This document shows, piece after piece, positions 1 through 64,000 of a stretch of 64,000 nucleotides of DNA. Position 1 is the first letter of the stretch. The number at the start of each line of letters is the position of its first letter. The notes beneath the pieces are model-generated. The model saw only the letters and a list, made by a program, of their open reading frames with translations, had not been told where the DNA came from and ran no database searches. The stretch comes from Alphaproteobacteria bacterium (lineage in GTDB: Bacteria > Pseudomonadota > Alphaproteobacteria > GCA-2746255). The position numbers and the translations under genes were made by a program. The stretch covers positions 1,408,001-1,472,000 of the forward strand of contig OZ252220.1 in assembly GCA_965249135.1 (NCBI GenBank), in the 5' to 3' direction.

Positions 1-2139
1 GTAGAACTCGAAAGGTGGGACGTAATCCGCCTTTGCCAGATTCGCCGCAAGCATCGCATGGGCGACGGAAAAATCCTCGCGTTCCCCATGCCGAGCGGAC
101 AACGCGTCCCAAAGCGACCCTTCGCGTTCATGGGCGAGATCGAAAAGCGCCGTCTCGTCCAGACCGACGAGCGGGCTTTTTAAAACGCTCGCCAAGGTCA
201 AGTCGTCCTCCGGCAGAAGAACGAAACGGCCGAACGCGATCAGATCGCGCACGGCAAGGTAATTCGTCAGCACCAGGCGATCCGTGCCGGCCACCGGAAT
301 ATTCTGGGCTTTCAACTCGCGTACGAGTTCCTCAAAGAAACGCTCGCGCCTGCGCACCAAGACGAGCACGTCGCCGGGACGGATCGCACGGTTGCGGGAA
401 GGAAGCGTTTCCTTCGTATCCAGCCATTTGCGGATTTGGATCGCGATCTTTCTGGCAAGCCGTTTTTCCGGTGCGTTCGTGGGCTCTTGTTTGAGCGGCA
501 GCGTCCAGGGCGTGACGGTGGCCTTCTTGCCCTCGGCTTCCGTGGGCCAGATTTCGACTAGACCGGCCTGGCCCGTGCGTGCGGGGTCATGTTCGATTTT
601 TTCCCCTTCCAGGGAAACGCCATCGCGCGCCTCGCTTGTGCGAAAGATCGCATCGACCGCCTTCAGGATCACGGGCGCGGAACGAAAGGAAAGTTCGAGC
701 GGCACGTCCCGCCATCTTTCGGCCGCCGCCTGCACGCGGGCCGCAAAATGATCGCGCATCTCTCCGAAAGAGCGTGGATCGGCGCGCTGAAAACTGAAGA
801 TCGATTGCTTGACGTCGCCGACCGCAAAGACGGTGCGGTGCGCCTCTCTGGCGCCGGCGCCGGTGAAGAATTCCGACGCCAGGCTGGCAATCACCCGCCA
901 CTGGTCGGGATTCGTATCCTGCGCCTCGTCCACCAGGATGTGATCGATGCCGCCATCGAGCTTGAAAAGCACCCAGGGCGCAATTCCCTCGCGTTCCAAA
1001 AGGCGCCGCGCTTCTAAAATGAGGTCGTCGTAATCGAGAAGGGCGGCCTTCCGTTTCAAGGCGTCGTAAGCCTCGAGAAGGGCGCGGCCGAGATGCAGGA
1101 GGGCGGCGGTTGCCGCGACCAGGATCGTTGCGTTCCGTTTTTCTCGTACGATTTCGAGACGGTCGGCCTCTACCGCCAGGATGTCTGCCGCGCCCGGGCA
1201 GCGTTTCAACGTTTCGACGGTGACGAGCTTTTTGAACCGTTTCCCTGCGCCGCCTTCCGTAAAGAAGGCGCCGAGATAGGCATCGAAGGTCGCGACCCGT
1301 TTATCCGGCGTCGTGAGCCAGGCTTGGATCGTCTCGCCATGCGCACGATCGGTCTTGCCACCTTCGCACAAAGCCGCGGCGACGGCACGCAGCGCCTTGC
1401 CGTCGAAGGCCGTCTTCTTCGCGGCCTTTTCCAGAATCATCGCTTCGTCTTCGTCCGGCTTGAGGCCCAAACGCTCGCGCGCCGCCGCCGCCATGCCATC
1501 GGGCCCGCCATGGCGGAGTAGGCCGCGGCGAAGCTTTCCCTGCTCCTTGAGTAGCGCGTCCAGCACCTCTTTAAACGTCCTTTCGGCCACATTGGCGGTC
1601 ACGGTTTCAAGGGCACGGGTAAGTTCCGAATCCTTCCCTTCGCTCGCCTGCCAGAAAACGTCCTCACGCGCATCGCACAGCAATTCGGCGGCGGTGCGTT
1701 CGTCCATCACGGTAAAGTGCGGCACCACCCTTGCCTCCACCGGAAACCGCGCCAGGAGGGACTCGCAAAAGCTGTGGATCGTTTGAATCTTCAAGCCCCC
1801 CGGCACGTCGAGGGTCCTGGTAAAAAGCCGCCGCGCTTCGTCCAGGTCTTCCGCCGCCGCCGGCGTGCCGCGCAAGCGAAGCAACGTCTTGGCAAGCCGA
1901 CCATCCTCCATGCGCGCCCATTTCCCCAGTTCCTCGTAAAGGCGGGTCGCCATCTCGGCGGCGGCCGCCTTCGTGAAGGTGAGACAGAGAATGCGCGAAG
2001 GAGCGGTTCCGTCGAGGAGAAGGCGCAGCACGCGATCCGTCAACACGCGGGTCTTGCCGGTGCCGGCGTTCGCACGCACCCAGACGGAAATTTCCGGGTT
2101 TGCCGCCGTCAGCTGGTTCGTCGTTTTCGTTTCCGTCAC
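1..2139 (-). CDS. addA: Double-strand break repair helicase AddA (3' end runs off the window)
   Basis: Manual translation from GTG at 2139 (GTGA overlap with addB stop): MTETKTTNQLTAANPEISVWVRANAGTGKTRVLTDRVLRLLL...ILCLTFTKAAAAEM, UvrD-type motifs I/Ia. Not in ORF track because there is no stop in the window. Confidence 0.95.
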   Translation of the reverse strand, partial: MTETKTTNQLTAANPEISVWVRANAGTGKTRVLTDRVLRLLLDGTAPSRILCLTFTKAAAAEMATRLYEELGKWARMEDGRLAKTLLRLRGTPAAAEDLDEARRLFTRTLDVPGGLKIQTIHSFCESLLARFPVEARVVPHFTVMDERTAAELLCDAREDVFWQASEGKDSELTRALETVTANVAERTFKEVLDALLKEQGKLRRGLLRHGGPDGMAAAARERLGLKPDEDEAMILEKAAKKTAFDGKALRAVAAALCEGGKTDRAHGETIQAWLTTPDKRVATFDAYLGAFFTEGGAGKRFKKLVTVETLKRCPGAADILAVEADRLEIVREKRNATILVAATAALLHLGRALLEAYDALKRKAALLDYDDLILEARRLLEREGIAPWVLFKLDGGIDHILVDEAQDTNPDQWRVIASLASEFFTGAGAREAHRTVFAVGDVKQSIFSFQRADPRSFGEMRDHFAARVQAAAERWRDVPLELSFRSAPVILKAVDAIFRTSEARDGVSLEGEKIEHDPARTGQAGLVEIWPTEAEGKKATVTPWTLPLKQEPTNAPEKRLARKIAIQIRKWLDTKETLPSRNRAIRPGDVLVLVRRRERFFEELVRELKAQNIPVAGTDRLVLTNYLAVRDLIAFGRFVLLPEDDLTLASVLKSPLVGLDETALFDLAHEREGSLWDALSARHGEREDFSVAHAMLAANLAKADYVPPFEFY

Positions 2140-5096
2140 GAGGCGTCCTCCTCGCGCAAATCCGTCCATTCCTGCACCCGGGCCAGATGTTCGTAGGCGC
2201 TGTAGGCGGGTGCCGCGTCGGGCCGGGGTTCGGAAAGGTAGGGGACATCCGGATCCTCGAAGGCGTCGATTAGACGCCGCAGCCCCTCTCTGGCTTCGGC
2301 CACCAGCGCATCCGGGTCTTTCGACGCGCGAACCATGCCCGGTGGTGCGCCGCCGCTCAGTTGGAAATAAAGCAGCTTGCGGACCGTTTCCCCGGATACG
2401 CCCTTAAACCCGCCCGCCTCGGCGATCACGGCTTCCAGAGCAAGCTGCGGGGAAAGCCCCGCCTTCATGTCCTCAACTTTCGGCAACGCGCCGGTCTTGT
2501 AATCGATGATCGAAAGCCCGCCATCGACGATGCGATCGATCCGATCCGCCGCAGCACTCAAGGTAAAGTCGCCGCCGGGGCTTGCGAGGGTGAACACCCC
2601 GTTTGCTTCCGTTTCCGAACCAAGGATGCGTTCGCAGCGGTGGCGTTCCATGTCGACAAACCAATCGGCAATGCGCACGAAGCGCGGCCACCAGAAGGCG
2701 GCAACGCCCGGATAGGAAAGCGCAGCACCGAATTCCTTCCGCCCGATTTTCAAAAGTCTTTCGAGCGCATCCTTCGGCAGGCCGTCCGGATAGGCGCGCA
2801 CGAAACGGTCGAGGGCGGCATGGATGAACCGGCCGCGATCCGCAGCACCCGGGTCCGCGTCGATCGGATCGAGCGGCTTAAGCTTCAAGACGTGGCGGGC
2901 GTAGATCGCGTAAGGGTCCCGCATCCAGGTCTCAATGGCCGTCACGGACAATTGACGCGGCCGCGCAGTCAAGGAAGGTCTCGGTTCCGGTGGAGAGATA
3001 GGGTGAATCGCGGACGGTTGATGGAGAAATTCACGCCAACGCAACAGGTCCTTCGCCTCGACCGTATCGCCGGAACCGGCGATGCTTTCCATGCGAAGCA
3101 GCCAGCGCGACGGCACCGTCGGTGTGCCGTCGACGCGGCTTGCGCGCGTGAGTACGACGCGCGGGGCGGCTAAGCTTTGCGCAAAATCATGGGCGGAAAG
3201 GCCGATGCGGCGTTCCGGCAATGGCAGCCCGAACGCGGTGCGCATCGGACGGCTCATCCAGGGATCGGGTTGCGTCTCCGGCGGCCAGGTGCCTTCGTTG
3301 AGGCCGCCGAGGATCATGAGGTCCGCATGCTGCAGACGCGCCTCAAGGGGACCCAGGATGCTGATGCGCGGATGCTGGCCCAGATGGGGACGAACGACGT
3401 GGCCTGAGAGAAGGGATTCGAAAAGGGCGCCATAGGCGGCCGGGTGGACCTGCGGAAAGCCGCGCGCCGCCTGACGAAGATCGGCGATGAAGTCGGCCAG
3501 CGCCTCGCCGGCCTCGTCGGCCCAAAGGCGCCGGCCGGCCGTATCCTCGGGCGTCGCGGCGAGCGCTTCCGAAAAAGCGACATGGAGATCGAGAAGATCC
3601 GTGAGACGCGCGGAGCGCCGCGCCATCGCGCTCGCAAACGCCTTCGCCGCCGCCTCGGTTTCCAAGAGCCACGCCTCAAGCGCATCCGTTTCTTTTTGTT
3701 TGGCGCCTTTCAACGCCCGCTTCAGACCTTCAAAACCGGGCGCCGGGCGGGGTCCCCGGAGGATCGCGCGTTCGAGCCGGCGAGTTAATGTACAAAACCG
3801 GGCTGGGTTCAACCCGCCGGCCGCAAGCGGGTGTTTGAAACAAGCCAGCAGCGCCACCGGCGCCATCTTTTCCATCATCAGCCGCACGGTAAGGCGCAGG
3901 AAGGTGCCGGGCGGGGTGGCGTCAAGGGGTGTGCCGCCCGAATCGTCCACCTCGATCTCCCACCGGCGAAGTTCGGCGGCAACCCGGCGTGCAAGCTTGC
4001 GGTCCGGCGTCACGAGGGCGGCGCGGACGTCCGTCTCCTCAAGGGCGCGGCGAAGAAGAAGTGCGATGGCGCCTGCCTCTTCCGTCGGGTCCTGGCATTC
4101 GACACGCAGCACGTCTTTAAGCGCCGCGGTGAAATTGGATTTCAAGCGATGCCAGTGATGCGTCGTTTCGGCGGGCCGCATGAGTTCGGAGATGAGTTCG
4201 GCGCGCGCCGGAGGGCTTTCCGATGCGCCGTGGCCCGGCCAATCGCGAACGTGTTTGCGTGCGATGCCGAGCCCATCGAGCAACTGCTTCAGACCGAACT
4301 GGGGATGGGTGAAGTCCATCGCCTCCCAACTTTCCGCGTCCATGTGGCGATCGAGGCTGGGCAGGATCAGCCGGCCCCGCGGCAGGTTGGCGATGACTTT
4401 TAAAAGATCGGTCGTCGCCGGGATGCTGCCGGTCGAGCCGGCGGCGAGGATTGGCGTTTTCGGCGGGACGCGTTGCCAAGCCGCCGCCTGCGCCTCGAGC
4501 AGGCGGTTGCGGCGGGCAGCGGGATCGATGCAGCCTTCCTCGGCCAGGATCGCCGGCCAATGTTCGGTCAGGATCTGCAGGAAGGCGAGCGTCTCCTGCC
4601 AGTGGGCTGCGCAATCTTCCGGCACCAAGGCGGCTAGGCCTTCGAAGGAAAGGCGCTCGGTTTCGACCCGATCGAGAAAACGGGCAAGCTCCGCCGCCAG
4701 GTAGGCGGCCTGATCCGGACTGGGCGGGCTTGCGCCGGACCGCAGGTTTAAGCCCTTGTGAAGAATGAGCTCGCTCAAAAGCAGGCGGCGCCGGAGTTCC
4801 GGGATGGCCGGCGGAAGCTTCGCTTCACTTTCCGGGAAGATGCCCTCGTAAAACTGCAGCTCTTCTTCATCCACGTCGCCGATCGGCGTCATGATGGGAA
4901 GCAGCGTTGGTTTGCCTCCGTTCAAGCGAAGGAAGGCTTCGCGAAGCGAGCGCACGGCACGGCGTGTCGGCAACAGGATGCGGGCGTCGGAAAGGGCGAA
5001 GGGTTCATCGCCGACCTCGTCCAGAAGACCGGCGGCAAGCGCATCGACGAAAGCCGTGCCCGACGGGATCGTGAAGACGTGGGGCCGCTCGGTCAT
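2136..5096 (-). CDS. addB: Double-strand break repair protein AddB
   Basis: LLPTRRA, AGSTGSIPAT, LSVTAIETWMRDPY, DRID...IIDYKTG nuclease motifs; adjacent to addA. Confidence 0.95.
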   Translation of the reverse strand: MTERPHVFTIPSGTAFVDALAAGLLDEVGDEPFALSDARILLPTRRAVRSLREAFLRLNGGKPTLLPIMTPIGDVDEEELQFYEGIFPESEAKLPPAIPELRRRLLLSELILHKGLNLRSGASPPSPDQAAYLAAELARFLDRVETERLSFEGLAALVPEDCAAHWQETLAFLQILTEHWPAILAEEGCIDPAARRNRLLEAQAAAWQRVPPKTPILAAGSTGSIPATTDLLKVIANLPRGRLILPSLDRHMDAESWEAMDFTHPQFGLKQLLDGLGIARKHVRDWPGHGASESPPARAELISELMRPAETTHHWHRLKSNFTAALKDVLRVECQDPTEEAGAIALLLRRALEETDVRAALVTPDRKLARRVAAELRRWEIEVDDSGGTPLDATPPGTFLRLTVRLMMEKMAPVALLACFKHPLAAGGLNPARFCTLTRRLERAILRGPRPAPGFEGLKRALKGAKQKETDALEAWLLETEAAAKAFASAMARRSARLTDLLDLHVAFSEALAATPEDTAGRRLWADEAGEALADFIADLRQAARGFPQVHPAAYGALFESLLSGHVVRPHLGQHPRISILGPLEARLQHADLMILGGLNEGTWPPETQPDPWMSRPMRTAFGLPLPERRIGLSAHDFAQSLAAPRVVLTRASRVDGTPTVPSRWLLRMESIAGSGDTVEAKDLLRWREFLHQPSAIHPISPPEPRPSLTARPRQLSVTAIETWMRDPYAIYARHVLKLKPLDPIDADPGAADRGRFIHAALDRFVRAYPDGLPKDALERLLKIGRKEFGAALSYPGVAAFWWPRFVRIADWFVDMERHRCERILGSETEANGVFTLASPGGDFTLSAAADRIDRIVDGGLSIIDYKTGALPKVEDMKAGLSPQLALEAVIAEAGGFKGVSGETVRKLLYFQLSGGAPPGMVRASKDPDALVAEAREGLRRLIDAFEDPDVPYLSEPRPDAAPAYSAYEHLARVQEWTDLREEDAS

Positions 5097-5815
5097 GCGG
5101 GATTTTCCTGAAACCTCGCTTCGGCCAGCTCCAAACCCTCCATCGTGCCGATGTGATACCAGGCCCCTTCATGGGCGAGCCCGAAAAGGCGCCCCGTGGA
5201 AAGGGCCCGGTCATAGAGGAGGTTGAGGGAAAAGCGCCCCTTCGGGCTTGCCGCGAAGAGCCTTGGGTGGAGCAGTTGAATGCCGGTGAAAACGAAGGGC
5301 GCGGTGGCCGGGCGCTTGCGTTCGAGATGGCCGGTTTCATCCATTTCGAAATCGCCCTTGCCATCGTAGCCGGAGGCGCGTGCGAGGGGGTGAACGAGAA
5401 GCAGCCCATCCATCGTCGCATCGTCCCATGCCTGGGCGAGCCTTGAAAGGGCGGGGCGCCCTGCGTCCTGCCAAAGCACGTCGCCATTCACGACGAAGAA
5501 GGGTTCGTTTTCAAAATGCGAAAGCGCATTCAGAAGACCGCCGCCGGTTTCCAAAAGTTCCGCTTCCTCGGAATAGAGGATCCGAACGTCGTCACGTTCG
5601 TTTAAGTGTTCGTGGATCTTCTCACCCAGATAGTGCAGGTTCACGACGACGTCTTCGATACCGGCTTCCATCAAACGATCCAGCGTGCGATCGAGAAGCG
5701 TGCGTCCTGCAATCGCAAGAAGCGGCTTGGGCGAGGTATCGGAAAAGGGTTTCAGCCGCCGCCCCCTTCCTGCCGCCAGCACCATGGCGCGCCTTGGTTT
5801 CGCCGGTACCGTCAT
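5093..5815 (-). CDS. murU: Nucleotidyltransferase, MurNAc-alpha-1-P uridylyltransferase-like
   Basis: AMVLAAGRGRRL...PKPLL, LETGGG, VVNGD; ATG 5815 overlaps upstream stop; amgK-murU pairing. Confidence 0.8.
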   Translation of the reverse strand: MTVPAKPRRAMVLAAGRGRRLKPFSDTSPKPLLAIAGRTLLDRTLDRLMEAGIEDVVVNLHYLGEKIHEHLNERDDVRILYSEEAELLETGGGLLNALSHFENEPFFVVNGDVLWQDAGRPALSRLAQAWDDATMDGLLLVHPLARASGYDGKGDFEMDETGHLERKRPATAPFVFTGIQLLHPRLFAASPKGRFSLNLLYDRALSTGRLFGLAHEGAWYHIGTMEGLELAEARFQENPA

Positions 5816-6825
5816 GGGGCCAAGGCCTTCGGCGGTGCCTTGCGAAGCAAAGCCGGGACGTTCGCATCCAGCCACGCGGCCAGCGGCCCAAGTGCCGGTT
5901 CCATCACATTCGCTTCGAGAAGCCGCCACACGCGGGGGAGATGGGCAAGGTAGACCGGCTTTTCGTCCCGCCGGAAGAGACGCGTGAAGATGCCAATCAC
6001 CTTGCAATGCCGTTGCGCACCCAGGATGGCAATGGACCGGGCGAAGGCTTTCACGTCCAGATCGGGGAAGTGGGCGAGGTAACGCTGCTTCATGCGTTCG
6101 ACAAGATCGGGTGCAAGATCGCGCCGTGCGTCTTCGAGAAGCGAGACGACGTCGTAGGTGACCGGCCCGCGGACTGCGTCTTGGAAATCGAGTAGCCCGC
6201 AGGCACGTATACCTTCGCGTTCGGGCACCAGCAGAAGATTATCCACGTGGTAGTCGCGAAGGACGAGGGTTTCCGGAACCTCGCGCGCGCGTTCAAGCAG
6301 CGGCGGCCAAAGGGCGGCAAAAGTCTCGCGCACGGCATCCTTCGTCGCCTCGCCGGTCACCGTTGGCAGGAACCAATCCGTAAGCAGCAGGGCCTCGTCG
6401 AGAAAGCGCGCGTCCGTATAGGCCGGAAGATCCGAAGGTGCCGCCGTCTCAAGGGGGCGGGTATGCAGATCGACGAGAAGATCGATCGCCAATTCGTAAA
6501 GGGGCTCCTCCCTGTCACCTTGGCTAAGCACCTGAGTATAGGTCGCCTCGCCCAAGTCTTCGAGAAGAAGAAAACCGGCTTTCTCATCGGCGGCGAAAAT
6601 TTCCGGCGCGCTATAACCAAGCCCACGCAGATGGCGGGTCATCCGGAGGAACGGCTGAATGTCCTCGTGTTCCGGCGGCGCATCCATGAGCACGAAGTGC
6701 CTTTCCTTGTCCTTCACACGGGAATAGCGACGAAAGGAGGCGTCGCCTACAAGGGGCGTCACCATGGCCGCGCCCAATCCTTGCGCCTCAAGAAAGGCGT
6801 GCGTGCGTTCGGCCCGCTCAGGCAT
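5812..6825 (-). CDS. amgK: Aminoglycoside phosphotransferase family / anomeric MurNAc-GlcNAc kinase
   Basis: GDASFRRY, LMDAPP, LLEDLG, RDYHVDNL, LDFQDA. Confidence 0.85.
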   Translation of the reverse strand: MPERAERTHAFLEAQGLGAAMVTPLVGDASFRRYSRVKDKERHFVLMDAPPEHEDIQPFLRMTRHLRGLGYSAPEIFAADEKAGFLLLEDLGEATYTQVLSQGDREEPLYELAIDLLVDLHTRPLETAAPSDLPAYTDARFLDEALLLTDWFLPTVTGEATKDAVRETFAALWPPLLERAREVPETLVLRDYHVDNLLLVPEREGIRACGLLDFQDAVRGPVTYDVVSLLEDARRDLAPDLVERMKQRYLAHFPDLDVKAFARSIAILGAQRHCKVIGIFTRLFRRDEKPVYLAHLPRVWRLLEANVMEPALGPLAAWLDANVPALLRKAPPKALAP

Positions 6826-7327
6826 CGGCTTTGATGGAAGACCGAAGGGCTTCCATGCGTTCCGCCCAGCTTCCGTGGCCCATCAGGATGACATGGCGCG
6901 CATGCTCATTCGCGGCGCCTTGCGTCAACATGAGGTCGAGGCGGTCCTTGGGCAGCCAGCGCCCGAGGCGACCTGGCCATTCGATGAGGGAAACCCCTTC
7001 CGCGAAGGCGTCCTCGATGCCAAGCTCGAGCGCATCTTCGGGCTTGGCAAGCCGATAAAGATCGAAATGCCAAATGGGCAGGCCCGCCACGTCATAGACT
7101 TGCGCAAGGGTGAAGGTAGGTGACGGCACGTCTTCCGTCGCCTGGCCCTCGCGAGCATGAATGAAGGCGCGGGCAAAGGTCGTCTTGCCGGCGCCAAGCT
7201 CGCCGCCAAGCCCGATCACGTCGCCGCGTCGAACCAGGCCGGCGACGGTGCGGGCGAGCGCTTGGGTCGCCGCAAGGTCGGCGAGTTCCAGCTCCAGCAT
7301 TCGGCTTTGGGGACCCTTCTCGGCCAT
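6818..7327 (-). CDS. tsaE: tRNA threonylcarbamoyladenosine biosynthesis ATPase
   Basis: GELGAGKTTFAR, VPSPTFTL, HFDLYRL, LIEW; start approximate. Confidence 0.93.
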   Translation of the reverse strand: MAEKGPQSRMLELELADLAATQALARTVAGLVRRGDVIGLGGELGAGKTTFARAFIHAREGQATEDVPSPTFTLAQVYDVAGLPIWHFDLYRLAKPEDALELGIEDAFAEGVSLIEWPGRLGRWLPKDRLDLMLTQGAANEHARHVILMGHGSWAERMEALRSSIKADA

Positions 7328-7390
7328 TCGTCCGTTTGTAGCGGTGGTGCTCCCCGCCCGCAACCGGCGGCTGGCAAACGGCGGGAGACG

Positions 7391-9904
7391 TCAGGTGCCG
7401 GTCTTCATGGACGGGCCGCCGGGCAGGGCCTCCGCGGGCGAGGGCGGCGCTTCCTCGCCATCGCGGCTTAAGTCCGTCGCATGGTATGGCAGGCAGCAAC
7501 GAACGGTCGTCCCTTTGCCGGGTGCCGACGTAAGCTCGACCCTGCCGCCGTGCAATTCGACAAACTTCTTCACCAGCGGCAAGCCGAGGCCCGAGCCGCG
7601 CCCCTTGCTGGAACTGCCGCGTTCGAATCTTTCGAAGATCCGCTCCTGTTCTTCCAGCGGGATGCCGACGCCCGTATCCATCACTTCCAGAACGAGATCT
7701 TCGTTCTCCTTGCGGGCCGAAAGCGAGATGGTGCCGCCCGAGGTACTGAAATTGATCGCATTGTTCAGAAGCTTGAAGAGAACTTGCTTCAGACGTTGCT
7801 TGTCGGCACGAATCGCCGGCGGGTTGCCTTGAAAGTCCATCACGACGATTAGATTCTTTTCGTTCGCTTTTTCGCGAACAAGCCGAAGTACTTCTTCCAT
7901 CAACGTGCGAATGGGGACCTCTTCTTGTTGGATCGCCATCTGGCCGACCTCGATCACCGCCAAGTCGAGGATGTCGTTGATGAGCGACAGCAGCACCTGG
8001 GAAGAATCAAGGATGCCTTCCACGTAGCCCGCCTGTTGGGTGGTGAGACTGCCGAAATAGCCCTGCTCGAGTAGCTGGGAAAAACCGATAATCGTGTTAA
8101 GCGGCGTACGAAGTTCGTAGGAAACGTGGGCAACGAATTCGGACATCAGCTTATCCGCTGCCTCCAGCGCCTCGTTCCGCTCCCTGAGTGCGCGTTCGAC
8201 CCGGGTGCTGTCCGTCACGTCGACATAGCGCCATAAGACCCCGCCATCCGGAAGCGGCAGGCTTGCGTAATCCACCGTCGTACCATCCTGGCGGTCGAAG
8301 CGGCCATGTTTCGGGACCCGTTCGCAGGTGCCGGCGACAATTTTCGCCCGCAACGCCTGCCAATCCTTCGTGATGGCGAAACGCTCGGACGTTTCGACGA
8401 GTTCGGAGACGTGGGGCTCGCCTTCGAGTTCGATCGGAGAGAACCCCCAGATCCGCGCGTAGGCCGGGTTGCTGAGCTTCAGCCGCCCGTCGCTTCCGAA
8501 CACGGCGACCCCTTCATAGAGATTGTCGAGCGATTGCTGCTGGACCTTGATCAGCGTGTTGTACGAGCGCTCAAGCGCCAGCTTGTCCGTCACGTCCTCG
8601 TAGGTGCAGAGCAGCCCCCCGAAGGGATGGGGCGAGACGGTCGAGCGCAGCGTCGTGCCGTCCGGCAGGTGCAAAAGTTCCTCGACCGGATCGATGAGCG
8701 AGGTGAAGCGCGCAAGCTGCTCGCCCTTGTAAGCGGGGAAGTCGACGGTTTCCGGCAGACGCCTTCTGGAGCGAAGCGCTTCCAGCACTTCGCCCTGCAT
8801 CGGCTCCATCGCCAGCCAATCCTCACTCAACCGCCAGAGGCTGGCAAAGGCCTGGTTGAAGAATTTGAGCCGGGTGTCCGGTCCGTAGATCGCGATCGCG
8901 GTGGCTAGCCCTTCCAGCACCTTCGACTGGGCATCGATGTGACGGCTAAGTTCGTCCTGGACGCGCTCGACCTCCGTGAAGTCGAGCGAGTAACCGACCA
9001 TACCTTCCCCGTCGACAATCGGAATCTCGGTGACTTCGAGAAGACGCCGGAGGCCCTCGATAACGAAGTAATGGCTTTCCGATTGCGCGGAGCCGGCGCG
9101 CCAGGCGCGCTTTGCCACTGCCAACCCCTGATCGGCGATGACACCCTCGGCGAATTCCTGTTTCCGTTCGATCGCCTCCTCGGGACGCATGCCGACGACG
9201 GAAGCATAGGCCCAGTTGCAGAAGGTAAGGGCCAGGTCCTTGCTCCGTTGCCAAACCGGAAATGGAAGCTGATCGAGGAGAAACCGAAGCTGGTTCCGGT
9301 CTTCAAGAAGCTTCGCATTGCGCCCGACAACCTTCTTGGCGCGGGCTTCGGCTTCCGTGACGTCGTCGAAGCGGACCAGCGCGCCGAGCATCGTGCCATC
9401 CGCGTCCATAACCTCCCGGCCGCGCACCTTCAGCGCCCGGCCACCGACCGCCGTCACCTCGAAGGCGAAATCGCCGCCGGCATCGCGAAGGGTCGCAACC
9501 CCGGCGCGAAGCCGCTTCGCCGAGGCGGCGTCGAGCTCGGCGAGCGCGTCGGCGAAGCTGGGCGTGGCACCGGCCGACAGCGGCAGAAGGGAGGAAAAAT
9601 CCCCAAAGGCCGTTTCTTCTTCCGACTCATGCCGCCAGAAGAAGAGGGCGCCGGAGGTCGTGCTGAGAAGGTTACGCAGCTCTTCCGCCTCGGCTTCCGT
9701 CTCGTTTACGCGTGCCTCCAGGCGCTTAAGCTTTCGCCGGGCCGGGCGGGCGAAGAAGAGGAAGGCAAGCCCAAAGCCAAGACCGAGGATTGCAAGCGCC
9801 TGCAGCAATGGGTCGACAGGGGGAAATCCATCAAGAGAAAGTCGATCAAGCGGCAGCCGATCGAGGGAAAGCCACTCAGGAGGCAGCCGATCGAGGGAAG
9901 GCAT
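7391..9904 (-). CDS. divL: Multi-PAS sensor pseudo-histidine kinase, DivL-like
   Basis: N-terminal TM, PAS domains, H-box reads VSYELRTPL (Tyr for His), HATPase DTGVGI/GSGLGL; conserved position between ahcY and tsaE. Confidence 0.75.
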   Translation of the reverse strand: MPSLDRLPPEWLSLDRLPLDRLSLDGFPPVDPLLQALAILGLGFGLAFLFFARPARRKLKRLEARVNETEAEAEELRNLLSTTSGALFFWRHESEEETAFGDFSSLLPLSAGATPSFADALAELDAASAKRLRAGVATLRDAGGDFAFEVTAVGGRALKVRGREVMDADGTMLGALVRFDDVTEAEARAKKVVGRNAKLLEDRNQLRFLLDQLPFPVWQRSKDLALTFCNWAYASVVGMRPEEAIERKQEFAEGVIADQGLAVAKRAWRAGSAQSESHYFVIEGLRRLLEVTEIPIVDGEGMVGYSLDFTEVERVQDELSRHIDAQSKVLEGLATAIAIYGPDTRLKFFNQAFASLWRLSEDWLAMEPMQGEVLEALRSRRRLPETVDFPAYKGEQLARFTSLIDPVEELLHLPDGTTLRSTVSPHPFGGLLCTYEDVTDKLALERSYNTLIKVQQQSLDNLYEGVAVFGSDGRLKLSNPAYARIWGFSPIELEGEPHVSELVETSERFAITKDWQALRAKIVAGTCERVPKHGRFDRQDGTTVDYASLPLPDGGVLWRYVDVTDSTRVERALRERNEALEAADKLMSEFVAHVSYELRTPLNTIIGFSQLLEQGYFGSLTTQQAGYVEGILDSSQVLLSLINDILDLAVIEVGQMAIQQEEVPIRTLMEEVLRLVREKANEKNLIVVMDFQGNPPAIRADKQRLKQVLFKLLNNAINFSTSGGTISLSARKENEDLVLEVMDTGVGIPLEEQERIFERFERGSSSKGRGSGLGLPLVKKFVELHGGRVELTSAPGKGTTVRCCLPYHATDLSRDGEEAPPSPAEALPGGPSMKTGT

Positions 9905-10094
9905 ATCCAAGACGTCTTCAAGCCCCACCAACGGCACCGTCGCGAAGGCGGCGCCGGGCGACGTGCCGACGGAAGGCCGACGACTTATCCCCGTTTTCCA
10001 CGTTTTCCACACGGCCGGAAGTTTAGGCGCGAAACAAGACGTGAACAAGCCCGCGAAGGGCTTGGACGTGTCCGTTTCGGCCGGTTTCCATCCC

Positions 10095-11393
<1,299 letters not shown>

Positions 11394-11518
11394 TCCGATT
11401 AAGTTCAACCTATCCGATTGTTTCCAGGAACTCTCGGCCAAGCTTGGCCGCCTGTCCCGGAAAGGGGGTCTCGACTTAGCAGAATTTTCAAGCCCCAATC
11501 AAGGGGGTGAACACTTTT

Positions 11519-11560
11519 GTGTGTGTCCTGGTGTGTGTGTCCTGGTGTGTGTGTCCTGGT
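11519..11560. repeat. Perfect tandem repeat, 3 x 14 bp GTGTGTGTCCTGGT
   Basis: Read directly; intergenic between ptsH and ahcY. Confidence 0.95.
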
Positions 11561-11569
11561 ATACGCGTC

Positions 11570-11872
11570 CTAGTCTTCCTCGAACCGGTCGCGGACGAGC
11601 GTGCACAGAAACTCCAAGGCACGCTTTGCCTCCCGGCCTTTGGCGCGGATCTCGATCAACGTGCCCTGGCTTGCGGCAAGGGTCAAAAGCCCCATGATCG
11701 AAAGCCCGGATACGACGATCCCCCGCCTTGCGACAATCACCTCCGAATCGAAGCTTGCGGCGCAGCGGACAAACTTTGCCGCCGCCCTGGCATGCAATCC
11801 GCGTTTGTTTCGGATCTTGACCCGCCGGCGCAGAGACTTGCCTCTTCTTTTCCTCTGCGCCATGGGCGGCAT
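11570..11872 (-). CDS. ptsH: HPr/NPr phosphocarrier protein
   Basis: NKRGLHARAAAKFV (His15 motif), SIMGLLTL (Ser46 motif); start 11872 or 11863. Confidence 0.9.
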   Translation of the reverse strand: MPPMAQRKRRGKSLRRRVKIRNKRGLHARAAAKFVRCAASFDSEVIVARRGIVVSGLSIMGLLTLAASQGTLIEIRAKGREAKRALEFLCTLVRDRFEED

Positions 11873-11876
11873 CCTG

Positions 11877-12299
11877 TCACGCCTTCGCCTTCGTTTTCGC
11901 CTCTTCGGCGAGCAACTGCGAGGCAACGTTGATGTATTTGCGCCCCGCTTCCCGGGCGGCCGCCACCGCGGTTACGACATCGTCCTTGTCACGCCTGCTC
12001 GCAAGTTTGATCAGCATCGGCAAATTCAATCCGGCCACGACCTCGATCTTCGTACGCTCCATGATCGAGATCGCCAGATTTGACGGCGTACCGCCAAACA
12101 TGTCCGTCAAAATGACGACGCCATCTCCGGCATCTACGCTGGAAACTCCTTTCAGAATTTCCTTACGACGCTTTTCCATATCGTCATCCGGGTCGATACA
12201 AACGGTCCGGATTTGTTGCTGAGGTCCGACAATATGCTCAAGCGCTTTGACGAATTCGTCCGCCAAATGCCCATGCGTTACGAGTACGAGTCCGATCAT
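11877..12299 (-). CDS. PTS EIIA component, mannose/fructose type
   Basis: IGLVLVTHG, LTDMFGGTPSN, GLNLPMLIK. Confidence 0.93.
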   Translation of the reverse strand: MIGLVLVTHGHLADEFVKALEHIVGPQQQIRTVCIDPDDDMEKRRKEILKGVSSVDAGDGVVILTDMFGGTPSNLAISIMERTKIEVVAGLNLPMLIKLASRRDKDDVVTAVAAAREAGRKYINVASQLLAEEAKTKAKA

Positions 12300-12308
12300 C
12301 GAAGCCTC

Positions 12309-13229
12309 TTAAGAAGAACTTTCGGACAAACCGCCAAGATCCCGATGCCGAAGTGACACGCGCTTGCCCTGGCCTTCCAGCCAGTTACGAAGTTTTTCGG
12401 CAATGAAAACGGAGCGGTGTTTACCGCCCGTGCACCCAATCGCAATTGTGAGGTAGCTCTTCCCCTCTTCTTCAAAACGGGGAAGTAGTAAACCGAGCAT
12501 CTTCGTCAAGCTGTCGAAGAAGGAATCGAATCCAGGATCCGCCGAAATGTATTCGCCGACCTCCTTATCACGGCCGTTGAGCGGCTGCAACGCCGGGACA
12601 TAGTGCGGATTTTTGAGAAAGCGGACATCGAAAACGAGATCCGCTTCGCGGGGAAGGCCGTTCGCATAGGCAAAGGAGGTGACGAACAGCAGTGTTTCCG
12701 CTGCTTCTTCGCCGCCAAACGTCTCTTTCAGCAGATTGCGAAATTCCCAAGGCGAAAGCTTCGTCGTATTGAAGACAAAGTCCGCGCGTTCCCAGATGGC
12801 AGCAAGCAATTGACGCTCGTGGGCAATTCCGTCGAGCACCGGGCGTTCGCCCCCGACCGGATGGCGCCGGCGCGTTTCCTTATAACGGCGCACCAACGCC
12901 TCGTCCTCGCAGTCCAGAAAAAGAATCTGGAGAGTGAGGCCCTTGAACTCGCTCAAGGGTTTGATTTCTTCCAGGACGTTCTCGACATCGAAATCCCGCG
13001 TGCGAACGTCGATCCCCACTGCCAACGGGCGGGCGAAGCTCTCCGGTGAGTCAAGGAGTCGCCGAAGAAAGGAGAGCGGCAGGTTGTCGATCGCCTCGAA
13101 ACCGAAATCCTCGAGCGCATGCAGCGCCGTCGTGCGTCCCGCCCCGGAAAGTCCGGTCACCAACAGCACCCGTCGTGACGAAGACGAAGCCATGCTCACT
13201 GCGGCCCTTTCAGGCGGCGTAGCCCCCAT
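12309..13229 (-). CDS. rapZ: RNase adapter / P-loop protein RapZ (YvcJ family)
   Basis: VTGLSGAGRT, IDNLP, DVRFLKNPHY, IGCTGGKHRSV. Confidence 0.92.
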   Translation of the reverse strand: MGATPPERAAVSMASSSSRRVLLVTGLSGAGRTTALHALEDFGFEAIDNLPLSFLRRLLDSPESFARPLAVGIDVRTRDFDVENVLEEIKPLSEFKGLTLQILFLDCEDEALVRRYKETRRRHPVGGERPVLDGIAHERQLLAAIWERADFVFNTTKLSPWEFRNLLKETFGGEEAAETLLFVTSFAYANGLPREADLVFDVRFLKNPHYVPALQPLNGRDKEVGEYISADPGFDSFFDSLTKMLGLLLPRFEEEGKSYLTIAIGCTGGKHRSVFIAEKLRNWLEGQGKRVSLRHRDLGGLSESSS

Positions 13230-13650
13230 CCCAGTTTGCCATCATCGCATGGCGGAGCTTCGCCACCGCCGATGCCTCGAAGGGGGCCAGGAAAATCCGC
13301 GGAAGCGTGACGCCGAGATAGGTGCAATGGGCCGCCTTCGGGCTGCGTACGAGGTTTTCAGGCAAAACGAGATCGACGACGAGCACGAGCGGCGCTGCGG
13401 ACGCCGCCGCCACCTGCACGATGCCGATCCCGCGAATCTCGAGAAGACCGGCGATCGGCGGCGGTGACGAGGCAGTGAGCCTTCCCTTCCGCATGGCGAG
13501 GCAGGTCTGGTCATCCGCAATCAGCCCGGCCCCGGCCTCGACCAGGCGCAAGGCCAAATCGGACTTGCCGCTGCCAGACGGCCCGCGTAAGAGAAGGGCC
13601 GCCTGTTTCCAGGCGACCGAGGTGCCGTGGACTTGGATCATGCCGGCCAA
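13210..13650 (-). CDS. hprK: HPr kinase/phosphorylase (short alphaproteobacterial form)
   Basis: VHGTSV, GPSGSGKSDLAL, IADD, LEIRGIGI. Confidence 0.9.
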   Translation of the reverse strand: MAGMIQVHGTSVAWKQAALLLRGPSGSGKSDLALRLVEAGAGLIADDQTCLAMRKGRLTASSPPPIAGLLEIRGIGIVQVAAASAAPLVLVVDLVLPENLVRSPKAAHCTYLGVTLPRIFLAPFEASAVAKLRHAMMANWDGGYAA

Positions 13651-13683
13651 CCCAAAAGCCTTGTCTTCGCGTTCCCCTTAAAT

Positions 13684-14136
13684 TCAGGGACCGCTGGCGT
13701 CCAGCGCCTTGATGGGAACCTGAAGCGACCACTCGGGCGATTTTTCAAATTTCAGCACGATCGTGAGCATGCTGCCCTCGGTCAAGGGCTTCGTCAGGTC
13801 GATCAGCATGAGATGGAGGCCACCGGGCGCAAGCGTCACCGCATCCCGCTTGGGGATGGGAATGGTGTCCAATGCATTCATCTTCATGACATCGCCGTCC
13901 TTCTCGGTGTCATGTAAGGCGACGCTGGCGGCCTCGTACGTCCTCACACCAACCAGTTTGTCGTGGCCGGCGCCGGTGTTCTTAAGGTGAAAATAGACGG
14001 CCGCCGTGGTGGCGCCTTTGGCGGTTGCCGGCGCCCAGGCACCCGAGACCGTAACCCTCGGGTCGCCTTTTTCTTCGCAGGCTACAATAGTGAGCAGGAT
14101 CACGAAGCAAGCAAAGACAAAATAGGGTTTGGCCAT
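13684..14136 (-). CDS. Copper chaperone PCu(A)C family lipoprotein
   Basis: Lipobox-like IVAC; LHDT...DVMKM...PGGLHLML copper motif. Confidence 0.88.
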   Translation of the reverse strand: MAKPYFVFACFVILLTIVACEEKGDPRVTVSGAWAPATAKGATTAAVYFHLKNTGAGHDKLVGVRTYEAASVALHDTEKDGDVMKMNALDTIPIPKRDAVTLAPGGLHLMLIDLTKPLTEGSMLTIVLKFEKSPEWSLQVPIKALDASGP

Positions 14137-14421
14137 CGACAGGGCTCCTTTTAAGCAGGAAGACGAAAAAAGCACATCCAACGGTGAATTCAGGGCTCCA
14201 TCTAGCCACGATCTGGCCCCGGAAGGAAGCCCGCTTGAAGGTGGCAAAAAAATCCTCCGGCGTCGACCCTAAAAGCCGCAGAAAAGCTGGGGTCCATGCC
14301 CCGCCACCCGATTGATTTGAAGGCCCGCTTCCGGCATGATAGGCACCTCGAAAAGAGGGGCCGGCGGGGACGCAAAGGCCCCCGAAGCCTCGAAAAACAC
14401 TGGCCCAAACGGGGAACAGCG

Positions 14422-16029
14422 TTGCAGCAAACCGGACCTGTGCAAAGCGACCATGGACTTAAGCACCATGGCATCCAGAACGTGACCGCCGTTCACTGGA
14501 ATTACGCAACCCCGACCCTATACGAAGAAGCGATCAGGCGCGGCGAAGGCGTGCTCGCCTTCGGTGGGACGCTGATCTCCCATACCGGGGTCCACACGGG
14601 TCGCTCGCCGAGCGACAAGTTCTTCACGAAAGAGCCCGGGTCGGATGGAAACATCGACTGGGGCAAGGTCAACCGGCCCATCGACCAAGCGCAATGCGAG
14701 GCGCTTCACAAGCGCATGCTCGCCTATTTCGAAGGCCAGGAGTTGTTCGTTCAGGACTGCTACGCCGGCACGGATCCGGCCTTCCAGTTGCACGTCCGCG
14801 TGGTGACGGAGACGGCCTGGCACAGCCTTTTCGCCCGTAACATGTTCATCCAGCCCACCGGCGACGAGCTTCGCAACTTCGTTCCCCAATTCACCATCCT
14901 GCACGCGCCGAACTTCCAGGCGGTACCCGACATCGACGGGACGAATTCGGAAGTCTTCATCATCGTCGATTTTTCGAAGCAGATGATTCTGATCGGCGGC
15001 ACGAGCTATGCCGGTGAAATCAAGAAATCCGTCTTTAGCATCCTGAACTACCTGTTGCCGGAACGTGGCGTGCTGCCGATGCACTGCTCGGCGAATATCG
15101 GGCCCGAAGGCGATACGGCGGTCTTCTTCGGCCTGTCCGGCACCGGCAAGACGACCCTTTCGGCAGACGCGAAGCGCACCCTTATCGGCGACGACGAGCA
15201 TGGCTGGGGCGACAACGGCGTCTTCAACTTCGAGGGCGGCTGCTATGCGAAGGTGATCCGCCTGAGCCCGACGGCAGAGCCGGAAATCTTCGCCACGACC
15301 CGGCGTTTCGGCACCATCCTGGAGAACGTCATCTTCGATGAAGGAACCCGCACGCTCGACCTGGATGACGCGACGCTCACCGAAAACACGCGCGCCTCCT
15401 ATCCGATCAACTTCATCCCGAACGCCAGCGAGGAAGGGGTCGGAGGCCATCCGAAGACGATCATCATGTTGACGGCGGACGCCTTCGGCGTGCTGCCGCC
15501 GATCAGTCACCTTTCACCGGAACAGGCGATGTACCACTTCCTTTCCGGCTATACGGCGCGCATCGCCGACACCGAGAAGGGCCTAGGCGCGGAGCCCCAG
15601 GCGACTTTCTCGACCTGTTTCGGCGCGCCTTTCATGCCGCGCCATCCAACCGTCTATGCGAAGCTGCTGCGCGACAAGATCGCCAAGCACAAGGTGAATT
15701 GCTGGCTCGTGAACACGGGCTGGAGCGGCGGCTCTTACGGCGTCGGCGAGCGCATGAAGATCGGCCACACCCGCGCCATGGTCCATGCCGCGCTTGACGG
15801 CCAGCTCAATGACGTCGCCCTACACAAGGACCCGAATTTCGGTCTCCACATTCCAAAGAACTGCCCGAACGTGCCGGACGAGGTGTTGAACCCCCGGCAC
15901 ACCTGGCAGGACAAGCAAGCTTACGACTCCGCGGCCCGGGACTTAACGCAACGGTTCGAAAAAAACTTCAAGCAGTTCGAAAGCCACGTCGACGAAAAGG
16001 TGAAAGCAGTTTCGATCCGCGCGGCTTAA
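14422..16029 (+). CDS. pckA: Phosphoenolpyruvate carboxykinase (ATP)
   Basis: TGRSPSDK, YAGEIKK, GLSGTGKTTLS, IGDDEHGW, NFEGGCYAK; TTG start inferred from upstream GGGGAA. Confidence 0.97.
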   Translation: MQQTGPVQSDHGLKHHGIQNVTAVHWNYATPTLYEEAIRRGEGVLAFGGTLISHTGVHTGRSPSDKFFTKEPGSDGNIDWGKVNRPIDQAQCEALHKRMLAYFEGQELFVQDCYAGTDPAFQLHVRVVTETAWHSLFARNMFIQPTGDELRNFVPQFTILHAPNFQAVPDIDGTNSEVFIIVDFSKQMILIGGTSYAGEIKKSVFSILNYLLPERGVLPMHCSANIGPEGDTAVFFGLSGTGKTTLSADAKRTLIGDDEHGWGDNGVFNFEGGCYAKVIRLSPTAEPEIFATTRRFGTILENVIFDEGTRTLDLDDATLTENTRASYPINFIPNASEEGVGGHPKTIIMLTADAFGVLPPISHLSPEQAMYHFLSGYTARIADTEKGLGAEPQATFSTCFGAPFMPRHPTVYAKLLRDKIAKHKVNCWLVNTGWSGGSYGVGERMKIGHTRAMVHAALDGQLNDVALHKDPNFGLHIPKNCPNVPDEVLNPRHTWQDKQAYDSAARDLTQRFEKNFKQFESHVDEKVKAVSIRAA

Positions 16030-16067
16030 GAACGACCCTTCAGGTCTTCGGGGAGGAGACAGAAGGC

Positions 16068-16098
16068 AAGCCGGCCCCCAAGGGGGGCCGGCTTTTTT
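16068..16098 (+). terminator. Rho-independent terminator between convergent pckA and polA
   Basis: AAGCCGGCCCCC...GGGGGCCGGCTT hairpin followed by T tract. Confidence 0.85.
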
Positions 16099-18871
16099 AG
16101 TGCGCGTCCGCCCAGTTGGCGGCGGCGTTCGTTTCCACGACGATCGGCACGGAAAGGGCAAGTTTGGGCGCGGTTGCTCTTTCCATCACCCGGGTGACGA
16201 GGGCGGCCGTCGCCTCGACTTCCGCGCTTGGCACCTCGAAGACGAGTTCGTCATGGACCTGCAACAGCATGCGGGCCGCAAGCTTCGCATCTATCAAGGC
16301 TTCCGGCATGCGGATCATCGCGCGCTTGATGATGTCGGCAGCCGTGCCCTGAAGGGGCGCGTTGATGGCGGCGCGCTCGGAGAAGTTCCGCCGCGCCGGG
16401 TTCTTGTCCTTGATGCCGGGCACGAAGCAACGCCGTCCGAATAAGGTCGTGACGAAACCATGGTTCCGGGCGAACACCTTCGTCGCCTCCATGTAGTCGC
16501 GGATGCCGGGGTAGCGTTCGAAATAGGCCTCGATATAGGCCGCAGCCTCCTTTTGCGGAATGCCGAGCTGGCGGGCAAGGCCGAACGGGCTGATCCCGTA
16601 GATGATCCCGAAATTGATCGCCTTCGCCTGGCGGCGGACCATCGGGTCCATGCCCTTGATCGGCACCCCGAAGACCTGGGAGGCGGTCAGCGCATGAATG
16701 TCGACGCCTTCGTGGAAGGCCTCGCGGAGCGTCTCGATCTCAGCCATCTCGGCGAGGAGGCGCAGTTCGATCTGCGAATAGTCGGCGGAAAGCAGCTTCA
16801 TGCCCTTCTCGGCCACGAAGGCCTTGCGGATCTTGCGGCCCTCTTCCGTGCGAACCGGAATGTTCTGGAGGTTCGGATCCGAAGAGGCGAGCCTTCCCGT
16901 CGAGGTCGCCGCCATCGCATAGGACGTATGGACGCGACCCGTCTCCGGGTGGATCTGTTCGGTCAACGCATCCGTATAGGTGCTTTTCAGTTTCGCGATC
17001 TGCCGCCAGTCGAGGACGAGGGCGGGAAGCGCGTGGCCCTCGGCCGCCAGACCTTCGAGCACGTCCGCCCCGGTGCCGTAAGCTCCGGTCTTTCCCTTCC
17101 TGCCACCTTCAAGGCTCATCTCGTCGAAAAGAACCTCGCCAAGCTGTTTCGGCGAGGCGATGTTGAAGGGATGACCCGCGGATTTGTGGATCTTCGTTGC
17201 CAACCCATCCAAGCGCTCCGCGAATTCCGCACTTAGTTTCCGAAGCTGCGTCTTGTCGACGCGGATGCCGGTGCGTTCCATCTCGACCAGAACCGGAACC
17301 AGCGGGCGTTCGAGCGTTTCATAGACCGCCGTCACGTGGGCTTCCGCGAGCCTCGGCTTCAAGAGCCGATGCAGCCTGCCGGTGACGTCGGCGTCTTCGG
17401 CCGCATATTCGCAAGCCTTCTCAAGCGGCACTTCATCGAAGCGGATCTGCTTTTTCCCGCTTCCCGCCACCTCCTTGAACGTAATCGTCTCGATACCGAG
17501 ATGGAGGCGGGCCAACTCGTCCATGCCGTGGCCGTGCAAACCGCCCTCGAGCGCATAGGAAATCAGCATCGTGTCGTCGAAGGGGCTGATCCGAATGTCA
17601 TAGCGCGCCATCACGACCATGTCGTATTTCAGATGCTGGCCGACTTTCAGCACGCTTTCGTCCTCGAGAAGCGGCTTTATGAGCTTGAGCGCCTTTGGAA
17701 AGTCGATCTGGGAAGGCGTCTTGACCGCCCCAACGTCGCGCTCACCGTCGAGGTCGAGCGTCTCTGCCGGAAGGCTGCGGTGAGCCAACGGCACATAACA
17801 GGCCTCGCCCCCGTTAACGGAAAGCGAAAAGCCGACGAGTTCGGCCTGGGTCGCATCGAGACCCGTCGTCTCCGTATCGAAGGCGACGACGCCCGCCTCG
17901 TGGGCCGCCGCGACCCAGGCTTCGAGCCGGTCCAGGCTTTGCACGAGTTCGTAGGCGTGATCCCCGGCTTCCTTGGGTGCCGCGACACCCGGCACGGCGC
18001 CCGGCTTGAGGCGGCTTATCTGACGCGTGACCAGGCGTTTAAAGCCCTGTTCTTCTAGGAATCTCAACAGCTTTTCCGGATCCGGCGGCTTCACCTTGAA
18101 GGCGGCAAGCGCTACCGGGACTTTGACGTCGCGCTTCAACGTGACGAGCTCGCGCGAGATGCGGGCAAGGTCTGCGTTTTCCTTCAGGCGTTCGCGCCGC
18201 TTAGGCTGCTTGATGTCGTCTGCGTGGGCCAGCAGGTTTTCGAGGTCTCCGTATTCCCGGACCAGCTCGGCGGCCGTTTTTATGCCGATCCCCGGCACGC
18301 CCGGCACGTTGTCCGTCGAATCGCCCGCCAGCGCCTGCACCTCGATCACTTGGTCGGGCCCGACGCCGAACTTTTCCTCCACTTCTTTTCGTCCGATCGT
18401 GCGGTTCCGCATCGAATCGAACATCGTGACCTTCTCATTCACGAGTTGCATGAGGTCCTTGTCGGAGGAAACGATCGTGACTTCCGCCCCTTCGTCCGCG
18501 GCAAGGCGCGCATAGGTCGCGATCAAATCGTCCGCCTCATAGCCTTTCAACTCGACCGCCGGAAGATCGAAGGCTTCCGTCGCCTCGCGAATCAACGCGA
18601 ATTGGGGGATGAGGTCTTCCGGCGTCTCAGGGCGGTTTGCCTTGTAGTCTGGATAGATGTCGTTGCGAAAAGTGACCCGGTCCGTATCGAAGATGACGGC
18701 GATGTGGTCGGCGTCGGTGTCGTCGACTAACTTCATCAGCATCTGGGTGAAGCCGAAGACGGCGCCGACGGGCGTTCCGTCCGGACGGGTGAAGGACGGC
18801 AGCGCATGATAGGCGCGGAATATGAATCCGGAACCATCGACCAGGAAAACGTGCTTGGGAGCCTTGCTCAA
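16097..18871 (-). CDS. polA: DNA polymerase I
   Basis: LVDGSGFIFRAYHA, FDTETT exonuclease motif, ADYSQIELR, AKAINFGIIYG, LQVHDEL. Confidence 0.98.
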   Translation of the reverse strand: MSKAPKHVFLVDGSGFIFRAYHALPSFTRPDGTPVGAVFGFTQMLMKLVDDTDADHIAVIFDTDRVTFRNDIYPDYKANRPETPEDLIPQFALIREATEAFDLPAVELKGYEADDLIATYARLAADEGAEVTIVSSDKDLMQLVNEKVTMFDSMRNRTIGRKEVEEKFGVGPDQVIEVQALAGDSTDNVPGVPGIGIKTAAELVREYGDLENLLAHADDIKQPKRRERLKENADLARISRELVTLKRDVKVPVALAAFKVKPPDPEKLLRFLEEQGFKRLVTRQISRLKPGAVPGVAAPKEAGDHAYELVQSLDRLEAWVAAAHEAGVVAFDTETTGLDATQAELVGFSLSVNGGEACYVPLAHRSLPAETLDLDGERDVGAVKTPSQIDFPKALKLIKPLLEDESVLKVGQHLKYDMVVMARYDIRISPFDDTMLISYALEGGLHGHGMDELARLHLGIETITFKEVAGSGKKQIRFDEVPLEKACEYAAEDADVTGRLHRLLKPRLAEAHVTAVYETLERPLVPVLVEMERTGIRVDKTQLRKLSAEFAERLDGLATKIHKSAGHPFNIASPKQLGEVLFDEMSLEGGRKGKTGAYGTGADVLEGLAAEGHALPALVLDWRQIAKLKSTYTDALTEQIHPETGRVHTSYAMAATSTGRLASSDPNLQNIPVRTEEGRKIRKAFVAEKGMKLLSADYSQIELRLLAEMAEIETLREAFHEGVDIHALTASQVFGVPIKGMDPMVRRQAKAINFGIIYGISPFGLARQLGIPQKEAAAYIEAYFERYPGIRDYMEATKVFARNHGFVTTLFGRRCFVPGIKDKNPARRNFSERAAINAPLQGTAADIIKRAMIRMPEALIDAKLAARMLLQVHDELVFEVPSAEVEATAALVTRVMERATAPKLALSVPIVVETNAAANWADAH

Positions 18872-18889
18872 GACTTCGTGCTTTCCGAT

Positions 18890-19048
18890 CTAACCCTTCG
18901 GTTTCAGAACGTAATGGCGCGAGCAATAGGGACAGACGACCTCGCCCCGGTCTTCCATGTCGAGAAAAACGCGGGGGTGTCCCGCCGCCCCACCGCCGCC
19001 GTCGCACGCCACGACGAGTTCGTCAGCCTCAATGGTTTCGTCTTCCAT
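18890..19048 (-). CDS. Small zinc-finger protein (zf-CHCC type), 52 aa
   Basis: MEDETIEADELVVACDGGGGAAGHPRVFL...VVCPYC; it is the 3' end of a spurious long ORF. Confidence 0.85.
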   Translation of the reverse strand: MEDETIEADELVVACDGGGGAAGHPRVFLDMEDRGEVVCPYCSRHYVLKPKG

Positions 19049-19062
19049 CTTCCTGCTCTTCT

Positions 19063-19104
19063 CTTGATCCCGTGGCCTTGATCCCATGGCCTTGATCCCG
19101 TAGG
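19063..19104. repeat. Imperfect tandem repeat, 3 x 14 bp CTTGATCCCRTRGS
   Basis: cttgatcccgtggc cttgatcccatggc cttgatcccgtagg in a divergent intergenic region. Confidence 0.85.
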
Positions 19105-19162
19105 CGTTTCGACGGATGATACCGATTGGAAGCCGACAATCAACTACCAGCCCAATCGACGC

Positions 19163-20167
19163 ATGCGGATGGACACACCGACCGAAGGAACGGCGGCACC
19201 CAGGCTTACCGAAAACGCCATAGAAATCCGCGGCCTCAAGAAAGTCTACGGCGGCAACGGGCGCAAGGGCGGGGTGCTGGCGCTCGAGAATTTCGACCTC
19301 GCGATCCCGCGCGGCGCCTTCTTCGGTCTGCTGGGCCCGAACGGAGCCGGAAAATCGACGCTGATCAACATCCTGGCCGGGCTCGCCGTGAAGACGGCCG
19401 GCCAGGTGACGGTGTGGGGCTTTGACCTCGACCGGGAGCCGCGATTCGTGCGTGCCTCGATCGGCGCCGTGCCCCAGGAGCTCAACATCGATCCTTTCTT
19501 CACGCCGCGGGAGGCGCTGGAGGTCCAGGCCGGATTCTACGGCATGCCTAGGTCTGAGCGGCGGACGGACGAAATCTTGCGCGCGCTCCATCTGGCGGAC
19601 AAGGCGGATGCGTATGCGCGCGGTCTTTCCGGTGGCATGCGTAGGCGCCTTTTGATCGCGAAGGCGATGGTGCATTCGCCACCCATCCTGGTCCTCGACG
19701 AGCCGTCGGCGGGCATCGACGTCGAGCTTCGCCAGCAGCTCTGGGACCTGATCCGCGAATTGAACGCCAAGGGCACGACGGTGCTGTTGACCACCCACTA
19801 TTTGGAAGAAGCCGAACAGCTTTGCGATCAGATCGCCATCATCCATGAGGGCCGGCTCGTCGCCTGCGACAGGACCGAAGCGTTGCTTCGCCGGATAGAC
19901 AAGCGGGAAATCGCCATCATCGTGGCCGAGGATCTTACCCGGGTGCCGGACGCGCTGAACCGGTTCCGTGTCACCCTTCGTCCGCCGCGCTCTCTCTTCT
20001 TCGGTTTCCGCACGAGCGAGACCGGCATCGTCGAGATCCTGGAAAGCGTGCGCAAGGCGGGACTCACGGTCACCGACCTTTCGACGAAGGAAGGCGATTT
20101 GCAGGACCTTTTCCTGCAGCTCACGCAAAGTTCCAAAGGAAAGAGCGAAGAGGCGGAGGCCGGGTGA
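19163..20167 (+). CDS. ABC transporter ATP-binding protein (YadG-like)
   Basis: GPNGAGKST, LSGGMRRR, LDEP, TTHYLEEAE. Confidence 0.9.
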   Translation: MRMDTPTEGTAAPRLTENAIEIRGLKKVYGGNGRKGGVLALENFDLAIPRGAFFGLLGPNGAGKSTLINILAGLAVKTAGQVTVWGFDLDREPRFVRASIGAVPQELNIDPFFTPREALEVQAGFYGMPRSERRTDEILRALHLADKADAYARGLSGGMRRRLLIAKAMVHSPPILVLDEPSAGIDVELRQQLWDLIRELNAKGTTVLLTTHYLEEAEQLCDQIAIIHEGRLVACDRTEALLRRIDKREIAIIVAEDLTRVPDALNRFRVTLRPPRSLFFGFRTSETGIVEILESVRKAGLTVTDLSTKEGDLQDLFLQLTQSSKGKSEEAEAG

Positions 20168-21153
20168 TGCGAAGGCGCACCCTCGCCATCCTGATCTTGC
20201 TGGCTGCGGCCTGCGCGCCGCTGGTGAAAAGCGCCGGGCCCGAACGGGTCGAACCTCAGCTGCTCGCCGAGGCCGTGCGCATGGCGGACGGCGTCGAGCT
20301 CAGGCTCGCCCGCTTCTTCCCCGAAGAAGGCGAGCCACGGGCGATCTTGCTGGCGCTGCATGGCTACAACGACTACCGGAACGCCTTCGCCGATCCGGCG
20401 GTGCATCTGAACGAAGCGGGAATCGCGATCTATGCCTATGACCAGCGAGGATTCGGCGGGAGCCCAAGCCGCGGCTTCTGGCCAGGCACGCGCGCATTGA
20501 CGGAAGACCTAAGAACCGCAGCCGCACTTGTTCGTAACGCACATCCCAAGACGCCGCTTTACTTGCTCGGGAATTCCATGGGCGGCGCCGTGCTGCTCAT
20601 CGCCATGGCCGAATCCCCCATCGATGCAGACGGCATCATTCTTGCCGCACCCGCCGTGCGCTCGCGCGATACGATGTTCTTCTTCACGCCGGTGAGCCTT
20701 TGGATCGCCGCCCACACGATCCCCTGGGTGAAACTCACCGGCCGCGACCTCGACATCCGCCCCTCTGACAATGTCGCGATGCTGAAGAAACTGGGCCGAG
20801 ATCCCCATATCCTGAAGGAAAGCCGGATCGACGCGCTCTATGGGCTCGTCAATCTGATGGACGCGGCACTGGCGGCGACGCCCCGGGTCCAGGCGCCGGC
20901 CCTTCTTCTTTATGGAAAGAAGGACAAATTGATCCCGAACGACGTCTTTCGGGCGATGCTGGAGAGGCTGCCCAGCCCAAGGCCGGAGGATTTAAAGATC
21001 GCCATCTATGGGGAAGGCTTCCACATGCTCTTACGCGACCTTAAGGCTGCGATCGTGCTCGAAGACGTCGTCGCCTGGATCAAGGATCGGGAGACAGCGC
21101 TTCCTTCCGGCGCGGAAGGCACCGTCACGGCCTGGATCGAGAACGGCGAATGA
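20164..21153 (+). CDS. Alpha/beta hydrolase, lysophospholipase-like lipoprotein
   Basis: LAAAC lipobox, LHGYND, DQRGFG, GNSMGG nucleophile elbow, HMLLRD. Confidence 0.88.
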   Translation: MMRRRTLAILILLAAACAPLVKSAGPERVEPQLLAEAVRMADGVELRLARFFPEEGEPRAILLALHGYNDYRNAFADPAVHLNEAGIAIYAYDQRGFGGSPSRGFWPGTRALTEDLRTAAALVRNAHPKTPLYLLGNSMGGAVLLIAMAESPIDADGIILAAPAVRSRDTMFFFTPVSLWIAAHTIPWVKLTGRDLDIRPSDNVAMLKKLGRDPHILKESRIDALYGLVNLMDAALAATPRVQAPALLLYGKKDKLIPNDVFRAMLERLPSPRPEDLKIAIYGEGFHMLLRDLKAAIVLEDVVAWIKDRETALPSGAEGTVTAWIENGE

Positions 21154-21192
21154 GGTAGGGTTTTCGCCGGTCTTAAAGCAGCGAGGCCTTAA

Positions 21193-21269
<77 letters not shown>

Positions 21270-21302
21270 GCGCTTCAAGCTTAAACGCTACTCTTTACGT
21301 CT

Positions 21303-21896
21303 TTACTCAAACCGGCCGCACTCGCGCGCGCCCTCGCCCCAGAAGTCTGTGCACTGGGCCTTCGTCATCTCGCCCTTGCCCTTGATCTTCGCGATCACGT
21401 AAGCCGCGACGCGGGCGATGTCGGGCTCGCGGAGACGCTTCGCCGGCTTCGGCGGCCTGTCTGGCCCAAGCTCGTCCCACGTCATCCCGAAGCAGTCGTA
21501 GCCCTTGTAGGCCTTGCGGTGAAAGGCCGGCATGCCGGTGCCGGGCCGGCCGCAGGCGACGACCTCAACGATCTGATCAACGTCGAGGATGGTCTCGCGG
21601 AGCGAGGGCGCCGCACCGCCGTAGCTGCCGCCGCCGCCGCCATGCCATTTGTGGCAGCCGACGCAGTTCGCCTGTCTGTAGACATGCTTGCCGCGGGCAA
21701 GTTCATCCGGGCCTTCGCCCTCGATCTTCGGCGCACGACCCACGGCAGGTCCCGCCGCCAGCTGTTCCGCCGTCTCAATCGGTGTGGCTTCGTGCGAATT
21801 TGCCGGCTCCAGCTTGCCGCCGAGCCAAAGCGCCAACAGCATGCCGCAGGCCAGCAACACGGCAATCAGCGAAGGGACGAAGGTCTTCGGGTTCAT
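21303..21896 (-). CDS. Monoheme c-type cytochrome, probable electron acceptor of the adjacent PQQ dehydrogenase
   Basis: N-terminal hydrophobic segment, CVGCH heme motif, GMPAF axial Met; co-oriented downstream of the PQQ enzyme. Confidence 0.85.
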   Translation of the reverse strand: MNPKTFVPSLIAVLLACGMLLALWLGGKLEPANSHEATPIETAEQLAAGPAVGRAPKIEGEGPDELARGKHVYRQANCVGCHKWHGGGGGSYGGAAPSLRETILDVDQIVEVVACGRPGTGMPAFHRKAYKGYDCFGMTWDELGPDRPPKPAKRLREPDIARVAAYVIAKIKGKGEMTKAQCTDFWGEGARECGRFE

Positions 21897-21990
21897 GGCA
21901 GGGCTAGCATACCACGCGCGAGAAAGGGTAAGGGGATACCCCGCCAGTCCCGGCGGAGCACCTTATCCTCCCTAAACTTCGATGGTTTTC

Positions 21991-23778
21991 TTAAGGCAGC
22001 GCGAAGATGAAGAGCATCGCGCCGGGCTTCACCTTCTCGAGCCCTTTCGTTCCGCTGATGAACCACTTCGGCCAGGAGCCACCGAGACCCACGGTAAGCG
22101 CCACATATTGCTTGCCATCGATCGCGTAGGTGACGGGCGGCGCGTTGATGCCGGCGCCCGTCTCGAACCGCCAGAGCTCGTCCAAGGACTTCCCGTCAAG
22201 CGCCACGAAGGCCCCTTCCGGATAGCCGACGAAGACGAGGTCGCCTGCCGTCGCCAGCACGCCGCCCAGCATCGGATAGGTAGTTTCCTCTTTGGCGGTG
22301 ACCTTGCCCGTCGTAACGTCGACCGCCGTCACGCTGCCGGTGATCGCGCTGGGTTGTTTCGGCCCGCCGCCGGTGAACCATTCCCGATGCTTATGGTCGC
22401 CCGGATTGACGACCGTGAGATCGAGCTGGTTGCAGCTTTCGATGACCGGGATGTAGACGACTTTACGTTCCGGGTTGTAGGCCATCGGTGGCCAGTTCTT
22501 GCCGCCCATGTTGCCGGGGCAGGGATTGCCCGTCTTGTTCTCGCGGGTCGCCGCCGAGCCGGGCTCGTAAGGTTGCACGTCCTTCTCGGGATCGTAGGAG
22601 AGTGGCCGGCCCGTCTTCGGATCGAGCCCCTTCGTCCAGTTCAGTTTCTTCACGAACTGGGTTGCCCAGAGGAAGGCCCCGCTCACACGGTCGAGCGCAT
22701 AGACGTAGCCGTTGCGGTCCGCATGGAGGGCCATCTTCTTGTCGTCAATATCGACGAGGATGTGTTCGGAGGTCGCGTCGTAGTCGAAGGGATCGTTCGG
22801 CGTGTACTGGAAGTGCCACTTGATCTCGCCGGTTGAGGCGTCCAGTGCGAGTGCGCTGGCCGAGTAGAGGTTGTCGCCGGGGCGGTAGGCGTTGTCCCAA
22901 TCCGGGCCCGGATTGCCGGTCCCCCAGTAGATGAGGTCGAGGTCCGCATCGTAAGTGCCGGTGACCCAGGTCGATCCGCCGCCCGTCTTCCAGGCCTCGT
23001 GGTCGTCCTTCCAGGTCTCGTGGCCCGGCTCGCCGGGGGCGGGGATCGTGTAGGTGCGCCAGACTTCCTCGCCGGTCAGCAGATCCGTCGCCGCCAGCCA
23101 GCCACGGATCCCGTACTCGCCGCCGGCAATTCCGGTAATCGCCAGGTTCTTGACGATCAAGGGCGCCGCCGTGATCGTCTCGGACTTGTCGGGATCGGCA
23201 ACCTTGCGCTCCCAGATCAGCTCGCCCGTCTTCTTGTCGAGAACCAGCAACCGCCCGTCGAGGACGTGGGAGACGACCTTATTATTCCACAGGGCGATGC
23301 CCCGGTTGTTGACGCCGCAGCAGGTGACGTTGCCGGCCCAGTCGCGGTCGATCTCGGGATCGTATTCCCAGACGAGGCGGGGGATCCCATCCCGCACATC
23401 GAATTTGTAGACGGTGCCCCAGCCATCGGGGATGTATAGGTAGCCATCCTCGACGATCGGGGTCGCCTCATAGCCCGCGAAGGGCCAGATGCCACCCGCC
23501 TGGATGCCACCCAACGCTATCGTGCCGGTGACCTGCAGTTCCTTGACGTTCTTGCGGTTGATCGCGTCGAGGCGCGAGAAGCGGTGGGCCTCGTAATTGC
23601 CGTGATGGGTGATCCAGTTTTCCGGCTCCTTGTAGGTATTCATGAGCCGTTCGTTCGTCACCTGGGCGACCGCACCCTCCATTTCACCGCTCTCGATGAA
23701 GAGCGCAAGCGCCAGCAAGGCGGCGCCTATAACGGCCACGATCCAAGGCCAGTTTTTCGTGCTTGTCTCGGACGTCAT
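21991..23778 (-). CDS. PQQ-dependent alcohol/methanol-family dehydrogenase
   Basis: Signal/TM segment, vicinal CC (TCCGVNNRG), GGEYGIRG, WGTGNPGP, PNDPFDYD, Trp-docking repeats; start at ATG 23778. Confidence 0.92.
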   Translation of the reverse strand: MTSETSTKNWPWIVAVIGAALLALALFIESGEMEGAVAQVTNERLMNTYKEPENWITHHGNYEAHRFSRLDAINRKNVKELQVTGTIALGGIQAGGIWPFAGYEATPIVEDGYLYIPDGWGTVYKFDVRDGIPRLVWEYDPEIDRDWAGNVTCCGVNNRGIALWNNKVVSHVLDGRLLVLDKKTGELIWERKVADPDKSETITAAPLIVKNLAITGIAGGEYGIRGWLAATDLLTGEEVWRTYTIPAPGEPGHETWKDDHEAWKTGGGSTWVTGTYDADLDLIYWGTGNPGPDWDNAYRPGDNLYSASALALDASTGEIKWHFQYTPNDPFDYDATSEHILVDIDDKKMALHADRNGYVYALDRVSGAFLWATQFVKKLNWTKGLDPKTGRPLSYDPEKDVQPYEPGSAATRENKTGNPCPGNMGGKNWPPMAYNPERKVVYIPVIESCNQLDLTVVNPGDHKHREWFTGGGPKQPSAITGSVTAVDVTTGKVTAKEETTYPMLGGVLATAGDLVFVGYPEGAFVALDGKSLDELWRFETGAGINAPPVTYAIDGKQYVALTVGLGGSWPKWFISGTKGLEKVKPGAMLFIFALP

Positions 23779-24060
23779 GGATGTCCCCCCGCCTTCGTTC
23801 GATTTTTTCCGGCCCAAACGGCCGGGCCTGATTTCTTCCATGATGCCGCCTTCTCGGTAGGCTGCCAAGCCCCCTTTTAGCCTGCGGGCCCACGGCGAAA
23901 ACTGCCGGTTTTTAAGGCCATGCGCGCCCTTCCGGCGCCCATTTTTCGGTTGAAGAAGGCGGGGCGGCTGGCCCACACTCCCCTTCTTCCGCGCGTCGAG
24001 ACGGCGCGCGGAAGAAAAAGCGAGCGGCCTTAAGCGAGAAGCCTTATAGCTGAGAAAGCG

Positions 24061-25860
24061 ATGAACCGCCAGCAACGCCGAAAGCAGACCCACGCGTCCC
24101 GGCGAAAGGGAAATCCTTCTCGCAGCGACGGTTTCTCGGATCAACGGCTGGACGACGGGCTTCGCCTGCATCAGCGCGGCGAGTTCGAACGGGCCGAAGC
24201 GATTTACAGGAACGTCCTGCGCCAGCAGCCGGACCATCCAGAGGCACTGCACCTGTTGGGTGTCCTTCTTCATCAAAGAGGCGCCGGCGAGGAGGCGGTT
24301 GCCACCATCGAGCGGGCGCTCGAGAAGGACCCGCAATCGGCGGACGCCACTTACAACCTTGCCGATATCCTGCTCGCCCAAGGCAAGACGGCGGAGGCCG
24401 TCCAACGCTTCCGGCATGCGCTGACACTTCGTCCCGACTTCCCGGAAGCGGCCATCAGCTTAGGCATTGCCCTTCGCAGCCATGGCGAGATGGACCAGGC
24501 TCTTGCCCAGCTTCGCGAGGCGGCGGAGAACTACCCGGATTTCGCGGAGGCCCACTACAATCTCGGCGACACGCTGCGCATCCAAAACGAACTCGGCGAG
24601 GCGAAGGCGGCGTTCGAAAAGGCGCTCGACGTCCGCGCCGATTTCGCGGAAGCCGAGAACAACCTGGCGAGCATCCTGCGCACCGAAGGGGACATCGAGG
24701 GCGCCGCCCGACACATCGAGAACGCCCTTCGGATCAATCCGGATTTTGCCGAGGCCCACAACAACCTCGGCAATATCCGAAAAGCAAAGGGGGTGCTTGA
24801 AGAGGCGATCCCGCATTTCGAAGAGGCCATCCGGCTTCGTCCCGATTTCGCCGAGGCCCACTACAATCTGGGCAACACCTATCTGGCGACGGGCCGGATC
24901 GCGGAAGCAACCCAAGCTTTTAAGAAGGCGCTCGCGCTCAATCCGGATTTCGAGAACGCGCGCGCCAGTCTTTCCGAAGCCCAGCAGCGGCAGGTGCCGC
25001 GCTGGCACTTCGCCATGATGAACGACCGCGCCCGCAACGATGCTTACGACCAGGCGATCCGTGAGGCCATCTCGGAAGATCGGACGGTGCTGGATATCGG
25101 GTCCGGTGCCGGTTTGCTTTCGATGATGGCGGCGTGCGCCGGAGCGAAGCACGTCACTGCCTGCGAGACCGTCGCCCCGATCGCCGAAATGGCCGGCCGC
25201 ATCATCAAGGAAAACGGTCTTTCCGAACGCGTGACGGTCGTGGCGAAGCATTCCTACAATTTGAAGATCGGGGACGACCTTCCCGAGCGGGCCGACGTGA
25301 TGGTGACGGAACTTCTGAACGCCGGTTTTCTCGGCGAGGGAATCCTGCAGGTCATTCAGCATGCGCGAGCGAATCTTTTGAAGCCCGATGCAACGATCAT
25401 CCCGCAGGGTGGCACCGTTTATGCGGCGTTGATCGAGAGCGAGCGCCTCGTCGAAGAGGACCGCGTGAGCGAGGCGGCCGGTTTCGACGTCCGGCCCTTC
25501 AACGAATTTGCGAACGCCGAATATTTGACGAAGCGTCTGAATGCCTACCCGCACCAATTTCTTTCCGAGTCGGTGGAAGTCTTCTCCTTCGACTTCCTGG
25601 GCAAGCCCGCGAAACCGGAGACGAAGGCAATCCCGATCACCGCCACGGCAAGCGGCACCTGCCATGGGATTGTCCTGTGGTTTCGCTTAGAACTGACGGA
25701 CGCGATTTTCATCGAGACGAAGCCACGCGAGGCGGACACCCATTGGCGCCAAGCGATCTATCTCGAGGAAACGCCGCGCAAGCTGCAAACGGGCGAAGGC
25801 TGCCGGCTGCTGGCAAGCCACGATTGCCGTTACATTTCATTGAAACTGGCCGCCGACTGA
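24061..25860 (+). CDS. TPR-repeat protein fused to a protein arginine methyltransferase-like domain
   Basis: About 8 TPRs (PDFAEAHYNLG), then WHFAMMNDRARN, VLDIGSGAGLLS, TELLNAGFLGEG, THWRQ. Confidence 0.82.
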   Translation: MNRQQRRKQTHASRRKGNPSRSDGFSDQRLDDGLRLHQRGEFERAEAIYRNVLRQQPDHPEALHLLGVLLHQRGAGEEAVATIERALEKDPQSADATYNLADILLAQGKTAEAVQRFRHALTLRPDFPEAAISLGIALRSHGEMDQALAQLREAAENYPDFAEAHYNLGDTLRIQNELGEAKAAFEKALDVRADFAEAENNLASILRTEGDIEGAARHIENALRINPDFAEAHNNLGNIRKAKGVLEEAIPHFEEAIRLRPDFAEAHYNLGNTYLATGRIAEATQAFKKALALNPDFENARASLSEAQQRQVPRWHFAMMNDRARNDAYDQAIREAISEDRTVLDIGSGAGLLSMMAACAGAKHVTACETVAPIAEMAGRIIKENGLSERVTVVAKHSYNLKIGDDLPERADVMVTELLNAGFLGEGILQVIQHARANLLKPDATIIPQGGTVYAALIESERLVEEDRVSEAAGFDVRPFNEFANAEYLTKRLNAYPHQFLSESVEVFSFDFLGKPAKPETKAIPITATASGTCHGIVLWFRLELTDAIFIETKPREADTHWRQAIYLEETPRKLQTGEGCRLLASHDCRYISLKLAAD

Positions 25861-25924
25861 CCGGTTTGGACGGCCGATCTCGCGAAAGCATTGGGCACGC
25901 AAAAGCATTGGGAGAGGTTAAGAC

Positions 25925-27157
25925 ATGGCAAGCCGGCCTGAAAAAATCGTCTTCGAAGGCGCCCATGGATTGAAGCTTGCGGCGCGGCTCGACCGTCCGA
26001 AGGGCCCTCCCAAGGCCTATGCGCTTTTCGCCCATTGCTTCACCTGCACGAAAGACATCTTCGCCGCCTCGCACATCGCAAGCGCGCTTGCCGAAAGCGG
26101 AATTGCCGTGCTGCGCTTCGATTTCACCGGCTTAGGCAGCAGCGAAGGCGAGTTCAAAAACACGAATTTCACGTCGAACGTCGAGGATCTCGTGGCCGCC
26201 GCGGACTACCTTCGAGCTGAGCTCAAAGCACCGAAAATCCTGATCGGTCACAGCCTGGGCGGTGCGGCGGTGCTGGTCGCGGCAAGCCGCATCAAGGAAG
26301 CAATTGCCGTGGTAACCATCGGTGCGCCTTCCAGCCCCGACCATGTGAGCCACCTCTTCGAGGGCGGGCTCGACGCCATCGCCGAGCATGGCGAGGCCGA
26401 AGTGCGCATTGGCGGGCGGCCCTTCCGCATTCAGAAACATTTCCTGGAGGACATCGCTTCCCAGAACATGAGGGAAGCGATCGGGTCATTGAAACGGGCG
26501 CTGCTGGTTTTCCATTCGCCGGTCGACCAAACGGTCGGCATCGAGAACGCGCAGGAGATCTTCGTCGCGGCGAAACATCCGAAAAGTTTCATCTCGCTCG
26601 AGGATGCGGATCACCTGCTCGGCAAAAAGAAGGACGCGACCTACGTCGCCGAAACCCTTGCCGCCTGGGTGAAGCGCTATCTCGACGGGGAAAGGGAGGG
26701 CGAAACGGCGCCCAAGCTGGACGCGGCGGAGGGCACCGTGCTTGTCGCGGAGACGGGGACGGGCAAGTTTGCGAACGTCATTCAAACGGGCCTCCACCGC
26801 GTCGGCGCCGACGAGCCGGTCGCCTTTGGCGGCACGGATACGGGGCCGTCGCCCTATGACCTTCTGCTGGCGAGCCTCGGCGCCTGCACATCGATGACGC
26901 TTCGCATGTACGCGGACCGGAAGAAGTGGCCACTTGAGAAGGTGGCCGTCACGTTACGCCACCAGAAGATTCATGCAAAAGACTGTCGGGACTGCGAGAC
27001 GAAGGGGGGAAAGGTCGACGAGATCGAGCGCGAAATCGAAGTCGAAGGCCCGCTCGACGCCGAGCAGCGTGAAAGGCTGCTGGAAATCGCCGACAAATGC
27101 CCGGTCCATCGCACGCTCCATTCGGAGGTTCGCATCGTCTCGCGATTGAGCGAATAG
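25925..27157 (+). CDS. Bifunctional alpha/beta hydrolase-OsmC family protein
   Basis: AHCFTC, GHSLGG; C-terminal ADEP...LGACT...KCPVHRTL. Confidence 0.92.
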   Translation: MASRPEKIVFEGAHGLKLAARLDRPKGPPKAYALFAHCFTCTKDIFAASHIASALAESGIAVLRFDFTGLGSSEGEFKNTNFTSNVEDLVAAADYLRAELKAPKILIGHSLGGAAVLVAASRIKEAIAVVTIGAPSSPDHVSHLFEGGLDAIAEHGEAEVRIGGRPFRIQKHFLEDIASQNMREAIGSLKRALLVFHSPVDQTVGIENAQEIFVAAKHPKSFISLEDADHLLGKKKDATYVAETLAAWVKRYLDGEREGETAPKLDAAEGTVLVAETGTGKFANVIQTGLHRVGADEPVAFGGTDTGPSPYDLLLASLGACTSMTLRMYADRKKWPLEKVAVTLRHQKIHAKDCRDCETKGGKVDEIEREIEVEGPLDAEQRERLLEIADKCPVHRTLHSEVRIVSRLSE

Positions 27158-27162
27158 TTCTT

Positions 27163-27993
27163 TCAGGCAATCTCGCGCAGAAGCCCGATGCCGGCTTCGC
27201 AGTCCACGTAACGAAGCCGGTAACACGCGCCGGCCTCCGCGATCTTCAGGAGGCGTTGCAGCTTCGTTTCCGCATCGATTCCTTGAGTGAAATACCGCCC
27301 CATGAGATCGCGAAGCACCTCGCTCTTGCCGATCGCCTCCATGCTGGCGGAGCCCGAGCTCATCCGATCGAGGAGCACGATGGCTAAAATGGGCGCCGCC
27401 TCGCCAAACTCGGCGATCTCGCCCGGCCTCAAGCCCACGAACCGTCCATAGTCGTTGCCGAGCACCTCGCGTTCACGCAGGAAGCCGCAAAACCCATCCG
27501 TTACGTTTTCGGGTAGCGGCAGACGAAGCCTGGGCGCTACGCCAAAGGAAAGGGCGCTTCCTTCGCTTTCGCGCACCGCCAGCACGTCGTCCGTGAAAAC
27601 GGCCGCACCCGCCGCCGCCCCGTGGACCGCCATCGTGCTCTTGCCGACCTTGCCGCTGGCCGGGAAGACGAGCAGCCCGCCCTCCCACCTCATGGCCGCG
27701 GCATGAATGCAAAGCAGCTCGGGATTGGCGGCGATGAAGGCGATATAGAGTTCGGCAAAGAAGCCCGCGACGGCTTCGTAATCGTCGATGTAGTCGTAAG
27801 GCGCGGAATCGAGCCCTTGGGATTCGACCCGGTAGCCCGTCCGCGTCCGCTCAAGCACGACGACCGGGTTGAGCGGATCGCCATCCCACGCCCCGTTCGG
27901 CCAGGTCGCGATCGGGGCGTGAAGGAAGGGCAGGAGGTGATCGCAGCCTGCGAAGGAAATCGGGGACGGGACCCCTTCGAAACGAAGCAGCAT
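27163..27993 (-). CDS. HPr-kinase-related P-loop Ser/Thr kinase-like protein
   Basis: IHAAA...FPASGKVGKST (Walker A), FTDDVL acidic pair, the HprK-like layout seen in peptide-modifying kinases. Confidence 0.72.
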   Translation of the reverse strand: MLLRFEGVPSPISFAGCDHLLPFLHAPIATWPNGAWDGDPLNPVVVLERTRTGYRVESQGLDSAPYDYIDDYEAVAGFFAELYIAFIAANPELLCIHAAAMRWEGGLLVFPASGKVGKSTMAVHGAAAGAAVFTDDVLAVRESEGSALSFGVAPRLRLPLPENVTDGFCGFLREREVLGNDYGRFVGLRPGEIAEFGEAAPILAIVLLDRMSSGSASMEAIGKSEVLRDLMGRYFTQGIDAETKLQRLLKIAEAGACYRLRYVDCEAGIGLLREIA

Positions 27994-28034
27994 GGGTTAG
28001 AAAGGCGGGCTTAAGCCGGCAACCGGAAGCGCGA

Positions 28035-28244
28035 TCAGGAAGGCCGGCTCGGCCGCGTCGGCCGGGTGGGCCGGGTGGGCCGCGTCGGACAGGACTTCCC
28101 CTTGCCGCAGGGCGAGGGCTTGATCTTCGCCATCGCGCTGCCGTCGAGATGAAGCAACACCGGCGCCGTGTAGACGACCGCCGCCCCGACGCCTAATCGG
28201 GCGAGTGCCTTGCGGCGATTGATTTCCTTGGTTTCCGATGCCAT
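28035..28244 (-). CDS. Small secreted/precursor peptide with twin-arginine-like leader and (P-T/S-R) repeat tail
   Basis: NRRKAL + hydrophobic stretch + AMA; core KIKPSPCGKGKSCPTRPTRPTRPTRPSRPS; repeat codons vary synonymously. Confidence 0.75.
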   Translation of the reverse strand: MASETKEINRRKALARLGVGAAVVYTAPVLLHLDGSAMAKIKPSPCGKGKSCPTRPTRPTRPTRPSRPS

Positions 28245-28371
28245 CGCTTTTTACCCAATCCCGGTTACGTGGGGTCCGCCTGCCGATTCGCAACAAGTCT
28301 ACCCCCCATTTCTTTATATCCCATTTCCGCAGGCACGAAAAACGCCGTCCCCATTAACCATGTTTTTCCTT

Positions 28372-29529
28372 TTAATTCAAAGCCTCCTCAAGGATGTAGA
28401 TCAACTCGACCACCGGTTTCCCGAACTCGAGGCGCACGGTTTCCCGGCCCGCCTCGCGAAGGTGAAACCGTCCCTTCGCCAACGCCGGCAGGTAGTCCGG
28501 ATGATGGGCGTAACGGCCGGAAGGCTGAAGGGTGAACCCTTCGTCCTTCCCCTTCTCGAGCGAGAGCGCAAAAAGCCCCCCTGCACGCAATGCTTGGAAG
28601 GCAGCCGTCATAAGCGCTTCGAGATCGCCGAAATAGACCAGCGAATCGCAGGCGATCAGAAGGTCGTAAGCCGGCTCGGGCGCCCGCTCGAGGAAGGTAA
28701 GCGCGTCTTCCACATGGAGCGCGTCGTAAAGGCCACGCGCCTTGGCCCGTGAGATCATTTCCTGCGAAAGGTCCACCCCCGAAAGCGTGTTCGCCAGTTC
28801 CCGAAACGGAATGCCTGCGAGCCCCGTCCCGCAGCCGATGTCGAGAATGTCGAGGGGGCCCGAGTTTCGGTCGACGACGCGCCGGACGTATTCAAAGAGG
28901 ATTTCCGGCCCGCGGTAGTTCAGGCTTTTGCAAAGATGTTCGTCGAAGATTTCGGCGTAAACGTCAAAATAGTTCTACACATAGGCTGCCGGCGGGCGTG
29001 GCGGCATTTCTCCTTCTCCGAGTGCGGCGATCATGAAGCCCACCTCGACGTCATCCGGATCCAGCTCCTGGCAGCGGCGATAGCAACGTAGCGCTTCTGG
29101 CTTGCGGTTCAGGTGACTGAACGTTTCACCAAGCCGCCAATGGGCTTTTTCATAATTGGGCTTAAGCGCGATCGCGCGCTCGAAGAAGGGGGCGGCACGT
29201 TCATGCTGGCCTTCCATCGTCAGCGCCTTTCCGATCGCATAGGCGTTGCGTGCTTCGACCCTTGTGCGTCGATTATGAATCTCGGCCGCTTCGTCCTTGC
29301 TTCCTTGTTCCACCAGTAGGCTTTCCAGGGCTTCAAGGGCCGCCAGGTGGCGGGGCACGCGCGTAAGCAGGTGGCGGGGCACGCGCGTAAGAAGGTCCCG
29401 GTAGCCGGCGACGGCGTCGGCAAGACGGCCCGCTTGACGATGCTGCTCGGCAAGGTAATAAGCCTGCGCCTCGTCGGGTTCTGCCGCGTCCGACGGCCCC
29501 AAGGACTTACTCGACGCCTTCGGCGTCAT
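28372..29529 (-). pseudogene. TPR-containing SAM methyltransferase interrupted by in-frame TAG at 28975-28977
   Basis: Reading continues in frame: PPAAYV*NYFDVYAEIFDEHL...LDIGCGTGL...GVDLSQEM, joining ORF 28372-28776. Confidence 0.85.
29344..29391. repeat. Exact 24-bp tandem duplication (encodes LLTRVPRH twice)
   Basis: caggtggcggggcacgcgcgtaag x2. Confidence 0.92.
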
Positions 29530-29539
29530 TGCATTTCCC

Positions 29540-31036
29540 TTATTTTGCGATGCGGGTGATCGTCTCGCTGGTGCTGTAGCCGTCCATGATGTCGGCCAAC
29601 AGGATCTTGCCGCCGTAGCTCATCACGAAGTCGGCGCCGACCACTTCGTCCACCCGGTAATCCGCACCTTTTACCAGCACGTCCGGACGGATGGCCTTCA
29701 ACAGGCGAACCGGCGTGTCCTCCGTGAAGACGATGACGAGATCGACATCGGCGATGGAGGCAAGCACCGTTGCCCGTGCCATCTCGGCCTGTATGGGGCG
29801 GTCCGGACCTTTAAGGCGCGTGACAGACGCATCGCTGTTTAGACCGACAATCAGCCGGTCGCAGGCCGCCTTTGCCTGACGCAACAGCGCCACATGGCCA
29901 GGGTGGAGAAGATCGAAACAGCCATTCGTAAAACCGATGCGAAAGCCCTGCCGGCGCCAGCGCTCAATCGTTTCGTTTGCCTGCCCCAGCGAGACGATGC
30001 GATCCGCGCTCGCCAGAAGGTCGCGTTCATGGAGCGCCGCGATGAGATCCTCCGGGTGCACGACGGCGGTCCCCACCTTGCCGACGACGATGCCCGCCGC
30101 CACGTTCGCGAGATAGGCGGCATCCGAAAGAGAGGCCCCCGCCGCGAGCGCGGTGGCAAGGGTTGCGATGACCGTATCGCCGGCCCCGGAAACGTCAAAC
30201 ACTTCCCGCGCCTTCGCCTGCAGGTGTTCGGCTTTTCCTTCCTTCGTCACCAGCGTCATGCCGCGGGCGCTGCGCGTCACCAGGACACCGTTCACGCCTG
30301 CACTTTTCAAAAGCGTGCCGGCTGCCGCGACGATTTCCTCATCCGTTGCAACCGGCAACAGCGTCGCCTCGTGAAGCTCGCGCAGGTTGGGGCTAAGGAG
30401 CGTGGCGCCGCGGTAGCGTGAATAGTCGAAGCCCTTTGGGTCGACGAGGACGGGCACGCCTGCTTTCTCGGCGAGCGCCAGGATGCGTTCGGCAGTCTCA
30501 CCCGCAAGCACGCCCTTCCCATAGTCGGAGAGCAGAAGGACGCTTGCCGATGGAAGGGCTTCCTCGATGCCGTTCAGGAGCGTTGCCTGCGCGACGTCGC
30601 CGGGCAGGGCAGGCGTCTCCTGATCGGCGCGCAATAATTGCTGGCTTCCCGCGATGAAGCGGTTCTTGATCGTCGTCTGGCGGCCCGGTTCGATGAGGAC
30701 GCCGCCGTTGCCGGTGCCTTCTTTGCGGATCAGATCCCGTATCTCACTTCCCGCCACATCGTCGCCGACGAGGGCGAAGAAACGGACCTCGGCCTCATAC
30801 GCCAAGAGATTGCGAAGCACGTTTCCGGCGCCGCCAAGAACCGTCGCCTCCCGCTTGACATGGAGAACGGGAACCGGCGCTTCCGGCGAGACCCGCTCGA
30901 CATCGCCATAGACGAAGCGATCGAGCATGATGTCGCCGATGCAAATGACCTTGGCTCCGCGAAAGGCCTCGACCTTTGAGGTGAAAGCGGAAGGATTGCC
31001 GGCTGGGTTATCCGTTTCCTTGTTCATCGGACCCAC
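29540..31036 (-). CDS. hldE: Bifunctional heptose-7-phosphate kinase / heptose-1-phosphate adenylyltransferase
   Basis: GDIMLD, SPEAPVP, DVSGAGDT; FTNGCFDLLHPGH, GLNSDAS. Confidence 0.95.
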   Translation of the reverse strand: MGPMNKETDNPAGNPSAFTSKVEAFRGAKVICIGDIMLDRFVYGDVERVSPEAPVPVLHVKREATVLGGAGNVLRNLLAYEAEVRFFALVGDDVAGSEIRDLIRKEGTGNGGVLIEPGRQTTIKNRFIAGSQQLLRADQETPALPGDVAQATLLNGIEEALPSASVLLLSDYGKGVLAGETAERILALAEKAGVPVLVDPKGFDYSRYRGATLLSPNLRELHEATLLPVATDEEIVAAAGTLLKSAGVNGVLVTRSARGMTLVTKEGKAEHLQAKAREVFDVSGAGDTVIATLATALAAGASLSDAAYLANVAAGIVVGKVGTAVVHPEDLIAALHERDLLASADRIVSLGQANETIERWRRQGFRIGFTNGCFDLLHPGHVALLRQAKAACDRLIVGLNSDASVTRLKGPDRPIQAEMARATVLASIADVDLVIVFTEDTPVRLLKAIRPDVLVKGADYRVDEVVGADFVMSYGGKILLADIMDGYSTSETITRIAK

Positions 31037-31039
31037 TTC

Positions 31040-31627
31040 CTAGACGAGACCGAGTTCCTGCTCAAGCGCCGAACACAGCATCTGGCCAAGCGTGATGTGC
31101 ATTTCCTGAATGCGCGCCGTCCGATCGGATGGCACGATCAGCAGCGGATCGGCGAGCCCTTTCAACTCGCCGCCATCTTTGCCCCCTAGCGCGGCGGCGG
31201 CGAGACCCATCTTCTGGGCCTGCTTCAGCGCCAACAGCACGTTCGGGCTGCGGCCGGACGTGCTGATCCCGATCGCCACGTCGCCGGCCTTGCCGAGCGC
31301 TTCCACCTGACGCGCAAAGAGCTGGTCGAAACCGAAATCGTTGCCGATCGCCGTCAGCGCGGAGGTATCCGTCGTCAGGGCGATCGCCGCGATCGCCTTG
31401 CGGTTCTTCGAGAAACGGACGGTCAATTCCGTCGCCAGGTGCTGGGCGTCGGAGGCGCTGCCGCCATTGCCGAAGAAAAGGAGCTTGCCTCCCTCGCGGA
31501 TCGTCATCGCCGACACCTCGAGGAGGCGACAGAAAGGCTCATAAAGCGCCTTCTCCGTCGCCGCGACGACGGTGGCATGTTCGGTAAACTCGGCCGCGAA
31601 GAATTCCTGAAGATTAAGTTTCGTCAT
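31040..31627 (-). CDS. gmhA: Phosphoheptose isomerase
   Basis: GNGGSASDAQH, IGNDFG, STSGRSPN, RIQEMH. Confidence 0.95.
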   Translation of the reverse strand: MTKLNLQEFFAAEFTEHATVVAATEKALYEPFCRLLEVSAMTIREGGKLLFFGNGGSASDAQHLATELTVRFSKNRKAIAAIALTTDTSALTAIGNDFGFDQLFARQVEALGKAGDVAIGISTSGRSPNVLLALKQAQKMGLAAAALGGKDGGELKGLADPLLIVPSDRTARIQEMHITLGQMLCSALEQELGLV

Positions 31628-31631
31628 GGGC

Positions 31632-32404
31632 TTAAGAACGCTTGCCTTTCGATCCCAAGAGCGAGCCCAGATAGTACCAGATAAAAAAGCTGTTCGTGAC
31701 CAGATAGCGTTTCCACAGATACCGTGGCTCGGTGGCCAACCAGAACAGCCACTCAAGGCCTGCCTTCTGCATCCAGACCGGCGCGCGGCGCACGGTGCCG
31801 GCGAAGAAGTTGAAGGCGGCGCCGACGCCTAGCTGGACGCCCTTCAGATGCGGTGCGTAGGCCGCCATCCAATACTCCTGCTTCGGGTAGCCAAGTCCGA
31901 CGAAGACGAGGCGGGCCCCCGAATCGTTGATCCGCGCCACCAGCTCGCCATCCATGGCGGGCTCGAGGGGAAGCAGCGGCGGCGATTCGATGCCGGCGAT
32001 CACCAGCGCGGGGAATTGTTTCTCAAGCCTTTGCCTCATCGCCTTGGCCGTCGCCGCAGAGCCACCGAAAAAATAGAGCGGCAGCTTCTTTTTTCCGCCT
32101 CGCTCATCAGACGCAGCATGAGATCGGGGCCGGCCACCCGCTTGGCTTCGGCGTGGCCCTGTGCTCGAAGCGCCCAGACCAGCGGCATGCCGGCGCTGGT
32201 GACCCAGAGCGCGTCTTTCATGATTGCAAGCAGTCGGCGATCCGTCTTTGCCGTCGTCACCATGTGCACGTTCGCGATGCAGACATAGCCGCCTATCCCC
32301 GCCTCGGCGGCGTCGAGGATCGTCGCCGTTGCCGCGGCAAGGCTGCCTACCGTCACCGGCGCGCCGATGACGTGCCCCGTCTTAAGGTTTGCGGCTTGCG
32401 TCAT
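31632..32404 (-). pseudogene. WecB/TagA/CpsF glycosyltransferase, frameshifted near 32089-32094
   Basis: N-half ANVH...RVAGPDLM and C-half FVGLGYPKQE...GVGAAF...GLEW are in different frames; adding one A to the A6 run restores KKKLPLYFFGGS. Confidence 0.85.
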
Positions 32405-33033
32405 CGCGGTATTTCCGCTCCCAGTTAAACGCCGTCTCGACGATGAAGCGAAGGTTGTCATGTTTCGGTTGCTAGTCGAGGGCCGCATGGATGCGGTCCG
32501 CATTTGCGATCAGCCCCGGCGGATCGCCGGCACGCCTTGGGCCTTCCGTGACCGGAAAATCGACGCCGGATACCTGCTTCACCGTCTCGACGACCTCGCG
32601 CACGCTTGCCCCGTGGCCATAGCCGCAATTTAAGGTGAGGGAACCGCCGCCTCTCCTCAAGTGATCGAGGGCGGCAAGATGGGCGGACGCCAAGTCCTCG
32701 ACGTGAATGTAGTCACGGATGCAGGTGCCATCCGGCGTCGGGTGGTCGGTGCCGAAGATCTCGATCTTCGGGCGCAGGCCGAGGGCCGCTTGCACGGTGA
32801 GCGGGATGAGGTGGCTCTCCGGGTCGTGGGCCTCGCCGATCCTGGCATCTAGATCGGCACCGGCGGCGTTGAAGTAGCGGAGGATGACGTAACGAAGGTC
32901 CGAGACGTTCGCCATATCCTGAAGCAGGCGTTCGCTGATCATTTTCGACGCACCATAGGGATTGATCGGCTCAAGCGGCGTCACTCCGCCGACCCGGTCG
33001 CCCTTCGGGATGCCATAGACCGCCGCCGTCGAG
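32382..33033 (-). pseudogene. galE: UDP-glucose 4-epimerase remnant (5' truncated, internal TAG at 32472)
   Basis: STAAVYG, YGASK, LRYFNAAGA, DGTCIRDYIHV; no N-terminal Rossmann motif; LD*QPKHDNL...W continues past the stop. Confidence 0.88.
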
Positions 33034-33102
33034 CGTGACCAGCGACTAGAACCCTTTCACCTCGCCCGTTTCGTCCGCTCGCTCGCTTTCCAAGGGAACC
33101 AA

Positions 33103-33879
33103 CTACCTAGTTTGAAGGATCTGCCGTTCGGCGCCATCCAGGACGAGGCAGGTCAGCACCCCACTTGCGAAGGCGCCCGTGTCGATCCCGATTCGGTTCG
33201 GTTGAAATTCGGGTTCCGGAGAAATCGTATGGCCGTGAACAACGACCTTTCCAAAATCGTCCGCCGAAAAAAGGAACGCATCCCGAATCCAAAGCAGGTC
33301 TTCTTCCGTTTGTTCCTCGAGGGACCGCCCGGGACGCACCCCTGCATGAGCGAAATAATAATCACCCTCTTCATGGTAAGCATGCAGGTCACTGAGGAAA
33401 TCGAGATGGTGGTCGGGAAGCTTGCGTTCGAACTCGGCCTGTACCGTGGAAAGTTTCTCAGGTGTCAGCGGTGAACGGGGAACCGTAACCCCGTAGCTAT
33501 AGAGAGTCGCATCGCCCCCATAGGCTAGCCAGCCGGGGCCGATCTCGATTTCACTCAGAAATTTAAGCAGGGCGTCTTCGTGATTGCCCTTCAGATGCAC
33601 GCTTACGAATCCGGGAAGCGGATTCTTGATCAGGCTATCGATGACCTCACGGGAGTTAAGGCCGCGGTCGACATAATCGCCGATATAGACGATGACATTG
33701 CGCCTTGCCTCCTTCGCCAGGGCGTCCTTGCGGATCTTCGCCTGGAGCTCCAGAAGCAAATCCACCCGGCCATGAATATCGCCGATCGCATAGACGACGG
33801 TGCCGTCCGGGGTGTGGGCCTTCGCGTCCGCTTCGCCCGGTCGCCGCAAAAGGCTGGAAAGGCTTCGCATGCCAAACAT
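33103..33879 (-). CDS. Metallophosphoesterase, PPP-type Ser/Thr protein phosphatase family
   Basis: GDIHG, GDYVDRG, GNHE, HAG, HGHT, IDTGA. Confidence 0.92.
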   Translation of the reverse strand: MFGMRSLSSLLRRPGEADAKAHTPDGTVVYAIGDIHGRVDLLLELQAKIRKDALAKEARRNVIVYIGDYVDRGLNSREVIDSLIKNPLPGFVSVHLKGNHEDALLKFLSEIEIGPGWLAYGGDATLYSYGVTVPRSPLTPEKLSTVQAEFERKLPDHHLDFLSDLHAYHEEGDYYFAHAGVRPGRSLEEQTEEDLLWIRDAFLFSADDFGKVVVHGHTISPEPEFQPNRIGIDTGAFASGVLTCLVLDGAERQILQTR

Positions 33880-33982
33880 ATGGCCCTTCGGGCGCGATAC
33901 CTCCAGCGGAAAAATGGTCGCGACCGGGCCTTCCCACCCTCTTGATCGCACCGAAATCTGCCGTATCCTTAGGCCCGTGCAA

Positions 33983-35419
33983 ATGGATACACCGCAGCGT
34001 TCCCGAAGGACTTCGACCGACCTGCAGACGTTTCTGATGGGCTTTTTGCGCATCGGCGACGTGGCCGCCGTCATCATCTCCGGAATCCTCGCCTACCGGG
34101 CCCGAGAACTGAATTTCGACCTCCCGGGCGGCTACCAGATCGCGATCGCGCTTGGCGTGTTGCTCACGCTGAACTATTTCCACTTCGCCCGCCTCTATCG
34201 CTTCGCCAATCTCGCAGCTCCCGTCCAACAGTTCGGCCGTCTGGCCGTTACCTGGATCGTCGTGATCGTGACACTGATCCTCGTCGCTTACTTCACGAAA
34301 ACATCGGAAGATTACTCACGCATTTGGGTGGCGCTTTGGTTCTCCTTTAGTTTCGTCGGCTTCCTTTGCTTGCGTTTCTTAGCCATTTTCCTGATTCGCC
34401 GTTGGCGGAAGACCGGCGCGCTTACTCTGAACATTGCCATCGTCGGAGCCAACAAACTTGGCTTGTCGCTTGTCAACCACCTGACCGAGGACAAGCAGTC
34501 CGGCATGCGACTGGCCGGCTTCTTCGACGACCGGATGACGGGAACGGAAAAGCTGGGCGCCTATCCGGTCCTTGGCACGGTCGAGGACCTGCCGAATTAC
34601 AGCCGCGATCACAAGGTGGATGAAGTCATCGTCACCATTCCGTGGTCGGAGAGCGAAAGGCTGCTGGAGGTCTTGAAAAAACTACGCACGCTATCGAACA
34701 ATATCTATTTGTGCCCGGAAATCATTGACGCTCCGATCCCTATTCACAAACTCGACCAGATCGCCGGATGGCCGATGCTGGCCGTCCAGGAGCGGCCATT
34801 GAGCGGCTGGGATCTGCTTACGAAAACGGGTGAGGACTATGTTCTCGGGAGTCTATTGCTTCTCCTTACCGCGCCGTTGATGGCCGTCATCGCCATCGCC
34901 ATCAAGCTGAGCAGTCCGGGCCCGATTTTCTTCCGTCAGCAGCGCTACGGCTTTAACAATAACCCGATCAGCATCTACAAGTTCCGGACGATGTACCACA
35001 CGAAGGAAAGCAAGGTGGCGGCCCGCGCCGAAGGCGAGGTGCCGCAAGCCACGCGAGACGATCCCAGGGTGACGCGAGTCGGAAACTTCCTACGCCGGAC
35101 GAGCCTGGATGAGTTACCCCAACTCATCAATGTGTTGCGGCGGCAGATGTCCCTGGTCGGCCCACGGCCCCATGCCGTCGTCCACAACGAACAATACGCC
35201 ACGATCATCGACGACTATTTCGGTCGTCATCGCATGAAGCCAAGCATCACGGGTTGGGCCCAGGTGAACGGGTTCCGGGGGGAAACGGACACCACTGAGA
35301 AGATGCAAAGGCGGGTTCAGTACGATCTCTACTACGTCGACAACTGGTCGCTTTTCTTCGACCTTAAAATCCTATTTCTCACGTTCTTCGTGCCCTTCAT
35401 GCAGGAAAACGCCTATTGA
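33983..35419 (+). CDS. Undecaprenyl-phosphate glucose phosphotransferase (WcaJ-like priming transferase)
   Basis: N-terminal TMs, KFRTM, DPRVT, SLDELPQ, SLVGPRP, ITGWAQVNG; start uncertain. Confidence 0.92.
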   Translation: MDTPQRSRRTSTDLQTFLMGFLRIGDVAAVIISGILAYRARELNFDLPGGYQIAIALGVLLTLNYFHFARLYRFANLAAPVQQFGRLAVTWIVVIVTLILVAYFTKTSEDYSRIWVALWFSFSFVGFLCLRFLAIFLIRRWRKTGALTLNIAIVGANKLGLSLVNHLTEDKQSGMRLAGFFDDRMTGTEKLGAYPVLGTVEDLPNYSRDHKVDEVIVTIPWSESERLLEVLKKLRTLSNNIYLCPEIIDAPIPIHKLDQIAGWPMLAVQERPLSGWDLLTKTGEDYVLGSLLLLLTAPLMAVIAIAIKLSSPGPIFFRQQRYGFNNNPISIYKFRTMYHTKESKVAARAEGEVPQATRDDPRVTRVGNFLRRTSLDELPQLINVLRRQMSLVGPRPHAVVHNEQYATIIDDYFGRHRMKPSITGWAQVNGFRGETDTTEKMQRRVQYDLYYVDNWSLFFDLKILFLTFFVPFMQENAY

Positions 35420-36819
35420 ACGCGCGGCCCTTCCTTTTCTGGTCACTGATGGCGATCGTGGCGCTTGCGCCCTTGCCCTTTGGCAGCAACCGCCCCTGGT
35501 CGTGGTCGCTGTTAAGTTTACTTGTGGGGCTGCTCGTCGTCTTTTGGGTGATTGCCGCCTATCGCGACCGCACGGTCATTCAGATCGAATGGCAGCGTTC
35601 CCGCTTGATCGTGGTGCCATTTTCCATCCTCGTGCTGTGGTTCTTCGTTCAGGCGAGCGGCCTGACACCGGAAGGCTGGCACCATCCGCTTTGGAGGGAG
35701 GCCTCCGGCGCACTCGGCGTGCCGCTTACGGGCACGATCAGCCTCAATCCGGAAGCAAGCAAGACAGCGCTTATGCGCTTGCTCGCCTATGGCGGCATCT
35801 TCTGGCTCGCCTTCCAATTGGGGCAGAACGAGGGACGTGCCAGACAGGTCTTCTGGGTCGTCGCGATCACCGGCCTGGTTTATGTGATCTATGGCCTCGT
35901 CGCGCATTTGAGCGGCAGTCAGCAAATTCTCTGGTATGCGAAATGGGCGTATGAGGACGTGCTCACCAGCACCTTCGTCAGTCGCAACAATTTCGCCACC
36001 TATGCCGGGATCACGCTGATCGCCACCCTTGCGCTTCTGCTTTCCGAGATTTATCGGGTTTTGCGCTATAGCCCGATCGCCGCCAGCCATTTCCTCGGCT
36101 TTCTCGATGCGTGTGGTTTCCGTTTCTATTTTCTCATTGTCTCGTCCGGAACGATTTTTACCGCCCTTTTGCTCAGCCATTCACGCGGTGGGTTCCTGAG
36201 CACGCTGGTTGGCGTTGGCGCGTTCGCCATCGTTTCCGGCATGCGGCTGCGCAAACGCGAGCGAATCATCGGCTTCCTGCCGATGACCATCGGCGGAGTC
36301 CTGGCGATGGGTATCGTCGCCGCCATTCTGCTGGTGAGCGGTAAACAGACCTTCAGTCGGATCGACGAGACCTTGAGCACCGGTAGCGACCGCCTGGCGA
36401 TCTACGAACGAACCGGCGAGGCGATCGGGGATTTTCCCGTGTTTGGCACTGGCATCGGCACCTTCAAGGAAAGCTTTCGCCTTTACCGGGACGAGAATTT
36501 CCGCTTCGTCGTCGAAACGATCGATCGCGCCCACAACACCTATCTGGAACTCGCCCTCGGGGGAGGTTTGCCGTCCCTGTTCTTGATGGTGCTGTTGGTT
36601 TCCTATCTGACGTTGCTCTGCTTTCTGGGCGCGTTGCGGCGGACGCAAGGTGCGATCTATCCGGCGGCCGGTGTGGCGGTGAGCGTGCTCGTGGCGACCC
36701 ATGCAGTGGTGGATTTCAGCCTTCAGATCCCAGCCGTCGCCGCGACCTACCTTCTGCTGTTCGGTGTCGCCTGCGCCCAGTCCTGGTCGCGGCGGACACA
36801 TCCCGTTCAGCGCGTCTAA
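35416..36819 (+). CDS. O-antigen ligase / Wzy-like polymerase family membrane protein
   Basis: Multiple TMs, SRGG, GTGIGTF, AHNTYLE, HAVVDFSLQIP. Confidence 0.85.
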   Translation: MNARPFLFWSLMAIVALAPLPFGSNRPWSWSLLSLLVGLLVVFWVIAAYRDRTVIQIEWQRSRLIVVPFSILVLWFFVQASGLTPEGWHHPLWREASGALGVPLTGTISLNPEASKTALMRLLAYGGIFWLAFQLGQNEGRARQVFWVVAITGLVYVIYGLVAHLSGSQQILWYAKWAYEDVLTSTFVSRNNFATYAGITLIATLALLLSEIYRVLRYSPIAASHFLGFLDACGFRFYFLIVSSGTIFTALLLSHSRGGFLSTLVGVGAFAIVSGMRLRKRERIIGFLPMTIGGVLAMGIVAAILLVSGKQTFSRIDETLSTGSDRLAIYERTGEAIGDFPVFGTGIGTFKESFRLYRDENFRFVVETIDRAHNTYLELALGGGLPSLFLMVLLVSYLTLLCFLGALRRTQGAIYPAAGVAVSVLVATHAVVDFSLQIPAVAATYLLLFGVACAQSWSRRTHPVQRV

Positions 36820-37502
36820 AGGCTTCGGTAGATCCGATTGAACCGTTGGCGAAGCGCCGGCTCGTCGGCCAGGGCCTCATAGACAAGCTTTAGCGTGTAG
36901 TGCCTTTTCGCCAACAGAGCAAGGCGGGTCGGGGAATGGCGCGCCGCAATGACGGCTTGCGATTGAAGCTGCCTCTTCGCCTCTGCATCCAGGAACACCC
37001 AGAAGGAAAGGCCGATGGCAAGGCGGCGCATGACGAGGCGGCGTTCCATTGGCGACGTTTGCACCGCCATGGTGAAGGGCGGACTTAAATCTTTCGAGGG
37101 CCCGTCTAGCGCCAAGCGCGCCTGGAGGAGCCGCACCCAGGCATAGGGCTGCGCCGGCGAAAGCGCCAAGCTCCGGCGGGCGGCGGCAATGCTCGCCTGC
37201 AAAAACTTCCTTCCCTTAGGCGACGCGTAGCCCGCCTTTTTCGCCTGCAGAAGATGAAGGCTTCCGATTTCCGAATGGGCCTTCGGGTCGGCGGTCCAGC
37301 CGGACGCCGTCTTTCGCGCCGCAAGGGCGTTTCGAGCTGCCGGCTCGGAAACCGTCTCCCCCTTGCCGATCGCGTCAAACGTGGCTTGAGAGGGAAGGGG
37401 GGCCAGAGAAGAAACCAGTCGGGGAACGGAAAACCAGAGAATGAATACGGCAAGGATGAACGGAAAAGCCAGCAGGACGAGGGTGTTGGAGTTTCGCCAC
37501 AC
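36816..37502 (-). CDS. Hypothetical membrane-anchored helical (TPR-like) protein in EPS cluster
   Basis: N-terminal TM; RSLALSPAQPYAW resembles a TPR helix. Confidence 0.6.
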   Translation of the reverse strand: MWRNSNTLVLLAFPFILAVFILWFSVPRLVSSLAPLPSQATFDAIGKGETVSEPAARNALAARKTASGWTADPKAHSEIGSLHLLQAKKAGYASPKGRKFLQASIAAARRSLALSPAQPYAWVRLLQARLALDGPSKDLSPPFTMAVQTSPMERRLVMRRLAIGLSFWVFLDAEAKRQLQSQAVIAARHSPTRLALLAKRHYTLKLVYEALADEPALRQRFNRIYRSL

Positions 37503-37517
37503 GAGAGAGCCGCCTTC

Positions 37518-39764
37518 TTACGCCTCCTTGTAATAGCGGTCGTAGCTTTCGTAGTAGTAATTCGACCGTCCGAACTCATACTGCGCGCTCTTGCGCATAT
37601 CGACAAGGCTTAGGATGAGGCCGCCCAAATCGGCTCCGGTTTCGATCAACTGCTTTAGGCCTGCCTTGACGGTGTTGCGGTCCGTCTTCGCCCAGCGAAC
37701 CATGAAAAGCGTCTTGTCGACGCTACGGACCAGAACCAACGCGTCGGAGACGGCAAGAAGGGGCGGTGCGTCCAGAATGACGAAGTCGAAGAGCTCGCCG
37801 AGCCGCCGGAGGAGGGTGCGCATCTCCTGGGAGCCGAGCAAGTCTGCCGGGTGCGGCACGGCCGGACCGGCAGGAATGACCCGCAAGCCCGATCGCACAT
37901 CCACTTCCATGATATTGCTCAAGCCCGCCTGGCCGGTGAGATGGGTGCTTAAGCCCAGCCCGCTCTTCATGTCAAGAAGGCCAGCGATGCTAGGGTGACG
38001 GAGGTCACAATCGATAAGAACGCATTTCTGTCCAGACCGGGCCGCCGACACGGCAAGCGCGATGGCCGCCGAGGTCTTCCCCTCGCCCGGCACGGACGAG
38101 GTCACCATGATGGTCCTCGGCATACCATGGACGCTGGACAGCGCGAGCGAGGTTCGTATCCGGCGGATTTCTTCGCCAAATACGCTGTTCGGTCGCTCGA
38201 GCGCCACCTTGTGGGGGGCCTTCCCATCGCGAAGGTGCGGAAAAATTCCCAACACCGGTTGGCCCAATGCGTTTTCCAATTGCTCGGTCGTCCGGAAGCC
38301 AGAATCGAGATATTCGAGAACGAAGGCAAGGGCGATGCCCCCGATCATCGAGGCAAAAAGAGCTGCGATCACCATGAGGCGCTTTTTCGGGTAGTAGGGA
38401 GAACCGGGTTCGACGGCACGGGAAATGACGCGGGCATTCGCCTGAATCAACTCTTCGTCTTGAACTTTCGTTTCCTGGAATCGGTTTAGAATGGTTTCAT
38501 AGAGTTGCTTGTTTGCCTGCACCTCGCTTTCCAGTGCGTTCAGGGTCACCTCCGCGTCGGCCTGCTCTCCGATCTTTTCCTGAAGCAAGGTTATTTCCGC
38601 CGCCAGATTTCTTTCCCGCACGTGGGCGATTTCGAGTTCGTTGCCGAGATTGAGGGCAATTTTATTAACCTCCGTCGCAATGTTCGCCCGCAAGTCCTTC
38701 AACTCATCTATAGCAAGCGCCATCCGGGGATGGCCCTCCCGGAGCTGGGTCCTGTTTTCGGCGATCTTGCGGAGAAGCTGCGACTCCTGTTCCCGAAGTC
38801 GCTGAATGAGCGGCGAATTTATCACGGCCGCCGCCGATTCGATGTTGCCCGAAGCGGCCAGCAACTTTTTCATCTGATTGTTTTGGGCTTCCGCCTCGGC
38901 CCGCTTCGTCCGGGCGACGATCAACTCGGAGCTCAAATCGGCAAGCTGGCTCTGGTAGACATTCGTACCACCCGTCTCGACGATGCCGGAGGCGCGACGG
39001 AACTCATCGAGGCGACCTTCCGAAGCGATCACCCGACGGCGCAACTGGTCGGTGCGTTCGTTGAGCCAGTCCGTGGCGCGCACGGTGGCCGCACCGCGTG
39101 TTTCCAGTTGATCCAGGATATAGATTTCGGCCGCCGTGTTCGCGAGCCGGGCCGCCGTCTGAGGGTCCGTGGACGAATAGCGCACGGCAATGATGCGCGA
39201 GGTGAACGACGGCGAAACCTCGAGACCGGCGAGGTAGGAGTCCGTCGTGATTTCGAGCGTGAGTGCGCGTTTTTCCTTGGCTGAGAAATCGGCCCATGGA
39301 TCTTCTGCTTCCGTTTCAGTCAGCCAGTTCCGAATCGAACCGACCAGCCCCGGTTTGGCGGGCAGAAGGTACGGGTTGAACAGCGGGTCGTTTACAAGCT
39401 CGAGCCTTTGGACGGCCTTGACGGCAAGCTCCCGCGATCCGATGACGGCGGCTTCCGTCTCGTTCGTGTAGTAGTCCGTGCGCAGACCCTGGGTCACCGC
39501 ATCAATGTTCAGCACGTTCTGCTGATTCTCTTCCAGAACCAGCAGCGCCTCGGCCTCATAGAGAGGAGTGATCTGGGTGACGAAAAGGGCGGTGAAGCTC
39601 GTGACCAGGAACATGATCCCGGCGATCAGGTATTTGCGCCGGCGAAGCACGCCCAAGAGATAAGCGAGGTCGAGCTGCTCCTCCTCGGCGGCGAACGCGT
39701 CCACGCCCGACAGTCGGGGGTCGTCCGGACCTGGGAATTGACGGATGGTCGCCATCCGATTCAC
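37518..39764 (-). CDS. wzc: Polysaccharide co-polymerase / BY-kinase (Wzc/GumC/ExoP family)
   Basis: Two TMs, coiled coil, SSVPGEGKT, IDCDLRHP, LDAPP, Tyr-rich tail YEFGRSNYYYESYDRYY. Confidence 0.9.
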   Translation of the reverse strand: MNRMATIRQFPGPDDPRLSGVDAFAAEEEQLDLAYLLGVLRRRKYLIAGIMFLVTSFTALFVTQITPLYEAEALLVLEENQQNVLNIDAVTQGLRTDYYTNETEAAVIGSRELAVKAVQRLELVNDPLFNPYLLPAKPGLVGSIRNWLTETEAEDPWADFSAKEKRALTLEITTDSYLAGLEVSPSFTSRIIAVRYSSTDPQTAARLANTAAEIYILDQLETRGAATVRATDWLNERTDQLRRRVIASEGRLDEFRRASGIVETGGTNVYQSQLADLSSELIVARTKRAEAEAQNNQMKKLLAASGNIESAAAVINSPLIQRLREQESQLLRKIAENRTQLREGHPRMALAIDELKDLRANIATEVNKIALNLGNELEIAHVRERNLAAEITLLQEKIGEQADAEVTLNALESEVQANKQLYETILNRFQETKVQDEELIQANARVISRAVEPGSPYYPKKRLMVIAALFASMIGGIALAFVLEYLDSGFRTTEQLENALGQPVLGIFPHLRDGKAPHKVALERPNSVFGEEIRRIRTSLALSSVHGMPRTIMVTSSVPGEGKTSAAIALAVSAARSGQKCVLIDCDLRHPSIAGLLDMKSGLGLSTHLTGQAGLSNIMEVDVRSGLRVIPAGPAVPHPADLLGSQEMRTLLRRLGELFDFVILDAPPLLAVSDALVLVRSVDKTLFMVRWAKTDRNTVKAGLKQLIETGADLGGLILSLVDMRKSAQYEFGRSNYYYESYDRYYKEA

Positions 39765-39891
39765 GCCCTCTCCTCTGGCCGCCTCCCGGAATGGGAGGCC
39801 GTCTTCCTCTGCCCGGTACCCTGCAGTTCGCCATATAGTTGGGAATTTGCAGGCATTTTTCTATATTTTTAAGCATCTTAGGTCAATCTTT

Positions 39892-39915
39892 TCTAAAGGC
39901 GTCTCTAAAGGCGTC
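39892..39915. repeat. 12-bp tandem duplication TCTAAAGGCGTC x2
   Basis: Read directly; wza-wzc intergenic region. Confidence 0.8.
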
Positions 39916-40044
39916 TAAAGACGGCCCGAAACGAAGGCCGGGTTCGGCCGGTAAAAATTAACCGAATTCAACGTAACCAATTCAAATTTATTGTTTTTTA
40001 TTGCGGCGGCGCCTTGGGGTCCGGCCCACCCTGAATTCAGGGAT

Positions 40045-40635
40045 CTAGAAGAGGCGGCGCTCGACCTCGATCGTATCCCCCGGCAGGACCGGGACGTCGA
40101 GCGTCGCGCGGTAGCGGATCTTCCCCTCCGACGTGCGGCGGATCAAGAGGACGGCGTCCGTGTGCGCCCGCCGGGTGAAGCCGCCGCCGATGGCGACGAC
40201 CTGGCGAATATCGATGCCGCTCTGATAGGGGTAGCTCCCCGGCTTGGTGACCTGGCCCAGGATGAAGAAGGGACGGAAGTTCCGGACCTCGATGCTGACC
40301 CTGGGATCGACGATGAATTCCCTGTCGAGACGCGCTTCGAGTTGTTCCTGAAGGTCGCGGACGGTGCGGTCGGCCGCCTTGATCTGCCCCATGAGCGGCA
40401 TCGAGATGAAACCGGAGCTGTCGATCTCGAACTCGCCGGAAAGGTCCGTATGGCCAAACACCGTGACGTTCAGCTTGTCCCCCGGGCCCAGGTAATAGTC
40501 CGTTGTCTCGACCTGGGCATGGGCCGAGCCGATGGCGAGGCTTGCGACAAACAGGAACGCCAGAACGAGAAAAGCCAGGCTACCTGCACGCCCCACGCCA
40601 GCTCCTACAGACGGAATGTAAACTGCGCCAACCAT
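40045..40635 (-). CDS. Polysaccharide export protein (Wza/GumB-like, short)
   Basis: YYLGPGDKL, ISMPLMG, ILGQVTKPGSY, GGGFT, PGDTIEV. Confidence 0.88.
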   Translation of the reverse strand: MVGAVYIPSVGAGVGRAGSLAFLVLAFLFVASLAIGSAHAQVETTDYYLGPGDKLNVTVFGHTDLSGEFEIDSSGFISMPLMGQIKAADRTVRDLQEQLEARLDREFIVDPRVSIEVRNFRPFFILGQVTKPGSYPYQSGIDIRQVVAIGGGFTRRAHTDAVLLIRRTSEGKIRYRATLDVPVLPGDTIEVERRLF

Positions 40636-41837
40636 TGATTGTCCTTATAGCTTTCACCGGGATCGTTCGAATCCCGATCCTCAAAATTATAGCGAAATTC
40701 CGTCACCAACTCGGGATGAATGAAGTACTTCGCGCTGAGATGAAAGCGAAGCGGATCCTCTTCCCGGGTGATCCCTTCATAGTCCTCATTTTCCACCGAT
40801 CCTCCCAGGTTGAAAATAAAATTTTCCAAGGGGTCGTAATCGATTTCAAAACCCCATTTCGTGTCCAGGATGCCCGAGGCATTCACGAGCGTCGTCTCGT
40901 TGAAGGTGCGATCGAACTGGAGGGTAATGGTGAGCAGATCCGTCGCGTTCCACACGAAATCGACGGAGAAGGTGGGGCCGTCGACCTTCCCGAAAAGCGC
41001 ATCGTCGAATTTCTGTTCAAGATAGCCCGCGCCAAGTTCGAGAAAGGTAACGCCGGAGATATCCCATGCAAAGCCAGTCAACACTTCGTAGCCATCCGAG
41101 CTACGCTGGCGGCCATTGTCGTCGAACTGATCGTCGTAATCGACGATGTTGTAGCTGGGTTGAACGAACAGCGTCGTGTCGACGACGAATTCATAGCCCA
41201 CCCGGAAGGTGGCCTCGTAGTCGTCCCGATCCCGATCATCGTTATTAATGGGACCCGCGTCTTCGAGATCCAGATTCACCCACTCGCCATCGGCACGGAA
41301 GGAGAAGCGTTCACCCTTGAAGGCGGTGTTCAGGCGATAGGTCGTCTGCGAATATTTCGTCAGCGGAACCCCTTGGCCGCTGTCATCCGGTGAGGATCGA
41401 TCTTCGTGGGCCTTCGCAAAGCCGACCCCCCCCCCGCCCAGCGACGTCCGTGCCGAGAGGTCCAGCCTGCCCGAGGTGCCAAAATTATAATCCTCGAAAT
41501 CTTCGCTGCCGTTGTCGGTGTAACGACCGATAGCGGCGCCCGCCAGAAAAGTTAAGGAGTGGTTGTCCCAGTCCGACTGGATTCGGACGGAAGGCCTCAG
41601 ACGCAAGATCTTGTCAGAACGTTCGTCCGTTTTGATGCGAAAGATATTGTCGTCATAGTCAAGACCGACATCGAATTTGGGAAAGATCAGAAAGCTGCCC
41701 GTGACAGGGTTCGTCGCAATCCCCATCCGGGCCAGCAGGTCCCGGGACTCGATCCCCAGTGGGTCGTAGTCCGGCCGGGTGCGTTTCCCCACCGAATCTT
41801 CCTTCGCCGTCTGGGCAAAGGCAGGAAACGCGGTCAA
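40605..41837 (-). CDS. Outer-membrane beta-barrel protein associated with polysaccharide export
   Basis: RPDYDPLG N-terminal motif, YDDNIF, alternating beta strands, C-terminal aromatic FTFRL; true start unclear (see findings). Confidence 0.8.
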   Translation of the reverse strand: MTAFPAFAQTAKEDSVGKRTRPDYDPLGIESRDLLARMGIATNPVTGSFLIFPKFDVGLDYDDNIFRIKTDERSDKILRLRPSVRIQSDWDNHSLTFLAGAAIGRYTDNGSEDFEDYNFGTSGRLDLSARTSLGGGGVGFAKAHEDRSSPDDSGQGVPLTKYSQTTYRLNTAFKGERFSFRADGEWVNLDLEDAGPINNDDRDRDDYEATFRVGYEFVVDTTLFVQPSYNIVDYDDQFDDNGRQRSSDGYEVLTGFAWDISGVTFLELGAGYLEQKFDDALFGKVDGPTFSVDFVWNATDLLTITLQFDRTFNETTLVNASGILDTKWGFEIDYDPLENFIFNLGGSVENEDYEGITREEDPLRFHLSAKYFIHPELVTEFRYNFEDRDSNDPGESYKDNQWLAQFTFRL

Positions 41838-41951
41838 CGCGATCGCAAGACCCAGAAGGCTTAAGCCCGCGCATGGAAAAGCACGCAGTTGGCTTTTCTG
41901 CCGCCCTTTCCACCAACGGTGCGGCCACTTTCGAAATCACGAGGTTCGGGA

Positions 41952-43109
41952 TCAGCTGGGGCTTGCGAGTTGTTCATCCTCAAGGACGGGCTCCGGAAGG
42001 TCGAGAAGTTCCAAGATCTCTTCCTCACCTGCTTCCGGCACGAGTTCGGCAATCACTTCGGCCACCGCCGAACCGATGTCCACCTCCGCCAGCAGGCGCC
42101 TTTCGTCCGAAAAGACGGCTTCTTCTGCTTCTGGTGGCAGATCGAGAATGCTTTCCTGGTCCGTCGGTTCGAAAATCGCACCGGTCAAATACGTTCGGCC
42201 ACCGTCTTCTCCGGCGGCATGGAAATCAATTTCAAGCGTGTTGCCCGGAATATCCACTTCCAGGATGATGATGCCGTCGGCAAACCGGGCCGAGGGACCC
42301 GTCGACGGATCGAAGACTTCCGCAACCGACGCGCCGCCTTCTTTCAGGCGCGCAATGCGGATCCAATCGTTCGGCAACGCCTCCGAGATCGGAATCTCGA
42401 TCCCGTTCACGATGATCGACGAGCCGAAAGGCGCGGAAATGGAGCCGCCTTCGCCGATGGCTTCCGTCATGAGAATGATCCGCCAGCGGCCACTCTTCGT
42501 CATGACCACCTTGAGGCTATTCACGCCGATCAGCCCGTCCGACTGCAGTCCGTCCTGTCCTGGACGGCGGATCGATTGAAGGCCGGCGTCGGAAACCCCG
42601 CCGATGCGGGGATCGTTGTTCGTGACCCGCTCGAAGCCTGCCGCCAGATTCCCATCGGCCGGCCCGAAATCCAGCGCGATGACGCCTTCCGGGGGTATGA
42701 AATCCGCGCCCGGGTCGAATTCCACGATGCGCGCCGCGCCGCCTACATTCGAGACGGCCGGCTGAATAATCCGGTCGGCGGCGGTCATCACGGCGGTGGC
42801 ATCCTCGATGAAGCCGGCGTCCTTCAATTGCTGAAGCAGGCTCTTCGCGCGCGCCTTGATCTCTTCCGGCCCGGCGTCCCCTTCGGTGAGCAGGCCGTTC
42901 AGATCCTTGAGGCCCGCATCCGTACCGGTCACGGCGCCGATCAGCGCCGCGCGTTCTTGGGGTGTGATCTCCGCCGGCTCATCCTTTGCTTCCTGGGCGC
43001 CAAGGGGCGCAGCCAGAAGGAGGAGAGCGGAGAAAAGGAGGAAGGCGACGGCCCACCTGACGTCCGCCGTCGCGCCCGTCGCGCCAAAGGAAAGCCTTGC
43101 ACAAGCCAT
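41952..43109 (-). CDS. Hypothetical secreted acidic protein
   Basis: Signal-peptide-like segment ending LGA-QE; long ORF with typical codon usage; start uncertain. Confidence 0.6.
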   Translation of the reverse strand: MACARLSFGATGATADVRWAVAFLLFSALLLLAAPLGAQEAKDEPAEITPQERAALIGAVTGTDAGLKDLNGLLTEGDAGPEEIKARAKSLLQQLKDAGFIEDATAVMTAADRIIQPAVSNVGGAARIVEFDPGADFIPPEGVIALDFGPADGNLAAGFERVTNNDPRIGGVSDAGLQSIRRPGQDGLQSDGLIGVNSLKVVMTKSGRWRIILMTEAIGEGGSISAPFGSSIIVNGIEIPISEALPNDWIRIARLKEGGASVAEVFDPSTGPSARFADGIIILEVDIPGNTLEIDFHAAGEDGGRTYLTGAIFEPTDQESILDLPPEAEEAVFSDERRLLAEVDIGSAVAEVIAELVPEAGEEEILELLDLPEPVLEDEQLASPS

Positions 43110-43445
43110 ACGAAAACCTATCAGAACCGCCGGGTTGCAGGAACTCAAAAAGCGGATGTCCTCGCCGAGGCTTCGAAAAACTTGTCGACATTCAAAGACT
43201 TGAGGTACCGTCCCGTCTTTTCAAGGATCGAGGAAGTCGTTTAAGAATTTCCTTAACGCCCGGCCGGTGGTGGCTTTTCGTTAAGGACTTCTTTACCGTC
43301 TTCGAGAGTTGCAACCATTTCCGAGAGTTGCGGCGCAAACGCGGTCAAAGAACGTGCCACGTGACACCGGCTCGCGCCCTTTGCAGGGCGACGCTGTCAG
43401 AAAAGGGGCCCGAGAGAAATCGGGGGGAGAAAACGCAAACCGGGT

Positions 43446-45526
43446 TTGCGGGTCGATCCCTTTTTAACCTCGCTCCAGGCGTTGACCGCCCATTTCGGCA
43501 AACCCCTCGACGTCGCCGATCTTCACGCCGTCGTGCCGTCTTCGAAAGACGGGACAACAACGAAAGGCTTCGCCCGCGCCGCCGGAAGGCTGGGCTTTCG
43601 GGTTCGTAAGACCACCGCCGCACCCGAGCGCGCGCGTCCGCCTTTTCTGCTTCTGGGGCCGAAGGGGCAGGCGAAGGTGCTGGTGCTTGAGCGTGAAGGG
43701 GCGAAGTTCTGTCTTTTCGATCCGGCAAGCGGAGAAAACCGGACCGAGCCGGCGGCAAGCCTCGGCGGGGTACAAGACGTCCTCCTTCTCCGGCCCCACC
43801 TCACCTTTGCCCGCGCGGATGGCCTTCGCCGTCTCTTAAGCGGGCGCTTCCGGCGCGTCGTTTTCGAAATCCTGCTCGCCTCGCTGGTCATCAACGTCTT
43901 CGCGTTGGCGGCACCGCTCTTCGTGATGACGGTTTACAACAAGGTCATCGCACAGGCCGCCTTGGACACGCTCAACGTGCTCGCACTCGGCATGCTGACC
44001 CTCTACGCCTTCGACACCGTGCTTCGTGGGATCCGCGGCTATATCGTTAGTCACACCGGCGCCCGGGTCGATGCCATCCTCGGCGGCGAGACGATGCATC
44101 GCGTGCTCAATCTTCCTTACCGGGATCTGGAAAGCGCGCCAGCCGGTTTGATGAACGAGCGCCTCCGGCAACTCGACACGGTTCGGGAATTCTTCACCGG
44201 TGTCGTGCCGGTGCTACTCGTCGATCAGTTCTTCATTCTGCTTTTTCTGATCGCGCTTTTTTTCCTGAGTCCGTTTCTTGGCGGTGTCGCCCTTGCCGTC
44301 CTGCCGATGGCGCGCTCCTTTTTTTTGCATTGCATTGGGCACAGCGCGGTTTTTTCGAACAACGCTTTCGAGCGCTTGCGACACGCCCGTCGACCTATTT
44401 GGAGACGCTTCGTAACGCATTGACGGTGAAGTCCCTTGGCCTCGAGCCCGAGGTCGAACGCCGCTGGGAGGAACGCGTCGCCGATGCCGCCGCGACGGGG
44501 TTTCGCGCCGGCAACCTGGCGGCGAGTGTGAGCGCCGTCGGCATGCTGCTGCAACAATTGGTGGCGCTTGCCATCGTTTTCTTTGGAGCGCGTCTGGTCA
44601 TCCATGGCGAGTTGAGCATCGGCGCGCTGGTTGCCGCGAACATTCTTGCGGCACGGGCCATCGCACCGGTTCGCCAAACCGTGTCTGCATGGAATCAATT
44701 GCAAGAGGCGCGCACCGCCTTTCAGCAACTTCGAGTCTTCCTCGAATCGCCTCAAGCCGGCACGCCCGGCGAGGCGGCGGCCCTTCCTCCCTTCGAGGGC
44801 AAGATCAGATTCGAAGATGTCGGTTTCCGCTATGGACCCGATCTGCCGCCGGTACTGGATCGGATCGCGTTCGAGATCCCGAAGGAAGCGATCGTCGCGA
44901 TCATCGGTCCGGCGGGATCCGGGAAAAGCACGCTAGCCAAACTGCTGCAGGGACTCTACGCGCCTTCCTCCGGACGCATCCTGATCGACGAGACGGACAT
45001 CGCCCACGTGTCCGCGCCCGCTCTGCGCCGGCAAGTCATTTCGGTCCCCCAGGAAAACCAGCTCTTTTCCGGGACGGTACGTGAAAACCTCCTCTATGGC
45101 CTGCACGAGGTGGCGGCGGAGCGCGCGGTGGCGGCGGCGAAATTCGTCGGCGCCCATGACTTCATCCAGCGCCTTCCGAAAGGCTACGACACGGTCCTCG
45201 GCGAAGGCGGACGGGGCCTTTCCGCCGGGCAAAGGCAAATGTTCTGCGTCGCCCGGGCGCTGGCCAGGAACCCGAAAATCCTCATCCTCGATGAGGCGAC
45301 GAATGCGACCGATCCGGCCGCCGAAGCGGCGCTGCTTCGCAACCTGCGCCAGACGGTGAAGGGGCACACCGTGCTTTTGCTGACGAACCGGCTGGCGCCG
45401 GCCGCGATCGCGGACTATGTCGGCCTCATCGTGGACGGACGCATCGAAGACCTTGGTCCGTAATCGGAAATGATCGAAACCGTGCGGGAACGCCTGGCCG
45501 AACTCTCAAAGGGAACGGCGTCATGA
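43446..45526 (+). pseudogene. Type I secretion ABC transporter (HlyB/LapB-like with C39-like domain), frameshifted near 44310-44326 with a premature TAA at 45461
   Basis: LAAPLFVMTVYNKV TMD; GPAGSGKST, LSAGQRQ, ILDEAT; two ORFs in different frames; read-through of the TAA ends in an ATGA overlap with the HlyD gene. Confidence 0.82.
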
Positions 45527-46902
45527 GGAAAAGCAGCATTTTCGATTTCGGCGGTCGTTTGAGGCGTTTTCTGGCGTTCACGTCAAACGGGAAACGGGAT
45601 TTCACCGACTTCCATCCCGAGGCGGCAGGGGAGGATGCCGAACCTGCGCCTCTTGTCCAGCTGCTCGTTTTCACGATCGCACTCTTTCTTGTGACCGCCT
45701 TGCTCTGGTCAAGCCTTGGCACCGTCGAACAGGTGGCCAACGCATCCAGCATCGTCCGACCCTTCGGGCGGGTCAAGGTCGTCAACCACCCGGAAGGCGG
45801 CCAGGTGGCCATCATCCACGTGCGCGAAGGCGATGCCGTCGCGAAGGGTGACCCGCTCCTTGAGCTCGACGCTTCGTTTCTGGAGGAAGAAATCGATCGG
45901 CTCACGGATCAATGGCGAAGCCTGGTGGCCGAGATTGCGCGGCTCGAGGCGGAGGCTACCGGTTCACGGCTCGAGTTTGCGCCCGAGCTTCGTGAAACGC
46001 GGCCCGATCTCGAGCGTTTGCAGATCCGCCTTTTCGAATCGCACGCCAACGCGCTTAACAGCGACAAAAATGTTGCCGAGCACATCGTCGAGCAACGCAA
46101 CAGCGATACGGAAGCGTTGGCACGAAAGGTCGAAGAGTTGGAGGCGAGTCTTGTCATCCTGAAGAAGCAGGAACGTTCGGTCGGCGAACTAGCCGAGAAG
46201 GGTTATTTCCCGGAGTTGCGCTACCTTTCGATTCAGCGCCAACGCTCGGAAGCCGAAGGCGAGCTTGCGGGAACGCAGGAAAGACTGATTGCCGCCTTCG
46301 CGGCGTTTGCCGAAGCAAAAGAGCGCCTTAAGGCCATCGAGCGAAAGTGGAACGCGGAAGTCCTCGACCGGCTGGCCGGCGCCCAAAAGGAACACGACCA
46401 AGCCTTCGGCACGTTGACCCAACTGAAGGCGCGGCGCCATGCCCTCGTCATCGAGGCGCCGGACGCAGGCATCGTCCAGAATCTGCAGGTCACCAGCGTC
46501 GGTCAGTCGATCGGCAAGAACGATGCCTTGATGAACATCGTGCCCACGACGGACAGCCTGATCATCGAGGCGCGCATCCAGAACCGCGACATCGGCTACG
46601 TCTCCGTCGGCCAGATGGCCCGGGTCAAGCTTCGCACCTATGACTTTCTCCGCTTCGGGTCACTCGAAGGCGTCGTCGAGCAGGTGGCGGCAACCGCCGT
46701 CGCACCGGCCAATGGCGGGGAGTCCTACTTCCCGGTGGTCATCCGCACCTCGCGGAACTATTTGGGCGCCCACCCGGGCGAGCGGCCGGTGCAGCCGGGG
46801 ATGGAAGTCGACGTCGACCTTCGGATCGGCGAGAAGTCGACCCTTTCCTACCTCACGGACCGGATTTTCAGGACGGGCGCGCGGGTGTTTCGGGAGCGAT
46901 GA
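45523..46902 (+). CDS. HlyD-family type I secretion membrane fusion protein
   Basis: TM, VNHPEGG, VREGDAVAKGDPLL, IEAPDAGIV, NRDIGYV, PGMEV. Confidence 0.93.
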   Translation: MRKSSIFDFGGRLRRFLAFTSNGKRDFTDFHPEAAGEDAEPAPLVQLLVFTIALFLVTALLWSSLGTVEQVANASSIVRPFGRVKVVNHPEGGQVAIIHVREGDAVAKGDPLLELDASFLEEEIDRLTDQWRSLVAEIARLEAEATGSRLEFAPELRETRPDLERLQIRLFESHANALNSDKNVAEHIVEQRNSDTEALARKVEELEASLVILKKQERSVGELAEKGYFPELRYLSIQRQRSEAEGELAGTQERLIAAFAAFAEAKERLKAIERKWNAEVLDRLAGAQKEHDQAFGTLTQLKARRHALVIEAPDAGIVQNLQVTSVGQSIGKNDALMNIVPTTDSLIIEARIQNRDIGYVSVGQMARVKLRTYDFLRFGSLEGVVEQVAATAVAPANGGESYFPVVIRTSRNYLGAHPGERPVQPGMEVDVDLRIGEKSTLSYLTDRIFRTGARVFRER

Positions 46903-47179
46903 TGACCAGGCGGCGCGCAACCATGTCGTCGAAGGCGGCGCGAACGGCCTGCGCAAGCGCGCCCGCCTCCTGATCCGGAAAGGCTGCCCTATAGGTGTTG
47001 AGGATTTCTTGCCGCGTAGCCGGGGCCTCCAGCAGGCGCCAGATCCCACTCGTCACCGCATCCAGGTAGTAGACGTCCTGGCCCTCGGGCTCGACGAGAA
47101 AGAGGTCGTTTTCGACCTCCGTCGCGCTCACCGCCGGGCTGCGGCAATAGCGTGCTTCATCTTCTTTCACGGCATCCAT
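46868..47179 (-). CDS. PqqD-family protein (RiPP recognition element fold)
   Basis: 103 aa; EVENDLFLV...YYLDAVTSGIWRLLE...DMVARRLV matches the beta3-alpha3 PqqD pattern. Confidence 0.8.
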   Translation of the reverse strand: MDAVKEDEARYCRSPAVSATEVENDLFLVEPEGQDVYYLDAVTSGIWRLLEAPATRQEILNTYRAAFPDQEAGALAQAVRAAFDDMVARRLVIIAPETPARPS

Positions 47180-47386
47180 CGGTCGAAACTATGGGACCCG
47201 CATCGCAGGCTGACAAGGTGAAGAAAGGCCCATTTCGTCCTTCGAGGCATGTTCGTAGCTTTGTCCATCGCGTGCCCATCAAGGCGATGGTTTTTGCTTG
47301 CCTCGATGCAGACGCGGAGGGTAATTCTCTACCCCAACGAGCCGGGATCAAGCCCGGTCAAGTCTTAAGGGGGGAGCCTCTCGCAA

Positions 47387-48472
47387 ATGACGGGAAACGT
47401 CGCGATCATCGGCTGTGGCTATTCGCCGGTCCGGGCGAGCACGCCGGAAGTTTCCTATCGGGAGCTGACCTTCGAGGCGGCCAGCCGCGCCTATGCCGAC
47501 GCCGATATTTCCCACGAAGAGGTCCAGGCGCTGGTCTGTTGCGAGGAGGATTTCTTCGAAGGGGTCTCGATCTCCGACGAGTACACACCCGACCAGATGG
47601 GCTGCGTGTTGCGCCCGGTGGAGACGGTGACCGGCGACGGCCTGCACGGGCTTGGCGTCGCCGCCATGCTGATCCAAACCGGCGAGATCGATATCGTCGC
47701 CGTCGAGGCCCACAGCAAGGCCTCGAACATCCTTAGCTTCGACAACATCACGGAATATGCCCTCGATCCGATCTGGAACCGCCCGTTGGGTTTCCACCCG
47801 GAATTCGTCGCCGGGCTCGAGATGAATCGTTTCCTTCACGAATCGAGGTTAAGTGTCGCGGATTGCGATACGATCGCGGCCAAGAACCGCAGAAACGCGC
47901 TTTCCAACCCGATCGCCGCCTATCCCGCACGGATTTCGGCGGACGACATCGCCGGCTCGCCTGATCTGTGCGCGCCGTTGCGCAAAGGGCACGTGGCGCG
48001 GCGCGCGGACGGCGTCGTCGTACTGGTGCTCGCCTCGGAAAAGCTGGCCAAGAAGGCGGAACGCCCGGTCTGGATCCGTGGCACCGGCTGGGCGAACGAA
48101 TCACCGACGCTTGAATCGCGGCCCTGGGGCGAGGACGCGGCGACGAAGGCGGCGGCAGCCATTGCCTACAGAGAGGCGGGGATCACGTCACCGTCAAAGG
48201 AGATCGACCGTTTCGAGGTCGATGACCTTTATGCCTATCGCGAAGCGATGGCGTTGGCCGCCCTCGACGTTGGGAAAGCGGGCGATCGCGTGAATCTTTC
48301 CGGTGGCAGCATCGGGATGGGGCATACGCTGGACGCCATCGGTCTCTATCGGGCCGCGATGTGCATTGAGGCGATTCGAAACGGCGATGCGAAGACGGCG
48401 CTGGCGCATTCCTGGCGCGGCGTGCCGACGACGAGCGTGGCACTTTCAATCTTTTCGGTGAACCATGGGTAA
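47387..48472 (+). CDS. Thiolase-superfamily protein (SCP-x/Ltp4-like, no catalytic Cys)
   Basis: VAIIGCG, KNRRNALSNP, DGVVVLVLAS, VNLSGG. Confidence 0.75.
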   Translation: MTGNVAIIGCGYSPVRASTPEVSYRELTFEAASRAYADADISHEEVQALVCCEEDFFEGVSISDEYTPDQMGCVLRPVETVTGDGLHGLGVAAMLIQTGEIDIVAVEAHSKASNILSFDNITEYALDPIWNRPLGFHPEFVAGLEMNRFLHESRLSVADCDTIAAKNRRNALSNPIAAYPARISADDIAGSPDLCAPLRKGHVARRADGVVVLVLASEKLAKKAERPVWIRGTGWANESPTLESRPWGEDAATKAAAAIAYREAGITSPSKEIDRFEVDDLYAYREAMALAALDVGKAGDRVNLSGGSIGMGHTLDAIGLYRAAMCIEAIRNGDAKTALAHSWRGVPTTSVALSIFSVNHG

Positions 48473-49631
48473 GCGCGTTGCCGTCGTCGGTGCGGGGATC
48501 ACCAAGTTCGTCCGCCGTGCCCAAGAGACCGGGCCGGAGCTTTGTTGGGCGGCGGCCAGCCAGGCGCTCGAAAGCGCCGGCATGTCGCTCGACGACATCG
48601 ACTGCGTCATCCACGGCACGGCGCCGGACGCCTTCGATGGCGTGCACATGAAGGGCGAATATTTGGCGGCCGGCAGCGGTGCCTGGCGGAAGCCCTACAC
48701 GCGGACCTATGTGGGCGGCGGCACCGGCGTCTATGCGCCGATCCACGCCTGGAAGCATCTGGCCAGCGGCAAATTCCGCACGGCGCTCGTCATCTGCGAA
48801 GAGAAGATGTCCTCCTGCCAGCCGCATCCGCAAGGCGCCTTCATCACGATTTTCGATCACACGACGGAGCGCGCGTTGGGTCCGAACCTGCTTTGGATCT
48901 TCGCCCTCGAACAGCAACGCTACATGGCCGTCCACGGCATCAAGAACGAAGAGATCGCCCGCGTCGCCGTGAAGAACAAGCACAACGCCATGGGCCATCC
49001 CTCCGCCCAGCTCGGGGCCGAGCTGACGGTGGACGAGGTGCTGGCATCCGAGATCATGGCCTATCCGGTCCACCGCCTGATGGTCAGCCCGACCAGCGAC
49101 GGGGCGGCGGCCGTCGTCATGACGAACGAAGACGTCGCCAAGTCGGTGACGGATCAGCCCGTCTGGCTGGACGGCGTCGGTTGGGCGTTGGACACCGCGT
49201 TTTGGACGAACCGCGATCTCTACTACCCGCGCTACGTCGAGAAGGCCGCCTGGATGGCTTACAACATGGCCGGCATCAAGAACCCGGCCGAGGAAATCTC
49301 CTTCGCCGAGCCTTACGACCCCTTCTGCTACAAGGAGCTTCACCATTTGGAAGGCCTGCAACTGGCGCCGAAGGGACAGGCGCCGAAGCTGCTGGCGGAA
49401 GGGCATTTCGACCGTGACGGCAAGCTGCCGTCCTGTCCGTCCGGCGGCCTGCTGGGCGTCGGCAACCCGATCGCGGCGGCCGGCATGATGAAGATCTGCG
49501 AGCTTTTCTGGCAGCTTCGCGGCGAGGCCGACGAGCGGCAGATCAAGAAGAACCTGCGCTGGGGAGTGGCCCAAGCCTGGGGCGATCTGATGCAGGTGGG
49601 CACCGTCGTCGTGATGGGAAGAGATGGGTAG
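48465..49631 (+). CDS. Thiolase-superfamily protein (Ltp3-like aldolase/thiolase)
   Basis: VAVVGAG, APDAFDG, GGGTG, SDGAAAVV, EPYDPF, PSGGLLGVGNPIAAAG. Confidence 0.82.
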   Translation: MGKRVAVVGAGITKFVRRAQETGPELCWAAASQALESAGMSLDDIDCVIHGTAPDAFDGVHMKGEYLAAGSGAWRKPYTRTYVGGGTGVYAPIHAWKHLASGKFRTALVICEEKMSSCQPHPQGAFITIFDHTTERALGPNLLWIFALEQQRYMAVHGIKNEEIARVAVKNKHNAMGHPSAQLGAELTVDEVLASEIMAYPVHRLMVSPTSDGAAAVVMTNEDVAKSVTDQPVWLDGVGWALDTAFWTNRDLYYPRYVEKAAWMAYNMAGIKNPAEEISFAEPYDPFCYKELHHLEGLQLAPKGQAPKLLAEGHFDRDGKLPSCPSGGLLGVGNPIAAAGMMKICELFWQLRGEADERQIKKNLRWGVAQAWGDLMQVGTVVVMGRDG

Positions 49632-50133
49632 GATGAAGGAACCGAAACTCGGCACCGCCTTAAGCTCGGAAGACTTTAAACAGAAACGAGTCTTCACGAC
49701 CTCCTACACGCCAAAGGCGGAATACGCCTGGGACACCGGGTTTGCCATCGGCCGTTACCTCGAAGGACTGAAAGAGGGCAAGCTTCTGGCCCGCAGCTGC
49801 AAGAAATGCGGCCGCATTCTTATCCCGCCGCGTGCCTTCTGCGAGCTTTGCTTCCGGCCCACCGACGACTGGGTCGAGCTTGAACACACCGGTGTGATCA
49901 ACACGTTTTCGCTTTGCTACATCACCTGGGACATGCAGAAGCTGACGGATCCGCTGATCCCCGCCGTCATCGCGATCGACGGCGCGACGGAAGGCTACGG
50001 CATCATGCACATGATCGGCGGGGTCGACCCCAAGGCGGTCCAGGTGGGGATGAAGGTGGAGGCCGTCTGGAAGCCTGCGGACGAGCGGGAAGCTTCGATT
50101 ACGGACATTCAGTACTGGAGGCCGATCGTATGA
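49624..50133 (+). CDS. DUF35 Zn-ribbon/OB-fold protein
   Basis: CKKCG...PPRAFCELC, VGMKVEAVW. Confidence 0.9.
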   Translation: MGRMKEPKLGTALSSEDFKQKRVFTTSYTPKAEYAWDTGFAIGRYLEGLKEGKLLARSCKKCGRILIPPRAFCELCFRPTDDWVELEHTGVINTFSLCYITWDMQKLTDPLIPAVIAIDGATEGYGIMHMIGGVDPKAVQVGMKVEAVWKPADEREASITDIQYWRPIV

Positions 50134-50582
50134 GGGTGCCTTCGAATCAAAACTACACGGCCTGGACCGGGTCCATCCCCGTAAGCTCGCTTTATACCGC
50201 GGGCCTCGCCGGACAGGTGTTCCTGAAAGCGCTGAAGGAGAAGGGCGATATCTTAGGCTCGCGTTGCGAGAAGTGCGACAAGGTCTACGTGCCCGCCGCG
50301 ATTTTCTGCGAGAGCTGCTTCGCGGAACTCAAGGAACACAAGCCCGTCAAGCCGGAGGGCGAGGTCATAAGCTTCACGCTCTGTCACCACGACGTCGGCG
50401 GCAACGCGCTGAACCCCCCGCGCATCGCGGCCGCCGTCCGGCTGGATGGCGCGACCTCCGTGCTCATCCATAACGGGCTCGGCGAACCTTCGAAATGGAA
50501 GATCGGCGCCCGGGTCAAGGTCAAGCTGGCGGCTGCCCGCGAGGGCTCGATCCTCGATATCGAGGGATTCGAGCTGATCTAG
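50130..50582 (+). CDS. DUF35 Zn-ribbon/OB-fold protein (second copy)
   Basis: ATG 50130 overlaps the previous stop; CEKCD...FCESC, IGARVKV, GSILDI. Confidence 0.88.
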   Translation: MRVPSNQNYTAWTGSIPVSSLYTAGLAGQVFLKALKEKGDILGSRCEKCDKVYVPAAIFCESCFAELKEHKPVKPEGEVISFTLCHHDVGGNALNPPRIAAAVRLDGATSVLIHNGLGEPSKWKIGARVKVKLAAAREGSILDIEGFELI

Positions 50583-50685
50583 CCGGGCGTTTAAAGCCCC
50601 TTCCCTTCCGCCCAACCTTCCGCCCAACGCGTGAGGCACGTGGTTGCCCCTTGCCAGAAGGCAAGCGCGCTTCTTTACTTGCCCC

Positions 50686-51444
50686 ATGACGGAAACGGTA
50701 ATCCAGGTCGAAAAACTCACGAAGTGCTATGGCGAGATTCGTGCCGTCGACGGAATCGACTTTACCGTCGAACGCGGCTCGACGATGGCGCTGCTCGGTG
50801 GCAATGGGGCGGGCAAAACGACGACGCTTGCGATCCTGCTTGGCCTTCTGCTTCCAACCAGCGGCCGGGCCACCGTCTTGGGTGCGGACATGCGAAAGCA
50901 TCGCTACCGCGTGCTGCCAAGGATGAATTTTTCATCTCCCTATGTCGACCTTCCGCGACGCTTGACGGCGGCCGAGAACCTGAAGGTCTATGCGCGCCTC
51001 TATGGCGTGCCAAACGTCGGCGCGCGTATCGACGAACTCGCCGGCGACCTCGATCTGGGTGAATTTCTTCGCCGCCCCATCGGCAGCCTTTCTTCCGGCC
51101 AACGCACGCGTGTGGCGCTCGCCAAGGCCTTGTTGAACACGCCCACCCTGCTTCTGCTCGATGAACCGACCGCGTCTCTCGATCCGGACACGGCAGACTG
51201 GGTTCGCGGTTATCTGGAACGCTACCGCAAACAAACGAATGCGACGATCGTGCTTGCCTCCCACAACATGGCGGAAGTCGAACGTTTATGTGACGACGTG
51301 GCAATACTGCAGAAGGGCCGCATCGTCGATCAAGGAAGCCCACGGGCGCTCATCGAGCGCCACGGCGGGCGGAACCTCGAAGCGGTGTTCCTGGCCATCG
51401 CCAGAAGCGAGGGCGCACACCGGAGGGATGAGGCAACCCATTGA
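50686..51444 (+). CDS. ABC transporter ATP-binding protein
   Basis: GGNGAGKTT, LSSGQ, LLDEPTASLD, SHNM. Confidence 0.9.
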   Translation: MTETVIQVEKLTKCYGEIRAVDGIDFTVERGSTMALLGGNGAGKTTTLAILLGLLLPTSGRATVLGADMRKHRYRVLPRMNFSSPYVDLPRRLTAAENLKVYARLYGVPNVGARIDELAGDLDLGEFLRRPIGSLSSGQRTRVALAKALLNTPTLLLLDEPTASLDPDTADWVRGYLERYRKQTNATIVLASHNMAEVERLCDDVAILQKGRIVDQGSPRALIERHGGRNLEAVFLAIARSEGAHRRDEATH

Positions 51445-52256
51445 CCGAACTTCCGAATCCAACTTTTTCCTGGCGGCGTTCGACGGCGCTTTTGCTGCGC
51501 TACCTCTACCTCTTACGCGGTTCCTGGCCGCGCATCCTGGAACTCACCTACTGGCCGATCGTGCAGATGATTCTTTGGGGGCTGATCACCCAATTCTTCC
51601 TTACGAACAGTTCGTGGCTGATGCAGGCAAGCGGCGTGTTGATCGCCGCCGTCCTTTTGTGGGACGTGCTGTTTCGAAGCCAGCTTGGAGTTTCGATCTC
51701 CTTTCTCGAAGAGATGTGGTCACGCAATCTGGGCCAGCTTTTCGTGAGCCCCTTCCGTCCGTGGGAGTTCGTGGCCTCGCTGCTGACGATCAGTCTGTTT
51801 CGTACGATGATCGGGGTCATCCCGGCCGCCTTTCTGGCGATCGTACTTTACGAGTATTCCATTTTCGAGTTGGGGCTTCCCTTGCTCGCCTTCTTCGTGA
51901 ACCTGCTCGTCATGGGTTGGGCCATCGGTCTGCTCGTCGCGGCGACCATCCTGCGCTACGGGCTTGGCGCGGAAAGTCTGGCCTGGCTTGCGATCTTCGC
52001 CATCGCGCCATTAAGCGGAATCTACTATCCGATCGACGTGCTTCCGGACTGGCTCGTGCCCGTCGCCTATGCGCTGCCGTCTGCCCACGTCTTCGAAGGC
52101 ATGCGGGCCGTGATGTTCGATCACGTGTTCCGCTGGGACCATCTGGGTTGGGCGATCGCGCTCAACGTGCTTTATCTCGGCGGCGGAATTGCCATCCTGT
52201 TGGCGGCCTTCCACACCGCGCGGGTCCGCGGCCTCCTTCTCCAAATGGGAGAATGA
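51441..52256 (+). CDS. ABC-2 type permease
   Basis: Six TM segments, YYPIDVLPDWL. Confidence 0.88.
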   Translation: MTELPNPTFSWRRSTALLLRYLYLLRGSWPRILELTYWPIVQMILWGLITQFFLTNSSWLMQASGVLIAAVLLWDVLFRSQLGVSISFLEEMWSRNLGQLFVSPFRPWEFVASLLTISLFRTMIGVIPAAFLAIVLYEYSIFELGLPLLAFFVNLLVMGWAIGLLVAATILRYGLGAESLAWLAIFAIAPLSGIYYPIDVLPDWLVPVAYALPSAHVFEGMRAVMFDHVFRWDHLGWAIALNVLYLGGGIAILLAAFHTARVRGLLLQMGE

Positions 52257-52366
52257 ACAAGCGAAATTGGCGGATCGGAAAAACTGCCGTATAAGATGAG
52301 GGGACGTGGCCGGGCATAAATGGGTAACCTATTGATAAACACTTATTTTTTCGAGAGAGCGGCGGC

Positions 52367-53008
52367 ATGATCCAAACCACCCGCTGGTGGTGGGTGCGCC
52401 ACGCCAGAGCCCTTAATCATGACAACCGCGTTTACGGAAACACGTTGGACGTCTCCGTCGATACGAGCGATGCGGCCCCCTTCCGCGCGCTGGCAAAGGC
52501 CTTGCCGCAAGACGCCGTTTTGATTCGAAACAAACTGAAACGCACCGTCGAGACGGCAGACGCCATCTCGGCCCAGGGGTTTACGCCTTCGCTCGTCCGA
52601 ATCGACGAGACGATACAGGAGCTTTGCTTCGGCGAATGGCAAGGCTTGACTTACGAAAAGATTCGCGAGGTAAGCGGCGGCCACCCCGTCTGGTTTACAC
52701 CGCTTGATGTGGTCCCGCCAAAAGGCGAAAGCTTTCTCCAAATGCGCGCACGCGTCATTCCCGGCATCGAGCGGCTGACGAAAGAATTCGCCGGGCGCGA
52801 CATCGTCTCCATTTCCCACGGCGGCCCCATCCGGGTCGCCATCGGGCATGCGCTTGGCTTCGACGCCGAACGCTCCATCTGCTTCCGTGTCGACAACCTT
52901 TCGCTTACGCGGTTTGAATACCACCCTCGCTCGGACACGGAGAAGAAAGGTGGAAACTGGTTTGTTTGTTCTATCAACGTGCGGCCGGATCAGTTAGAGA
53001 CCGCCTGA
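52367..53008 (+). CDS. Histidine phosphatase family protein (CobC/PGM-like)
   Basis: WVRHA, ELCFGEWQG, GESF, SHGGPIR. Confidence 0.85.
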   Translation: MIQTTRWWWVRHARALNHDNRVYGNTLDVSVDTSDAAPFRALAKALPQDAVLIRNKLKRTVETADAISAQGFTPSLVRIDETIQELCFGEWQGLTYEKIREVSGGHPVWFTPLDVVPPKGESFLQMRARVIPGIERLTKEFAGRDIVSISHGGPIRVAIGHALGFDAERSICFRVDNLSLTRFEYHPRSDTEKKGGNWFVCSINVRPDQLETA

Positions 53009-53055
53009 TGTCAACCGCCGTGAAGTTTCTTTTATCAAGTTAGGGGGGCGCTCCG

Positions 53056-53739
53056 ATGCCAAAGCGAATTCGAACGCCGCTGATCTTTCTTTTCGTACTC
53101 TCGCTCATCCTGGCAAACGCGTTTTCTGTAAAGGCGGCATCCGATGAGCAGGAACTCGTCGATACGGCGAAGTACACGATAGAACGCCTGCTGACGGACG
53201 AGGTCTTTTCCCAGGTTCCTGCCTATCTTGAAAAGGCGAAGGCCATCCTGATCGTGCCCTCCATGTTCAAGGCGGGGTTCTTCTTCGGCGCCGAAGGCGG
53301 AAGCGGCGTGCTGCTTAGCAAGGACGCGGAGGGGGAATGGAGCTATCCCGCCTTCTACACGATCGGTGGCGCCAGCTTCGGCTTGCAGATCGGCGCGGAA
53401 AATTCGGAAGTGCTGTTCGTCATCCTGACGGATAGCGGCCTTGAATCCATTCTGAATACGTCCGTGAAACTCGGAGCCGATGCCAGCATTGCGATAGGGC
53501 CGGTCGGTGCCGGCATCGAGGGCGCGACGACGACGAGTTTCGGTGCCGACATCGTCGTCTTCTCGCGTTCGGTTGGGCTGTTCGGCGGCGTGGCAGGAGA
53601 AGGAAGCGTTATCTATGGGCGCGAATCCTGGAACGAGAACTATTACGGCGAAGGCACGACGGCGCGGAAGATCGTCCAAGAAGGCAGCGTCCGAAACGAA
53701 AACGCGGACGCGCTTCGCGCCGTGCTCTCTGGAAAATAG
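53056..53739 (+). CDS. Secreted lipid-binding SYLF/Ysc84 domain protein
   Basis: Signal peptide; KAGFFFGAEGGSG, SFGLQIG, GLFGG. Confidence 0.85.
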   Translation: MPKRIRTPLIFLFVLSLILANAFSVKAASDEQELVDTAKYTIERLLTDEVFSQVPAYLEKAKAILIVPSMFKAGFFFGAEGGSGVLLSKDAEGEWSYPAFYTIGGASFGLQIGAENSEVLFVILTDSGLESILNTSVKLGADASIAIGPVGAGIEGATTTSFGADIVVFSRSVGLFGGVAGEGSVIYGRESWNENYYGEGTTARKIVQEGSVRNENADALRAVLSGK

Positions 53740-53740
53740 G

Positions 53741-55216
53741 GTGGGCCGCGTTCCATCCCTGATGATTCAGGGGACCGGATCGGACGTCGGAAAATCGCTT
53801 CTTGTCGCCGGGCTCTGCCGCGTCTTTGCCCGCCGCGGGATGGACGTCCGGCCCTTCAAACCGCAGAACATGTCGAACAACGCCGCCGTCACCATCGAGG
53901 GCGGCGAGATCGGGCGCGCCCAGGCCTTGCAGGCACGCGCCGCCGGCCTGCTGCCGAGCATCCACATGAACCCGGTCCTGTTGAAACCGGAGACGGACAC
54001 AGGCGCCCAGGTCGTCGTTCAGGGCAATGTTGCCGGCCGTGTCGAGGCCCGCGCCTATCAGGGAAAAAAACCGGATCTCCTGCCCGCGGTGCTGGAAAGT
54101 TTCGCCGCACTTTCCGAAGGCGCCGATCTTCTGCTCGTCGAAGGGGCCGGCAGCCCAGCCGAGGTAAATCTTCGCGCCGACGACATCGCGAACATGGGAT
54201 TCGCCGAAGCCGCGGACCTTCCGGTCGTGCTGGTCGGCGACATCGAACGCGGCGGCGTGATCGCCGCCATCGTCGGCACCCGCGAAGTGATCTCAAAATC
54301 CGAAGGCGCCCGCATCCAGGGCTTCATCATCAACAAATTCCGTGGCGACCCGACCCTTTTCGAAGATGGGGTCACCCTTCTCGAGGCGCGCACCGGCTGG
54401 CCATGTTTCGGGGTCGTGCCTTTCCTTTCGGAGGCGCGGCTTTTTCCGGCGGAGGATTCGCTCCCCCTTGCCGCCTACCGGGAAAGCGAGGGACGTGGCA
54501 TTCGCATCCTGGTGCCGGTGCTTTCGCGCCTTGCGAACTTCGATGACCTCGATCCGCTGTTAGCCGAGCCGGACGTAAGCATCGAGATCGTGCCACCGGG
54601 CAAGCGGCTGCCCGAGGGCGCCGATCTCGTCATCCTGGCCGGTACGAAAGCGACGCTCGGCGATCTGCGATTCCTGCGCGAACAGGGATGGGAGGAAGAC
54701 CTTCATTCCCACTACGCCCATGGCGGCTGGATCCTCGGCATCTGCGGCGGCTATCAGATGCTGGGCCAAAGCGTGCGCGATCCCCACGCCATGGAAGGCG
54801 AGGCAGGCGAGGCGCCAGGTCTTGGTTTTCTCGAATGCGAAACCGTGCTGGATCGCGAAAAACGGCTGCATTCCATGGAAGGCGTCGAGCTTGCGAGCGG
54901 GGCAAGCGTGCAGGGCTATGAGATGCATCTCGGCCGATCGAGCGGGGCGGCGCTAGAGCGCCCCGTCTTCCGGCTTGCCGATGCGCCGGAAGGAGCCCAG
55001 TCTGCCGATGGGCGGATCCTCGGCACCTACCTGCACGGGCTCTTTGCCGGTGATGACTTCCGCCACGCCTTTCTCAATCGCATTCGGCCGCGCGAACGAA
55101 GCCGCGTCCATTTCGAGCAGCGGATCGAGCAGATGCTGGGGCGGCTTGCCGATCACCTCGAAGCCTCGCTCGACATCGAGGCCCTGCTCGCGCTTGCGAG
55201 AACCCGTGGCGGCTAA
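53741..55216 (+). CDS. cobQ: Cobyric acid synthase
   Basis: QGTGSDVGKS, PFKPQNMSNN, EGAGSPAE, GICGGYQMLG, GTYLHG. Confidence 0.96.
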   Translation: MGRVPSLMIQGTGSDVGKSLLVAGLCRVFARRGMDVRPFKPQNMSNNAAVTIEGGEIGRAQALQARAAGLLPSIHMNPVLLKPETDTGAQVVVQGNVAGRVEARAYQGKKPDLLPAVLESFAALSEGADLLLVEGAGSPAEVNLRADDIANMGFAEAADLPVVLVGDIERGGVIAAIVGTREVISKSEGARIQGFIINKFRGDPTLFEDGVTLLEARTGWPCFGVVPFLSEARLFPAEDSLPLAAYRESEGRGIRILVPVLSRLANFDDLDPLLAEPDVSIEIVPPGKRLPEGADLVILAGTKATLGDLRFLREQGWEEDLHSHYAHGGWILGICGGYQMLGQSVRDPHAMEGEAGEAPGLGFLECETVLDREKRLHSMEGVELASGASVQGYEMHLGRSSGAALERPVFRLADAPEGAQSADGRILGTYLHGLFAGDDFRHAFLNRIRPRERSRVHFEQRIEQMLGRLADHLEASLDIEALLALARTRGG

Positions 55217-55225
55217 AAGCAAGAG

Positions 55226-56211
55226 CTAAGTGTTGTAGGAAAGGACGGCAACAAGGCCAAAATTGAGCACGGCGCCGACAAAGAACAAATAAAGGGCACG
55301 CTTGATGTCCTGATGGGTGGCCCGTGCGCGCCCCGAACTGATCCAGGGCTCGTCCTCCTTCTCCGCCTCGCCTTTCTTCGGGCCCAGAAGCGCAAGATCC
55401 AGCGCGCCTTTCATGCCGCCACCGGCCAACCGGCGTTCCTATCGGGATGTTTCCAGCCCTCGGGCCCAAGCTGGCGGGCGCTGCGGGCCGGAGACGCCGT
55501 CGGTGTAAAGAGGGCCGCCGCCATCAGAACCAGACCGGCCAAGCGCGCGGGCAGGAAGCCAAGGGCGGCATCCAGGCGCCTGGCTGCGAAGCCGAAGGCC
55601 CGGTGCGACGCGTCGGTGCCGCCGATGCGAGCCTCAAGCACACGGACCGCCCGGCTCAAGAAAACGCCCGGCAGGCCAAGCAAGACGAACCAGAAGACCG
55701 GCGCGACGACGTCCTTGCCGAAACGTTCGGCCAGCCGTTCGATCGCAAAGCGCGCAAAGGCAAAGGAATCCATTTTCGCGCTATCGAAATTCCCCTGCGC
55801 CAAGAAGGGCAGTTGGGCGGGGTTGAAGCGCTCGCCCTTCAACGCTGTGTCAAGCTGGCGCGCCTCGTCGAAGACCTGGCGCTCGGGAATGAGAACCGCC
55901 AGGAGCAAAATTTCGATATACCTTCCGAACGGTGCGCTCGCCACATAGTTCAGAAGACCGACGCCGGCGGCAAAAGCGAGACCGGCCAGCACCAGAACCA
56001 CCAGGGCGCCGCGGATGATGCGGTTTCGCGGGCTCCGTTTCTCCCGGTTGAGACGGCCATCGAACCAACTCGAAGCGCGCCCAAAAATGGCCTCCGGATG
56101 GAAAGGCTTAAGAAACGGAACCGAAAAGCCACCGAGAAGCGCATTGACGACCAGCGCGATCAGAAGGAAAAACAGGGAGTCGGGGCTCCCTCCCGGAAGG
56201 GAAAGCGGCAT
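55226..56211 (-). pseudogene. cobD: Adenosylcobinamide-phosphate synthase CobD/CbiB, frameshifted near 55414
   Basis: HP motif, VAPVFW, RLD...FLPARL; NAGWPVAA|MKGAL is split across frames by a 1-nt loss. Confidence 0.78.
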
Positions 56212-56292
56212 GCGGCGAGCATGGGCCGAAGCGCAGCACGCCGTCAATGCCAGAAGCCACGTTTTCAGCCGAGCAAGGTCCGGTCCGCAAGC

Positions 56293-57054
56293 ATGAATGA
56301 AAAATCCGCCATCCTGCTCTGCGGCCATGGCAGCCGGGATTCGGAAACACTTCTCGAATTCGACGCCTTCGTGAACCGGCTTCGCGCGAAGCTTCCCGCT
56401 ACTATGATCGGTCACGGGTTTCTTGAATTTGCGGAACCGACCATCAGGCAAGGCCTGGAAGAGCTTCGTGCGCGCGGTGCGCAAAGAATCGTCGTGTTGC
56501 CGCTGATGCTTTTCGAAGGCGCGCACGCGCTTCACGACATTCCGGCACTGCTTCAAAGCTTCGAAGCGGCACGTTCGAACCTTCCCCTTCGCTATGGCCG
56601 GGCGTTCGGGGTCGAGGAAAAGCTTTTGGCGATCGTGGCGGACCGTATCCGGGAGGCCGAAGAAGGGATGGGGCCGGGGACGCGGGAGGCAACGTTTCTT
56701 CTGTTTGTCACACGCGGCGCGCGCGATGCGGAAGTGGGAAGGCGGGCTTTAGAAATGGTGATGCGCCTTAAGACCGAACTCGGCCTTGCCGAAGCGCTTG
56801 CCGCCTTCAGCGGCATTGCCAAACCTTCCATAGAAGAGGGTTTAAGGCTGGCGGCGCAATCCGGAGCCAAGCGCGTGCTTGTCGTTCCCTATTTCCTGTT
56901 CACCGGCAAGCTTTTGAAAAAGCTCCGCACCGAAACGGAGGCCGTGGCGGCGGCAAACACGGAAATCGAATTTCACGTGACGAAACATCTCTTCGGCCAT
57001 CCGCTGCTTGAGGAATTCCTCCTCGATCGCATTCGCGAACTCACCGAGGGTTAA
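56293..57054 (+). CDS. cbiX: Sirohydrochlorin chelatase, CbiX family
   Basis: GHGSRD, FLEFAEP, PLMLFEGAH...DIP, PYFLFTG. Confidence 0.85.
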   Translation: MNEKSAILLCGHGSRDSETLLEFDAFVNRLRAKLPATMIGHGFLEFAEPTIRQGLEELRARGAQRIVVLPLMLFEGAHALHDIPALLQSFEAARSNLPLRYGRAFGVEEKLLAIVADRIREAEEGMGPGTREATFLLFVTRGARDAEVGRRALEMVMRLKTELGLAEALAAFSGIAKPSIEEGLRLAAQSGAKRVLVVPYFLFTGKLLKKLRTETEAVAAANTEIEFHVTKHLFGHPLLEEFLLDRIRELTEG

Positions 57055-57093
57055 GGGCTTCTCGGTGGTTCGGCCGCGAGGTAGTCTCGGCCC

Positions 57094-57906
57094 ATGAACG
57101 CGCTTCCTTTGACATTGCCCAGCTTCGAGGCGGGCTCGGTGTGGCTGGTCGGCGCCGGACCGGGGGATCCGGGGCTGCTTACCCTGCTGGCGCTCCATGC
57201 GCTGGGGTCTGCCGACGTCGTCGTCTATGACGCACTCGTCGACAAACGGATACTCAAACTCGCGAACCCCAAGGCCGTCCTCGAATACGCAGGCAAACGG
57301 GGCGGGCGGCCATCCCCGAAACAGCCGGACATTTCGAAGGGCCTGATCGCCCACGCACGGGCGGGAAAGCGCGTGCTTCGGCTGAAGGGCGGCGATCCCT
57401 TCGTCTTCGGCCGTGGCGGCGAAGAGGCGCTTGCGCTCGCCGGTGCGCGCGTGCCGTTCCGGCTGGTCCCAGGCATTACGGCGGCGATCGGGGGACTGGC
57501 TTACGCCGGGGTGCCCGTCACTCACCGCGGCATGAATTCCGCCGTCACTTTCCTTACGGGCCATGCCGACGACGGGGACCTGCCGCGTGACGTCGACTGG
57601 GAAGGGTTGGTGAAGGGATCCCCGCTTTTGATCGTCTACATGCCGATCGGCAATCTCGAGGCGCTCTCGCACCGTCTGATCAAGGCGGGCCGGAAGGCGG
57701 ACGAGAAGGCCCTTCTGATCAGCCGGGCGACGACGCCGGACCAACGGGTCGTCGAGACGACGCTTGGAACTTGCGTCTCGGATGCGAGCGCGAGCGGGGT
57801 CCAACCGCCTGCCCTTTTCGTCGTAGGCCCATCGATCGCCTTGCACGCCGACCTCGACTGGTATGGAGCAATCTTTGATCGGGCCGACAAGAAAGGCGCG
57901 TCGTGA
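57094..57906 (+). CDS. cobA: Uroporphyrinogen-III C-methyltransferase
   Basis: LVGAGPGDPGLLT, RLKGGDPFVFGRGGEE, PGIT. Confidence 0.95.
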   Translation: MNALPLTLPSFEAGSVWLVGAGPGDPGLLTLLALHALGSADVVVYDALVDKRILKLANPKAVLEYAGKRGGRPSPKQPDISKGLIAHARAGKRVLRLKGGDPFVFGRGGEEALALAGARVPFRLVPGITAAIGGLAYAGVPVTHRGMNSAVTFLTGHADDGDLPRDVDWEGLVKGSPLLIVYMPIGNLEALSHRLIKAGRKADEKALLISRATTPDQRVVETTLGTCVSDASASGVQPPALFVVGPSIALHADLDWYGAIFDRADKKGAS

Positions 57907-58496
57907 GCAAGGTCCCATCCCGCTATGCGCTGCCGCTGGCCTTTCTTGTCGCGATCCTCTTCGGGTTCGCCCTTCTTCTGGTCATGCCGACGCCGAAGGA
58001 AGGAAAGAAGGAAGAGATAATTCCAATCGGCGGGCCCTTTGAGCTTGTCGACGGCACGGGAGCGAGGCGGACGGAAGCCGATTTCAAGGGGCAATATCTG
58101 TTGATCTATTTCGGCTACACTTTCTGCCCGGATATTTGCCCCACCACCCTTCAAACGATGGGCAAGGCGGTCGAACGGCTTGGCGAGAAGGGGAAATTGG
58201 TGACGCCGATCTTCATCACCGTCGATCCGGAACGGGACACCGTCGCGCAGATCGGCCTTTACGTTTCAAACTTTCATCCGCGCTTTGTCGGCTTGACCGG
58301 CACGCGTGAGCAGATCGCCGCCGCCGCAAAGGCTTACCGCGTCTACTACGCGAAATCGAGCGAGGACGAACACTACCTCGTCGATCACACGTCGATCCTT
58401 TTCTTCATGGGACCGGACGGGCGTTTTCTTCGCCACTTCCGTCACGCAGACACGGCCGAGAAAATTGCCGAAGGGATGGCACGCTCCTTGAATTGA
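57903..58496 (+). CDS. SCO1/SenC family copper chaperone
   Basis: FGYTFCPDICP, TVDPERDT, VDH. Confidence 0.93.
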   Translation: MSKVPSRYALPLAFLVAILFGFALLLVMPTPKEGKKEEIIPIGGPFELVDGTGARRTEADFKGQYLLIYFGYTFCPDICPTTLQTMGKAVERLGEKGKLVTPIFITVDPERDTVAQIGLYVSNFHPRFVGLTGTREQIAAAAKAYRVYYAKSSEDEHYLVDHTSILFFMGPDGRFLRHFRHADTAEKIAEGMARSLN

Positions 58497-58520
58497 GGCA
58501 CGCACCCGAAGGATGCGCCT

Positions 58521-60989
<2,469 letters not shown>

Positions 60990-61018
60990 TTAGATACCGT
61001 TCTTCGTCCGAATGTCTG

Positions 61019-62194
61019 TCACGCTTCCGGGATGGCCGCTCCGTCGAGGACCCGAAAAAACTGTGCTCGGCCCGCCAGCGGCCGGAAGATGGAGGCTTCC
61101 GTCCCCGTCATCCAGGCTTGCGCCCCCAACGCCTCGATCGCATCGAAGAGCGCCTGACGCCGGGTCGCGTCGAGATGGGCCGCCACCTCGTCGAGCAGGA
61201 GCAGCGGCGGCGTCTTGCGAACTACGCGCTGCAACCGGGCGTCCGCAAGCAGGACGGCGATCAGAAGCGCCTTCTGTTCGCCCGTCGAGCAATCGCTCGC
61301 CGCCACCCCCTTCGTCAGATGGCGGACGGCAAGGTCGCTGCGATGGGGCCCCTCCGTGGCGAGACCGGCGTCCGCATCCCGGCCGCGCAAGGCGGCAAGT
61401 CGGGTCCGGTAACGCTCGGCGATAGCGGGGGCTGCGTCCGTCGCCAGCCAGTCCTCGAGCAAGCCCTTGGTGGCAAGGTCGACGCCTGGGAAGGGGCCCA
61501 CCGCCTCGGCCACCGCCTCGCCCAAATGGTGGACATAGGCGCGGCGCGTCTCGGCGATCGCCACGCCGGTTTCCGCCATCGTCTCCTCAAGCGCGTCGAG
61601 CCAGCCTGGATCGGCAGCCCCTTCCAGAAGGAGGCGGCTGCGCTCGCGCATGGCGCGGCTGTAGTCGGCGAGCCGGGTGGCGTGGGCGGGATCGAAGCCG
61701 AAGGCAAGCCGATCCAGGAAGCGGCGCCGTGCCGACGCCCCGTCCAGGAAGAGGCGGTCCATCTCCGGCGTCAGCCAGGTCGCATGGAGGACGTCGCCGA
61801 GCGTCGCTTGGCTTTTCGGGTCGCGTCCGTTGATCCGAAGCAGGCGCCGGTCGCGACCGCCCTTGATCGCCTTCGGGTCGCGGCCGATGCCGACCTCGAC
61901 CATGCCGTCCGGCGTCTGGACCCCGACGGCGATCGCCCACACGCCGTCGCCCGCCTCCCGGCGCGCAAGGGCGGCGATTTTCGCCCGACGCAGGCCGCGG
62001 CCCGGGACCAGCAGCGAGAGCGCCTCTAAGAGGTTCGTCTTGCCGGCCCCGTTCGGCCCCGTCAGCACGACGGAACTCGCCTCGGGCGAAAGACGCAGCG
62101 TCCCATAATTCCGGAAATCCGTAAGCTGCAGGCGGCGCACCGCGAGGGTGGCGGCAGCCGCCGGCCGCGTGGCCGCAAGGGGATTCGTGCTCAT
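61019..62194 (-). CDS. recF: DNA replication/repair protein RecF
   Basis: FRNY, GPNGAGKTNLLEA, GPHRSDL, STGEQK, LLDEVAAHLD. Confidence 0.97.
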   Translation of the reverse strand: MSTNPLAATRPAAAATLAVRRLQLTDFRNYGTLRLSPEASSVVLTGPNGAGKTNLLEALSLLVPGRGLRRAKIAALARREAGDGVWAIAVGVQTPDGMVEVGIGRDPKAIKGGRDRRLLRINGRDPKSQATLGDVLHATWLTPEMDRLFLDGASARRRFLDRLAFGFDPAHATRLADYSRAMRERSRLLLEGAADPGWLDALEETMAETGVAIAETRRAYVHHLGEAVAEAVGPFPGVDLATKGLLEDWLATDAAPAIAERYRTRLAALRGRDADAGLATEGPHRSDLAVRHLTKGVAASDCSTGEQKALLIAVLLADARLQRVVRKTPPLLLLDEVAAHLDATRRQALFDAIEALGAQAWMTGTEASIFRPLAGRAQFFRVLDGAAIPEA

Positions 62195-62207
62195 GGGCGC
62201 GACTTGC

Positions 62208-63329
62208 TCATACGCGCATCGGCATCAGGACATAGAGCGCGCTTCCTTCGGCGAGGTCGCGCAGGATCGTCGGCGAGCTGGCATCGGCCAGCATCAACTC
62301 GACGTCTTCGCCTTCGATCTGCTGAGCGATGTCGAGAAGGTAACGGGCGTTGAAGCCGATCTCGATCGGATCGGCATCGTATTTCACCGCAAGCTCCTCC
62401 GAGGCGGTGCCGCTTTCCTCGGAGCTGGCCGACAAAAGCAGCTTGCCGGGAGAAAGCCCCAGCTTCACGGACCGGGATTTCTCGATCGAGATCGTCGAGA
62501 CCCGGTCGACGGCCTCCGAGAATTCGCGGCGATTGACGACGAGCGCCTTGTCGTTCTGGGTGGGAATGACCCGCCCGTAGTCCGGGAAGGTGCCGTCGAT
62601 GAGCTTCGAGGTGAGGACGGCGCCGGCAACGGTGAAGCGGACCCGCGTCTCGGAAAGTCCCACCTCGACGGGATTTGCTGCTTCCTCTATCAGCTTGCCA
62701 AGCTCGAGCACCGCCTTGCGGGGCAGGATGACGCCCGGTATGTCGGCCGCCCCCTCGGGCAGCGGCATCTCGACCCGGGCCAGCCGATGGCCGTCCGTCG
62801 CCACCGCCCGAAGGACATCGGTATCCCCGCTCTTCGTCGCATGGAGAAAGATGCCGTTCAGGTAGTAGCGGGTCTCTTCGGTCGAAATGGCGAAACTGGT
62901 GTGCTCGATGAGGTTGCGCAGATCGCCTGCCTCGAGCGTGAAGTTATGGGAAAGCTGATCGCCAGGGATGGCGGGAAATTCCTCGACCGGAAGCGTGCTC
63001 AGCGCGAAATTCGAGCGCCCTGCGCTCAAATTCAGCCGGGCGGCGTTCGCGTCATAGTCGAAGGCGATCTGGGCGCCCTCCGGCAGCTTGCGGACGATGT
63101 CGTAAAGCGTGTGCGCCGGGGCCGTCGCCTGCCCCTTGTTCCCAACGTCCGCGGCCAGGGCCTCGACGATGGTGAGCTCCATGTCCGTCGCCGTCAGATT
63201 CAAGCCGCCCTTCTCGGCGGAAAGCAGAACGTTCGAGAGAACCGGGATCGTCGTCCGACGCTCGACGACTCGCCGAACATGTCCCAAGGACTTGAGAAGC
63301 GTCGTGCGTTCGATGGTGAATTTCATCAC
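62208..63329 (-). CDS. dnaN: DNA polymerase III beta clamp
   Basis: TIPVLSN, ATDGHRL, GTFPDY, GFNARY, VLMPMRV. Confidence 0.98.
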   Translation of the reverse strand: MMKFTIERTTLLKSLGHVRRVVERRTTIPVLSNVLLSAEKGGLNLTATDMELTIVEALAADVGNKGQATAPAHTLYDIVRKLPEGAQIAFDYDANAARLNLSAGRSNFALSTLPVEEFPAIPGDQLSHNFTLEAGDLRNLIEHTSFAISTEETRYYLNGIFLHATKSGDTDVLRAVATDGHRLARVEMPLPEGAADIPGVILPRKAVLELGKLIEEAANPVEVGLSETRVRFTVAGAVLTSKLIDGTFPDYGRVIPTQNDKALVVNRREFSEAVDRVSTISIEKSRSVKLGLSPGKLLLSASSEESGTASEELAVKYDADPIEIGFNARYLLDIAQQIEGEDVELMLADASSPTILRDLAEGSALYVLMPMRV

Positions 63330-63540
63330 AAGCTGCGGTTTCTAAAGCGGTTTTTGGGGCAAGAAATCTCGCCCGCGGTCTGCCCGACGGATGCCGTTAA
63401 AACGCAGCGGAATTGGGCCTCCGAATCGGACAAACATTATATCACAAGCCGTTGGTTTCCGAAGTCTTTTTCAGGACTTTCCGACGCGAAAAAAGGGCGA
63501 AAAACCGCCCTCTTTTCCGCTTCGAAAAACGGGGTTTCGG

Positions 63541-64000
63541 CTAACTCTCGAGCATGCGGCGAAGGAGTTCGATGTCTTCCGAAAAACTCGGGTCGAGGCC
63601 GCGCAATTCTTCGATTTTGCGTACGGCGTGCATGACGGTCGTATGATCCCGACCGCCGAATTTGCGGCCGATTTCAGGAAGCGACCGCGGCGTAAGTTGC
63701 TTCGCCAAGTACATCGCCACCTGCCGCGGCCGGGCGACCGCACGCGAGCGGCGATCGGAATGCATGTCGGAGACCCGGATGTTGAAATGCTCGGCCACGC
63801 GTTTTTGGATTTCCTCGATCGTGACCCGGCGCTCGTTCGCCCTCAGGAGGTCCTGCAGCACCTCCTGGGTCCCTTCCAGGGTGATGTCCTGACCAATCAG
63901 GGTCGAATGGGCGATGACGCGGGTCAGCGCCCCTTCAAGCTCGCGGATATTCGAGGTGATCCGATGGGCCAGGAATTCCATCACCTTCACCGGCACGACG
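63541..64000 (-). CDS. dnaA: Chromosomal replication initiator DnaA (C-terminal part only)
   Basis: [38 protein letters not shown]. Confidence 0.97.

Follow-up and report, generated by a model that had tools for sequence, protein, structure and literature searches.

Protein arginine methyltransferases (PRMTs) are treated as a eukaryotic regulatory system of arginine methylation, although scattered methyl-arginine sites have been reported in bacterial proteomes. PRMT9 has SDMA as its product and SF3B2 as its substrate, neither of which is transferable to the protein considered here, and PRMT7 forms MMA only, from which the product of this protein is not predictable. In the available part of their paper, Aravind et al. 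derive the eukaryotic PRMTs from a bacterial radiation and assign bacterial PRMT-like domains to peptide-antibiotic biosynthesis, so that some members may act on small peptides rather than on proteins (PMC3417536). The gene described here was found in an alphaproteobacterial window, that is, the whole stretch of 64,000 nucleotides that was analysed. Its product, hereafter TPR-PRMT, is a well-conserved member of a large, previously noted bacterial family, and it probably acts in the cytoplasm, as a PRMT7/PRMT9-branch enzyme that uses SAM to N-methylate arginine in proteins (or peptides).

Gene and Domain Architecture

The gene (P0001) is the open reading frame at 24061..25860 on the + strand, which starts with ATG and encodes 599 aa. 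A stop codon lies only 9 codons upstream of this ATG, giving an open frame of 608 aa, and the N-terminus MNRQQRR is retained in 3/3 of the genus orthologues compared. The protein starts with a basic disordered tail, continues with eight 34-aa TPRs and ends with a single PRMT catalytic module (aa 312-599), laid out as follows.

24061..24141, + strand: basic N-terminal tail, aa 1-27 (MNRQQRRKQTHASRRKG...), predicted to be disordered and with no hydrophobic signal segment
24142..24957, + strand: eight TPRs, aa 28-299, of 34 residues each, in unbroken register and near the TPR consensus
24958..24993, + strand: capping or linker helix, aa 300-311, connecting the last TPR with the catalytic module (helix 298-311 in the full-length model)
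25411..25857, + strand: PRMT beta-barrel, aa 451-599, with PF22528 over aa 451-582, strands in the models, and Foldseek and VIA matches
25441..25512, + strand: dimerisation arm, aa 461-484, two short helices (461-467 and 478-484 in the models) inserted in the beta-barrel

Pfam recognizes TPR families, PF22528 (PRMT_C) and the PrmA-like Rossmann domain PF06325 in this protein. The Pfam model TPR_11 matches eight stretches (E 1.1e-53), and the full-length structural model contains eight helical hairpins followed by the capping helix at aa 298-311; the number of TPRs preceding the PRMT motifs, originally put at about eight, is therefore exactly eight. Asn occupies repeat position 4 in 5/8 of them (TPRs 3, 5, 6, 7 and 8). 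The chain contains a single PRMT module and stops at aa 599 after one barrel. In the tail, pLDDT falls below 50 at aa 1-6 and 8-22. Scans for a promoter upstream of 24061 and for a terminator after 25860 returned nothing convincing and nothing at all, respectively, with a scan consensus that may not suit the host organism.

Catalytic Motifs

The catalytic module contains the following sequence elements.

25003..25038, + strand: WHFAMMNDRARN, aa 315-326, N-terminal helix of the PRMT module
25087..25113, + strand: motif I, VLDIGSGAG, aa 343-351, the SAM-binding GxGxG, aligned with VLDIGTGTG of PRMT7 and PRMT9
25165..25167, + strand: E369, the post-I acidic residue, aligned with Glu of "AIE" in PRMT7 and of "ACE" in PRMT9
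25306..25341, + strand: double-E loop TELLNAGFLGEG, aa 416-427, with E417 and E426 separated by 8 residues
25735..25752, + strand: THW loop DTHWRQ, aa 559-564, with T560-H561-W562, aligned with DHW of PRMT7

Motif I, the E-x8-E double-E loop and the THW loop had all been named in the original prediction, and each is aligned by HMMER with its counterpart in PRMT7 and PRMT9. The WHFAMMNDRARN helix is likewise aligned by HMMER with YADMLHDKDRN of PRMT7 and WHFIMLNDTKRN of PRMT9; in solved PRMTs this helix covers the cofactor pocket, and the post-I acidic residue of PRMTs contacts the ribose. Counting along the phmmer alignment, the mouse PRMT7 residues opposite E417 and E426 are E144 and E153. 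The double-E loop as a whole is nearer to that of PRMT9 (TETVDAGLFGEG) than to that of PRMT7 (TELFDTELIGEG).

Twelve of these positions (W315, H316, M319, R325, I346, G347, G349, G351, E369, E417, E426 and W562) are invariant in 36/36 full-length homologues, among which H561 is conserved in at least 90%. E369, E417 and E426 are also invariant in another comparison of homologues (35/35). A natural strain variant replaces G427, the neighbour of E426, with Val.

Fold and Predicted Dimer

The PRMT beta-barrel, for which comparison of an AlphaFold model by Foldseek had been proposed as a check, is present both by Pfam (PF22528, 47.1 bits against a cut-off of 27) and in the AlphaFold model of the catalytic domain (pLDDT 93.8, pTM 0.89). 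The best Foldseek match is 4m38, T. brucei PRMT7 (TbPRMT7; E 1.1e-29, TM 0.83); human PRMT9 (9ay9) gives a TM of 0.86, and type I PRMTs come next at about E 1e-24. When the domain model is superposed on 9ay9 by VIA-align, 287 residues are aligned with an rmsd of 2.2 Å and a Z of 33.4. Sequence searches with phmmer against the PDB likewise place mouse PRMT7 (E 4.1e-52) ahead of PRMT9 (E 1.1e-46), T. brucei PRMT7 (E 4.5e-35) and PRMT1 (about 2e-22), with 118 bits to module 1 of mouse PRMT7 across residues 11-291 of the 299 queried.

A homodimer of the catalytic domain is also predicted. It scores 0.77 (runs 0.78, 0.77 and 0.76), whereas none of 3 controls scored above 0.00; as PRMT dimers have already been solved, this result may stem from resemblance to known complexes. 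In calibration, the mark was reached by 20/30 proteins solved as pairs and by 1/23 solved as single chains. Contact agreement between runs is at least 82%, pLDDT of the partner is at least 89, and the interface is formed by the arm (domain residues 165-184) against the Rossmann helices.

Selection and Genomic Setting

Purifying selection acts on both the TPR half and the catalytic half: compared with three genus orthologues, dN/dS is 0.10-0.13 in the former and 0.10-0.15 in the latter. The N-terminal tail, at 0.35-0.40, is looser than the remainder of the gene. In contigs from three other runs, which represent a strain about 98% identical, the gene carries no indel among the differences listed, beyond which there are 80 further single-letter differences. 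Among the 24 runs listed with near-identical DNA, none is an RNA run.

The gene is present in a single copy in the closed 2.12 Mb genome, and its GC content (0.617) equals that of the window. It is found in 5/5 genus relatives. On one side it is flanked by polA, an ABC ATPase and a PQQ dehydrogenase, and on the other by hldE and gmhA, an order that is kept in the genus relatives.

A Large Bacterial Family

The original prediction was framed by the view that PRMTs are generally eukaryotic, which is out of date for this family: homologues number 10,597 representative proteins at E ≤ 0.001 and about 967, as 50%-identity clusters, at E ≤ 1e-30. The strong-match clusters include many TPR fusions from Alphaproteobacteria, Magnetococcales and cyanobacteria, and bacterial TPR fusions make up 70/120 among the homologues listed. 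The nearest relatives of TPR-PRMT are bacterial, with 49-54% identity, compared with about 30% for eukaryotic PRMT7 and PRMT9. A TPR-fused homologue of 50% identity (P0014) is found in Pseudanabaena sp. PCC 6802.

Family membership is poorly reflected in current names. Because NCBIfam has no model for the family, its members are called only "tetratricopeptide repeat protein" or "L11 methyltransferase" at NCBI; in the NCBIfam scan of TPR-PRMT no PRMT model was reached, the sole pass being a generic TPR end-domain model. Some bacterial homologues carry the JGI label "type II protein arginine methyltransferase". Our literature searches found no experiment on any member of the bacterial TPR-PRMT clade.

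Across 35 loci of distant homologues, in which genes were called greedily as the longest ORFs, the TPR-fused clade showed no shared neighbours, and no neighbour conserved between families hinted at a substrate; weak sharing could be missed in such a survey, because this calling took some antisense ORFs in GC-rich loci. Distant stand-alone homologues, by comparison, adjoin an iron-containing redox enzyme (PF14518) at 6 loci, in Labedaea, Actinokineospora, three Rhodobacterales and Variovorax.

Proposed Function and Alternatives

As a PRMT7/PRMT9-type enzyme, TPR-PRMT would bind SAM in its Rossmann half, through GxGxG (aa 347-351) and E369, and would transfer the methyl group to arginine. The substrate Arg side chain would be clamped between E417 and E426, beneath H561 and W562 of the THW loop. 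Two single-module chains are predicted to pair head to tail, each placing its arm (aa 461-484) on the Rossmann helices of the partner, and such a pair would reproduce the ring-shaped dimer of all solved PRMTs, which are either dimers or tandem-module pseudo-dimers. The eight-TPR solenoid may recruit the substrate, probably an extended polypeptide. All of these steps would presumably take place in the cytoplasm.

The same scaffold might instead serve an acceptor other than protein arginine, such as lysine, a guanidino compound (free arginine included), or a ribosomal or non-ribosomal small peptide of secondary metabolism. The PF14518 redox enzyme beside the distant stand-alone homologues fits a metabolite or peptide pathway of the kind described in the available part of Aravind et al. 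(PMC3417536). However, those 6 loci belong to the most distant branch of the family, with 30-40% identity and no TPRs, whereas the clade of TPR-PRMT has no PF14518 neighbour. In addition, the guanidinium-clamping Glu pair and the Trp of the THW loop are invariant, and the eight-repeat solenoid, a protein- or peptide-binding module, is selected as strongly as the catalytic half, all of which makes a different acceptor rather unlikely. That the gene was recently gained from a eukaryote, represents contamination, or is decaying and functionless is hardly credible. Although eukaryotic proteins account for all of the best named structural relatives, and near-identical DNA occurs in runs under 11 study labels with several organism labels, the gene lies inside a closed bacterial contig in an order conserved among genus relatives, its GC content matches that of the window, and its closest relatives are the bacterial ones. 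A frame that is intact in every copy seen, together with the low dN/dS (0.10-0.15), speaks against decay.

A more specific proposal concerned an Arg-repeat peptide encoded nearby, at 28035-28244 on the - strand. TPR-PRMT would be the tailoring enzyme of this exported peptide, methylating Arg in its C-terminal T/S-R-P repeats, with cross-talk to the adjacent HprK-like kinase. The distance of about 2.2 kb was given correctly in the original prediction; the peptide gene lies downstream of TPR-PRMT, on the opposite strand and with two genes between. Proximity is consistent within the genus: TPR-PRMT adjoins the cluster of kinase and peptide in 5/5 genus relatives, and no gene at all lies between the two in three of these (G003, G004 and G005). 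The peptide tail is Arg-rich, and the available part of Aravind et al. ties bacterial PRMT-like enzymes to peptide modification (PMC3417536). However, the two genes do not form one operon, because they are convergent on opposite strands, and outside the genus an HprK-like or peptide homologue was found at 0/34 PRMT loci in the stretch of DNA covered around each. Among 35 other alphaproteobacterial genomes, good HprK-like matches occur in two (G008 and G022) without a real PRMT match, and good PRMT matches in another two (G014 and G016) without a good HprK-like match. The repeat arginines themselves are not conserved, as SRP and SGP triplets alternate in relatives, and the number of repeats differs between strains by a 27-nt deletion. 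Furthermore, the peptide cluster includes a TPR-SAM methyltransferase of its own, encoded on the same strand as the cluster, and the peptide carries a twin-arginine-like export leader, whereas TPR-PRMT has no signal sequence. The substrate link originally suggested thus gives way to a synteny that holds at the genus level only, and we consider it improbable that the peptide is the substrate.

Some further observations were made on this neighbourhood and on possible substrates. The neighbouring kinase scores 29.9 bits against the HPr-rel-A system model TIGR04352, whose cut-off is 200. An in-frame TAG is located at 28975-28977. A genome-wide scan for RG/RGG-rich substrates was dropped; its matches were mostly out-of-frame ORFs of this 62% GC genome.

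Relation to Known Systems and Possible Origin

PRMT7 (T. brucei 4m36, 4m38 and 5eku; mouse 4c4a; C. elegans 3wst) is the best PDB match to TPR-PRMT in both sequence and Foldseek searches. The TbPRMT7 chains, of 343-390 aa, are single-module, as is TPR-PRMT, whereas animal PRMT7 has two tandem modules; unlike TPR-PRMT, PRMT7 has no TPRs. In the alignment, N420 and G422 take the places of D147 and E149, acidic residues of the double-E loop in PRMT7 that have a role in RXR preference, and a PRMT7-like substrate preference should therefore not be assumed. TPR-PRMT lacks two features looked for in PRMT7 orthologues, the tandem modules of the animal enzymes and these acidic residues.

PRMT9 (bovine 8rbk; human 6pdm, 7rbq and 9ay9) resembles TPR-PRMT in having N-terminal TPRs with a PRMT module directly after them, and the xAGxxGEG double-E loop is common to both. 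A single collinear HMMER alignment with 8rbk starts in the last two TPRs, crosses the TPR-catalytic junction and enters the catalytic domain (aa 249-441 against chain residues 70-263, the offset changing by a net 1). A second alignment to PRMT9 covers aa 248-568 against chain residues 69-422, and VIA-align places aa 192-599 of the model on chain residues 24-472 (396 aligned, rmsd 5.2 Å, Z 32.1). Because any TPRs can be aligned readily, these alignments and the superposition are suggestive only. The differences are equally clear. PRMT9 has two tandem modules and TPR-PRMT one; the eight TPRs of the latter compare with an N-terminal TPR segment of about 110 aligning residues in 8rbk; the THW loop is canonical (DTHW) in TPR-PRMT, in contrast to ETCW in PRMT9 module 1; and overall identity is about 30%. 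The PRMT9 architecture assigned in the original prediction accordingly holds for the order of TPRs and PRMT module, while the single catalytic module departs from the two tandem modules looked for in PRMT9 orthologues.

It is conceivable, though doubtful, that the single-module TPR-PRMT homodimer represents the bacterial source of the PRMT9/PRMT7 architecture, in which case the junction would be homologous, the tandem modules would be a fused dimer, and regulatory arginine methylation would exist in free-living bacteria. The limited support for such an origin comes from the collinear TPR-catalytic junction and from a quick tree of 51 rows. In this tree, which is not readable as bacteria versus eukaryotes, two-module proteins (representatives include P0123, P0125, P0128, P0236 and P0253) fall inside the bacterial radiation beside Oligoflexia with an SH-aLRT of 89, and two of those nested proteins look PRMT9-like, having TPRs and two modules. 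Our literature searches found no dedicated PRMT-type writer of regulatory protein arginine methylation in free-living bacteria.

At the level of the window, the value of these results is modest, in that they add one more well-preserved member and remove an attractive but unsupported substrate hypothesis. For the family, they describe a large and selectively maintained bacterial group with the full catalytic apparatus and a TPR arm, in which PRMT7/9 chemistry can be approached through a tractable enzyme with one module. The group also gives a handle on the origin of PRMT7 and PRMT9, and its members are candidates for writing the scattered methyl-arginine sites of bacteria.

Finally, two further systems bear comparison with TPR-PRMT. 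The phmmer hits of the near-consensus TPRs include TPR proteins designed from the consensus and the TPRs of O-GlcNAc transferase (OGT; 1w3b, 7ntf), a strong match at E 1e-75 to 7e-70. Both OGT and TPR-PRMT carry a long TPR solenoid N-terminal to a protein-modifying catalytic domain, the catalytic domains being unrelated, and the recurrent Asn is at the same repeat position in the two proteins. In OGT this row of Asn residues binds extended substrate peptides, which for TPR-PRMT is an analogy only. The bacterial PRMT-like "peptide methylases" of Aravind et al. are, like TPR-PRMT, part of a bacterial radiation of the PRMT fold; the secondary-metabolite operons in the available part of that paper, where TPR fusions such as those of the TPR-PRMT clade receive no mention, fit the PF14518-linked distant stand-alone homologues (PMC3417536). 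The loci of the TPR-PRMT clade have no biosynthetic neighbours, and its members therefore appear to modify proteins independently instead of belonging to an antibiotic operon.

Architecture of the TPR-PRMT gene and its product

The TPR-PRMT gene encodes a TPR array followed by one catalytic module, laid out as follows.

24061-25860, + strand: TPR-PRMT ORF, ATG start, 599 residues
aa 1-27: basic tail, disordered in the full-length model (pLDDT <50 at aa 1-6 and 8-22)
aa 28-299: eight TPRs, each exactly 34 residues, without insertion between repeats
aa 298-311: capping helix in the full-length AlphaFold model
Remainder after the TPRs: single PRMT module
aa 315-326: WHFAMMNDRARN motif
aa 343-351: VLDIGSGAG motif
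aa 416-427: TELLNAGFLGEG double-E motif (E417 and E426, eight residues apart)
aa 559-564: DTHWRQ motif

The motifs named in the original prediction are thus all in place, and the full-length AlphaFold model (pLDDT 92.3, pTM 0.77) has eight helical hairpins. The start codon is well fixed: no more than nine codons precede the ATG in the open frame (608 aa), and the N-terminus MNRQQRR is found again in all three genus orthologues compared.

The gene on the upstream side is the following.

21991-23778, - strand: PQQ-dependent methanol/ethanol-family dehydrogenase (TIGR03075, 555 bits)

This dehydrogenase was called as an 808-aa ORF extending to 24417, but its start is likely the ATG at 23778 (MTSETSTKNW…), which is preceded by a G-rich ribosome-binding stretch. 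With that start, the overlap with the PRMT start would be an artefact of ORF calling; the two genes would be divergent and 282 nt apart.

Assignment of the catalytic module

By sequence and by predicted fold, the catalytic module is a PRMT. Pfam places the PRMT beta-barrel family PF22528 in the protein (47.1 bits; cut-off 27), adjoining a PrmA-like Rossmann domain, and the barrel is also present in the model and its Foldseek matches, so that the module does not lack the feature whose absence would have spoken against the original prediction. When aa 301-599 (299 residues) were searched against PDB sequences, the top match was mouse PRMT7 (E 4.1e-52), whose first module aligned across query residues 11-291, followed by PRMT9 (1.1e-46 to 4.5e-44), T. 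brucei PRMT7 (4.5e-35) and type I PRMTs (~1e-22). Each motif aligns with its counterpart in these alignments, E417/E426 corresponding to E144/E153 of mouse PRMT7 as counted along the alignment. A catalytic-domain model built from 35 sequences (pLDDT 93.8, pTM 0.89) gave T. brucei PRMT7 (E 1.1e-29, TM 0.83), human PRMT9 (TM 0.86) and mouse PRMT7 as top Foldseek ranks, with PRMT1, PRMT3, PRMT6 and CARM1 below them, near E 1e-24.

Among 36 full-length TPR-PRMT proteins, picked by length (535-605 aa) from homologue-search matches, W315, H316, M319, R325, I346, G347, G349, G351, E369, E417, E426 and W562 are invariant in all, and H561 is conserved in at least 90%. The Glu pair and the Trp are likewise invariant in a separate alignment of 35 catalytic domains, which took 34 of the 37 loci from a species-genome scan and left out L045 and L047 (partial) and L025 (nearly duplicating L024). 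The octapeptide WHFAMMND was itself among the patterns used in the scan, so its invariance in this second set is in part artefactual; other homologous proteins show natural variants, WHFPMLND and WQFAMLAD among them. Relative to three genus orthologues, the catalytic half has a pairwise dN/dS of 0.10-0.15 and the TPR half one of 0.10-0.13; the tail reaches 0.35-0.40. With dS at 0.7-1.7, these are rough values. No indel inside the gene was among the differences listed for contigs of three public runs, from a strain ~98% identical, and one public run matches the stretch in full and may be where it comes from.

Overall, these results confirm the TPR-PRMT observation, and the best reading is that the protein is probably an active bacterial arginine methyltransferase.

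Distribution and phylogeny

The protein belongs to an already known bacterial family of putative arginine methyltransferases, and the rarity of PRMTs outside eukaryotes, as originally supposed, was overstated. A search of 1.84 billion representative proteins with the catalytic domain gave 10,597 matches at E<=0.001, of which 5,909 remain at E<=1e-10 and 967 at E<=1e-30, and in 122 of the 150 best the matched part starts >100 residues into the protein. A word-indexed search limited to 329-1049 residues returned 231 matching proteins; TPR Pfam domains occur in 70 of the 120 listed and are absent from the other 50. Named carriers among the matches listed include Alphaproteobacteria and Magnetococcales MAGs and Pseudanabaena sp. 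PCC 6802, together with stand-alone forms in Streptosporangium, Micromonospora and Solihabitans. Database names vary ('tetratricopeptide repeat protein', '50S ribosomal protein L11 methyltransferase' and, at JGI, 'type II protein arginine methyltransferase'). The 37 PRMT-like loci of the species-genome scan include Oligoflexia, Micropepsaceae, Streptomyces and a Marinimicrobia bin. The gene is present in all five genus relatives and, at E <1e-50, in two of 35 genomes of other alphaproteobacterial families; the PRMT Pfam family was found in none of 14 control genomes.

Stand-alone PRMT-like genes with 30-40% identity were also seen at six loci (L032, L039, L042, L043, L044 and L046) in Labedaea, Actinokineospora, three Rhodobacterales bins and Variovorax. 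A ~450-aa neighbour carrying a PF14518 iron-containing redox enzyme domain (93 bits) is common to these loci, which suggests a separate, operon-embedded branch of the family.

A review of bacterial methyltransferases names only predicted Legionella PRMTs of unknown function, plus Rv1988 (PMC10117894). No experimental paper on any TPR-PRMT was found in the literature searched, with subscription journals and supplements outside its scope.

A quick 51-row tree, with the most distant bacterial branch as its root, groups the genus with Magnetococcales and cyanobacterial TPR-PRMTs (SH-aLRT 84) and puts two-module proteins within the bacterial radiation beside Oligoflexia (SH-aLRT 89). This apparent placement is a lead and nothing more. 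Three proteins of ~680-720 aa (P0123, P0125 and P0128) carry two PRMT modules in tandem and lack TPRs; in the same tree their modules group with those of the TPR-plus-two-module proteins P0236 and P0253, inside the bacterial radiation.

The neighbouring peptide cluster

The features downstream of the TPR-PRMT gene are the following.

25925-27157, + strand: alpha/beta-hydrolase-OsmC fusion gene, 65 nt after the TPR-PRMT stop, between TPR-PRMT and the kinase/peptide cluster
27163-27993, - strand: HprK-like P-loop protein, no Pfam match
28035-28244, - strand: peptide gene, 69-residue product
28372-29529, - strand: TPR-SAM methyltransferase gene, same strand and cluster as the peptide

The peptide has a twin-arginine-like leader, NRRKALARLGVGAAVVYTAPVLL, and a tail, TRPTRPTRPTRPSRPS, whose C-terminal triplet repeat is (T/S)-(R/G)-P. 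The original prediction offered this Arg-repeat peptide as a possible substrate of TPR-PRMT, and the two do lie close together, in a neighbourhood kept in all five genus relatives. However, the whole polA-to-gmhA stretch is kept equally, so that this proximity is synteny among close kin rather than evidence of shared function; moreover, the TPR-PRMT gene is convergent to the cluster, and the hydrolase-OsmC fusion, present at this site in three of six genus genomes (G000, G001 and G002, but not G003, G004 and G005), is a variable insert between PRMT and kinase. Within the available locus DNA, none of 34 PRMT loci outside the genus has an HprK-like or peptide homologue nearby, and among 35 other alphaproteobacterial genomes, good HprK-like matches (G008, G022) and good PRMT matches (G014, G016) fall in different genomes. 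Nor are the repeat arginines conserved: the tails of relatives are much longer and alternate between SRP and SGP triplets, and 27 nt of the repeat are missing in other strains, repeat number varying by strain. This makes the repeat a rapidly evolving, collagen-like R/G-P-S one rather than a fixed Arg motif. The substrate link is therefore unsupported, and that the peptide is the substrate of TPR-PRMT is very improbable.

The HprK-like protein scores 29.9 (TIGR04352) and 21.4 bits against HprK-related kinases A and B, with cut-offs of 200; homologues with ~30% identity were found in two further alphaproteobacterial families, and G022 has three copies. In the TPR-SAM methyltransferase gene, an in-frame TAG at 28975-28977 breaks an otherwise continuous TPR and class I SAM methyltransferase frame (…PPAAYV*NYFDVYAEIF…), with the SAM-binding motif LDIGCGTG downstream of it. 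The codon is Gln and Lys in G002 and G003, where the gene is intact (~385 aa); the TAG, seen only in this genome among those compared, would be either a nonsense mutation or a read-through site, or else an error of sequencing. The TPR part of this gene, within 28975-29529, also holds a 24-nt tandem duplication (LLTRVPRH twice) at ~29344, whereas contigs of three other runs are without it and have a 12-nt insertion behind 28881.

For positions 23900-28300, 12 sequencing runs hold DNA with half or more of the sampled words. At least part of this region appears in 20 rows from 11 studies under several organism labels, so the bacterium, or strains close to it, must turn up repeatedly in sequencing projects unrelated to one another.

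Predicted dimer and a possible mechanism

To our knowledge, all solved PRMTs are dimers or tandem-module pseudo-dimers. A homodimer of the catalytic domain was predicted with a score of 0.77 (runs 0.78, 0.77 and 0.76) against at best 0.00 in three controls. Proteins solved as pairs attained this mark in 20 of 30 cases, those solved as single chains in 1 of 23. Because such PRMT dimers have already been solved, the pass may in part come from resemblance to known structures. Between runs, at least 82% of contacts are the same, with partner pLDDT at least 89. The predicted interface sets an arm (domain residues 165-184, protein aa 465-484) against the Rossmann helices of the other copy, as in the classical PRMT arrangement.

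The TPRs are near the TPR consensus, with Asn at repeat position 4 in five of eight, and match strongly to designed consensus TPR proteins and to the TPR domain of O-GlcNAc transferase. The TPR solenoid of the latter binds an extended substrate chain. By analogy, the TPR solenoid of TPR-PRMT may serve as an arm, holding such a chain and passing it on to the active-site ring.

Comparison with PRMT7 and PRMT9

The value of this family lies in its predicted biochemistry and in its bearing on the origin of PRMT7/9. The likeness to PRMT9 put forward originally goes further than the list of domains by itself would indicate: examined against bovine chain 8rbk with its TPRs included, it held through the junction between TPRs and catalytic domain. 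In one collinear HMMER alignment, aa 249-441 pair with chain 70-263, starting in the last two TPRs and continuing past the junction as far as the catalytic domain, while the offset shifts by one residue net; a further one pairs aa 248-568 with chain 69-422, to be read with the caveat that TPRs readily align to any TPR. VIA-align superposed model residues 192-599 onto chain residues 24-472 (396 aligned, rmsd 5.2 A, Z 32.1). The likeness did not extend to the overall design: PRMT9 has two modules and a short N-terminal TPR set, in contrast to one module and eight TPRs here, and identity is only ~30%, on which grounds a PRMT9 orthologue was rejected. We therefore file TPR-PRMT as PRMT7/9-like. 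Its double-E loop is closer to that of PRMT9 (DAGLFGEG) than to that of PRMT7 (DTELIGEG), and its single module is shared with T. brucei PRMT7.

Follow-up and report, generated by a model that had tools for sequence, protein, structure and literature searches.

The closest described counterparts of the system reported here are linear polyphosphorylated peptides (LPP) known from Bacillota and encoded by lppA-K-B-S-D-N clusters (Popov et al., Nat Commun, May 2026, PMC13381572). According to the text of Popov et al., the kinase LppK requires both a YxxP leader and an RRE, and it phosphorylates Ser3 of the core. Up to four phosphates are stacked on this one serine near the core start, and the S3A substitution abolishes the modification (PMC13381572). 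The same text gives [Y/W]xxP as the RRE-binding motif in lasso and LPP leaders, and an enzyme of the signal-peptidase-I type as the LPP leader peptidase (PMC13381572). LPP are called Bacillota-restricted there, and neither Proteobacteria nor twin-arginine occurs in the text of the paper (PMC13381572), whose supplement could hold cases from outside Bacillota. In the accessible literature on HPr kinase, PqqD and precursor peptides and on HprK RiPPs, no proteobacterial system was found described, and a term search in the accessible text of RRE genome-mining papers returned no occurrence of kinase or HPr.

The locus analysed here lies in an alphaproteobacterial genome, in a stretch of 64,000 nucleotides (the window; positions 1,408,001 to 1,472,000 of contig OZ252220.1). 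An earlier note on this DNA had proposed a candidate novel pair of a repeat-bearing Tat-leader peptide and an HprK-like kinase. Its sequence statements on the peptide and the kinase were borne out, both ORFs being on the minus strand, whereas the word novel was too strong, as the closely analogous LPP were published in May 2026 (PMC13381572). We consider it fairly probable that the two genes form the core of a system that modifies a ribosomally made peptide and is the proteobacterial counterpart of the Bacillota LPP. The features of the locus are as follows.

28035..28244, minus strand: gene of the precursor peptide (69 aa and a stop codon), from the ORF list and from homologues beside the kinase.
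28128..28244, minus strand: leader, residues 1-39, with Tat-signal layout and the RRE-binding motif inside; translation checked.
28212..28217, minus strand: twin arginine R10-R11, invariant in 17/17 aligned peptides.
28161..28172, minus strand: Y25-T-A-P28, which fits [Y/W]xxP, the motif by which lasso and LPP leaders bind the RRE.
28089..28118, minus strand: P43-S44-P-C46 ... C52, recurrent core start, in which Ser44 is the candidate acceptor and the two Cys could form a loop.
28038..28088, minus strand: (P-T/S-R) repeat tail, PTRPTRPTRPTRPSRPS, from translation and codons.
27163..27993, minus strand: P-loop kinase of the HprK/PEPCK fold, 276 aa; the C-terminal PqqD domain of most relatives is absent.
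27634..27645, minus strand: P-loop G117-K-S-T120; G117, K118 and S119 invariant in the family alignment.
27586..27591, minus strand: D135-D136, invariant in the family alignment.
27511..27534, minus strand: P-R-L-R-L-P-L-P (154-161), kinase-family signature; R155-L160 invariant, P154 and P161 nearly so.
46868..47179, minus strand: stand-alone PqqD-type RRE (103 aa) that probably binds the leader, 19 kb from the pair.
43446..46902, plus strand: ABC transporter (split here) and HlyD-type protein, convergent with the PqqD gene; Pfam matches.

Translation of the minus-strand ORF gives a 39-aa leader, MASETKEINRRKALARLGVGAAVVYTAPVLLHLDGSAMA, and a 30-aa core with two cysteines, KIKPSPCGKGKSCPTRPTRPTRPTRPSRPS. 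As read from its sequence, the leader is built like a Tat signal, with the twin arginine, a moderately hydrophobic stretch and an A-M-A site at which it would be cleaved; an AxA-type leader end is general among the family peptides. In the alignment of 17 peptides, the invariant leader columns are R10, R11, L14, L17, G18, Y25 and P28, and the LPP-type requirement [Y/W]xxPx[L/V] appears in the window leader as Y25-T-A-P28-V-L30. The RR...YxxP pattern was matched by 116/120 relatives among the database matches listed, always with Tyr. Within the genus, dN/dS is 0.04-0.43 for the leader (37 codons) and 0.14-0.31 for the kinase. A leader profile found a single match in the 2.1-Mb genome, and the leader is therefore no generic signal peptide. 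In simple scans for promoters and terminators, nothing scored above shuffles.

The kinase gene lies downstream of the peptide; 41 bp separate the stop of the peptide gene (28035) from the start of the kinase gene (27993). The AF2 model of the kinase has a mean pLDDT of 90.7, and Foldseek matched it to PEP carboxykinases and HprK/P, the whole-length matches being PEP carboxykinase, which is a small-molecule kinase; the modelled HprK/PEPCK fold agrees with the earlier description as HprK-like. The window kinase contains an H97-AAA motif and keeps all family-invariant residues, including H, GKS and DD, and R-x-R-x-P was found in 113 of the 150 best kinase representatives. With HPr kinase/phosphorylase it shares merely the fold and the P-loop region. 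A Pfam scan of the window kinase returned no match, the HPr kinase/phosphorylase model Hpr_kinase_C included, the NCBIfam model hpr-ser was likewise not matched at its cut-off, and the kinase scores far under the cut-off of every curated family. The nearest curated models are the NCBIfam HprK-related kinases A and B (TIGR04352, TIGR04355), which match locally around the P-loop. Comparison with such models had been proposed previously, and it gave a local match of HprK_rel_A to the window kinase (E 2.9e-7), yet at 29.9 bits against a cut-off of 200. Nine family kinases scored 22-53 bits against TIGR04352/TIGR04355 with the same cut-off, so the window-type kinases do not belong to the HprK-related kinase A/B family. 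The PqqD domain PF05402 is carried by 98/120 kinase homologues among the matches listed, a PqqD domain is present in 92 of the 150 best representatives, and the kinase/PqqD family comprises 569 clusters at E<=1e-10. The kinase had also been held distinct from a housekeeping hprK at 13210, where a separate short ORF (13210..13650, minus strand) does appear HprK-like; it stands beside an apparently RapZ-like ORF, both as read from their translations.

The peptide-kinase adjacency recurs, which was the outcome foreseen in the earlier note. A same-leader peptide stands beside a kinase homologue in 5/5 genomes of the genus, and the linkage extends to at least 10 further genera of Alphaproteobacteria; the examined kinase flank contained a leader-type peptide in 10/26 loci of other genera, and 2 genomes of another class have the peptide directly upstream of a kinase-PqqD fusion. 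The recurrence in all five genomes of the genus, the low dN/dS and the single leader-profile match place this conserved pair above chance. Among 401 genomes of the class, 31 had a leader match (E<=1e-7), and 29 of these 31 also had a kinase/PqqD match, even when the two were 25-120 kb apart; a kinase/PqqD match was found in 49 of the 401, with no leader match in 20 of the 49. The kinase tree divides, with 100/99 support, into two clades: one has 12 rows, 11 with an adjacent peptide and one broken off at the end of its contig, and the other has 9. The second clade sits in EPS/PEP-CTERM-type loci with two-component regulators, and its assignment to NCBIfam HprK_rel_A was rejected (22-47 bits, cut-off 200).

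The association with PqqD proteins, suggested earlier, was likewise supported, but the PqqD partner inside the window had been overlooked. In relatives, the RRE is fused to the kinase or adjacent to it. Kinases of this genus are without an RRE, and 19-28 kb separate them from the PqqD gene, which is retained in 4/4 genomes of the genus examined, this one included. The window product aligns with the PqqD portion of the kinase-fusion profile (E 5e-18) and with Pfam PqqD (E 2.9e-7), and it shares 40% identity with the PqqD encoded next to the kinase in genome G369. The best solved matches of the PqqD domain carried by the kinase homologues are leader-binding RREs, namely TbiB1 (E 5.5e-10), LppB 9x8z (E 9e-7), TfuB1 and PbaB1. 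Complex prediction of PqqD with the leader scored 0.32, with 0.00 for the best of 3 controls; contacts agree between the prediction runs to 85% or more, and the partner has a pLDDT of at least 61. The mark that this prediction passed is reached by 116/157 solved complexes and 2/215 mismatches, and at 0.60 or under by only 18/157 solved complexes. The predicted pairing is thus weakly supported, and since similar complexes have already been solved, the pass may reflect likeness only.

In the light of these data, the most likely product of the pair is an LPP-related peptide that is phosphorylated and secreted. The 69-aa precursor would be synthesised in the cytoplasm, and a lasso-type PqqD domain, kinase-fused in most relatives and encoded by the separate gene in this genus, would bind its leader via Y25-x-x-P28. 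The HprK/PEPCK-fold kinase would then phosphorylate the core, most likely at Ser44 in the recurrent P-S-P-C; Tyr25 and Ser44 are 19 residues apart, and the corresponding LppA distance is 18. The leader ending in A-M-A would serve as a twin-arginine-type signal for Tat (or Sec) export, and the peptide would be released by a general signal peptidase, so that no dedicated peptidase or exporter would be expected in the cluster. Once across the cell membrane, the peptide could form a small loop through Cys46 and Cys52, and the cationic Pro-Thr/Ser-Arg tail would remain.

Tat export, already proposed in the earlier note, appears plausible from the invariant RR, from TIGR01409, which matched 5/17 family peptides at E<=0.1 (best 5.6e-4), and from the TatC encoded in the genome. 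One family member is called a Tat-signal protein by NCBI. Of the proteins scanned with Pfam, 6 + 15 neighbours in the window and 62 from the surroundings of 9 related loci, none matched a peptidase family. The nucleotidyltransferase PF14907 adjoins the kinase or PqqD gene in 5/9 related loci and had 0 matches in this genome. Several observations speak against the proposed system: the kinase without RRE and the PqqD gene at a distance, the missing PF14907, a Tat score of the window peptide below the cut-off (14.1 bits for TIGR01409, cut-off 16.7) like the kinase scores, the TIGR01409 matches in no more than 5/17 family peptides, the 20/49 genomes without leader, the genome G146, rated 100% complete, in which the leader peptide is present and a kinase match absent, the mostly non-synonymous kinase changes between strains, and a 1-nt kinase deletion in the contig of one run.

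The acceptor site was considered in two ways. A P-[ST]-x-C...C arrangement after the leader recurs across many genera; among the matches listed, P[ST]x0-2C occurs within the first 14 core residues in 24/116 relatives and at least two Cys within the first 40 core residues in 43/116. Ser/Thr directly after the leader was also tried as a strong signal and was weakened, as the 105/116 relatives with Ser/Thr at core residues 1-6 exceed the expectation for a Ser-rich composition only modestly. By analogy with Ser3 of LppA, Ser44 in P-S/T-P-C…C would be a better phosphorylation candidate than the PTR repeat. The earlier proposal, that the kinase phosphorylates many Thr/Ser of the PTR/PSR repeat to give a peptide of tunable charge before its export by Tat, draws on a repeat whose codons (CCG ACG CGG / CCC ACC CGG / CCC ACC CGG / CCG ACG CGG / CCG AGC CGG / CCT TCC) do differ synonymously as claimed, unit 1 being equal to 4 and 2 to 3, with only synonymous differences between the two pairs. 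P-[ST]-[KR] tails recur in several other genera, and the reading frame is preserved through a length change, a 27-nt in-frame deletion at 28042 in the contigs of two other runs; a 60-aa variant of the precursor protein also exists. However, the unit number thereby varies among near-identical strains, the repeat is missing from many family cores, which are Gly/Ser-rich or Arg-rich or form short Cys-loop peptides, and the characterised LPP kinase loads its phosphates on one serine (PMC13381572). Phosphorylation of the repeat is therefore unsupported, and we regard it as unlikely.

Other explanations dispense with peptide modification, with Tat export or with a working system. The pair adjoins heptose, WecG-type and sugar-transferase genes (Pfam), and related cassettes sit in polysaccharide loci with glycosyltransferases; the peptide could then be an ordinary small Tat/Sec-secreted envelope protein and the kinase, whose whole-length fold matches are to a small-molecule kinase, could act on a sugar or another protein of the LPS/EPS pathway, the two being mere neighbours. 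Some leader-bearing relatives are indeed proteins of 170-190 aa with a PepSY-like domain. This is quite improbable, as a peptide-binding RRE is fused to most family kinases, the invariant leader YxxP is the motif bound by such RREs, and leader and kinase co-occur even where they are far apart. It is very doubtful, too, that the leader is only RRE-binding and no Tat signal, with export through the ABC/HlyD pair beside the PqqD gene in the manner of the MsbA-like pump of LPP. The PqqD-HlyD-ABC order is kept in 3/3 other genus genomes examined, and LPP clusters include an ABC exporter (PMC13381572). The pair is thus a possible exporter whose membership is uncertain, but its ABC gene is split into two overlapping frames in this genome, RR is invariant and the AxA-type end general, and no transporter of the ABC/HlyD type was found beside the system in 9 other genera examined. 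No MsbA-like exporter stands beside the peptide-kinase pair, and ABC/HlyD adjoins the distant PqqD gene in this genus only. Least probable of all is a decaying remnant that no longer makes the modified product: the PqqD fusion and PF14907 are absent, several nearby genes are split or have in-frame stops, 10/15 changed kinase codons between strains are non-synonymous and the 1-nt kinase deletion is present in one run's contig, yet both ORFs are intact in the window, the family-invariant kinase residues are all kept, dN/dS within the genus is well under 1 and the PqqD gene is retained.

An LPP-related phosphorylated peptide, if correct, would extend to Proteobacteria a RiPP class described only from Bacillota, and would provide a substrate for a large orphan kinase/PqqD family. 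An RRE-binding motif placed inside a general export signal would dispense with a dedicated leader peptidase and exporter, in a system of three small genes. That such systems recur in LPS, EPS and capsule loci suggests a role in the cell envelope. A wider proposal is made only tentatively, as possible and on balance not probable: a Tat signal would double as RiPP leader, the RRE, usually kinase-fused, holding YxxP until phosphorylation, with further decoration by a PF14907 transferase and glycosyltransferases in many genera, and with export by Tat and release by the general signal peptidase only afterwards; the peptides would form a widespread class of phosphorylated envelope peptides, so far undescribed, that is linked in Proteobacteria to surface-polysaccharide loci, and would be the missing substrates of the orphan kinase/PqqD family.

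Compared with LPP as described in the text of PMC13381572, the system shares a conserved YxxPx[V/L] leader with a variable core, an HprK-like kinase, a lasso-type PqqD RRE and the apparent lack of a macrolactam synthetase. As in LPP, leader removal would be of the signal-peptidase-I type, with Tyr 15-16 residues ahead of the putative cleavage site and Ser shortly behind it; both are often found in polysaccharide loci, and PF14907 nucleotidyltransferases are present in some relatives. The two differ in their hosts, Alphaproteobacteria here and not Bacillota, and in the alphaproteobacterial leader, which has the twin arginine, Tat-signal layout and AxA site. The alphaproteobacterial cluster is without the SipW-type peptidase (LppS) and the MsbA-like pump (LppD), and this genome lacks the PF14907-type LppN. 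A discrete PqqD-type gene of the fitting kind does exist here, 19 kb away, and in most relatives the RRE is a C-terminal kinase fusion; the cores are of low complexity (Gly/Ser/Arg/Pro) or of the P-S/T-P-C...C type.

Phosphorylated lasso peptides likewise combine an HprK-type kinase with a PqqD/B1 RRE, as in the paeninodin-like kinases (paeninodin as cited in PMC13381572) and pseudomycoidin PsmK/PsmN, and a nucleotidyltransferase is sometimes present (PMC6993621). In the text of these sources the lasso acceptor is a C-terminal Ser; the lasso B2 peptidase is absent here, with 0 matches of PF13471 in the genome, a lasso cyclase is apparently lacking too, and the locus is, as stated earlier, not a lasso cluster. 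The PqqD domains of the window-type kinase family match lasso B1 proteins best. For Tat signals, dedicated cytoplasmic binders such as TorD, DmsD and NapD hold the RR signal until maturation is done. In the system proposed here, the binder would instead be a PqqD-type RRE, and maturation would be the phosphorylation of the passenger.

The peptide-kinase pair of the window is a real, conserved system. Its two genes are listed here with a stand-alone gene for a PqqD-type peptide-recognition domain (RRE):

28035..28244, minus strand: precursor peptide gene, 69 aa (ORF)
27163..27993, minus strand: kinase-like gene, 276 aa (ORF), starting 41 bp past the peptide stop
46868..47179, minus strand: stand-alone PqqD gene (fusion profile E 5e-18; Pfam PqqD E 2.9e-7)

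The peptide is translated, leader then core, as MASETKEINRRKALARLGVGAAVVYTAPVLLHLDGSAMA followed by KIKPSPCGKGKSCPTRPTRPTRPTRPSRPS, with the repeat codons CCG ACG CGG, CCC ACC CGG, CCC ACC CGG, CCG ACG CGG, CCG AGC CGG and CCT TCC. The earlier note had described the pair from sequence, and its description was accurate when ORFs, translation and repeat codons were checked.

In all five other genomes of the genus (5 of 5), tblastn and ORF listing placed a homologous peptide beside the kinase. Within the genus, dN/dS spans 0.14-0.31 in the kinase and, over 37 codons, 0.04-0.43 in the leader. Outside the genus, 49 of 401 class genomes match a profile of the kinase plus PqqD extension at E<=1e-10 (G244, flagged unpublished, is counted among the 49 and in no other tally), and 10 of 26 returned loci of other genera have, inside the fetched kinase flank, a small ORF that carries this leader. 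A leader-only profile of 37 positions, A4, was run over apparently the same 401 genomes (the handles coincide) and matched 34 at E<=0.001; 31 of them pass E<=1e-7, and 29 of these 31 are among the 49 kinase/PqqD-positive genomes. The leader occurs without a kinase/PqqD match in G146 (100% complete; a direct search found no kinase) and G254 (75% complete). The other 20 kinase/PqqD-positive genomes have no leader match, most of them having weak or partial matches. Since the leader profile matches G000, the genome holding the window, at one place only, the leader is no generic signal peptide. A phylum-wide sample of 401 genomes contains 5 that match at E<=1e-6; two of them belong to another class, and in both the peptide gene immediately precedes a gene for a kinase-PqqD fusion.

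In a maximum-likelihood tree, 21 kinase domains fall into two clades, split at 100/99 support. The first (12 rows) has an adjacent peptide in 11 and a contig end in 1; the second, clade B (9 rows), has an adjacent peptide in just 1; in genomes of this clade, one to three leader peptides are encoded 25-120 kb from the kinase. The linkage of peptide, kinase and PqqD put forward in the earlier note is right. Clade-B kinase loci (L049-L057) adjoin a histidine kinase/Fis-type response regulator pair and Wzz/GNVR chain-length and beta-barrel porin genes, as in EPS-type loci. The stretch 27100..28400, or near-identical versions of it, was found in 20 runs from 10 studies under 10 different organism labels (coded), which suggests that the bacterium turns up in many sample kinds.

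The kinase had no Pfam match, and NCBIfam gave sub-threshold matches only, to HprK_rel_A (E 2.9e-7; 29.9 bits, with the cut-off at 200) and HprK_rel_B (E 1.1e-4). An AlphaFold2 model from 15 sequences has a mean pLDDT of 90.7. Using this fold, Foldseek aligned the full length of the kinase with ATP-dependent PEP carboxykinases (E from 1e-5, query TM 0.45-0.60) and also retrieved the HprK/P catalytic domains 3tqf, 1kkl and 1jb1 (E 6e-4 to 3e-3); PEPCK and HprK/P share a common fold. The family alignment shows invariance at H97, G117-K-S119, D135-D136, the block R155-L-R-L-P-L160 and R210. Of 15 kinase codons that differ between strains, counted together over contigs from three runs, the majority (10) changed non-synonymously. 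In the contig of one run (X10, depth about 10), 1 nt is deleted inside the gene at position 27878, which reflects either an assembly error or a strain whose kinase is broken. The other HprK-like ORF of the earlier note, at 13210, is present: read from translations alone, it is a short ORF of 146 aa (13210..13650, minus strand) adjoining a RapZ-like P-loop ORF (12309..13229, minus strand).

Across 17 aligned peptides, the leader columns M1, R10, R11, L14, L17, G18, Y25 and P28 are invariant. The pattern RR...G...YxxP occurs in 116 of 120 listed database relatives, always with Tyr, placed 15 residues ahead of an AxA-like end. Judged by its residues, the leader is built like a Tat signal, with (S/T)RRxAL, a moderately hydrophobic Gly/Ala-rich stretch and often a basic residue before AxA. 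This build follows the Tat consensus, and a basic residue before AxA is read as 'Sec-avoidance'. Support from tools was mixed: the window peptide scored 14.1 bits with TIGR01409, short of the 16.7-bit cut-off, and among 17 relatives 5 matched that model at E<=0.1 (best 5.6e-4), one family relative carries the NCBI name of a Tat-signal protein, and TatC is present in G000. The same leader contains [Y/W]xxPx[L/V/I/F/A], the motif bound by discrete lasso and LPP RREs according to PMC13381572, which reports weaker binding for LppA Y-16A and P-13A.

A C-terminal PqqD domain (PF05402) is found on 98 of 120 listed kinase homologues and on 92 of the best 150 representatives of an exhaustive search, which returned 1036 clusters at E<=0.001, 569 at E<=1e-10 and 96 at E<=1e-30. 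The best matches of the profile's PqqD part are solved leader-binding RREs, TbiB1 (E 5.5e-10) and LppB (9x8z, 9e-7), followed by TfuB1 (6jx3, 7e-6) and PbaB1 (9x90, 9e-5), with PDB codes confirmed from PMC13381572. Three architectures were observed. Among nine related loci of other genera, four have a kinase-PqqD fusion with unrelated neighbours, and five have a kinase, a discrete PqqD and a PF14907 nucleotidyltransferase, the transferase being convergent in 4 of the 5 and accompanied by glycosyltransferases in 3. The third is that of this genus, a kinase alone, without a PqqD domain; a PF14907 search of G000 found none. The PqqD protein of 46868..47179 shares 40%, 38% and 32% identity with PqqD proteins encoded next to the kinase in three other genera. 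In each of the other genus genomes examined (3 of 3), its gene meets an HlyD-type gene and an ABC transporter tail to tail. A second PqqD of G000, at 2.00 Mb, fell below the fusion-profile threshold used.

Complex prediction of the window PqqD with peptide residues 1-46 scored 0.32, against 0.00 for the best of three controls; at least 85% of contacts agree between runs, and partner pLDDT is at least 61. Among solved complexes, 116 of 157 reach the mark, compared with 2 of 215 mismatches, but only 18 of the 157 reach it at <=0.60. The prediction gives weak support to leader binding by the PqqD protein, and because RRE-leader complexes have already been solved, the pass may reflect likeness only.

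The cores are of low complexity in the family (Gly 23.5%, Ser 15%, Arg 14%, Pro 10%). One recurrent type starts x-[IV]-x-P-[ST]-P-C with a second Cys 5-25 residues on, and KIKPSPCGKGKSC of the window peptide is a member. Within the genus, the leader is nearly constant and the cores vary in repeat type and number, for example with (PS[RG])n tails up to ~40 residues. Near-identical strains in contigs of two other runs lack 27 nt in frame at 28042..28068 (three P-x-R units), and a 60-aa variant in the database is the same repeat-number polymorphism. The compared genome G002 (locus L059, about 9826..10936, minus strand) has three tandem peptide-gene copies upstream of the kinase, two apparently disrupted in the leader (leader and core in different frames) and one intact with a different, Leu/Pro-rich core with two Cys. 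The RR...YxxP leader also heads 170-190-aa proteins (P0176, P0195, P0206, P0212, P0218, P0228), in which it is followed by a Pro/Ser/Ala-rich linker and a PepSY/YkoI-like C-terminal domain, so clients of the system may include folded proteins.

In the proposed mechanism, the RRE would bind YxxP of the leader, and the kinase would then phosphorylate the core, with Ser44 as the likeliest site. The peptide would be exported through Tat or Sec and released after A39 by a general signal peptidase, and Cys46 and Cys52 may form a loop. The multi-site phosphorylation across the (P-T/S-R) repeat proposed in the earlier note is unsupported: P-[ST]-[KR] tails are found repeatedly among family cores, but many members lack them, repeat length varies between strains, and LppK stacks its phosphates on one Ser.

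The pair is flanked by heptose, WecG-type and sugar-transferase genes. Next to the peptide gene on its upstream side, a TPR and SAM-methyltransferase gene (28372..29529, minus strand), whose protein shows a tandem duplication (LLTRVPRH x2), has one in-frame TAG at 28975..28977; the G005 orthologue, with 62% identity across the stop, has an intact ORF of 372 aa. The ABC transporter beside the HlyD and PqqD genes (43446..45463, plus strand) is split in two overlapping ORFs (325 and 377 aa), by frameshift or assembly error, and is one open frame in G001 and G005 (728 residues) and G004 (786). In 31632..32984 (minus strand), a WecG/TagA-type glycosyltransferase is split into two ORFs, 31632..32039 and 32036..32503, and the neighbouring epimerase ORF (32472..32984) matches its Pfam model in the C-terminal part only; these are more broken genes in a 2.1-Mb genome. 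Several genes near the pair are broken, so decay of the system in this lineage was weighed; it is considered very improbable. Counted against the modification reading were the RRE, which is unlinked to the pair in this genus, the mostly non-synonymous strain changes in the kinase and its 1-nt deletion in one contig.

The closest known system is that of the linear polyphosphorylated peptides (LPP), which Popov et al. (2026; PMC13381572) call restricted to Bacillota; that paper has no mention of Proteobacteria or twin-arginine, and no description of a proteobacterial form was found in the literature searched, the paper's supplementary lists aside. As given there, the LPP precursor leader is YxxPxVLxHQxIxFETxxS, and the components are the HprK-like kinase LppK, the RRE LppB, the SipW-type signal peptidase LppS, cutting after T-1, an MsbA-like pump and an NTP transferase. 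Core Ser3 receives up to four phosphates from LppK, and none are added with S3A; capsule loci are a frequent site of the clusters (PMC13381572). Unlike LPP, the present system has a signal-like RR/AxA leader, no dedicated peptidase or pump at the examined loci, an RRE often fused to the kinase, and different hosts. Both share the leader motif, kinase, RRE type, apparent lack of a cyclase and envelope-locus context, and the geometry is alike, with Tyr at -15 in the window peptide and -16 in LppA, and 19 against 18 residues from Tyr to the first conserved Ser. The present system is a variant, apparently undescribed, of the recently described LPP kind.
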